A DNA stretch of 64,000 nucleotides from the NCBI GenBank assembly GCA_009914755.4, contig CP068257.2, positions 32,544,001 to 32,608,000 on the forward strand, written 5' to 3'. Origin of the DNA: the human T2T-CHM13v2.0 reference genome, Homo sapiens. The position numbers were made by a program, and so were the translations under genes. Positions 1 to 64,000 of this stretch are shown here, piece after piece (the first letter of the stretch is position 1; each line of letters begins with the position of its first letter). Below the pieces are notes generated by a model that was not told the origin of the DNA, made no database searches, and saw only the letters and a program-made list of their open reading frames with translations.

Positions 1-2977
1 GAAGATGAAGGGCTACTCATCTAGAAAGAGAGGAGCAGGTATCCCTGGCTCCCTTCTCTTCCTAACAGATACCTGGGGTACTTGAGGGAGAAGGGGAAGA
101 GCATCCTCTTTCCCTCTTCCATCCTTGCATTCCTCGAGTCCCGGTGACCTTGGCAGGTCCTGCCATGAGTGCTAAAGCGACTTGCACCCATGAAGCAGGG
201 AGGGCCTAGAGAATAGAAACTATCTGCTCTCACCTATGTCTCTTTCCGACCTGCTGTCAGTAGCCTTGGAGTTCCCTGGACCTCATTTATGCCATGGATA
301 TTAAGGTGGCCTTTATCCATGAAACAGGAAGCTTGGGCTTGGCTTAATCAGCAGGAATCAACCACCCTCACCTGCGCGGTGCCTTTTAACTTCTGTTTTT
401 GTCTGCATCTGGATCTCTTAGATCCAGTTTTCTTTCATAGGGCTTTGACCCAAAGCTTGGAATTGAGTTTAGGATAAAAATATGTCTCTGGGGGGTTGCA
501 TGGACTCCTTATCATAAGCTGAATGCTAAGGTGAAGATGTGGAACTGAGTCCTCCAACAAGAGAGAAGAAAGGATGTCTTGTGACACACCCAGATAACCG
601 GTAGCTATAGTTATGCTTTCTGGGATTTGGCTGCATGCCACTTGGCTTTGGTTAGCTACCTTGGTTTTACTTTCCCCCCAAAAAGCCTCTGGGTGATGGA
701 CATCCTATTTATTCCCATCACCTGGCAGGATTTGCAGGATAACTGCTCAGAACTAGAATATTGATCCAGATTTTTACATTTCCCATCCCTCTTGTTCTTT
801 CTGAGCTGCAGCTGGAGATTGCTGGTTGGTTCACAGGAAGAAGCAGGGTTAGTCTAAAATGTAGGCAAAAACTTAAAAACAACTAGTGAGTTTAGAATTT
901 AATGACAAATATAAGCTTGGAAACATGATTTCTCTCTCTCCAGTCCTCATGTTTGTTAAAAAAACAAATGATCATAGGACTGAATGGTTCGCAAAATAAA
1001 CTTTAGTCTTATTCTTGGCTTGATTATTTGGATAAAGTGCAGCAAGAATAATTATTTCTACATAGGCCTTTTGGATTGGCTTTGATGGAAGTTTGTTCCA
1101 CAAGAAGTCTCAGATAAGACCTTCTAAAGCTGAGCCCAACCATGGGTTTGTATCCTCAAACACCTGTGAGTTGGATGATTTTCTCCTCTTAAGGTCCCAA
1201 GATAAACTTGGAGCTCCTAGACCTGTTAGACCTGTTAGAAAGTGACATTCCACAGGTCAGGAACCCTGTACAGGGACTGCACAGACGAGCGTATGAGGTC
1301 AGTTTCCCCCATGGGGCTTTTATCGGCTCTGCGAATCGAGATTGACTCCTTAAAGGGAAGCATACCCTTCCAGTCAAAGCCTTGGTAAAATAATCACTTT
1401 CTCCAATTGTGTCCTGTTGCAAAAGAAAAATGGATTCCTATTGCACTGATGCAAACAACTATATTGCCATAAGAATACTCATAGATAGTTTCCAAATTCT
1501 AGAGGAACCAGGCAGAGAGAAACAAACATGCTCCACGTTTTCGTTCATAGGAGTATACCTTACTCAATTACTAAAGGCCATAATAGTTCAAAACAAGTTT
1601 CCTTGACTATGAAAAACAAAACAAGGATCAACAATATTCCAAGAAAAAGTCAAAAAGTTTACTTCAGCTTCGTGAGCTCAGCTTATTTAGTTAACTCCAG
1701 TTTTGTTTGATATTTGTGAACATTTCTGCTTTTTGTGAGTCCTGTACATTTTCCTTTATTCCAGTGTCACAGTCTCCAAAGTTATCAAACCTGATTGTCT
1801 CAAATACAATCAGAAATTGTATCTGAAAGCACCTGTCAGAGTCTTATACCCTGTTATAAACCATCTTTTGAAAAGGATTAAAACAAGACAACAATTGTCT
1901 ATGAACAGCAGAATGTCCAGAGTAGTTACAGTTAGAAACACAATTGACAAAGAAGTTTGGTTATCTCTGTGGTTTACAATAACTTAACATAAAAACCTTA
2001 ATTATGGTTGATAGCATATACTCAGACATTAGAATTTTAGAAATCCTGTACAATTTTGGAACATATATTAGCATTATTCACCAAGATATAACCTAAAGAA
2101 GATTGAGCATCATTTTGGCAATCCCATGTACCTAAACATGTCAAATAATCCTGTTTACTTCTCTTTTCTGGACACTCCAGGGGCCCTCTGAAGTATTCAA
2201 AAAGCAAGATGTCAGGAAAGACAATTTTGAAACTGAAGTTTGATTTTGGGAAGGCTAGTAAATGTTTGAGGTTTAAAACATTTGCTATTATGAAATAGAG
2301 TTCCAGATTACTATAAGTTATTTATTTTGCCAAAGTGATGACTTAGAAATTTAAAGAAACAAAAAGCTTTTATAAACCTTTATAAACTTTGCCAAAGAGC
2401 AGATTAGTATTTTAAGAATTCCTTGTTGTGTTTTTATTTCAATACTCAATTTACAGAAAAACCATATGTTTGAAATGTTTGTTCCCTGGTGCCGTAAAGA
2501 AAGAGCACTTGAACATAAATTTAATTTTCTCAGCAAGGCCATTTTTATATTTTTGGCAGAAAAGTTACACTTGCCAGCAGTTTTGCCATGAGAGTATATC
2601 GAACAAAGGAGACAGGGTCATTTATAACCTGACGCGTCCACCCTACTGCTGTGTCTGGTTTTCATTGGCAGGAACGGGACCTTACGTTTTGTATTTGTCC
2701 TGATTGGCCAGCAACTTAGAACTTTTTAAAAGAGGCAAAGACAGAGGAGAATAAAGGAAGGAAGAAGTAACTTGTGGAATGCTGAGAAAGGTAAAAACAC
2801 CTTTAAATAAAGAAGAGGAACAGGCTATGACCTAATGCTTGCTTGGACCAGTATAAGCATGCCAAGGCAAATATTTAGGCTAAACTGTGGGACCTAAGAA
2901 TATGAAGTATATTGACTTTTTTATTACGGCTAGCAGCTATTTAAGAATGTTAGCACAGGTCTTTGAATAAATTTTGA

Positions 2978-3278
2978 TTTTTTTTTTTTCTTTTTTAGAC
3001 GGAGTCTTGCTCTGTCACCCAGCCTGGAGTGCAGTGGCGCAGTCTTGGCCCACTGCAAGCTCTGCCTCCCAGATTCATGCCATTCTCCTGCCTCAGCCTC
3101 CTGAGTAGCTGGGACTACAGGTACCCGCCACCACGCCTGGCTAATTTTTTGTATGTTTTTAGTAGTGACAGGGTTTCACCATGTTAACCAGGATGGTCTC
3201 AATCTCCTGATCTCGTGATCCACCTGCCTTGGCCTCCCAAAGTGCTGGGATTACAGGCGTGAGCCACCGTGCCCGGCC
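2978..3278 (-). mobile_element. Full-length Alu SINE (AluS/Y-like), reverse orientation
   Basis: Begins with a poly-T run, then reads '...gagacggagtcttgctctgtcacccag...' and ends '...gtgagccaccgtgcccggcc'. This is the reverse complement of the Alu dimer consensus. Confidence 0.92.
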
Positions 3279-5295
3279 TAAATTTTGTTTTTAAGAGAAG
3301 TTACTATTTATTCCTAATTAGATGGAGGGGAAAGTTTTTGAAGAGGAATCTTTGCTTTTTACAGGTATAATACTCTTGAATTTAGCTAATATGTTTGCAT
3401 AGAGACCCTCTTCTGCAAGATTAACTTCCACAATTCTTCCACTTCTTCTTCGAACCTTCAGCTTCTTCCTAATTTAACTCAAAACAATCTTTAAACCCTA
3501 GGTAAAGGTTTACATTTCCATGTCTTCTTATAACTTTTCACCAAAAAACCACATTTTACTGTTCTTACACACCTTGCTTGTAAATCTATTTCTAGTAGTT
3601 TCAATTAACTCCTAGCAATTTTTAACTTTAAGGTAAAACTTGGTAACTTGCTTTAATTGTGTGCTAAGTGCAGCCAAGGTTTGACTCCAGCATAATTAAG
3701 GGCATAGCTAATTCCATGTCCTCAGTCCCTACCAGTTGTGAAGCTGACAAGTCAAATAGTTCTCAAAACCCCAAAAGCAGTTTGTAACCTCAAAACAGTT
3801 AGCAAACCTTGCATCTGACCTGCATTTTACCAATAGTCTTTAGGGCTGTTTTTATTTCTTAATGATTAAAGTCACGTGAACTGAAAGGTACCACAGCTTT
3901 TAACTTCCCTTTAAAAAATATTAGATCCAAGTGCTTGTCTTTCTTTAGACTAAATTAGTTAGAACTCTTTTTCCAGGCATCACACACAGTACAGGCAAAA
4001 GAGAACCCAGTCGCTGGGTGGGAACCTTTAAGAGACAGGGCTAAGAAAACATGGAGGTATCAAATCTGAGAGGGCTGTTCCCCTCAGGCAGGGTTGCTAA
4101 ACAAAGCCTTGCCAAGCAATTACCAGCCATGCCCCCAGGGTGTAAAGCAAGATGGAAGCTTGCAACATAAACCATGCAGACAAGCAAAGCACACCAGATT
4201 GACCACAGCCCAAGACTAGCCCCACAAATCCTTTTTCACAATTAAAACTTTACAGAAAATACAAACAGTTGTAGTTGCAGGGAGCCTGGACTAGTAAAGT
4301 GTCTTCTAAAAGAAAAAAAAACTTTAAAGGTTAACTTTTTGACCAGGTAGATAAGGGGAAAGAAAAAAAAACAGTTTAAAAATGCCTGGGGAAGAACTTC
4401 TTATTCTTATGCAAGTGGTTCCTCCACCGGGAAGAGAAGTTTAAGCTTAATTACTGTCCAATAGAGTTAAACACCTTGACCATGGATGGAGAAGGCTACG
4501 GCAGCAGCATGTGGCTGGGAACCAGCCAGCCAGCTGTGCAGGACTCTTGGGCCATACTTCCCAGCCCTGGCAGGGCGGGGAGATGCTGCTCTGTGGTGGG
4601 TCCTGAAAAAGGAAGGAAAAGGCCATGAAAAGGCCCAGGAGTGATGGGAAAGAGGGGATGGGGGTGTGGAAAAGGCTTAGAAGCAGCAATGAGAGGTTTT
4701 GAGTCCCCGTTTCACTCACTGCTTCTCGAGCCCCATGTTGGGCGCCAAAAATGTTGCAGGACTTTTCTTTAGTTCAGCTAAAGGTGGGGTTCTTTGAAAA
4801 TTCAGGCTCGCAGACAATTTGAATGGTGAGTGAGACAGGATTTTATTGAGTGAAAAGGAAGCAAAGGGGGAAACAGGGACTCTTATTAGGCCAGGGTCCC
4901 TGCTAGAGTGTTTCTCCCCCACAGCTCAAATGCCAGGCTCCATGCAGGAAGAGGAGGGGCCAAGCTCAGGCTCTCCCTGCTGCAAACGTCTTGAACTTCC
5001 TGAGGCTGCACCTCAGTGGGGAGGCTAGTTGGAGTTTCTCCAGGGACCCCTTCCCACCTGGCTGTCTCATCATCAGGTGACCCCTCTTCTCATCCCAAAG
5101 CACTGAGCTTTTGTCTATAAATTACAAATTTTATCAGGAATTCCAGCAACATATTGAAACTAAAAATAAAAACAAACCATTGGGGGTATTTTTAAAACTT
5201 CAAATCAAGTAATCTATTTATACCAAAAATGTCATCATCATTATAATACTCATTTGTTTGTTATAGTTATTATTTTATCTACTGCATGATAACCT

Positions 5296-5350
5296 TAAAA
5301 AGTAGTTGTGATCACTCCCATTTTCAGATGAGGAAACTGGGGTTTGAAGA
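5296..5350. repeat. MIR-like SINE remnant
   Basis: 'cccattttcagatgaggaaactggggtttgaag' matches the MIR core 'ccattttacagatgaggaaactgagg'. Confidence 0.5.
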
Positions 5351-6125
5351 AGCACAATGCTTTTTGAAAATCCCCCCCAGCTCTTGTGTCTCCAAAGCCT
5401 GGCCTTCCTCACTATCTTACAGTCTGCCTTCTGACAGTTTCTGAAATCTGCAAGGCTCACCATGTAGCTGGTGCCACAGTGGCATTTTCAGAGGGGTGCT
5501 GCTTCCTGCAGAATGCACTTGACGTCGGGTAGCACAGCAGGGTGCGGTAATGGTGACAAGAATCAGCTGCAGTGTGGTTTCGATGTTTTCCAACAAACAT
5601 TCCTCCAAGTGTGGGAGCAGGGAGCACAGGCCATGCCACCATCTCCAGTGGGTACAGTTCTACTTGGTAATTAGATAAAAGATTTGGGCAGACATGGTTT
5701 TGCATCTGCACCCCATAATGAATGTGGGGGCAGTTCTGAATTCAGGGACAGGAGGAAACCATAATATATTCATTCATTGTAATTACTTGGGGGTAGTTCT
5801 TGCAGGTAGTTCTTTTGCTAACCCCCACGGTACAGGCTGGGTCCGAGGCAAGCTTCCTGGGCCTGTGGGTAGAGTTCTAGTTCGGTTTCAGGAGCAAAAT
5901 CACTCTGGGTAACTCCTATCTTTATGCTGGTGGCTCCTTCCAGTTCCCAGTCTGGCCTGCTCTTCTTGTGTGGACCCAGAACCCCAGCTCAGCTGGTTAA
6001 ACCTATATTTGACTTTGCTGGGCCTTGGACTGTTTATGAGACTTTAGCTATGGCTCACTGATCTGTGTTATCCCTTTATTTCTGGGCTTTCTGTTTGGTT
6101 TTGAGCTCAGTTAGGTAATAGAATT

Positions 6126-6127
<2 letters not shown>

Positions 6128-6160
<33 letters not shown>

Positions 6161-6434
6161 CAAGGTCTTGCTCTGTTGCTTAGGGTGGAGTGCAGTGGCA
6201 CAATCATGGCTTACTGCAGCCTTGACCTCCTGGACTCAGGTGATCCTTCCACCTCAGCCTCCTGAGTAGCTAGGACTACAGACACCGGCTACCATGCCTG
6301 ACTAATTTGTTTTTATTTTTTGGTAGAGACGAGTTCTCACTATGTTGCCCAGGCTGGTCTCAAACTCCTGGACTCAGGTGATCCTCTGCCTCCTGAAGGG
6401 CTGGGATTACAGTCATGAGCCATCGCACCTGGCC
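6128..6434 (-). mobile_element. Alu SINE (older, AluJ/S-like), reverse orientation
   Basis: Starts with a poly-T of about 30 nt, then 'agacaaggtcttgctctgttgc...ggattacagtcatgagccatcgcacctggcc'. Confidence 0.9.
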
Positions 6435-7425
6435 TGTAACACAATTCTTGTGTTTCATTCTCTTTCTCTGGTGGCTGGATTTTGGGAATTTCACCAGATT
6501 ATGCCCAAGTGGGATTCTCTTTTTTGCTTTTCAAATTATTATTATTATACTTGCTTGGTACTTATAGTTTACATTCTGGTCCCCAAATTGGTTTTTATTC
6601 AGTTAAGGAGCATTTTCTTCTATTTGTTTGTTAAGTTTGTTTCTTCTTATCTTTCCCTGCCTTTTTTTCAGGAATGCCTGATATTCAATACTCAATAGTC
6701 AATATTCTCACAGTAGCTGATATTCTCGAAGCTGTATTCCTGTCTCTTATATTTTTATTTATGATTTTCACTTCACTGAATTTTTGCTCCATGTTCTGAG
6801 ACAGTTTCTCTTTGATCATTCAGATCAGATTGTTTATGGGTACCATCAGGAGATGGGTTAAGGCTGAAGGATGGATGGAACTCTGCATTTTTCATGCTCA
6901 TTGTTCAGGGATGGTTTACATCTGGATGGCAACAGGATCCCAAATCCCTTGTTGGGGATGCTACTTTGGTAAGGGTGCAGCTTCATACTCTGAGTCTGAC
7001 CCCAGATGGCATTTCCAATCTGATGGATCCCAGGATGAATTTAGCTTCTAGAGGCAGTAGCAGTACGGACGGTTTTGAAGTTGAGTTTATCCTTTGACCC
7101 TCTTGGTTATTTGTTGGACTCAGTTCTCTCTGCTGCTTAAAGGACCCCCATTTGCTCATCACCCTGCAGCCTGTTCTGGTTATTGTCACTGTTTGTCTCT
7201 GGGTCAACTTCCTCACAAGCCTGTGAGTTCCATCCACCTTTGCACCTGTTTTAGTCCACTCAGGCTGCCATAACAGGATACCACACACAGACTGGGGGGC
7301 TTAAACAACAGACATTTATTTTCTCACAGTCCTGGGCACTGACAGTCCAGATCAAGGTGTTGGCAGGTTTGGTTTCTCCTGAGGCCTCTCTCCCTGGCTT
7401 GCAGATGGCTGCTTTCTTATTTATT

Positions 7426-7910
<485 letters not shown>

Positions 7911-8211
7911 TAAAACACCAATCAGATTGGATTAGGGCCCACCATAACGACCTCATTTAACCATAATTGCCTTTTTAGAGACATTGTCCCCAAATATAGT
8001 CACATTCTTAGGTACCAGGGATAAGGGCTTCAACATAATGAATTTTGGGGAGACACAATTCAGTCTATAACACACTCCTAGAGCTTAATGTAGGCCTGGC
8101 TTATAGTAGGTGCCCAGTAAATGTTGAGGGCCTGATTGAAGCTTTCCCAAATGTATTCTCTTTCCCCATTTTGATTTTCAAGCAAATTGTGATGCCTAGG
8201 ATGGCATCACA

Positions 8212-8520
8212 CTTTTTCTTTTTCTTTTATTTATTTTTACACAGGGTCTCACTCTGTTGCCCAGGCTGTAGTGCAGTGATATAATCTCAGCTCGCTGCAA
8301 CCTCTGTCTCTCAGGCTCAAGCGATTCTCCCACCTTGGCTTCCTGAGTAGCTGAGACTACAAGAGCACACCCTCCACACCCAGCTAATTTTTAAACTTTT
8401 TGTAGAAACAGGGTTTCAATATGTTGCCCGTCCTGGTCTTGAACACCTGGGCTCGAGATATCCATCTACCTTGGCCTCCCAAAATGTTGAGATTACAGGC
8501 GTGAGCCACTGTGCCCAGCC
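8212..8520 (-). mobile_element. Alu SINE, reverse orientation
   Basis: '...acacagggtctcactctgttgcccaggctgtagtgcagtg...ggcgtgagccactgtgcccagcc'. Confidence 0.9.
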
Positions 8521-9192
8521 CAAATTTTTTCTTATGCTAAATTAAGAACTATTACTATCTCTTATTGCCTATTTTCAGTTTATCCTTAGCCAGTCATTTT
8601 TTGCAAGCAATTCTATAGTGTGTGGATACATGGTCTTTAGTTTTTCTTCTATTTCATGGTGAAGAGATGAGCTCTATGCCTGTGGTCAGTTTCAGCTGAT
8701 AGTCTCTGTGGCAAGGCCACTGAATTTTTCACAACAGGCCTGTGTGTGTTTCTCTATGGGGATTTGAATTGTATTATAGCATGCTGGATTTACCTTCTTG
8801 GGAATTTAGTTTCTTTTTTATTTCTAAACATGTTTTCTCCATTTCATTGTATTTATTCTTGTGCTCTGCCTTAAGCTCTGACAAATTTGAATTTTTCAAA
8901 AGCACAGAGAAATGCTTTATGTCAGTTATTTGCAGGTGTTCTTCTAGTTTATAATAATAACAAAAAGATGGAATTAAACATCTTTTCCTTTGGCTATTCC
9001 ATTCTTTTGCATTCTTCATTTTTGTATTTTGCTTTGTCTCCTCATTGAATTTTTGATCTCTGAAATAGCAATTTAAAATAACTATCCAATGGTGTATGTA
9101 CCCACAACAGTTTCTTGCCAAGCATGCAGAATGAATGGATTCCTTATTCACATGTTAAATGCCTACATAGCAGAGTCTATGTATAGCACTGA

Positions 9193-9695
<503 letters not shown>

Positions 9696-11517
9696 ATGAC
9701 TCACATTTTCTATGCTCTGGTTGTTTTCTGGCTTGTAAACATGGCTTTTGCCTGCTGAGAACACTTTTCCTCCCCTGCTCACTGGGAAGCCTTCCTGAAC
9801 CCAAACTAGCCTAGGTCCTCTTCAAGCTCTCTTCAGGAGCTTCCAAAAATCCTTGCTCCTTCTCCTGAGCATGTACTTGTTTGCAAGTGATTGTTGATAT
9901 GTCTCTTCCTTACTTTTGGCTAAGGGTTCTTTCTGTGCCGTGGACCATCCTAGGCAGCTGATGAAGTCTATGGATCTTTTGCCAGAGTTATGTTTTAAAT
10001 GCATAAAATAAAACACACTGGGTTCTAGTTCAGGGCAAGTTGGAGTAAGCACACTCCACCCTGACTCCCGGTGAATGTTGCTATAAAACCCATACAAGAA
10101 TGTATGGAATAGCTACTTAAAGACTCTGAAAAGCAAAGGGTAGCCAGCAAATTGGTAAAGAAGACAGAACTCAAGTACCGCTGAACTGGTGGTGAGTTAC
10201 CATTTTTCCCCCCTCCAGAATCACCTGGTCTGGATTCAGTGCAGTCTGAAAACCCAGAAGTGGGCACTGGTGCAGACAGAGAGCCCCAGAGGAGCCCCCT
10301 AGTCTGGCTTGAAGGAGCAGAAAGGAAGTCTCCTAATACTTAGAAGGAGTGAAGAAACCCCCTGTTTTGTTTTGCTTTTTCTTTTCTTCATTCTCTTGTG
10401 TCCCAGCGCCCAGGCACTCCTGTGGTAGTAGGGGCACAAGAGCTCACAGGAGCCCAAAACTCTGAGGCAGGAGAATCTTTCCTGAATCAGAGGAGCTGCT
10501 GTCCCAAGAGAGTGAAGAAAATCCCTAATGCTTTTTTTCCCCACTCTGTTATCCTACTGCTTTTCCCTGGACACAGATACAGTTGTGGGAAGTATATAGC
10601 AGAACAGGCTAAGTAAAGCCCCGGCTTTCTGGCCAGATGACCAAAAAATTGAGCTCCTGGGAACAGGAAAGTACTAGGAAGTGGGAAGAGCTGGGAAAAG
10701 CAACCCTATAAAGTTGTTTATGAACTTCTAGACTTACCCCTGGGATATACACGAATAGAACTTACCCTAAATAACATAGACAGACTAAGAGAACTGAACT
10801 ACAAAATAAACCATTGCCCAGGTCTCAGACTGGTCACTGGATAATGTACATATACAAAGGGATAGATCTGAAGTATTGGAAAACAGAACTGATATTGGAA
10901 CCATAATCCATAGAAGACCAGTGGGACTTGTGACCTGAACTCAGCCAGATCGATTTCCTACTTTAAAAACAAGCAAAACAAAACAATATTCTCTATAGGA
11001 TTTAGATAAGATCTAGAGTCTTATAATCATCAAAATATCCAGGATACAATCAATAATTACTCAACACATATGAAGACTTGGTAAAATTTCAACTAGTATG
11101 GAAAACGACAATCAACACGCCAATGCTGAGATGACACAGAATTTAAAGCAGCTATTATAAAATACTTGAACATATAAGGGCAGACATTCTTGAAATAAAT
11201 AAAAAAAAGTCTTAGAAAAGAGATAGAAGATATAAAGCAGAACCAAAAGGGAATTTCAGAAATGAAAAATACTATAACTGAAATAAAAATCTCACTGGAT
11301 GGACTCAATGGCAGAATGAAGACAACAAAGAAGAGTGAGTGAATTTCGATATAGATCAATAGAAATTATGAAACCTGAACAATATGGAGAAAACAGATAG
11401 AAAAATAAAAGAGAACCAAGCTTTATGAACCCGCCTGGAAATACCAAAAGTCTAACACTGTTGTAATAGCATTCGTAGAAAGAAATGAGAAAATATGTGG
11501 TACCTTAAAAAAATTCA

Positions 11518-11867
<350 letters not shown>

Positions 11868-14477
11868 TTTCTCAAATTTGGAGAAAAACAGAAACTTACA
11901 GAGTCAAGAATCCCAGGAAATCTCAAATAGAATAAACCCAAAGAAATCCATGCCCAAACACATTCTTATTAACTGCTGCAAACTAAAGAAAACATATTTC
12001 CAGAAGCCAGAGAAAAACAGCACATTACTTATAGGGCAACATAATTCAAATAGCAACAGATTTTACAGAAGGAAATAGAACATTTTTTAAGTGCTAGAAG
12101 AAAAGAACTGTCAAACTACAATTCTATATTCAGTAAAAATATCCTTCAGGAATGAAGATAAAATAAAGACATTCCCAGGTGAAGAAAAATGAAGACTTCG
12201 TTGTCACCACACTATTGTTACAGGAAGTTCTTCAGGCAGATGGGAAATGACACCAGAAGAAGATATGAAGAGCAACAAAAATGACAGATAACTGGGCAAA
12301 CATAATAGACTGTTCTTCTTCTCTTGAGTTCTTTAAAATATATTTGATGGTAGAAAGCAAAAATTATAACATCGTCTAGTGGGGTTTTCAATGTATGTTG
12401 ATATAACAAATAAGACAACCACAACATAAAGGAGGATGGGTAAAGAAACCCATATATGGTGGTAATATATCACTTGAAGTGGTAAAATATACACTGACTG
12501 TAAAAAGTTAAGAATATATATTTTAATCCCTAGAGCAACTACTTAGAAATTACACAAAGGGATAGTCAACAAAAATGCAATAGGTAAAATAGATAACTAA
12601 CAAATGTTTAACCAAAAAGAAAGCAAACAAAGGGAAAACATAGAAACTGAAAATACAGAGACAAACAGTAAACAAACAATAAAATGATAGGCTTAAATAA
12701 AAACATCAGTAATTACATTAAATGTAAATGGATCAAACATACTAATTAAAAGATAGATTTTTAGAATGGATTTCAAAAAATGACTCAATTATATACTGTC
12801 TATAAGTATATAATTAATACAAGTGTTTCAGTTGTACTCACTTCAAGTATAATGACATAAGTGGGCTAAAAGTAAAGCAATATATATTCAAAAGATGTAT
12901 ATTATTAATGAGAATGAAGGTAGAGTGTCTATAGTAATATCAGACAAAGTGGACTTCAGAGCAAAGAAAATTACCAGGGATAAAAAGGGGCAATACCTAA
13001 TACATTTCATCAAGAGGACACAACAATCCTAAATCTGTATGTATCAAACAGCAAAGCTTGAAGGTACATGAAGGAAAAACTCACAGAACTGAGATAAGAA
13101 ATACACAAATTCATAATTATAGTTGGAAACTTCAACATTCCTCTCTCAGTGATCAATGGAACTTAGTAAACAGAAAGTCAGCAAGTGTATAGTATAGAAA
13201 ATGGAACTAAATGATAAACAATTGTTTCTAACTGACATAGAATACTCCACTCAGTAACAGCAGAATACACATTTTTCTCAATTTCACATGGAACTTTCAC
13301 CAAGATAGACCATATCTGGGGATATAAAACAAATTTGTCACACATTTAAAGAATCAAAATCATACAAAGTATGAAAAACAGAATGATAAGAAAATTTACA
13401 AACCCTTAGAAATTAAACAACACACTTGTACATAATCTGTAGGTCAAAGAGGAAGTCTCAGGGAAGTTAGAAAATATTTTGAACTGAATGAATATAAAAA
13501 TATATCAAAATTTGTGGGATGCAGTTAAAGCAGTGGTTAGATGGAAATTTCATCATTACGATGAATTTGTATTAGAAAAGAGAAGAGTATCAAACCAGTA
13601 ATCTAAGCTGCTTCCACAAGAAATTAGAAAAAGAAGAGCAAAATAAACTCAAAATAAGCAAAGGAAGGAAGTAATAAAAATAAGTACATAAATTTAAAAA
13701 ATGAAAACAATTTCAAAAACAATACAGAAAAATAATGAGGAGTTCAATAAACCTCTGGTGAGACTGGCAGAGGGAAAGATAGAACATGAATTACTGATAT
13801 CAGGAATGAAAAAAGGGTTATCACTACACACCCTGCTCATAAATTTGACCATTTAGATAAAACGGATGAATTCTGCAAAAGACACAAATTACCAAAATTC
13901 ACCCAAGATGACATGTAGATAACTTGAATAGCACTATTAGTATTTTAAAAATTGAGCTTGTATTTTAAAACCTTCTATAAAAGGATTCTTCAGGCCAAGA
14001 TTCTAGCACACACCATATAGCATATGCTACCAAATATTTAAACAAGAAATATGATAAATTCTACCAAATATTTTCTAGACATAAAATGAACTGTACACAA
14101 TCTCTTCCAGAAAATAGAAGAGGAGGGAGCACTTCTCAACTCATTTTATAAGGCCAACATTACCCTGGTACTGGAACCAGACAGATGGTACAAAAAGTAC
14201 AAAACACTATCCCTCATGAACATATATGCAAAAATTCTCAACAAAATATTAGCAAATATCCATTAATACATAAGTATACAAAGAGATAGTCAATAATATT
14301 GACTATTAGGGAAATGCCAGCTAAAACTCTGATGAGATATAACCTATGGAGTGAGACACACCTATTGAATGGCAAAAATAAAAAATACTGACAATACTAA
14401 GTGCTCACAATCATGCAAAGCAACTGGATCTCTCATACACTGCCAATGGGAATGCAAAATTGCACAGCTACTCTAGG

Positions 14478-14670
14478 ATCGTCCTGCTTCAGCCTTCTGA
14501 GTAGCTAGGACTACAGGTGGGCACCACCATGCTTGGCTAATTTTTAGTATTTTTTGGAGAGACAGGGTCCAGGTTGCCTGGGCTGGTCTTGAACTCCTGG
14601 CCTCAAGCTGTCCTCCTGCCTCAGTCTTCCAAAGTGCTGGGATTACAGGTGTGAGCTATTGTGGCTGGCC
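14478..14670 (-). mobile_element. Partial Alu (left-monomer region), reverse orientation, inside the L1
   Basis: 'cctgcttcagccttctgagtagctaggactacaggtgggcaccaccatgcttggctaatttttagtattttttggagagacagggtccaggttgcctgggctggtcttgaactcctggcctcaagc...gattacaggtgtgagctattgtggctggcc'. Confidence 0.85.
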
Positions 14671-17600
14671 CTACTTTGCAGTTTCTTATAAAGCTACACA
14701 CACAATTGACATATGACTCAGCAATCCCAAGTGAACTGAAAACTTGTATTCATGCAAAGACCTATGCATGAATGTTTATAGCAGCTGTATTCATTATCAC
14801 TAATAAGAGAAAACAACCCAATGTCTTTCAGTGGGTCAATGGGTAAATAAACTGTGGTGCGTTTCTACAATGGAATACTACTCAATTTAGCAATAAAAAG
14901 GAATGAACTATTGACACACCCAACAACTTGGATGAATCTCAAAGACATTATGCTGAGTAAAAGGAGCCAATCTCAAAAGTTCTACATACTGAATGATATA
15001 CTTTACTCTCAAAAAGGTGAAACACGTGACAGAGAAGAAATCAATGATTTCTAGGAGTGAGAGTTTAGTGAAGACAATGCTGTAATTTCTTCCCATCTAA
15101 ATTCCTTAGACCTCTGCGTTCTAATTATGAACCACTTGGAGGGAGGGTCTATGTGTCCCAAGTAAAAAGCCTGCTCTATGCTATATGCCTTGTAGGAATT
15201 GTATCTTTTTTGTTCATTCTTCTATGTCCCATGCCTAGCAGAGTAAACTGGCATAGATTGGGCACTCAGTTATTCGGTGAACAAAATAAATGAATGAACA
15301 AACTATGAAATGGTTTCAACATCCAACAATGCATTGAGAGCCTCTAAAAACTTTAAGAAAAATGGACACATTTTGTTTAACCGAACACGTGATCATTGTT
15401 GATAATTGTGGGCTGCACTCTCTCTAATGACTCTCCTAACTGTACGCTTCTGTTTGGGCTACTGACCAGGTTTTGTCTTGTGTGAGTCTACCTGCACCAT
15501 TTCTGAGCATTTCTCCTGCTTCTGTCCTGTAGAAGCAAAACAATTAGATACACGAATCCCTTCTCCAGAATTATGCAGCTACTGTCAACCAAAAATGGTG
15601 GATAACTGCCAATGACGTACATGTTGGAATTAGTGTTTGAGATTTATCAGACACTAACATATGACAGGACTTGGGCGGTGCTGAGATAATAATGAGGCCT
15701 TGCAAATGGGCATCACTCAGCATTGCAGGGAGTCCAGGGTGAGGGGCAGGACTGGACTAGCTCAACAGAGTACTTGGCATGAGGGGGCAACATGGGAAAT
15801 GTATAGGGACTCGAAAACTATAGTTGGTATTAGAGCCAGAGGCCCTTTGTCTCATCCCTCACCAGGAGTAGGGGCCCTTAGAGTACTGTCACCAGAAGGT
15901 TCTGGGAAAGTTGTAGAGACCGAATGAGTTGCTACACTACTGACCCTGCCATGTGCCAGCAATCTCCTTGATGGTCTCTGGGCAGTCTGTTTCACAGACC
16001 TGAAAAAAAGATTGAGAAAGCCTATGATATCTTATTTCATCAAGTCCGGTCTACAATGGCTTGATAGTAAGACCAGCCATTATTTTATATACCAATAGGA
16101 GAGGAAAAACACTGCCAACACACTGTGACAGATGCCTTTAATGACAGTCCTGAATGACATATGAATCAATGACATCAGATTCCTTTTAAGTTAATCTTCA
16201 TCTCTTCTAGAGATTTGGCAATGAAACAAGTAACTCGGCAATAGAAAGTAACACAGCTTGTCCGACTGGTGGGTATCTTCCTTTGCGAGGTTTCTGGTGC
16301 ACTTGATTGTTTCTTTGCAAGAAAATATGGACTCCTGATCATTCTTTCTGTGATAAATGTCGTTCACTAATACCACCTTTGCATCCTACTGCTTGGTTTC
16401 TGTACCTTTCTGACTACAAAATAGCTTGTTATTTCAGTGCTGAATCGTAGTGAAATTTCTTTGGGGAGATTCCTACACAGTAGTTAAACTCTGAGGTTAA
16501 GCTAACAAATGCACAGATCTCAATCAAAGTGATAACAATGTGAACAGCTACAGCTGGGTGGATGCACATGGCCGATGGCTTTTGAAAGATACTCCTGATT
16601 AAGATGTATCTGGATCTCAGCAATGTTAGCCTGTGAAAAACTGTGCCTCTTAAAATCTGTGGAATACAGTAATTCTGTCCAATTCAGTAATTTGGGAGGG
16701 AGAGTTCTTCTGCACTTATGACATGTTTCGTGAACATCCTTTGTCTGCTGGGGAATGTTCTAGGGCTTCAGTGGGAAACAGGCTGACTCCCCTGCCCACA
16801 TGGAGCTCACACTGAGTAAGGAGAACAGACAATAAGGGAATAAACAGAACAATGTTCATGTTATTTTAAGTGCAAGGAAGGAAATAAACAGGAGGCTGAG
16901 ATGGAGCCTCACAGTGGGACGGGTACAGGATGTACATGAGCATTTGTGATGAGCCTTCTGATTTCCAACTAAGTCAACACTTGGATTTTTGTCTCTAAGA
17001 GTCACTGGCAGCCTGCAGGGCGATCACCTGTCCCTAGGTTTGCCCAGAACTGAGGGGTTTCACGGGATATGAGCCTTGAACTCCTATAATGGGCAGACCC
17101 AAGCATACTAGTACAGTTCGTCCCCCTATGGAGATTCTAACTCAAGTTTCCTTGTAGTTTAATATTTTTATTACTATTTCCATGTCTAATGAAGTTTGAT
17201 ACTTAACCATCCACTGTGGCTTTTATTATCTTTCACTCCCATCTCTCTTATTTTCATAAAAAGAGATTAATTCTATAGTACAACTAAAGTCTTATAATTC
17301 TTAAATGCAGTCACTCAACACCACCAGTTAAACACCTACTTAAAGTCCTTCGGGGCCTCAATGATAGGTCAGGGTATCTCTCAGGGGTAAGAAATGTCTA
17401 TCGACAGCTAGAAGATCAGGTAGTGGCACAACCAAGCGTCCACCAAAGCCTCCAGCTGGGAGAAGGTGGGTGGTTGCTAAGCAGGGATGAGGGCAGGGCG
17501 AGCTGCTTTGTTTTTCTAATTTTATTTTGTTTTGGATGAACAATTCCAACCAAAGGCTTTGAAGAAGAGCAATTTTCTTTGCCTTTGAAATGAGTTAAAG

Positions 17601-18029
17601 GCAAAACAACTCCATCCTTTCATGTTAGGAATCATTTTGGTAAAGTAGTGCGGCTTTCTGTTTTTTTTTTTAACTAAAAGACAAGCTGAACTCTGGATTG
17701 CAAATGCTTTCATGGCTATTAGAAGTATAGTTTGTTTGTTTTTTCTCTTTAAAACAATGAAATGCAAATTCTTGGCTTTCTCTTCAAGCAAGGAGCGGCG
17801 AGGGGAAGCCACTCTGGAGGCTGGATGCAGATGTGTTGTTGTCAGTGACACTACAATACTTACTAGTTTTTGCAAAGTCCCAGTGAACTTCATGTTCGTT
17901 CCCTGCCTTTTTAGTCTCAAGGTTGATGTGTAACAATGCCTGTGCCCACTGTAATATTCCAAAACTACCATGTCCTTTCCATTCTTTCCCCCGACCCCAT
18001 TGTGTTTCATTTTCTTTTTCTTTTTTTAA

Positions 18030-18190
18030 AATTTAATTTAACTGAATTTTAAGTACAGGGCTTGCAGATTTGTTACATAGGTAAATGTGTGTCATGGTGG
18101 TTTATTGCACCTATCAACCCATCACCTAAGTATTAAGCCCCACATGCATTAGCTATTTATCCTAATGCTCTCCCTCCCCCCACCCCGCTG
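18030..18190 (-). mobile_element. Short L1 3'-terminal fragment (L1PA/L1PB-like), reverse orientation, possibly with TSD
   Basis: 'ttttaagtacagggcttgcagatttgttacataggtaaatgtgtgtcatggtggtttattgcacctatcaacccatcacctaagtattaagccc...cctaatgctctccctccc' is the reverse complement of the L1 3' UTR end. It is flanked by similar 25-mers: 'cccccgaccccattgtgtttcattttc' at 17988 and 'ccccaccccgctgtgtttcattttc' at 18177. Confidence 0.7.
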
Positions 18191-18910
18191 TGTTTCATTT
18201 TCCTCTCATATCTCGTGACCACATAATTCCTTCTTTAATGACAAATTGTATTGAATGAGGTGGCCAGTCTTAGAAGTGCTGTAATCTGAAAGAAAAAAAT
18301 GAAACTTTCCACTTCATCACTCTGGTATATTATTATTTTTAAAAAGATGCAAGTTGTCATATGAAAATGGAGGCATTAATTCCTTAACCTATTCCAAAAC
18401 TTTAGCTCATATTTGCCAAGAAAACAGAATGCGAATGGGAAGCCGTGTTTCTGCTTGAGGCAGTAGGAAGCAGGAGACCAAAAAGTCGTCTTAATGTTAA
18501 GCAAAACTTTGAATCAGCATTTAAATTAGATATGCTTTAACGGCTAATGTTATTTGAAAGCTGAATAGCCAATGTCAAAAATAGATTTCCCTTTCTTTCC
18601 AAAGTGCAGACGGGGTCCAGAAAGGGGCAAAAATAACCACATGCCTTTCTTGGACTCCTGACTCTTACCACCCAAAGGGTTTTCTTGTGTAGCAACCAAC
18701 AATTCCTTGGATGGAAACACTGGATAGGCTAGTCATTATTTTGAGATTGAAGGGACTGCAGATTCTTGGCAGACCTCTGTTGTTTTTCTAGAGTTGTAGG
18801 CAAGTAGTTGGACAAAAAGCAAGAAGCTGATCGATGTTGCTGGCTTTGGATTCTTTGTGAACAAATGAGACAAGGTGAGTAGCTGCCCTGCTCAACTCCC
18901 TCTTCGTTTT

Positions 18911-18940
18911 GGTGTGGGGCGGGGGTGGGGGTGGGGAGGG
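18911..18940 (+). other. G-rich tract with five G-runs (potential G-quadruplex)
   Basis: 'ggtgtggggcgggggtgggggtggggaggg'. It lies immediately downstream of a consensus 5' splice-donor-like site 'caag|gtgagtagc' at 18871–18883. Confidence 0.6.
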
Positions 18941-21900
18941 AAAGGTTCTGATGACTGCAATCCTGGTGTCGGATCTTGGTCTGTTGGAAAACAACGGGCT
19001 CGCCGGCCCCTGTAGGAAGACCTAGGCAATGTCTGCATGCTGCCTGTGCAGCCCATGGAGGGGTTAGAAATAGTAGGATTGCTTGTAGAGAGAGAACAAT
19101 CACTCAATTGTCAGATTTTTTTTTTTCACTTTTCATCCACACGCTGGGTGGCTTTGTAGCACAGTCGGAGATACTGTGTTGAGGAGCCTTTGCTCATGGC
19201 AATGTTTCCTCTGTTCACTTTCTGCTGCTTCTGCATTGGAAAATTCCGTCCTTTAACACTGGGATTATATGTCACCGTTGCTGAAATCATAGACAGAGTC
19301 CACTTAATTTGGTGCGAGCATGAGAAATAGCCAGAGAATGGGAGAAGCATAGCATTCCCTTGTATAAAGAGAGGATTGAATAAGGTCAGTGAACCAGAGA
19401 CAGCAGGTCACAAACCCTCAGAGGGTCATGAAAATGTTCCCTGGTTTCCTGCCTTTGGGAGCAAAACGGATGCCTGTTTAAATTTTTTAAAAAATTATTG
19501 AAGATTAGCCATGATACTTGTTTGAGCTGGGTGAGATATTTGAGGGCTCATTATACTAGTTTCTGTACTTTTGCACATTTTTGAAAATTTCAAATGATAA
19601 AACATTTTTTACGAAATATTTAAATACCTCCCTGCTTCATCTCAGAACGATTCCAGAGCCCCTGAGTGGGTCCCATGTACGCATGCGTGGCAGTAGGGGC
19701 TGCTCAACTGAGCATGCTCGTGATTTGGCCTCAGTCAATTTCACTGTGTGCTGAGCCCCCAACGATGCTAACCCCTGTGCGGTTTCAAATGGCCTTTATT
19801 CTTAGCCATATGTTCTTTGGCCCATATCCTAAATGGATCATTTGTTAAAGGCTAGAAACATTAGCAACACAGATGTTGAAATTCATGTTAATAATTCAGT
19901 AAATTGCCTCATGATAATCTTCACTTTATCTGAAGATGGCCTTTGTCTCGTCAAAGTCTGCCCCTGGACCTCAGAAACCCAGTGTTACAGAAAGAAAAGA
20001 CAGGGACAGTTATGTCTAATTTTGGTTTTCATTTATAGAGAACAAATGGTTGTAAAGAAGTGATTACAAATAGCAGCTAGCTGATATTTTAAGCACAAAA
20101 TATAAGAATTTCAGACATGAGGTCATGAAAGCAATTTTTGATGCCCCAATTCCTGGTTAATTTCAATTTTTATTTTAATCTGAGCACCCAACAGCTGACA
20201 CAAAATAACTCTTTTATTGACTTCCTCCTTGTATCTGGTGGCCCTGAAATGGTTATCATAAAATTTATTGTGTAGTCACTGTTTCCTAGCTCTTGTGGAC
20301 ACAGAAATGGTAGAAGTTTCTAGAAATGAGGCATGTAGGTACATTGTAAGGTTTATGGGTTTTAGCCACACACTCTTGAAACTTGGTGTTAATCTTCACA
20401 TTTGTTTAAAATTTTAAATATATTGATATTAAAGATTGTAGCTAACATGAAATTTATGTTGACAAAATAGAAAATATTTTGACTATCAGTTTCTACTTTT
20501 GCATACACACTATAGTAGATATCTTCTGTGTGTATCTCTCACCTTCTGACCCATCTTCCACACCAGCCATTGCTGGAGCAGCCAGCTTTGCGCAGGTGTA
20601 ACCAGAAGGTGCCTTGTTTCAGCTGCACTGCGTCTCTCCATTTCTGCCCTGGGCCTCTCTGACACAGTGTCCTGGTATTGAGGCTTGTGCAACCTGGAAG
20701 TGTAAGGGAGTCAACATTCTATGAGGAAATTCTTGGCCAAAAGGGGGTGGGAGTCTATAAATTAGTACTCCCTTTTTTCTTCCCCTAGGCTGCAAATTCA
20801 GAGGATCCTCCCAGAAGATAAGATGGAGCAGGTCACCACCTTCTTCCCTGCTTCACACCCTCAGGCCCCGACTCTTGTCTGCTGAGATCACTCTCCAAAC
20901 CAATCTTCCCTTACAAAGCCCTTGTTGCAGGCTATGCTTTCTGAGGGGAACCCAGGCCAAGACACTAAAATGACACACCAACATGAAGACATGAACACAA
21001 TTGCAAAGGGATTGGTTGGATTGCATATCTCTGTGAATGGGACTCAAGAGAAGTTTGGGAAATGCTGGACCAGATGACCCTTGCAATCATGGTGCACAGA
21101 ATTAAAACCGTCAAGTTCCCCATCCATCTCTGAGATGGATGAGAATCTGAGTCTTCCACAAGATGCCCAAGACTTGTTAAACCCGTGGAATGTCTTTGGG
21201 TATGTGTGACATCAACAAGAAGCAGCAGACAAAACAAAATATTTTCACAAACATTCAGAAATCCCTAAATCTTGTGAGTTGTCGTATCATTTGTAGATAT
21301 AATTATAAAATGGCACATGATGCTGACCTATTCCAAGGCAATTGTTCATCTCATGGTAGGGTGTAATCTCTGCCTGCAGATTAAGGCAGAAGAGACCAAG
21401 GAGGGCTGTTTACTCCTTCATGATCCATCCCAGGGGAGGGTGGGTTTTGGACCAGTTAGGTTATGTGGCTGGCTGCTGAGGATTCTGAACATCTAGTTAC
21501 CTCCCTGTACCTCTGTCCCATATACTCTAGGCCAGTGGCTCTTCCCTGGATTGGGCCATCTTTTTCTGAAGGCAAATTTTCCACTAGGAGGAAGGTTAGA
21601 AATGCCAGTTCTTGAGTTGCACCCCAGATCTTTGGCAGTCTGTTGCGATAGATCTTCCAGGCGACTCTGATGCTGGCTGAAGTTTGAGAACCATTGCCCT
21701 TGGCCTGTTCCTGCTCATCCTGGCTTGCAGGCTTTGGAGGCCTTCGCTGTTGATTGATTTACACTCCTCTCCACAGAATGGGCTCAGGAAACAAAAGATT
21801 ACTTGATTAGCTGGGAGGTGAGAGAAAAGGGGCTGGAACTGTGTAGGCAGCCACGCAGCTTACAAATAGATTATGTTCTGGACTTTGGAAGTCAGCTGTT

Positions 21901-22899
21901 TGGAATAGAAGCTGTTTTCCTAGGAATGGTAGATAGCTTTTTATGCCAGCACATAAAGGCATATTTAATTCCAAACTTGGCTGAAATACTGCTGCGTCAC
22001 AATGAAAATGAGCAGATCCCAGTGCTCCTGGAGTATTAGTACCTAATCAAAGCAGAACAGAACAAGAAATGAAACACGGAGATGGTATTTTATGTATGTT
22101 AATATTGCTGATCAAAGAAAAAGGTTGATTTGGAGACGAATTAAGAGGTAAATTGGGATATGTCAAGATTCATAAGGAGTTTCTGGCCTTTCTCTAGAAT
22201 ATGATGATACTCATTCATTTAGGCAGACTTTCCTTAACTGTGGTTCTGGATTGTTACCTTTCTTTTTTCTGAAGGCAAATTTCCCACTAGGAGGGAGGTA
22301 AAGAATTCTGAGACCAACTGGCATGGGTTGAAAAGGAGAACAGAAAGAGTAATGGAATCAGAGAGAATGCAGGTGTATTTATTAATTAATACGAGCCTCA
22401 ACGGAGACAAAACTAACATGAGTTGTGAGCAATGAGAGGTGGATGGGCATAGACCGAGGTCAGGATTCTCCTCTGTACTTGGCAAGACAGGAAAGACAGC
22501 AGACCTATGTGGAGCACGTGAGCTGGGAGCTGCTGTTCTGGAAACCTTCCCTCCCACTGTATTTGCCTGCCCTTGTCCCTTACACAGTTCCATTTCATGT
22601 CACCCGACTTCTTTCCTTTCCCTGGTTACTGATAGGGCAAAAGAAGATGAGCTGGACCAACTCCCTTTTTCTTCCTAGAGATTTGAACTAAGAAACAACC
22701 AGATACATTTCAGTCCGTGATGGGAAGAGGTTTGCGGCTGGCTGTGAGCACTTCACACATTCACAAATCACGCACTTCTAGTTGGCTTTCTTGTGATGGC
22801 GAAAATACTTTCTTTTTGGTTTCATGATGCATTTATTAACCATTCTATTTTTGTATCATACAAATGATCAGAGCTGACAGTTGAATGGCTGGGTTGGGA

Positions 22900-23880
22900 G
22901 AAGTGTGGTAGCCCTAATGGAATTAATTAATTGAATAATATTGCCTGACAAATGGCTCCATTATACCAAAGAGGGCTTGAGACTTAATTACTGATGTCAT
23001 TTATCTCTCTATTTGCACCCCAATAATAAGTGACTCATTTCTCATTAATATTGGGTCATCTTCCAAAAGGAAGAAAAGAGGCCAAAATATCAGGCGGGTG
23101 GGTGGGGGGTGAAGCAATGTCTTTGTTCCCTATCTCATTATTTTGATAAATCATAACAGACTCCCGTTAATTAGGTGGGCAGGCTTAACTGGCTGACTCC
23201 TGTCCAACAATTACCTCAGAAAGGAGCACCACTGGGAACACGTCCTTCCCTTGGGACGACATGAAAGGAAGTCTCTAACAAAAAAGGGGATCGTTCCCTT
23301 GGCCACGCTGGGGGCATCACAGTTGTCAAGACACATTTCTAGACGTAAGGGCTGGAGCTGTCTCGGGGACATCGCCTGTGCATGACGGTGATGTCTGTGG
23401 GCCTGATGCTGCCTTCCTAATCCAGGGTTGAGCTAATGGTTCTCAGTGCCTTTGAGTCCCCCTGGGAAATGAGAACCTAATTAAGCAGGGGAACAGGTGT
23501 AAAGAGAACCTGATTTGATCTGGCCACATTAATTGCTGAGATTGGGCTTGCATTTAGCTGGAAACAGTGAATTAACTACAGCCGGAATACAGCTAATCCC
23601 TTGGTTTCGCTGCGACTGTGTATAAAACACACTGGACCTGCTGGGGAACACAAACAAAGAGGGATTTGCAGTGAAGGTAAAACCGCATCCTTGCATGGGA
23701 AGGGCTGAGAAACGAGCTTAGCCACAGAGGGTGGCCATGTGGCCCAGACTGGGCGGCTCATTTTCCCTACAAAATTACCAATAGCACTCTCTTTTATTCT
23801 CAAAAAATGTTCCAGTTTGGGCAATAAATTAAATGGTTACTTTATTTCAATGAGAATTTTAAGTTGGTTTAAAATATTTT
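22900..23880. promoter_or_regulatory. Candidate conserved non-coding element or enhancer cluster, TAAT-rich and retaining CpGs
   Basis: Dense homeodomain-type motifs: 'aattaattaattgaataatattg', 'gacttaattactgatgtcatttatc', 'ctcattaatattgggtcat', 'cccgttaattaggtggg', 'cctaattaagcagg', 'cacattaattgctgag', 'gaattaactacagccgg' and 'gcaataaattaaatgg'. There are also more than 15 retained CpGs ('gacgacatg', 'gatcgttcc', 'agacgtaag', 'tttcgctgcgactg' and others) in a region with no Alu. Confidence 0.45.
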
Positions 23881-24772
23881 TTTCTTTACCGGAGGAGTGG
23901 TATTATAGGTTGAGGAGTTACCGGTTGAATTTTGTCCCCCTCAACAAAGATGTTGAAGTCCTGACCCCCAGTATCTGTGAACGTGACCTTATTTGGAATT
24001 GGGGTCTTTGCAGATGATCCAGTTAAGGTGAGGCCATTAAGGGTGAGCCCTCATCCAGGATGACTGGTGGCTTTTAAAAGGGGGGAATTTTGGACACAGT
24101 CACAGGGAGGGCACCATATGAAGGTGAAGGCAGAGTCTGCGGCAATGTTTCTATAAGCCAAGGAACCTGAGGATTGCCAGTGACCCCCAGAAGTTAAGGG
24201 AGGGGCCTGGAACAGATTCTCCCCCAGAGCCCTCAGAACAAACCCTGCCAACACCTTGATCTCAGACTTCTGGCCTCCAGAACTGTTCAGCAATAAACGT
24301 CTGTTGTTTAAGCCACCCTGCCTTTGGCACTTTGTCACGGCGGCCCCAGCAGACTAACTCACGTGGGCACTAGTCTCGAAGCATCTGATAAGGCTCTAAT
24401 GACTCATGGTTTGTACGGTTCACAGAACTGAGCCGTCTTGATGGCGAAGGCTGGTCGCAGGGTTAGGGAGCAGAGCTGATTAGAGGACCAGTACCAATTT
24501 CCCACCTCCTCGGTGCCAAGCTCTGGGAAGAGGGTGACAGAGATGGCCCTGGTTCCTGGCCTCAAGGGGCCAGCAGTCCGGTGGGCAGGCAGCCTGTGCA
24601 GGTGACCTTGTACTTCATTAGCTAAACACGAGTATGTATCTATGTACACACACCTGGAAGGGAGGGAAGCTCAATATAGGTGGGGGGCAGGCCTCCCAAG
24701 CTGGGCTGAAAAGCATCAGCCTTCCCAGGATGGGACATCTCAGCTGAGACCTGAGAAGAAAGGGCTACCTGG

Positions 24773-25086
24773 ATTTTATTTTATTTTGTTTTCTTATTTT
24801 TGAGACAGGATCTCATTCTGTTGCCCAGAGGCTAGAGTGCAATGATGCAGTCACGACTCACTGTAGCCTTGACCTCCGTAGGCTCAAGCGATCCTCCTGT
24901 CTCAGCCTCCCAGGTAGCTGGAACCACAGGCACACACCACTGTGCCCAGCTAATTTTTGTATTTTTTGTAGAGACGGGGTTTCGCCATGTTGCCCAGGCT
25001 GGTCTCAAACTCCTGGGCTCAAGGGATCCACCCACCTCAGCCTCCCAAAAGTGCTGAGATTATAGGTGCAAGGCACAACGCTGGGC
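24773..25086 (-). mobile_element. Alu SINE, reverse orientation, with a 15-bp TSD
   Basis: Alu reverse-complement body '...gagacaggatctcattctgttgcccagaggctagagtgcaatg...'. The direct repeat 'gctacctggatttta' occurs on both flanks, at 24767 and 25087. Confidence 0.9.
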
Positions 25087-53245: not shown

Positions 53246-55775
53246 ATTATCTTTGGTTCTTGATATGCAATTATTCCTATTTATTGGATCTGTGGATTTT
53301 CCCTCATGGTGATTCATTTCCTCAAATAGTTTGTTATTTCTGCTTATCTTTAGTGTGGCTCATATTTTTATGGTAAGGCCCTATTCCCTGGGTTTGGGGA
53401 TCACCTCTACAGAATTGGTTTGCATTTTTCTCTAACGTGGTCCTTGTGGATTTCTTGAGTTCTGAACTACTTTTTACATTGATTTGTGGCTTGAGGCCAT
53501 CGTGCTAGGCAGGTAGTGGTAAGTCACTATCCTAACAGCCCTGGCCTGGATTCTGATTTCTAGTATTTTTCTCTTTTTCTTCCCCAAGTTGCAAGTGGAT
53601 GGCAAGCTTCCTTGTGACTTCTCATCCTGGTGAGTAGAATTTTTCTTATCCATGTTTCTTATTTTAAGTTAGAAGCAGCAGTTTATGAAACCTAAAATCC
53701 TATGAATTTTAGCTCTTTGGCACAGCACTTCCTGTGCACACACTAGATTCTGCCCAGGCTCGTTTCTCATGTGGGCATTAAATCTGCACCTCCCAGCCTA
53801 TGTCAAGTCCCACTTTTCCATACGTCCCTCGTCTTGAGCTCCTATCATCACTTTCACTTTTCACGCCTTGGAGGCTATGAATACATTTTTTTCTTGTTAA
53901 GTTTTATCCAGAATTTTAATGTGTGAAACAGGATTGAGGGATTTACCAACATAATGTCCAGACATCCATAAGTGAGATTTGAAGAGAACATTTTTTTTTA
54001 CAATAAATTAAATATGACTCTATTATTGAGTAAAAATTTGAAATTTGCCTTAATTTTTAAGATAGTCTGAACACTAAAGAAATTTTGTTTGCGACAGAGA
54101 TTTGGGCCAATTGCCTTCATCCCCTGAGGTTACATGTTTGTTCTATTTTGTCATCGGGGGTACTTCTGTGGAAAGTTTGAGAGGCCTTGCCCTGAGGTGA
54201 CCTTGACTGCTAGGATGGAAGTCATTCCGTGGGCAAATCCCCTGACACGTAAATTACCCACTCGCTAGCTCACTGGGCTGTAGCTGTTGTTTTGCCTAGG
54301 CTTGGGCTAAAACGTCAGGAAGCAGATTTTTAAAAATTATTGTTACTCATGACAAAAAGCTTAAACACTACAAAAGGCTGTAAAGTGGAAAGAAAAAGAG
54401 CCCTAAGCAGTCTCCCTAGTCTCCCCCTCCTATTCCCATAAGTCCTCACTGCTAACAGCTTCTCACAAACCTTTCCAGAAATGTTATATTTGTAGATACA
54501 GATTTCTTCTTTTTTTAAAAAAAACCAAATGAAATCATAGTATACATGTTCTGCAGATTGAAAAAAATTCATCAATGCATTTTGGATATTTTTCCATATC
54601 AGCACATGTAGCCTTCCCTCGTGTTTTCAGCAGCTGTAGTGGATTTCCTGTGCATTAATAGATGTAGGGTTTCTTTCCCATATGTGTGCTATTTACAAAA
54701 ACAATTTAGGGAGCATACTTGTGCAGACATCTTTTTGTTAAGTGTGTGAGCAGATTTGTAGGTTAAATGCTGGGCTGAAGGTATGCGCCTTTGAGCTTTT
54801 GATGGACAAGTTTGAAGTGCTTTCCAAAAAAAGCTGCAGCAATTTGCACTCCCAGAAACAGTAGAAGACCCACCCAGTGAGCAGGACTAAGGAGCCTCCA
54901 GATTTGTCCTTTCTGCCTGCCTGGCATCCTCAAAGCATGCAGGGATGTTGCTGTCTGACACCCTTCCTCCCGAAGCTGAACTGGCTGTCAAGAACAAAAA
55001 TCTGGTTATTGATATCAAGATCAGATGCTGCTTGATTTTGAGGGATATGGTTGCTTGAGTGGCTTTGGTATTCCAAATAGAGATTAGGGATGGGCCAGAT
55101 GCTGGTTGGGGGGCATAGGGGACAGTGGATGAAAAAGCAATCTATTCATGGATTCACCAAACTCTTTATTTCTTAACAAGTATTATTGTTTTTTGATAAG
55201 TAAGACATTTTCACTGTTAAAAAAGGGGGAAATATGAAAACACACAAAGTAGTTAATAAAGCTACTGATACGTGGGTAATTAAATAATGCTAATTAAATA
55301 AAACTACTTTGTATGTGGGGTAACTGATACCCCAGACAGTTAATAAAAATAATTCCAATGCTGAGATGAACACTGTGTTTGGTCATTTCTCTGAGCCACT
55401 TCCCAACTATCCTAATTCCCCAGCTACCCAGTCTCTCTCCAGGACTTCCCAGACCTTCTTATGGTTCAGAAACTAATAGGTCAACACCCAGTACAGCAAA
55501 ATATGGCCTTTTGTTTTTTTCTTTTGGGTGCATATGCATATGTGTACACCCTACACATAGGAATGATAGAATATTTAACAGCTGGTTCCGCATGGGCACG
55601 ACCAACGGGGTGGACAGGAGTCTGGGAGGCTGGCTTTTGCTGTACTGGGTGTTGACCCATTAGGTTCTAGACCATGGGAAGGTCTGGGAAGTCCTGGGTT
55701 GTGGGGGAGTTAGGAGGACTGGGGAGTGGCTTGGGAAGTGACTATTTATCATTTATTATGAAATGTTTTTAATAT

Positions 55776-56078
<303 letters not shown>

Positions 56079-56437
56079 TAATATTTTAGCACCCTCTGTG
56101 TCCATACTGGTGCATACTGCCCTCTAAGTGTGCATTCCAGTTTGTGTACTTTTAAATATAATTAAAACCATACATTGCACCAACTATTTGCTGCTTACAA
56201 GAGATATGCTTTAATGATAAGGATACAGAAAGTTTGGAAGTAAAGCTAGAAAGATACACCATGCAAATAGTTACCAAAATTTATACTGATCTTAATGATT
56301 TGTAACTCTTTTAACTTACCATTGTCCCTATGGTAAAACATTCTTCTGTGTTGTTGCATATTATGTTATGGAATGCATGTATCATCATTCATTTAGCTAA
56401 TGAAAATATTATTAGACATTTTAGTAATTTCTAGCAT

Positions 56438-56745
<308 letters not shown>

Positions 56746-59059
56746 TAACTTTTTAATATAAAAAATAACACTAGGTTGAATAATTTTGAGTGTATAGTAC
56801 CACCTCAGGTAATTCTTCATTTCTTTCCTCAGGATACATTTTTGGCTATAGAACCATGACTTTAAAGTTTATGTACATTTTAAAGTCTTTTTGCTCTATT
56901 TTGCTAAAATGACCTCTAGAAAGTTTGCATGGATTTCTAGTGCCATTAGCAGCACGTAACAGTCCCAGTGCCACCTCCCGTCTCTGCGTGGTATTCGTCA
57001 CCATTTTATGATGAAGCAAATAAGTGAACAAACCAGAAAAAGAAAAAAAGAAACAAATGCGTCTATTTTTTAAGCTTTCCTTTTTTTGTTACTCACAAGT
57101 GGTAGCATTTTAATGTTTTTTATGTGCTGTGAATTGTGTACACTTTATATGTGTGTTCATATTTTAAAGACTGATCTGTAAGAGTTCCTGATAAAATAAG
57201 GATATCAAGCCTCTGTCATAAATGTTGCAAATATTCTCCTCAGTTTTTTGGCCATTCCTTGGTAGTTCTTTTTGAAAAGGTATTTGATATACAGTCAAGT
57301 TTTATCTTTTTACTTCTCACCTGTGAGTCAGCTACAAGTTCGGCATTGCATTTTACTAGGTGGAGGATGCCCTCAAGTCCTAAGAGGTTTAGAAATACTG
57401 GTGGAGTCTCTTTGTCCAACCCCATTAGGGAAGTGTGTTAATGGACAACTGAGATTTTATAGAATCTGAAGGAGATAGGGGCTTTGGGTAAAGCTTCCTT
57501 TACTGCTGCCTGGATTGCTTCTAAAGCTTCTTGCTATTGGATCCCCCTCAAATGTGGCCACTTGCCTAGTGATTTGGGATAGAGGCTGAATTGAAACTCC
57601 CTGGGGTGTGAAGTATATTGTTTCGCAATTTCAAGGAGGCCACTATGATATGGAGCCTCCTTTTTGTTGTTGGTGAATTCAGGGCAAGCAGACTGTCTTT
57701 TCATAGCCTATAAAATGTCTCTTTAGATCTAAATGTCACTTTGGGTATTGGGAGCTTGGATTTTGTCCTCCCTCAAAGCCCATCCATCTGTAGTCAGTAG
57801 TACTTGAGTGGCTCAGAATGCAGAGCCACTTGTTTTCTTGGTGGAGATCATTAATGAAATGCTTAGAATTCCCACCGTGGTCTTGATACCAGATGGAGAA
57901 TGAAGCCCACACCAAAAGCAGAGATGGAAAGAACTGGATAATTGTTGACATTCTTAAACCACTTATTCAACTGTCTCCAAAACTCCCCTACAGAGCATTT
58001 GTATTATATAAGAGAATGCATTATCTTATTGATGATGCTGGTTCAAGCAGGGGTTTCTGTTATTTGTAGCCAAAGCCTCCCAGTAGGTGGAGTGGCAATA
58101 TTGCCAAAGCCCCATGAAGCCCCATGGCTTCTTTGTACGCCCCGGAGCAGAATCTAAAACACACAGATCCGTTGCTGTTTTGCAAATCTTCGAGTTGAAA
58201 TGTCCTCGTGGCTCTCCTGTAGTGAGCCAGTCCTTTCTCCTTGGCTGAAGTTTCCCCTTCCTTTCAGCTCTCACTCTTTTGAAAGACCACCCTCCCTGCA
58301 CTCATCTTCCCTTCAGCCTCCTGTTTGGGGGAAGGACGACTCACTGCTGTGGGGTAAAGGGAGGGCTCACCGGTGTCGGGGAGTGAAGAGGCAGCTCACT
58401 CACTACTTGGGAGGCAAAGAGTATTTCCAGCCAGAGAAGATTTGGAGAAGACTGGTCACATGGAGCATGTTTGGCTTGCAACGTCTCCCTGTCTGGGAAC
58501 TTTAAGTGGCCTGGGATACTGCTTTTGGGGGCTACTGAGAAGCTCAGAAATAATGGGCTTTGGAGTCATTTAATAGCTACTTCACCTTGATAGTGTGGTC
58601 TCTTTCCTTCTCTCTGCTCTGTCATGCTTGGTATTGGCCCCATCCTTGTAGCTGGCTTCAAGATGACAGCATCAGCTTGAGAAATAACATCCTGAGGAGT
58701 GAAGGACACTCTTCCTGTGGCTTCTTCTCAGAAGAGAAGACATTCCCAGTCCTCACTGTACCCCCACTGCAGGTTCTATTCACATTGTAATGGTCATCAC
58801 TGTGCCTTAGGCTTATCTTGAGAAAATCACTGGCTACTGGGAATAGAGGAATCTTGGGCCCTTTCAGGCTCTTCTTCCCTGAGGCCCTGCCCTGGGCACA
58901 CAGCTGTATGAGAGTGGAGCAGATATCTGAACAAAATGGGGGTTCTTCGAAGAAGGAGGATGGTGATAATGGATACCATGACAATCAAAGGCACCATCTA
59001 TAAATACCATTTGTGGAGTTTCACCATGTTCCAGGACTATAATATTTCTAACACCCCCT

Positions 59060-59135
59060 CAACCTCAGCAGTGAAGTCATATTATTATCTGGTTTTACAG
59101 AGGAAAAGACTATGCTCAAAGGTCAAGATCTTTTG
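59060..59135. repeat. MIR-like SINE remnant
   Basis: 'gtcatattattatctggttttacagaggaaaagactatgctcaaaggtcaag' resembles MIR 'tattattatccccattttacagatgaggaaactgaggcacagagaggttaag'. Confidence 0.45.
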
Positions 59136-60289
59136 ATATTGTTAAGTGAAACTTTTTCTAAAATACTGTGGTAATAGAGTTTGCCAGTGGGCAGCCCAGA
59201 GATAGAACTTCCTGGGTGGTGCAGGGACTTCAGCCAAGTGCTATGTGAGACTTGTCCCCTGCACCTTTCATTGAGCTCCTCAGGTACTGACTCCCCACTG
59301 GATGCTTCTTGCCTCTCACCATAGAAAAATCACGATCAGCAAAGTCAGGCCTGTTTCTAACATGGGAAGTCTTGCCAGGCACCAGGTAGACTTACATTGG
59401 AGGACAAGGTCAGAAACAAACCTTTATAGATTCGAATGTCTTCCCGCCCCCACCCCAGCCCACTTGGGGCCACCCAAAAAATGATGCCCTGGAGCCTTGG
59501 CATGCCATTAAAAGTGAAGAAATGCTTAATCAAATCACGCCACTTGAAGCGAGTTGAGTTGGAATGAAAAAATTGTGCAGTGCTGCCCGCAGTGGAAATT
59601 TACCAGGCCAAAGTGGACACCAAATACTCCCAGGTTGTTTTGAAATAGATACGGTCGCGTTCTGTAAAGTTCTGAGATCCCTTTCCAAATATTTGAAAAT
59701 CTTTCCATTAACTAGGATTGCTTTAGAAGAACACACACACACACACACACACCTCCCCAACCCCAAAGGCTTATGCTATGTGCATGGAAGAAACAGAAAA
59801 CTCTAGACACCCCAAATATCTCTTGAAATTGGCAGAGATCCATGAATCCCCTCTGTTGTCTGTTGAGACAGCTCTCATTTTTTTAAAGTTTATTTGCGTA
59901 TTCCCCCTCAAAAATGTCATGACTAACTTTCCATTCATTATCAAAATATTCTTTTGCCACTAATTTCCCTTCTTGGTTAAAATAAACAAAACAGAGTGAA
60001 TGCTGTTGGCATTGCATCTAGGATGCACTCAGCTGTAAACAAGAGAACATTTTCTTAACGGATCTTGAAAAGTCCTCCCGTGAGAATTTCCTGTGCAGTC
60101 TGTCTCTGTTTCTTAACTCCATTTGGCGTGGAGGGCAGAGACTCAGCGGCGGCAGGAAAGGGGAGGCTGCCTCGGGCTTGCCAGGGTCCAACGTCTCATC
60201 CCCCGCGGCCAGGCCCCTGCAAGGTACCTGTGGAGTCTTCACATGACGTGGACGCCGGGGCTGGCTACCGTGTGACCTCGGGTGGCCAT

Positions 60290-60365
60290 TGAACATCTTT
60301 GGACCTCAGTTTTCTCAGCCATAAAATGAAGCCATCGGATCTGATGATCTCTAAGCTCCATCCTG
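60290..60365. repeat. MIR-like SINE remnant next to a small GC/CpG-rich patch (60130–60290)
   Basis: 'gacctcagttttctcagccataaaatgaag' resembles the MIR 'gcctcagtttcctcatctgtaaaatgggg' hallmark. Upstream is 'gcggcggcaggaaaggggaggctgcctcgggcttgccagggtccaacgtctcatcccccgcggccaggcc...gacgtggacgccggggctggctaccgtgtgacctcgggtgg', with about 14 CpGs. Confidence 0.4.
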
Positions 60366-62530
60366 TACCAAAACTCTAGGACTCAAATCTAGGAATGTCT
60401 AATTAAAAAAAAAACGTGGAGAAGATACTTGAAAACAAACCTTAAGTTTTAGGATTTGTGAAGATGCGGTGAAGAGCTCCGTGGGTGAGAGAAACATTTC
60501 GTTTTTCAAAGGTCGAACACAAGAAAAGTAGGTCAGAAAACCAGCTTGTCCAAAGCTCCCTTTCCAGTAACACAGACGAGAGCTTGTGAACCCCCCAGAA
60601 TATACCTTGTAAGTGGAGGAGCAGACAGGGGGTGCAAAGCAGACCTTCTCCACTTCCTGGAGCTGGGGGAGAAGAGTTCCTAGCTCTTTAGCTCCTTCTA
60701 GTCCACGGCCTAATTTGTGTGGCTGCAGTGAGGACTCTGGGATGTGGGGCAGGCCAGCGGTTCTTTTTTCAGAAGTTCCCCAGGCCTCCTAGAGAAATGG
60801 GGAGAGGTCTGAGGGTGGGGGTGAGGATGACTCTCAGTGCAAAGACAGGGCCAAAGGTGTCCGTCTCGGGAGAAACTCACCTGAAAGTGACAAGACGCTG
60901 AGTCCTCCCTTGATTGATACGGCCAATGAAAGAGGGGGCACTACCCAGTGTTTCTCAGGGAGTCTCAGGGGTGGTCTCCTGAGGACACATCCTCCATGGA
61001 AGTATGTGAAGCAGGAAGAAGAAATGCTAGTGACAAAGGTGTGACCCTTCAAGGTTGGCCACAAAGAGACATCATCATCTCTGCTGGGGAGACTCTTCTG
61101 TCTGGAATAGTCTTGGGAGGCAGCAGCACCCTGTGGTCGAACTTTCTGGAGACCCCTGATGTCACGTAAAGGCCCAAAGTGGGATGGGGAGGGCAGCCAC
61201 AGCAGTGCGTCCCAACTGCACGGGACCTGGTCAGCCCTGGGCATTTGGAAATGGGAAGGGACCTGAGGGGATGGAGGCATGGATTTCTATATTAGTACCA
61301 GGTGGAGCCTGGGAGTCAATAACACTGGGAGCTCTCGTAGTCACCCCGTAAATCAGATTGGCTTAGGGAGCTGAAGATGACATTGGCAACACTCTTAACA
61401 GCCGCTCCTCAAACATGGCTCCCAGTTCAGGTCAGGAGACCAAGGCTTGGCGGCTGTGCTAGTTTCAAGGGAAGTGAGGAAAACAAGAATGAGACAGTGC
61501 TTTCTTCCATACATCTAAATTCATTTCACTTAAAAGACTGTTCTCTATTTTGAGAGTATGTCTTCCCCAATTTTGGCGTTAAAAGTATCCTTTCATGAAA
61601 TAATGGCAACACATGATAGGTTTAGAAAAAAGGTTTTTATTTGACAAAAGAGGAAGTTGGTACATTTTGCTGAGCCCTGTGGCCGATTCTTGTAGTTTTC
61701 TCTCCATATTTGCCTTCCCCTTTTTTCATTCTAAGAGGAGTTTAAAGGGGCATGTGACCATCCAGAATAAAGCTTACAGTTCCCAGGTGTCCCTTGGAGC
61801 TCATTGGCCCAAGTTCTGGCCAATGAGATGTTGGCAGAAGTGATGTATACAACTTCTGGGGTGTGTCCTCAAAGGGCAAGGGTCTGTCTGTTCCCTGCCA
61901 CTTTTCCTCTTCCCAAAGGCTGTAGTACAGACATGGTGGTGAGTTATCGTGACTGTGCAGATGAATGCAATATCCCAGGGGCGGCAGAGCAGCAAGACAT
62001 GGGGAGCCTAGAGTCTACTATCAGCCCAGGATGCTTATGGAATGGGAGAGGGAAATAGCCATTGATATTTCATGTCTTTGGAGAGAAAAATGAGTCTGCA
62101 CTTAGATGATATTTGCAGAAATGGCAGTAGTTGAGATCAACCAGGAATAGAGAGTAGAGGGCGAAAAGAACAGTGCCTAGCATGGAGCCTCAAGAGCTCC
62201 ACCATATAATATTTACGGCATGGAGGAAGAACCCATAAAGAGACCGAGGAGTGAAGCTAGAGAAATAGGAAGAGAAAACGGTGTGAAGGAGCCAAGGGGA
62301 GAAAGTATTTGTGAAATAAGGGAGTGGTCAGCCTGTTTCTGTGACACTGAGAGGTCCAGTAAGATGAGGCCCCACATGTAGCCATTCTGTTTAAAACGGA
62401 GATGATTGGAGACCTTATTAAGAATTGTTTCCTTAAAGTGGTGTAGTGAAAGTCTGTGGGAATGGGGTCTGGGGTCAGTGGCAGATGAGGGAGACACAAG
62501 GAGTGTGGCCACAAAGGCAAGAGTAAGAGA

Positions 62531-62834
62531 GGCCAGGTGCAATGTCTCATGCCTGTAATGCCAGCACATTGGGAGGCCTAGGTGGTTGGATCACTTGAGC
62601 CTAGGAATTCAAGACTAGCCTGGGCAACATGGTGAGACCCCGTCTATATCAAAGATACAAAAAACAAAAATCAGCCAGGCATGGTGGCATGCACCTGTAA
62701 TCTCAGATACTTGGGAACTTGAGGCATGAGGATCATCTGAGCCCAGGAGGTTGAAGCTGCAGTAAGCTGTGATCGCACCACTGTACTCCCACCTGGGCAA
62801 TAGCGCAAGACCCTGCCAAAAAAAAAAAAAAAAA
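62531..62834 (+). mobile_element. Alu SINE, forward orientation, with a 10-bp TSD
   Basis: 'ggccaggtgcaatgtctcatgcctgtaatgccagcacattgggaggcctaggtggttggatcacttgagcctaggaattcaagactagcctgggcaacatggtgagaccccgtctatatcaaagatacaaaaaacaaaaatcagccaggcatggtggcatgcacctgtaatctcag...ccctgccaaaaaaaaaaaaaaaaaa'. The TSD 'agtaagagag' occurs on both sides. Confidence 0.92.
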
Positions 62835-62844
62835 GACAGTAAGA

Positions 62845-62945
62845 GAGGATAGGAGCTGGAGGAAGAGGAGGGTCTTCTGGTCTCTCCTTCCCTCCTCTCC
62901 CCTCTCCCTTTTCTTTTTCTTTTCTTTTTCCCTTTCCTTTTTCAA
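62845..62945 (+). repeat. Tract of purine then pyrimidine with mirror symmetry (H-DNA/triplex-prone)
   Basis: 'ggaggaagaggagggtcttctggtctctccttccctcctctcccctctcccttttctttttcttttctttttccctttcctttttc'. The part after the first 25 nt is close to 100% C/T. Confidence 0.8.
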
Positions 62946-62963
62946 AGATTGCAGCCATGGTAA

Positions 62964-63270
62964 TTTTTATTTATTTATTTATTTATTTATTTAAGACAGT
63001 CTTGCTCTGTTGCCCAGGCTGGAGTGCAATGGCATGATCTCGGCTCACTGAAACCTCTGCCTCCCGGGTTCAAGTGATTCTCCTGCCTCAGCCTCCCGAG
63101 TAGCTGGGATTACAGGTGTGCACCGCCATGACAGGCTAATTTTTCTATTTTCAGTAGAGATGGGATTTTGCCATATTGGCCAGGCTGGTCTCGAACTCCT
63201 GACCTCAGGTGATCTGCCCACTTCAATCTTCGAAAGTGCTGGGATTACAGGTATGAGCCACTGTGCCCAC
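62964..63270 (-). mobile_element. Alu SINE, reverse orientation
   Basis: '(ttta)n agacagtcttgctctgttgcccaggctggagtgcaatggcatgatctcggctcactgaaacctctgcctcccgggttcaagtgattctcctgcctcagcctcccgagtagctgggattacaggtgtgcaccgccatgacaggctaatttt...ggtatgagccactgtgcccacc'. Confidence 0.92.
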
Positions 63271-64000
63271 CTGCAGCTAGGGGATTTAAATGCTGATGGA
63301 GGAGATGGAAGGAACAAGCTAGAGAGGATAGCTGGTAGCACCAGGCCCTCGAGAAAGCAACAGGCACAGGGCACAGAGGGCATCTGTGAAGGAGCTGGCC
63401 CTCTCAGCAGGAGGAGGGAGAGGTGGGTGCAAACTCAGGGACATCTGTTTGTAGATTTGGTGAGACAGTTTGTTCTCTTTTCTCAGTACAGTAGATGACA
63501 AGGTCATTTGCTGAATGTGAAGGAAGGAAGGAGTGGTTTCAGACGTGGTGAGATTGGAGAAGGTTTGAAGTATAAATTGTGCAAAGAAGAGCCTGTATTG
63601 ACCGAAGGAGCCCTTTGTGGTTCCAATTACCAGGCAGTCCTGAGGGCATAGCCAAGATGGGTGGCTGTGCAGTTCTGGGATGTCCCTCCAGCAGTGATCT
63701 GCTGGCCAATAGCAGGTGTAGAGAAAGTGGATGATGACATCCACCCAAGGCTTGAATTTTGCTAGATAGGTGAGACGTAAGGACAGAGAGGAAGGGAATG
63801 TCTAGTACAGACAGTCTCTGACTTGTTCCACTTATGATTTTTTTGACTTTGCAATGGTGCAAAAGTGATATACATTCAGTAGAAACTGTACTTCCAGCCC
63901 CCATACAGCTATTCTGTTTTTCACTTTCAGTACAGTATTCAATAACATACAAGATACCCATCACTTTATTATAAAATAGGCTTTGTGTGAGATGATGTTG

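What the first reader, a model, noticed from the sequence alone, without database searches (positions are those of the whole stretch)
15100..24770. 9.7-kb block with no Alu, retained CpGs and dense TAAT motifs, resembling a conserved developmental enhancer landscape
About 30 Alus are scattered through the rest of the window, roughly one every 1.5–2 kb. Between the end of the old L1 at about 15.1 kb and the Alu at 24.77 kb there is none. The only young insertion is a 160-bp L1 3' scrap at 18.03 kb. The same block contains many isolated CpGs in AT-rich context. Examples are 'tgacgtacatg' and 'aaccgaacacgtgatc' around 15.4–15.6 kb, 'actcggcaat', 'gtccgactgg' and 'tgcgagg' at 16.2–16.3 kb, and 'acgcatgcgtg' at 19.68 kb. 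CpGs normally decay unless they are constrained or hypomethylated. The block also has clusters of homeodomain-type motifs. Depletion of transposable elements together with CpG retention is characteristic of ultraconserved enhancer arrays in gene deserts near developmental transcription factors.
Basis: inference. Interest (0 to 1): 0.65.

Follow-up and report, generated by a model that had tools for sequence, protein, structure and literature searches.

The report
Alu-free stretch with one homeodomain-site cluster

Summary
The Alu-free gap is real: 14,669 to 24,797, 10.1 kb, the longest in the window. The window holds about 26 Alus, not about 30. Random placement of that many gives a gap this long about 20% of the time.

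CpG retention is not distinctive. Observed/expected CpG is 0.25 in the block and 0.20-0.22 in non-Alu flanks. Tiles of 500 bp range from 0.00 to 0.41, no higher than several ordinary tiles elsewhere.

TAAT motifs are not dense across the block. From 15,100 to 22,880 there are 78 against 72 expected. The excess lies entirely in 22,880-23,620: 16 distinct sites against 6.0 expected, and TAATTA 4 against 0.2. After correction for composition this is the top tile of 171, but in raw counts it only ties with AT-rich tiles that I read as L1.

No protein-coding signal was found anywhere in the window.

Orthologous DNA from other species could not be obtained with these tools, so the central claim of deep conservation is untested.

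The best reading is single-copy non-coding DNA, poor in young transposons, that contains one candidate homeodomain-responsive regulatory module. This is a known kind of feature and of low interest.

The parts
14482..14669 (-). Alu fragment forming the left edge of the Alu-free gap
   Evidence: blastn with an Alu consensus; Rfam SRP and mir-1268 hits
12856..15075 (+). Remnant of an old L1 whose 3' end abuts the block
   Evidence: Read by eye: an ORF2-like peptide at 12,856-13,189 and the typical L1M 3' end '...aatggaatactactca...' at 14.87-15.07 kb. Pfam did not confirm it.
15100..17986 (.). Single-copy non-coding DNA with background CpG and TAAT levels
   Evidence: No repeat match; CpG o/e 0.13-0.34; no Pfam domain
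17987..18202 (-). L1 3'-end fragment (about 18,015-18,174, with a poly-A read as a T run) between a 28-nt target-site duplication (17,987-18,014 and 18,175-18,202)
   Evidence: Direct repeat D5, 89% identity. L1 identity is from reading the sequence.
18792..18874 (+). Possible 83-nt non-coding exon, written ...ttgtttttctag|AGTTGTAGG...GAGACAAG|gtgagt, with stops in all three frames
   Evidence: Splice-site consensus read from the sequence. Inference only; there are no RNA data.
21561..21603 (+). First copy of a 43-nt direct repeat; the second copy is at 22,264-22,306 (88-94% identity)
   Evidence: Similarity does not extend beyond about 45 nt.
21657..21696 (+). Fragment of an ancient interspersed repeat ('...gattctgatgc...aagtttgagaacca...')
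22880..23620 (.). Cluster of homeodomain-type sites: 16 distinct TAAT-core sites, including TAATTA x4. Also TAATCC at 23,418 and 23,594, and a PBX-HOX-like TGATTTAT on the minus strand at 23,146-23,153. This is the candidate cis-regulatory module.
   Evidence: 24 cores against 6.7 expected (z = 7) and TAATTA 4 against 0.2, reached in 0 of 2000 dinucleotide shuffles. 16 distinct sites against 6.0 +/- 2.1; top of 171 tiles. In raw counts it only ties with AT-rich tiles that I read as L1.
23622..23678 (+). TATA-like box TATAAAA (23,622-23,628) followed 49 nt later by a splice-donor-like AAG|GTAAAA (GT at 23,677-23,678). Possible promoter and short first exon of a non-coding transcript.
   Evidence: Read from the sequence. 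Inference only.
23900..24370 (+).
   Evidence: blastn with an MSTA consensus from memory: 24,229-24,357, 74% identity, E = 3e-19. It matches another copy at 7,286-7,389. The 5' extent is by eye.
24797..25087 (-). Full-length Alu forming the right edge of the gap

Best explanation
The interval is not one functional block. It is poor in young transposons but not free of them: it holds an L1 3' fragment, a MaLR LTR and at least one ancient repeat fragment.

Its one feature that stands out statistically is a 0.74-kb homotypic cluster of homeodomain-type sites at 22,880-23,620. This is most likely a cis-regulatory module. Several homeodomain proteins would occupy the closely spaced TAATTA/TAATTG sites (Q50 class), the two TAATCC sites (K50 class) and one PBX-HOX-like composite site. 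Their combined occupancy would switch on a promoter in particular tissues. That promoter could be a distant one reached by looping. It could also be the TATA-like element immediately downstream at 23,622, which is followed by a splice donor.

Shown: the motif clustering, the absence of coding potential, and the background CpG and TAAT levels elsewhere in the block. Inferred: protein binding, enhancer or promoter activity, the target gene, and any evolutionary constraint.
For: The Alu gap is real but expected by chance in about 20% of windows with this Alu load.

CpG o/e is 0.25 against 0.20-0.22 in the flanks, and no tile exceeds 0.41.

The TAAT excess is confined to 22,880-23,620. There, 24 cores occur against 6.7 expected and 16 distinct sites against 6.0 +/- 2.1, reached in 0 of 2000 local shuffles. 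It is the top of 171 tiles, with z = 4.5 against a tile distribution of mean 0.15 and SD 1.2. The rest of the block is at expectation.

The other apparent TAAT cluster, at 31-32 kb, is an (ATT)n microsatellite.

No coding potential was found. Chimeric ORF queries returned no hits among 5.8 billion proteins. None of the 723 ORFs of at least 40 aa has a credible Pfam domain. No Rfam family other than Alu-derived hits was found.
Against: The motif cluster is notable only after correcting for local base composition. In raw counts it ties with AT-rich tiles that I read as L1 (15-19 sites). A homogeneous third-order Markov model of the window gives a mean maximum of 14.9 sites per 750 bp. My window-level significance estimate is therefore only about 0.03, and by inference clusters like this should also arise by chance at many places in a genome.

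There are no conservation, chromatin or expression data.

The TATA box and donor are consensus matches read by eye.

Confidence: 0.5

Rival explanations
1. The whole 9.7-kb interval is a conserved array of developmental enhancers in the regulatory domain of a developmental transcription-factor gene. Selection against insertions keeps transposons out, and constraint or hypomethylation keeps its CpGs.
For: It is the longest Alu-free gap in the window. No MIR was found in it, against 6 outside. It shows almost no similarity to the rest of the window. One composition-corrected homeodomain-site cluster is present. CpG o/e is slightly higher than in the flanks, 0.25 against 0.20-0.22. Transposon-free regions are enriched near developmental and homeobox genes (PMC2241635).
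Against: The gap is within chance (P about 0.2). The block does contain an L1 fragment with a target-site duplication, a MaLR LTR and an old repeat fragment. CpG is at background, and 20.0-21.5 kb is CpG-depleted as neutral DNA is. TAAT density outside the 0.74-kb module is at expectation. No transcription-factor gene lies in the 64-kb window. The window carries about 10% Alu, and from my own knowledge dense conserved-element deserts are usually Alu-poor. Human transposon-free regions of at least 5 kb number 9,203, by my arithmetic roughly one per five windows of this size, so one here is no surprise.
Confidence: 0.2
2. Nothing functional is here. The interval is neutrally evolving unique DNA, and the TAAT cluster is a chance fluctuation or the remnant of an unrecognised ancient repeat.
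For: Raw site counts are matched by AT-rich tiles that I read as L1. The Markov scan statistic gives a mean maximum of 14.9 against 16 observed. CpG is at background. There are no RNA-family or protein signals.
Against: In a context of 54% A+T, 16 sites against 6 expected was never reached in 2000 shuffles, and this is the top tile of 171. The exact palindrome TAATTA occurs 4 times in 560 bp against 0.2 expected. The module matches nothing else in the window and has above-median CpG, 0.35-0.41.
Confidence: 0.3
3. The interval belongs to a spliced non-coding transcription unit on the + strand. The TAAT cluster would be the proximal promoter of a TATA-driven transcript starting near 23,650, and 18,792-18,874 would be an exon of the same or another long non-coding RNA. 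This can be true together with the best explanation.
For: A good acceptor and donor flank an 83-nt segment with stops in all frames. TATAAAA at 23,622 is followed by AAG|GTAAAA at 23,677. There are no coding hits. A CpG island lies 16 kb downstream.
Against: Splice-site and TATA consensus matches are frequent by chance. No Rfam long-non-coding-RNA family matches. There are no RNA data.
Confidence: 0.15

Closest known systems
Transposon-free regions of vertebrate genomes (Simons et al.; PMC2241635)
   Same: It is a multi-kilobase stretch with very few transposon insertions. That class is statistically associated with developmental and homeobox genes.
   Different: This block is interrupted by an L1 3' fragment at 18.0 kb and ends in a MaLR LTR at 23.9 kb. 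The longest possibly clean run is therefore about 5.7 kb (18.2-23.9 kb), not at least 10 kb, and it still holds an old repeat fragment at 21.66 kb. Regions of at least 5 kb number 9,203 in human, so they are common.
Clusters of conserved non-coding elements around developmental genes (genomic regulatory blocks, ultraconserved elements)
   Same: It is non-coding, poor in transposons, and contains a patch rich in homeodomain sites.
   Different: Conservation, the defining property, could not be measured. Only one 0.74-kb patch stands out. The surrounding window is Alu-rich (about 10%) and has no developmental gene within 64 kb.
Homotypic clusters of transcription-factor binding sites in enhancers and promoters
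   Same: There are 16 TAAT-core sites in 741 bp of otherwise GC-normal sequence. They include palindromic TAATTA sites and a PBX-HOX-like composite.
   Different: There is no evidence of binding or activity, and the significance depends on the null model.

Membership tests
Transposon-free region, at least 10 kb | At least 10 kb without any annotated transposon-derived sequence | tested here: not met
   An L1 3' fragment with a target-site duplication lies at 17,987-18,202. A MaLR LTR lies at about 23,900-24,370. An old repeat fragment lies at 21,657-21,696.
Transposon-free region, at least 5 kb | At least 5 kb without any annotated transposon-derived sequence (RepeatMasker) | tested here: inconclusive
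No RepeatMasker or Dfam library was available.
Ultraconserved or conserved non-coding element | High sequence identity between human and distant vertebrates over at least 100-200 bp | not testable with these tools
   No vertebrate genomes are in the collections. Scans of metagenome and prokaryotic-genome contigs found nothing. ORF translations found no relatives.
Developmental enhancer | Open chromatin, H3K27ac or p300 in embryonic tissue, and reporter activity | not testable with these tools
   No epigenomic or reporter data were accessible. No paper in the library prints 17-18-mers of the module.
Developmental enhancer | Location in the regulatory domain of a developmental transcription-factor gene | tested here: inconclusive
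   No coding exon or Pfam domain was found in the 64-kb window. The window's genomic location is unknown.
Homotypic homeodomain-site cluster | Significant local excess of TAAT-core sites over the composition-matched expectation | tested here: met
   Met only for 22,880-23,620: 16 sites against 6.0 +/- 2.1, reached in 0 of 2000 shuffles, top tile of 171. Not met for 15,100-22,880: 78 against 72.
CpG island or hypomethylated region | At least 200 bp with GC of at least 50% and CpG o/e of at least 0.6 | tested here: not met
   The highest 500-bp tile in the block has o/e 0.41 at GC 0.42-0.48. The real island of the window is at 39.9-41.2 kb (o/e 0.59-0.76).

The most novel reading that the evidence does not exclude
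The 22,880-23,620 module, perhaps together with further elements at 17.5-19.8 kb, is a deeply conserved homeodomain-driven enhancer set. It would control a developmental gene lying outside this window, and selection on it would explain why young transposons are scarce here.
Probability: 0.2. Interest if true: 0.3.

Novelty: already known. Interest (0 to 1): 0.15.

Why it matters
If the module is a real homeodomain-responsive enhancer, it would be one more entry in a very large, already catalogued class. Public resources (conservation tracks, ENCODE candidate elements, VISTA) would settle that for a human locus in minutes.

The practical lesson concerns the scan. An Alu-free gap of 10 kb in a window with about 26 Alus is not evidence of constraint. 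Isolated CpGs at o/e of about 0.25 are not either. TAAT counts must be corrected for local base composition and for microsatellites.

Tried and rejected
1. ORTHOLOGUES THROUGH SPURIOUS ORFS. I joined stop-to-stop ORF translations into long chimeric queries and searched them against the 5.8-billion-protein set. They covered 12 ORFs of the block, the + strand of 24.4-44 kb and the - strand of the same interval. There were no hits. So there is no coding exon among them and no route to other species' DNA. One that carried an Alu peptide as a positive control timed out.

2. HOST DNA IN PUBLIC CONTIG COLLECTIONS. I tried an exact 22-mer of the module in metagenome contigs and back-translated patterns in metagenome contigs and genome contigs. 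Nothing was found.

3. LITERATURE SEARCH for six 17-18-mers of the module. No paper holds any of them.

4. RFAM at gathering and permissive thresholds. Only Alu-derived hits appeared, plus noise such as snR49 at E = 0.36 inside the block.

I replaced it with per-ORF scans through dummy alignments. No domains were found.

6. PFAM CONFIRMATION OF THE FLANKING L1 was negative, so L1 identity rests on reading the sequence.

7. THE SECOND TAAT CLUSTER at 31-32 kb was rejected as an (ATT)n microsatellite.

8. TERMINAL INVERTED REPEATS or tandem structure in the module that would suggest a DNA transposon or satellite. None was found.

9. I could not identify the genomic locus or the neighbouring genes.
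Full report
WHAT THE WINDOW IS

The sequence is primate, human-like genomic DNA. It carries Alus, remnants that I read as L1, MaLR LTRs, MIRs and microsatellites. Mean GC is about 43%, and the block at 15.1-24.8 kb has the same GC. Low GC therefore does not explain the lack of Alus there.

CHECKING THE OBSERVATION: ALUS

An independent Rfam scan, in which Alus show up as SRP, mir-1268 and mir-3135 matches, gives the same map and adds an Alu-related SRP-model hit at 37,578-37,717. That makes about 26 Alus, one per 2.5 kb, rather than about 30.

Both methods agree that none lies between 14,669 and 24,797. The gap is 10.1 kb, and the next largest gaps are 5.8, 5.3 and 4.4 kb. I placed 25 insertion points uniformly in the 57.6 kb of non-Alu sequence. 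A largest gap of at least 10.1 kb appeared in 19.9% of 100,000 trials. The gap is real, but on its own it is not evidence of anything.

CHECKING THE OBSERVATION: OTHER TRANSPOSONS

It is an L1 3' end on the minus strand at about 18,015-18,174, flanked by a 28-nt direct repeat (17,987-18,014 and 18,175-18,202, 89% identity) that is its target-site duplication.

The last part of the block is a MaLR LTR. blastn places it at 24,229-24,357, and by eye it starts near 23,900. It also matches another copy at 7.3 kb. A 40-nt piece of an ancient repeat sits at 21,657-21,696. No MIR was detected in the block, against six outside it. Otherwise the block matches nothing else in the window.

The interval 15.1-23.9 kb is therefore poor in transposons but not free of them. 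My repeat library consisted of a few consensus sequences recalled from memory, so old repeats may be under-called.

For scale, human transposon-free regions of at least 5 kb number 9,203 and cover 65 Mb. Those of at least 10 kb number 856 (PMC2241635). By my arithmetic a region of at least 5 kb is expected in roughly one 64-kb window in five.

CHECKING THE OBSERVATION: CpG

The quoted CpG-containing strings are present. The block has 113 CpGs, giving o/e 0.25. Non-Alu sequence outside it has o/e 0.224, or 0.203 when the CpG island at 40 kb is left out.

In 500-bp tiles the block ranges from 0.00 to 0.41. The window median is 0.215 and the 90th percentile is 0.37. The block's best tiles (18.9-19.4, 22.9-23.4 and 23.5-24.0 kb) tie with several ordinary tiles elsewhere. 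The interval 20.0-21.5 kb is strongly CpG-depleted at 0-0.13. From general knowledge, bulk human DNA has o/e of about 0.2-0.25. CpG retention here is marginal at best.

CHECKING THE OBSERVATION: TAAT MOTIFS

Over the whole block there are 11.3 TAAT/ATTA cores per kb, against 9.8 per kb outside it. With dinucleotide-preserving shuffles, 15,100-22,880 is at expectation, 78 against 72.

The interval 22,880-23,620 has 24 cores against 6.7 +/- 2.5 expected. TAATT has 13 against 2.0 and TAATTA has 4 against 0.2. None of these was reached in 2000 shuffles. After merging overlapping cores there are 16 distinct sites against 6.0 +/- 2.1 expected. Among 171 tiles of the window, this one has the highest composition-corrected z, 4.5, against a tile distribution with mean 0.15 and SD 1.2.

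Two cautions apply. In raw counts the module only ties with AT-rich tiles that I read as L1, which have 15-19 sites. A homogeneous third-order Markov model of the window gives a mean maximum of 14.9 sites per 750 bp. I therefore put the window-level significance at about 0.03 rather than at the z of 7 that local shuffling suggests.

The only other apparent cluster, at 31-32 kb, is an (ATT)n microsatellite.

WHAT IS IN THE MODULE

Reading, the module contains:
- TAATTAATTAATTG at 22,922
- TTAATTAC at 22,985
- ATTAATAT at 23,044
- GTTAATTAGG at 23,168
- CAATTAC at 23,210
- CTAATCC at 23,418 and 23,594, the site type preferred by K50 homeodomains such as OTX, CRX and PITX
- CTAATTAAG at 23,478
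- CATTAATTGC at 23,528
- TGATTTAT on the minus strand at 23,146-23,153, which matches the PBX-HOX composite consensus

Motif meanings come from established knowledge of homeodomain specificity. Binding was not tested. The module is 54% A+T, so it is not simply AT-rich DNA. It has no terminal inverted repeats or tandem structure.

Immediately downstream lie TATAAAA at 23,622-23,628 and AAG|GTAAAA with its GT at 23,677. A separate 83-nt segment at 18,792-18,874 has good acceptor and donor sites and stops in all frames. These suggest non-coding transcription on the + strand, but they are only consensus matches.

CODING POTENTIAL AND GENE CONTEXT

Chimeric queries built from stop-to-stop ORFs found nothing among 5.8 billion proteins. 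They covered 12 ORFs from the block and ORFs of at least 55-60 aa from both strands of 24.4-44 kb.

All 723 non-Alu ORFs of at least 40 aa in the window were scanned one by one against Pfam. That gave only three marginal hits, with E between 0.004 and 0.009, which is the noise expected from 723 tests. Rfam finds no non-coding RNA family apart from Alu-derived matches.

The window therefore appears wholly non-coding, with no homeobox or other transcription-factor exon inside it. Very short exons could have been missed.

CONSERVATION, THE DECISIVE TEST, COULD NOT BE DONE

None of the available collections holds vertebrate genomes. An exact 22-mer from the module and back-translated patterns from 23.2-23.8 kb found no matching contig in the metagenome or prokaryotic-genome collections. 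The ORF route gave no relatives. No paper in the library prints 17-18-mers of the module. I could not identify the locus.

MOST LIKELY EXPLANATION

The 9.7-kb interval is not a unit. It is single-copy non-coding DNA that is the longest inter-Alu gap of the window, by chance or through mild insertion avoidance. Embedded in it is one candidate cis-regulatory module at 22,880-23,620.

In that module, multiple homeodomain proteins, possibly with PBX-type cofactors, would bind cooperatively. They would activate either a distant promoter or the adjacent TATA-like element.

Shown: the motif clustering, the absence of coding or known RNA signal, and the background CpG and TAAT levels elsewhere. Inferred: binding, activity, target and constraint. 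My confidence in this combined reading is about 0.5.

RIVALS

It is weakened by the chance-level gap, background CpG, the CpG-depleted 20-21.5 kb stretch, transposon insertions inside the block, and the lack of a developmental gene in the window.
- Purely neutral DNA with a chance motif cluster, about 0.3.
- A non-coding transcription unit whose promoter is the module, about 0.15. This is compatible with the best explanation, so the four confidence figures are not meant to sum to 1.

COMPARISON WITH KNOWN CLASSES

The block fails the definition of a transposon-free region of at least 10 kb. The test for a region of at least 5 kb is inconclusive. It is not a CpG island. Membership of the conserved-non-coding-element and developmental-enhancer classes could not be tested. 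Only the criterion for a homotypic binding-site cluster is met, and only for the 0.74-kb module.

VERDICT

The kind of feature is well known, and for a human locus it is already covered by public annotation. Interest is low, 0.15.

Noticed in passing
window 39,900-41,200: This is the only real CpG island of the window (o/e 0.59-0.76, GC 0.55-0.62). It contains a (GT)n(GA)n microsatellite at about 40,478-40,545 and a CCAAT box. No ORF there has protein or Pfam matches, so it may be the promoter of a non-coding transcript. It lies 16 kb downstream of the TAAT module.
   Followed up: partly
window 60,100-60,600: A second CpG-enriched patch (19 CpGs, o/e 0.61, GC 0.50) lies in otherwise ordinary sequence. 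No coding signal was found there.
   Followed up: partly
window 21,561-21,603 and 22,264-22,306: A 43-nt direct repeat (88-94% identical) has copies 703 bp apart inside the block. The similarity does not extend beyond about 45 nt. It is possibly two fragments of one ancient repeat family. Unexplained.
   Followed up: partly
window 19,680-19,689: There is a perfect 10-bp palindrome, ACGCATGCGT, which resembles the NRF1 core. It sits in a locally CpG-richer stretch (19.5-20.0 kb, o/e 0.38).
   Followed up: no
window 17,500-17,800: Two octamer-like ATGCAAAT motifs, one of them next to a SOX-like AACAATG, lie in a T-rich stretch. This could be a second regulatory patch, but I made no statistical test.
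   Followed up: no
window 31,318-31,365: An (ATT)n microsatellite mimics a cluster of homeodomain motifs in simple TAAT counts.
   Followed up: yes
window 14,700-43,600 versus the flanks: Alu density is uneven across the window. There are about 7 Alus in the central 29 kb, against 8 in the first 14.7 kb and 11 in the last 20 kb.
   Followed up: partly
window 28,190-28,260: A (CA)n / CG-containing simple repeat gives a weak mir-297 match in Rfam (E = 0.006, far below the gathering score). This is a low-complexity artefact.
   Followed up: no

What the first reader, a model, noticed from the sequence alone, without database searches (positions are those of the whole stretch)
22900..23880. Homeobox-site-dense element with at least 9 TAAT cores, palindromic AATTAATTAATT, and many retained CpGs
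Within about 1 kb there are at least eight TAAT-core motifs of the kind quoted in the feature entry. Interleaved with them are CpG-containing GC-rich cores ('ggcgggtgggtggggggtg', 'tttcgctgcgactgtgtataaaacacactgg', 'gtctcggggacatcgcctgtgcatgacggtgatg'). The arrangement resembles known limb and neural enhancers bound by HOX, PBX, MEIS, DLX or LHX factors. It is the single most enhancer-like segment in the window.
Basis: partly seen in the sequence, partly recalled or inferred. Interest (0 to 1): 0.62.

Follow-up and report, generated by a model that had tools for sequence, protein, structure and literature searches.

The report
Conserved homeodomain-site-rich regulatory DNA element
This is a roughly 900-base stretch of non-coding primate DNA, kept across placental mammals and unusually dense in binding sites for homeodomain proteins, so it is most likely an ordinary developmental enhancer of a well-known kind.

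Summary
The motif observation is real. The region holds 26 TAAT/ATTA cores against 9.5±2.8 in dinucleotide shuffles (0 of 2000 reach it), the highest density in the 64 kb. It also holds 7 TAATTR hexamers against about 1 expected. The window is Alu-bearing primate DNA with no detectable coding exon.

I recovered orthologous DNA from mammalian host contigs in metagenome assemblies: two ruminants and three sequences from two other placental lineages. The element (22830-23745) is non-coding and single-copy. It diverges at about half the neutral rate, and about a third in its cores. All orthologs keep the TAAT excess, and 4 of 7 TAATTR sites are identical in all six sequences.

Two parts of the finding fail. 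The CpGs are not retained: none is shared by all species. The G-rich "core" is primate-only. PBX-HOX and MEIS sites are at chance level, so the HOX/PBX/MEIS limb reading is unsupported.

Best reading: a distal cis-regulatory module read by TAATTA-class homeodomain factors, one of at least four conserved blocks in a 17-kb stretch. A conserved TATA-like box followed by a splice-donor-like site keeps an alternative-promoter reading alive. Activity, target gene and conservation beyond placentals could not be tested. TAATTA-rich conserved non-coding elements are a known class, so interest is low.

The parts
22830..23745 (.). Whole conserved non-coding element (about 916 bp)
   Evidence: Human-ruminant identity is 0.81 here against 0.71 in the flank 20150-22800 and 0.70 in an old repeat. 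62% of columns are invariant in six sequences. There is no codon periodicity, and it is single-copy in the window.
22906..23235 (.). Core block A, the most conserved and most TAAT-dense part (48 cores per kb)
   Evidence: Human-ruminant p-distance is 0.124 against 0.28-0.30 neutral. 30-bp windows are 0.70-0.97 four-way invariant except at the G-run. It holds 16 cores and 5 TAATTR sites.
22915..22933 (.). TAATGGAATTAATTAATTG: P3-like TAAT-N3-ATTA followed by the palindrome AATTAATTAATT (22921-22932)
   Evidence: Identical in human, both ruminants and lineage C. Destroyed in lineage B (TAACAGACTGGATTGATKG). It is therefore ancestral but dispensable in one lineage.
22933..22952 (.). Conserved block GAATAATATTGCCTGACAAA
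   Evidence: 20-bp run invariant in the four-sequence alignment. In the six-sequence alignment, ruminant B (L007) and B1 (L002) each carry one change.
22977..23015 (.). TTGAGACTTAATTAC..ATGTCATTTATCTCTCTATTTG, containing a conserved TTAATTAC site (22984-22991) and a TGTCA core
   Evidence: Invariant runs of 15 and 22 bp. The TAATTA at 22985 is identical in all six sequences.
23051..23094 (.). Longest near-invariant block, TTGGGTCATCTTCCAAAAGGAAGAAAAGAGGCCAAAATATCAGG. It has no homeodomain core and contains the palindrome TCTTCCAAAAGGAAGA
   Evidence: 44 bp identical in human, L001 and L002. With more sequences it gives runs of 29 and 14 bp.
23093..23111 (.). G-run ggcgggtgggtggggggtg: a primate-lineage novelty, not part of the conserved core
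   Evidence: All five other sequences have an A/G-rich unrelated stretch here. The 30-bp invariant fraction drops to 0.40.
23166..23174 (.). GTTAATTAG, a conserved TAATTA / TTAATTAG site
   Evidence: The TAATTA core (23168-23173) is identical in all six sequences; lineage C has GCTAATTAG, so the first T of TTAATTAG differs there. TTAATTAS motifs: 3 observed against 0.06 expected, 0 of 500 shuffles.
23206..23220 (.). AACAATTACCTCAGA, a conserved CAATTA site overlapping AACAAT
   Evidence: 15-bp invariant run. CAATTA is identical in all six sequences.
23476..23640 (.). Core block B
   Evidence: Human-ruminant p-distance is 0.152. 30-bp four-way invariant fraction is 0.80-0.90.
23528..23556 (.). 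ATTAATTGCTGAGATTGGGCTTGCATTTA: conserved TAATTG directly abutting a TGCTGA (MAF-half-site-like) sequence
   Evidence: 29-bp invariant run. TAATTG is identical in all six sequences. TGCTGAS is conserved but not enriched.
23570..23599 (.). GAATTAACTA...GAATACAGCTAATCC: conserved ATTAAC and a conserved K50-type TAATCC site
   Evidence: The cores at 23571 and 23594 are kept in all six sequences, with a 15-bp invariant run at 23585-23599. TAATCY is not enriched: 2 observed against 0.98 expected.
23616..23638 (+). CTGTGTATAAAACA(C/G)ACTGGAC: TATA-like box (TATAAAA at 23621-23627)
   Evidence: Identical in all six sequences except one position. One such motif is not more than chance gives: 1 observed against 0.38 expected.
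23648..23682 (+). Possible transcription start and short first exon ending at a splice-donor-like AAG|GTA (exon end 23676). Inferred only
   Evidence: GAACACAAACAAAGAGGGAT.TG.AG...AGGT is largely conserved and conservation declines downstream. The donor lacks the +5 G in most species. No transcript evidence was available.

Best explanation
The segment 22830-23745 is a placental-conserved, non-coding cis-regulatory module. Most probably it is a distal, tissue-specific enhancer whose main input is one or more homeodomain factors of the TAATTA/TAATTG-binding class (Q50 homeodomains such as LHX, DLX, NKX6, and paired-like or related factors).

Inferred mechanism: a homotypic cluster of 7 high-affinity TAATTR sites plus about 18 further TAAT cores sits in two conserved cores (22906-23235 and 23476-23640). 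It would recruit these factors cooperatively or additively. Conserved non-homeodomain blocks would supply co-factor input. These include the 44-bp block at 23051-23094, a CAGGTG E-box at 23494, TGTCA cores, and TGCTGA abutting TAATTG. The bound module would then act on a promoter elsewhere in the same regulatory domain. The only CpG-island promoter candidate in view lies 16 kb downstream at 39950-40350.

Shown here: motif excess, non-coding status, conservation above neutral, persistence of the motif excess in all orthologs, and membership of a cluster of conserved non-coding blocks. Inferred: factor binding, enhancer activity, tissue and target gene.
For: Motif excess:
- 26 TAAT/ATTA cores against 9.5±2.8 in shuffles (0 of 2000). 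This is the highest density in the window although G+C is 44%.
- Of 26 motif classes tested, TAATTR (7 against 0.92) and TTAATTAS (3 against 0.06) exceed all 500 shuffles. The single P3 site (3 of 500) and the GTTAAT half-site (6 of 500) are also uncommon in shuffles; the other classes are at chance.

Conservation:
- Orthologous DNA came from two ruminant species, two species of a second lineage and one of a third.
- Synteny with the ruminant runs over window 12.3-28.9 kb.
- The element peaks at 0.895 identity per 200 bp, against a median of 0.70 and a 95th percentile of 0.845.
- Jukes-Cantor distance is 0.215 for the element, 0.135 for core A and 0.170 for core B. It is 0.356 in the flank and 0.388 in an old shared repeat.

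Motifs in the orthologs:
- Each ortholog independently shows the TAAT excess: 18-26 cores against 7-9 expected, 0 of 500 shuffles in each.
- 4 of 7 TAATTR hexamers are identical in all six sequences, against 16% for any hexamer (P=0.015). The other three are lost only in lineage B.

Other readings excluded:
- Not coding: mismatches are spread evenly over the three codon phases (16/11/14 and 12/17/20), indels are not multiples of three, and there is no Pfam match.
- Not a structured RNA: no Rfam match, and folding z-scores are -0.5 to -1.1.

Context:
- Three more conserved non-coding blocks lie within 17 kb, and a 10-kb stretch is free of Alu elements.
- TAATTA enrichment is a published property of vertebrate conserved non-coding elements that act as long-range developmental enhancers (PMC5728398, PMC6730951).
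Against: - No functional data of any kind (chromatin, transcription-factor occupancy, reporter) could be consulted.
- TAAT cores are not clearly better conserved than other A/T-rich words inside the element. 48% of cores are invariant against 37.5% of other A/T-only 4-mers. For TAATTR, 4 of 7 are invariant against 33% of AT-rich hexamers (P=0.16). The constraint therefore cannot be pinned on the homeodomain sites specifically.
- The longest invariant block (23051-23094) contains no homeodomain core.
- One lineage has lost 3 of the 7 TAATTR sites, including the palindrome.
- Only four independent placental lineages were sampled, and conservation outside placentals is unknown.
- The genomic locus and the target gene were not identified.
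- An invariant TATA-like box with a donor-like site downstream fits a promoter as well.
Confidence: 0.6

Rival explanations
1. The element is a tissue-specific TATA-type promoter, with its proximal regulatory region, for an unannotated transcript on the + strand. That transcript could be a long non-coding RNA or a distal alternative first exon of a downstream gene. The homeodomain-site cluster would be the upstream promoter region. Transcription would start about 30 bp after TATAAAA (23621), near 23650. A short non-coding exon would end at AAG|GTA (23676) and be spliced to exons downstream.
For: - CTGTGTATAAAACA(C/G)ACTGGAC is identical in six sequences except for one base.
- The 50 bp after it are well conserved, and a GT donor-like site is kept in five of the six sequences (B2 has GGC).
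- Conservation decays from about 23700-23745 onward. This gives the asymmetric profile typical of a promoter plus first exon: about 800 bp conserved upstream and little downstream.
- A conserved K50-type TAATCC and a TAATTG lie 25-95 bp upstream of the TATA box, as in some homeodomain-driven tissue-specific promoters (background knowledge).
Against: - One TATAWAW in 916 bp is not more than chance gives: 0.38 expected, and 137 of 500 shuffles have at least one.
- There is no clear initiator at the expected distance.
- The donor is weak, with no +5 G in human or the ruminants.
- There is no CpG island: observed/expected is 0.34.
- No downstream conserved exon was found. The 25.9-26.2 kb block shows no coding periodicity and has an 8-bp indel.
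- No transcript data were available.
- The strongest conservation (core A) lies 400-700 bp upstream of the TATA box, farther than most core-promoter constraint.
Confidence: 0.17
2. The sequence is not functional in its own right. The lower divergence reflects local variation in mutation rate or sampling noise among a few species. The TAAT richness is a compositional leftover, for example from an ancient A/T-rich mobile element inherited by all placentals.
For: - Only four independent lineages were compared.
- The whole 12-29 kb stretch aligns between human and ruminant, so the region as a whole is slowly evolving.
- TAAT cores are not significantly better kept than other A/T-rich words.
- An inherited motif-rich sequence would automatically show the same motif excess in every ortholog.
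Against: - Divergence in the cores is about one third of that in an adjacent old repeat only 150 bp away and in the 2.6-kb flank (JC 0.135 against 0.388 and 0.356). That is too sharp a boundary for regional mutation-rate variation.
- There are invariant runs of 20-29 bp across four sequences from three lineages, where three-way invariance is 0.5-0.6 in the 2.6-kb flank.
- After roughly 0.36 substitutions per site between lineages, an unconstrained cluster of 6-bp sites would mostly have decayed. Yet 4 of 7 are identical in six sequences, and three of the four lineages keep all 7.
- No second copy exists in the window.
Confidence: 0.1
3. The element is constrained for an architectural role rather than as a classical enhancer. 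Candidates are a scaffold/matrix attachment or SATB-type base-unpairing region, an insulator or tethering element, or a silencer bound by homeodomain repressors.
For: A/T-rich TAAT-type clusters are also bound by architectural AT-hook and SATB-type proteins (background knowledge). Nothing in the sequence fixes the sign of the regulatory output, so a silencer cannot be excluded.
Against: - G+C is 44-46%, not the 25-30% typical of attachment regions.
- Conserved blocks include many non-A/T sequences.
- A weak Pfam hint to a SATB domain elsewhere in the window was chance: tblastn with SATB1 found nothing. It says nothing about binding here.
Confidence: 0.08

Closest known systems
Vertebrate conserved non-coding elements (CNEs) clustered in regulatory blocks around developmental genes, which are enriched in the TAATTA hexamer (Chiang et al., as cited in PMC5728398; PMC6730951)
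   Same: It is non-coding and conserved well above the neutral rate. It is A/T-rich inside, with strong TAATTA/TAATTG enrichment. It lies among several other conserved non-coding blocks in a repeat-poor stretch.
   Different: Conservation was shown only among placental mammals, at about 80% overall. The classical CNE sets are defined by human-chicken, human-fish or near-100% identity. The neighbouring conserved blocks are not TAAT-rich. The associated developmental gene was not identified.
Homeodomain-driven forebrain/neural enhancers, such as the TAATTA-containing enhancers of the Lhx2 locus (PMC3100342) and DLX-bound regulatory elements (PMC6750766, PMC10327028)
   Same: A homotypic cluster of TAATTA/TAATTG sites, several of them perfectly conserved, lies within a few hundred base pairs of conserved non-coding DNA.
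   Different: No occupancy or reporter data exist for this element. The tissue is unknown, and the sequence did not match any sequence string in the searchable literature. These papers surfaced in the literature search but were not read in detail.
HOX-PBX-MEIS responsive enhancers
   Same: TAAT cores are present. There is one ATAAATCA (TGATTTAT on the minus strand) at 23146 and several TGTCA cores.
   Different: The defining bipartite PBX-HOX site and the MEIS TGACAG site are at chance frequency and are not conserved in all sequences.
Ultraconserved elements (at least 200 bp identical in human, mouse and rat)
   Same: It is non-coding, developmental-enhancer-like and TAAT-rich.
   Different: The longest run invariant across the four-sequence alignment is 29 bp, and the longest identical in three species is 44 bp. 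It is far from ultraconserved.

Membership tests
Conserved non-coding element (CNE) of a developmental regulatory block | Does not encode protein | tested here: met
   Substitutions are spread evenly over the three codon phases (16/11/14 and 12/17/20). Indels are not multiples of three. The longest stop-free stretches are 62-86 aa with no Pfam match.
Conserved non-coding element (CNE) of a developmental regulatory block | Conserved significantly above the local neutral rate across mammalian orders | tested here: met
   JC distance is 0.215 (cores 0.135 and 0.170) against 0.356 in the flank and 0.388 in a shared old repeat. The element is in the top 5% of 200-bp windows over 17 kb.
Conserved non-coding element (CNE) of a developmental regulatory block | Deep conservation (human-chicken or human-fish, or at least 95-100% over 50 bp or more between distant vertebrates) | not testable with these tools
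   No vertebrate genome collection was available. Two metagenome scans gave nothing orthologous: none for the first pattern and one chance hit for the second. Three protein searches and one exhaustive profile search found only placental host contigs.
Conserved non-coding element (CNE) of a developmental regulatory block | Occurs in a cluster with other CNEs | tested here: met
   Further non-coding conserved blocks lie at 18.55-18.9, 19.05-19.5, 19.75-20.15 and 25.85-26.25 kb.
Conserved non-coding element (CNE) of a developmental regulatory block | TAATTA / A+T enrichment inside the element | tested here: met
   4 TAATTA against 0.31 expected and 7 TAATTR against about 1, with 0 of 2000 shuffles. 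The same holds in the orthologs.
Conserved non-coding element (CNE) of a developmental regulatory block | Lies near a developmental transcription-factor gene | not testable with these tools
   The locus was not identifiable. No coding exon was detected in the window. Only a small CpG island at 39950-40350 was seen.
Transcriptional enhancer | Activates a reporter or target gene at a distance; carries open chromatin, H3K27ac and transcription-factor occupancy | not testable with these tools
   No epigenomic or reporter data are accessible here.
HOX-PBX-MEIS responsive enhancer | Conserved bipartite PBX-HOX site (TGATNNAT) with a nearby MEIS/PREP site (TGACAG) | tested here: not met
   TGATNNAT: 2 observed against 0.68 expected (80 of 500 shuffles reach it), none conserved in all sequences. 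TGACAG: 1 against 0.54, not conserved.
Ultraconserved element | At least 200 bp of 100% identity across distant mammals | tested here: not met
   The longest invariant run is 29 bp in the four-sequence alignment of three lineages, and 44 bp in three species.
CpG island | At least 200 bp with G+C above 50% and CpG observed/expected above 0.6 | tested here: not met
   G+C is 0.44 and observed/expected is 0.34. No CpG is conserved in all six sequences.
TATA-type core promoter with first exon | Conserved TATA box | tested here: met
   TGTGTATAAAACA is invariant in six sequences, although a single TATAWAW is within chance expectation.
TATA-type core promoter with first exon | Transcription start about 25-35 bp downstream, with initiator and transcript evidence | not testable with these tools
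   No clear YYANWYY initiator is seen by eye at about 23650 (sequence). No CAGE or RNA data were available.
TATA-type core promoter with first exon | Functional splice donor ending the first exon | tested here: inconclusive
   AAG|GTAAAA in human, AAG|GTACAG or GTCCAG in the ruminants, GTACGC in B1, GGCACG (no GT) in B2 and GAG|GTAAAA in lineage C. GT is kept in five of six sequences, but the consensus match is weak.
Structured non-coding RNA | Match to a known family, or folding energy beyond shuffled controls | tested here: not met
   Rfam finds only Alu/SRP-derived hits elsewhere in the window. Folding z-scores are -0.66, -0.54 and -1.12.
Interspersed repeat / mobile-element copy | Multiple similar copies | tested here: inconclusive
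   There is no second copy in the 64 kb. No repeat library was available to test for ancient exapted families.

The most novel reading that the evidence does not exclude
The element is not a plain enhancer. It would be a conserved, homeodomain-driven TATA promoter with a roughly 27-nt first exon for an unannotated tissue-specific transcript. That transcript could be a non-coding RNA or a distal alternative 5' exon of the gene whose CpG-island promoter lies 16 kb downstream. In addition, the primate lineage would have remodelled the element by inserting a G-run at 23093-23111 and by several gains of CpG.
Probability: 0.12. Interest if true: 0.4.

Novelty: new member of a known kind. Interest (0 to 1): 0.2.

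Why it matters
If the reading is right, this is one more homeodomain-responsive regulatory module in a cluster of conserved non-coding blocks. That is useful for whoever studies the still unidentified neighbouring gene and for interpreting non-coding variants there. It does not change any concept: TAATTA-rich conserved non-coding elements acting as developmental enhancers have been described for more than fifteen years, and genome-wide conservation and regulatory-element catalogues almost certainly already list this segment. The analysis mainly separates what is solid (motif excess, placental conservation) from what is not (retained CpGs, GC-rich cores, the HOX/PBX/MEIS assignment).

Tried and rejected
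- Protein-coding exon. Rejected: no ORF conservation, no codon periodicity, and Pfam scans of 446 stop-free segments of at least 50 aa across the window gave only chance-level hits. A CUTL/SATB hit at E=0.0065 was not backed by tblastn with SATB1 written from memory.
- Structured RNA, miRNA or lncRNA family. Rejected.
- CpG island or retained CpGs. Rejected.
- Repeat copy. No paralogue in the window.
- Identifying the locus:
  - a literature full-text search for six 19-22-mers from the element found 0 papers;
  - a search for the sample accessions found 0 papers;
  - the Rfam e-value scan returned almost only Alu/SRP-derived hits, plus a few weak chance matches, and nothing locus-specific.
- More orthologues:
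  - an exact 24-mer scan of JGI metagenome contigs found 0 hits;
  - a second scan with a 21-base pattern gave one chance hit with no further similarity;
  - a 1903-aa six-frame query with X in place of stops found nothing, apparently because long X-laden queries dilute the word-index candidate list;
  - an exhaustive profile search of 1.84 billion representatives found no additional orthologous ORFs.
- The look-up of encoding contigs with a window ORF: not on record.
- Passing DNA references with internal stops to the Pfam tool is not accepted.
- Human-lineage acceleration was considered. Lineage-specific substitutions are 33 in human, 40 in the ruminants, 35 in lineage B and 69 in lineage C, so there is no acceleration in human.
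Full report
**What the window is.** The 64-kb window is mammalian, and specifically primate. It carries about 25 Alu copies, seen as Metazoa_SRP-like and Alu-derived miRNA-family hits in Rfam and as typical Alu translations among the ORFs. G+C is about 43% and CpG is depleted, with observed/expected 0.23. No protein-coding exon was detectable. None of the 62 ORFs of at least 90 aa looks real. Pfam scans of 446 stop-free segments of at least 50 aa outside Alus gave only three hits at E 0.004-0.009, which is the number expected by chance. One of these, to a SATB domain, was not backed by tblastn with SATB1. The genomic locus could not be named with the tools available.

**Checking the observation.** Every quoted string is present. 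The interval 22900-23880 holds 13 TAAT and 13 ATTA, 26 cores in all. It holds 4 TAATTA, 7 TAATTR/YAATTA, and the self-complementary AATTAATTAATT at 22921-22932.
- In 2000 dinucleotide-preserving shuffles the expectation is 9.5±2.8 cores, 0.31 TAATTA and 1.15 TAATTR. No shuffle reaches the observed value for any of them.
- Only 0.24% of 981-bp windows across the 64 kb reach 26 cores, and all of those overlap this element. The runners-up (24-25 cores) are 27-29% G+C, against 44% here.
- The CpG part of the finding does not hold. There are 16 CpGs with observed/expected 0.34, and 13.6% of windows have as many.

**Getting orthologous DNA.** No vertebrate genome collection is on offer, so I used an indirect route. 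A chimeric query made of stop-free translations of the element hit two "proteins" in the large protein collection. These turned out to be gene-caller artefacts: ORFs called with TGA read as tryptophan on mammalian host contigs inside metagenome assemblies. Their contigs, their cluster mates, and two further hits from a profile search gave the following sequences.
- One ruminant species: L001, L004 and L006, which are 99.5% identical to one another. It is recognisable by what I take, from memory, to be a ruminant Bov-tA/BOV-A2-type SINE at the contig end.
- A second ruminant about 9% diverged from the first: L007 and L008.
- Two related species of another lineage, 96.5% identical to each other: L002 and L005, called lineage B.
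- One sequence of a faster-evolving lineage that is closer to human: L009, called lineage C.

The 17-kb ruminant contig is collinear with window 12.3-28.9 kb. Two exact-pattern scans of the metagenome contig collection gave nothing orthologous: no match for the first pattern and one chance match for the second. An exhaustive profile search of 1.84 billion representative proteins added no further orthologues.

**Conservation.**
- Over the 17 kb, human-ruminant identity in 200-bp windows has a median of 0.70 and a 95th percentile of 0.845. The element peaks at 0.895 (22900-23099).
- Jukes-Cantor distances between human and ruminant are given below.

| Region | JC distance |
|---|---|
| Old shared interspersed repeat, immediately downstream (23880-24450) | 0.388 |
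| 2.6-kb upstream flank | 0.356 |
| Whole element (22830-23745) | 0.215 |
| Core A (22906-23235) | 0.135 |
| Core B (23476-23640) | 0.170 |

- So the element evolves at about 0.55-0.6 of the neutral rate, and its cores at about 0.35-0.45.
- 62% of columns are identical in all six sequences. Invariant runs of 12-29 bp are listed. A 44-bp block at 23051-23094 is identical in three species.
- Substitutions show no three-base periodicity and indels are not multiples of three, so the element is non-coding.
- It has no second copy in the window, no Rfam match, and no unusual folding energy (z -0.5 to -1.1).
- It is not unique in being conserved. Blocks at 18.55-18.9, 19.05-19.5, 19.75-20.15 and 25.85-26.25 kb are as conserved or nearly so, and are also non-coding. 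Those blocks are not TAAT-rich: 4-15 cores per kb against 27 per kb for the element and 48 per kb for core A.

**Which parts of the finding are conserved.**
- Every ortholog shows the TAAT excess on its own: 18-26 cores against 7-9 expected, with 0 of 500 shuffles reaching it in each.
- Of 25 human cores in the element, 12 are identical in all six sequences. Of the 7 TAATTR hexamers, 4 are (22985, 23168, 23208, 23530). The other three, including the palindrome, are lost only in lineage B.
- Against the 16% of all hexamers that are invariant, 4 of 7 is unusual (P=0.015). Against A/T-rich hexamers (33% invariant) it is not (P=0.16). The constraint therefore cannot be attributed specifically to the homeodomain cores.
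- Of 26 motif classes tested, TAATTR and the TTAATTAS subtype exceed all 500 shuffles. The single P3 site (3 of 500) and the GTTAAT half-site (6 of 500) are also uncommon in shuffles.
- PBX-HOX, MEIS, SOX, FOX, E-box, MAF, GATA, AP-1, K50 TAATCY and TATA motifs are at chance frequency, although some individual sites are conserved.
- The "GC-rich, CpG-containing cores" are the least conserved parts. The G-run 23093-23111 is primate-only. None of the 15 CpGs in the element is shared by all six sequences. Several are human-lineage changes away from a state shared by all five other sequences.
- The human lineage is not accelerated. Lineage-specific substitutions number 33 in human, 40 in the ruminants, 35 in lineage B and 69 in lineage C.

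**Interpretation.** The best-supported reading is a placental-conserved cis-regulatory module whose principal input is a homotypic cluster of TAATTA/TAATTG-type homeodomain sites, acting with co-factors bound to the conserved non-homeodomain blocks. The motif excess, the conservation and the non-coding status are shown. Binding, activity, tissue and target are inferred. This is the well-described class of TAATTA-enriched conserved non-coding elements that cluster around developmental regulators and often act as long-range enhancers (PMC5728398, PMC6730951).

The main rival is a tissue-specific TATA promoter. CTGTGTATAAAACA(C/G)ACTGGAC is invariant in six sequences apart from one base. It is followed by a conserved stretch of about 50 bp and a donor-like AAG|GTA at 23676, after which conservation decays. 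Against this, a single TATA-like word is within chance, the donor is weak, there is no CpG island, and no transcript data were available. Neutral or mutation-rate explanations and a purely architectural role are less likely, for the reasons given under the rival explanations.

**Verdict.** The thing itself is an ordinary member of a known class. Interest is low unless mapping to the reference genome shows deep vertebrate conservation, a disease-linked locus, or an unannotated promoter.

Noticed in passing
window 18550-18900, 19050-19500, 19750-20150, 25850-26250: Four further non-coding blocks are conserved between human and ruminant (up to 0.91 identity per 200 bp). They show no codon periodicity and are not TAAT-rich. 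Together with the studied element they form a cluster of conserved non-coding blocks.
   Followed up: partly
window 39950-40350 and 40468-40545: A small CpG island (G+C 0.66, CpG observed/expected 0.82, CCAAT box at about 40143) is followed by a (TG)n(AG)n microsatellite. It is a likely promoter 16 kb downstream of the element. No ORF there has a Pfam match, and no orthologous sequence was available.
   Followed up: partly
window about 14700-24800: A 10-kb stretch has no Alu, in a window that otherwise carries about 25 Alu copies. This is consistent with selection against insertions in a regulatory block.
   Followed up: no
window 23880-24450 and 7264-8062 (minus strand): Two copies of an old interspersed repeat. 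The first is shared with ruminants at about 68-70% identity and served as a neutral yardstick. The family was not named because no repeat library was available.
   Followed up: partly
window 23093-23111; CpGs at 23165, 23241, 23257, 23364: A primate-lineage G-run replaces an A/G-rich stretch present in all five other mammals. Several CpGs are human-lineage gains inside an otherwise conserved element. The overall human-lineage substitution count is not elevated.
   Followed up: yes
L001, L002, L004-L009 (proteins P0001-P0007): The public protein collection contains 'proteins' of 185-379 aa that are artefacts: ORFs called with TGA read as Trp on mammalian host DNA inside metagenome assemblies. 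P0007 (71 aa) is a spurious standard-code ORF of the same kind. Parts of P0001 and P0006 look like translated ruminant SINE. They are useful as an accidental source of orthologous mammalian DNA.
   Followed up: yes
window 13200-15300, 17900-18200 and 24400-25200: These stretches are absent from the ruminant contig. They are lineage-specific insertions or deletions. The last contains an Alu at 24800-25086 and the first an A/T-rich repeat plus an Alu at 14488-14669.
   Followed up: no
window 3300-4600: A second, weaker concentration of TAATTR sites (6-7 in about 1.2 kb, G+C 0.38-0.42). No orthologous sequence was available to test conservation.
   Followed up: no
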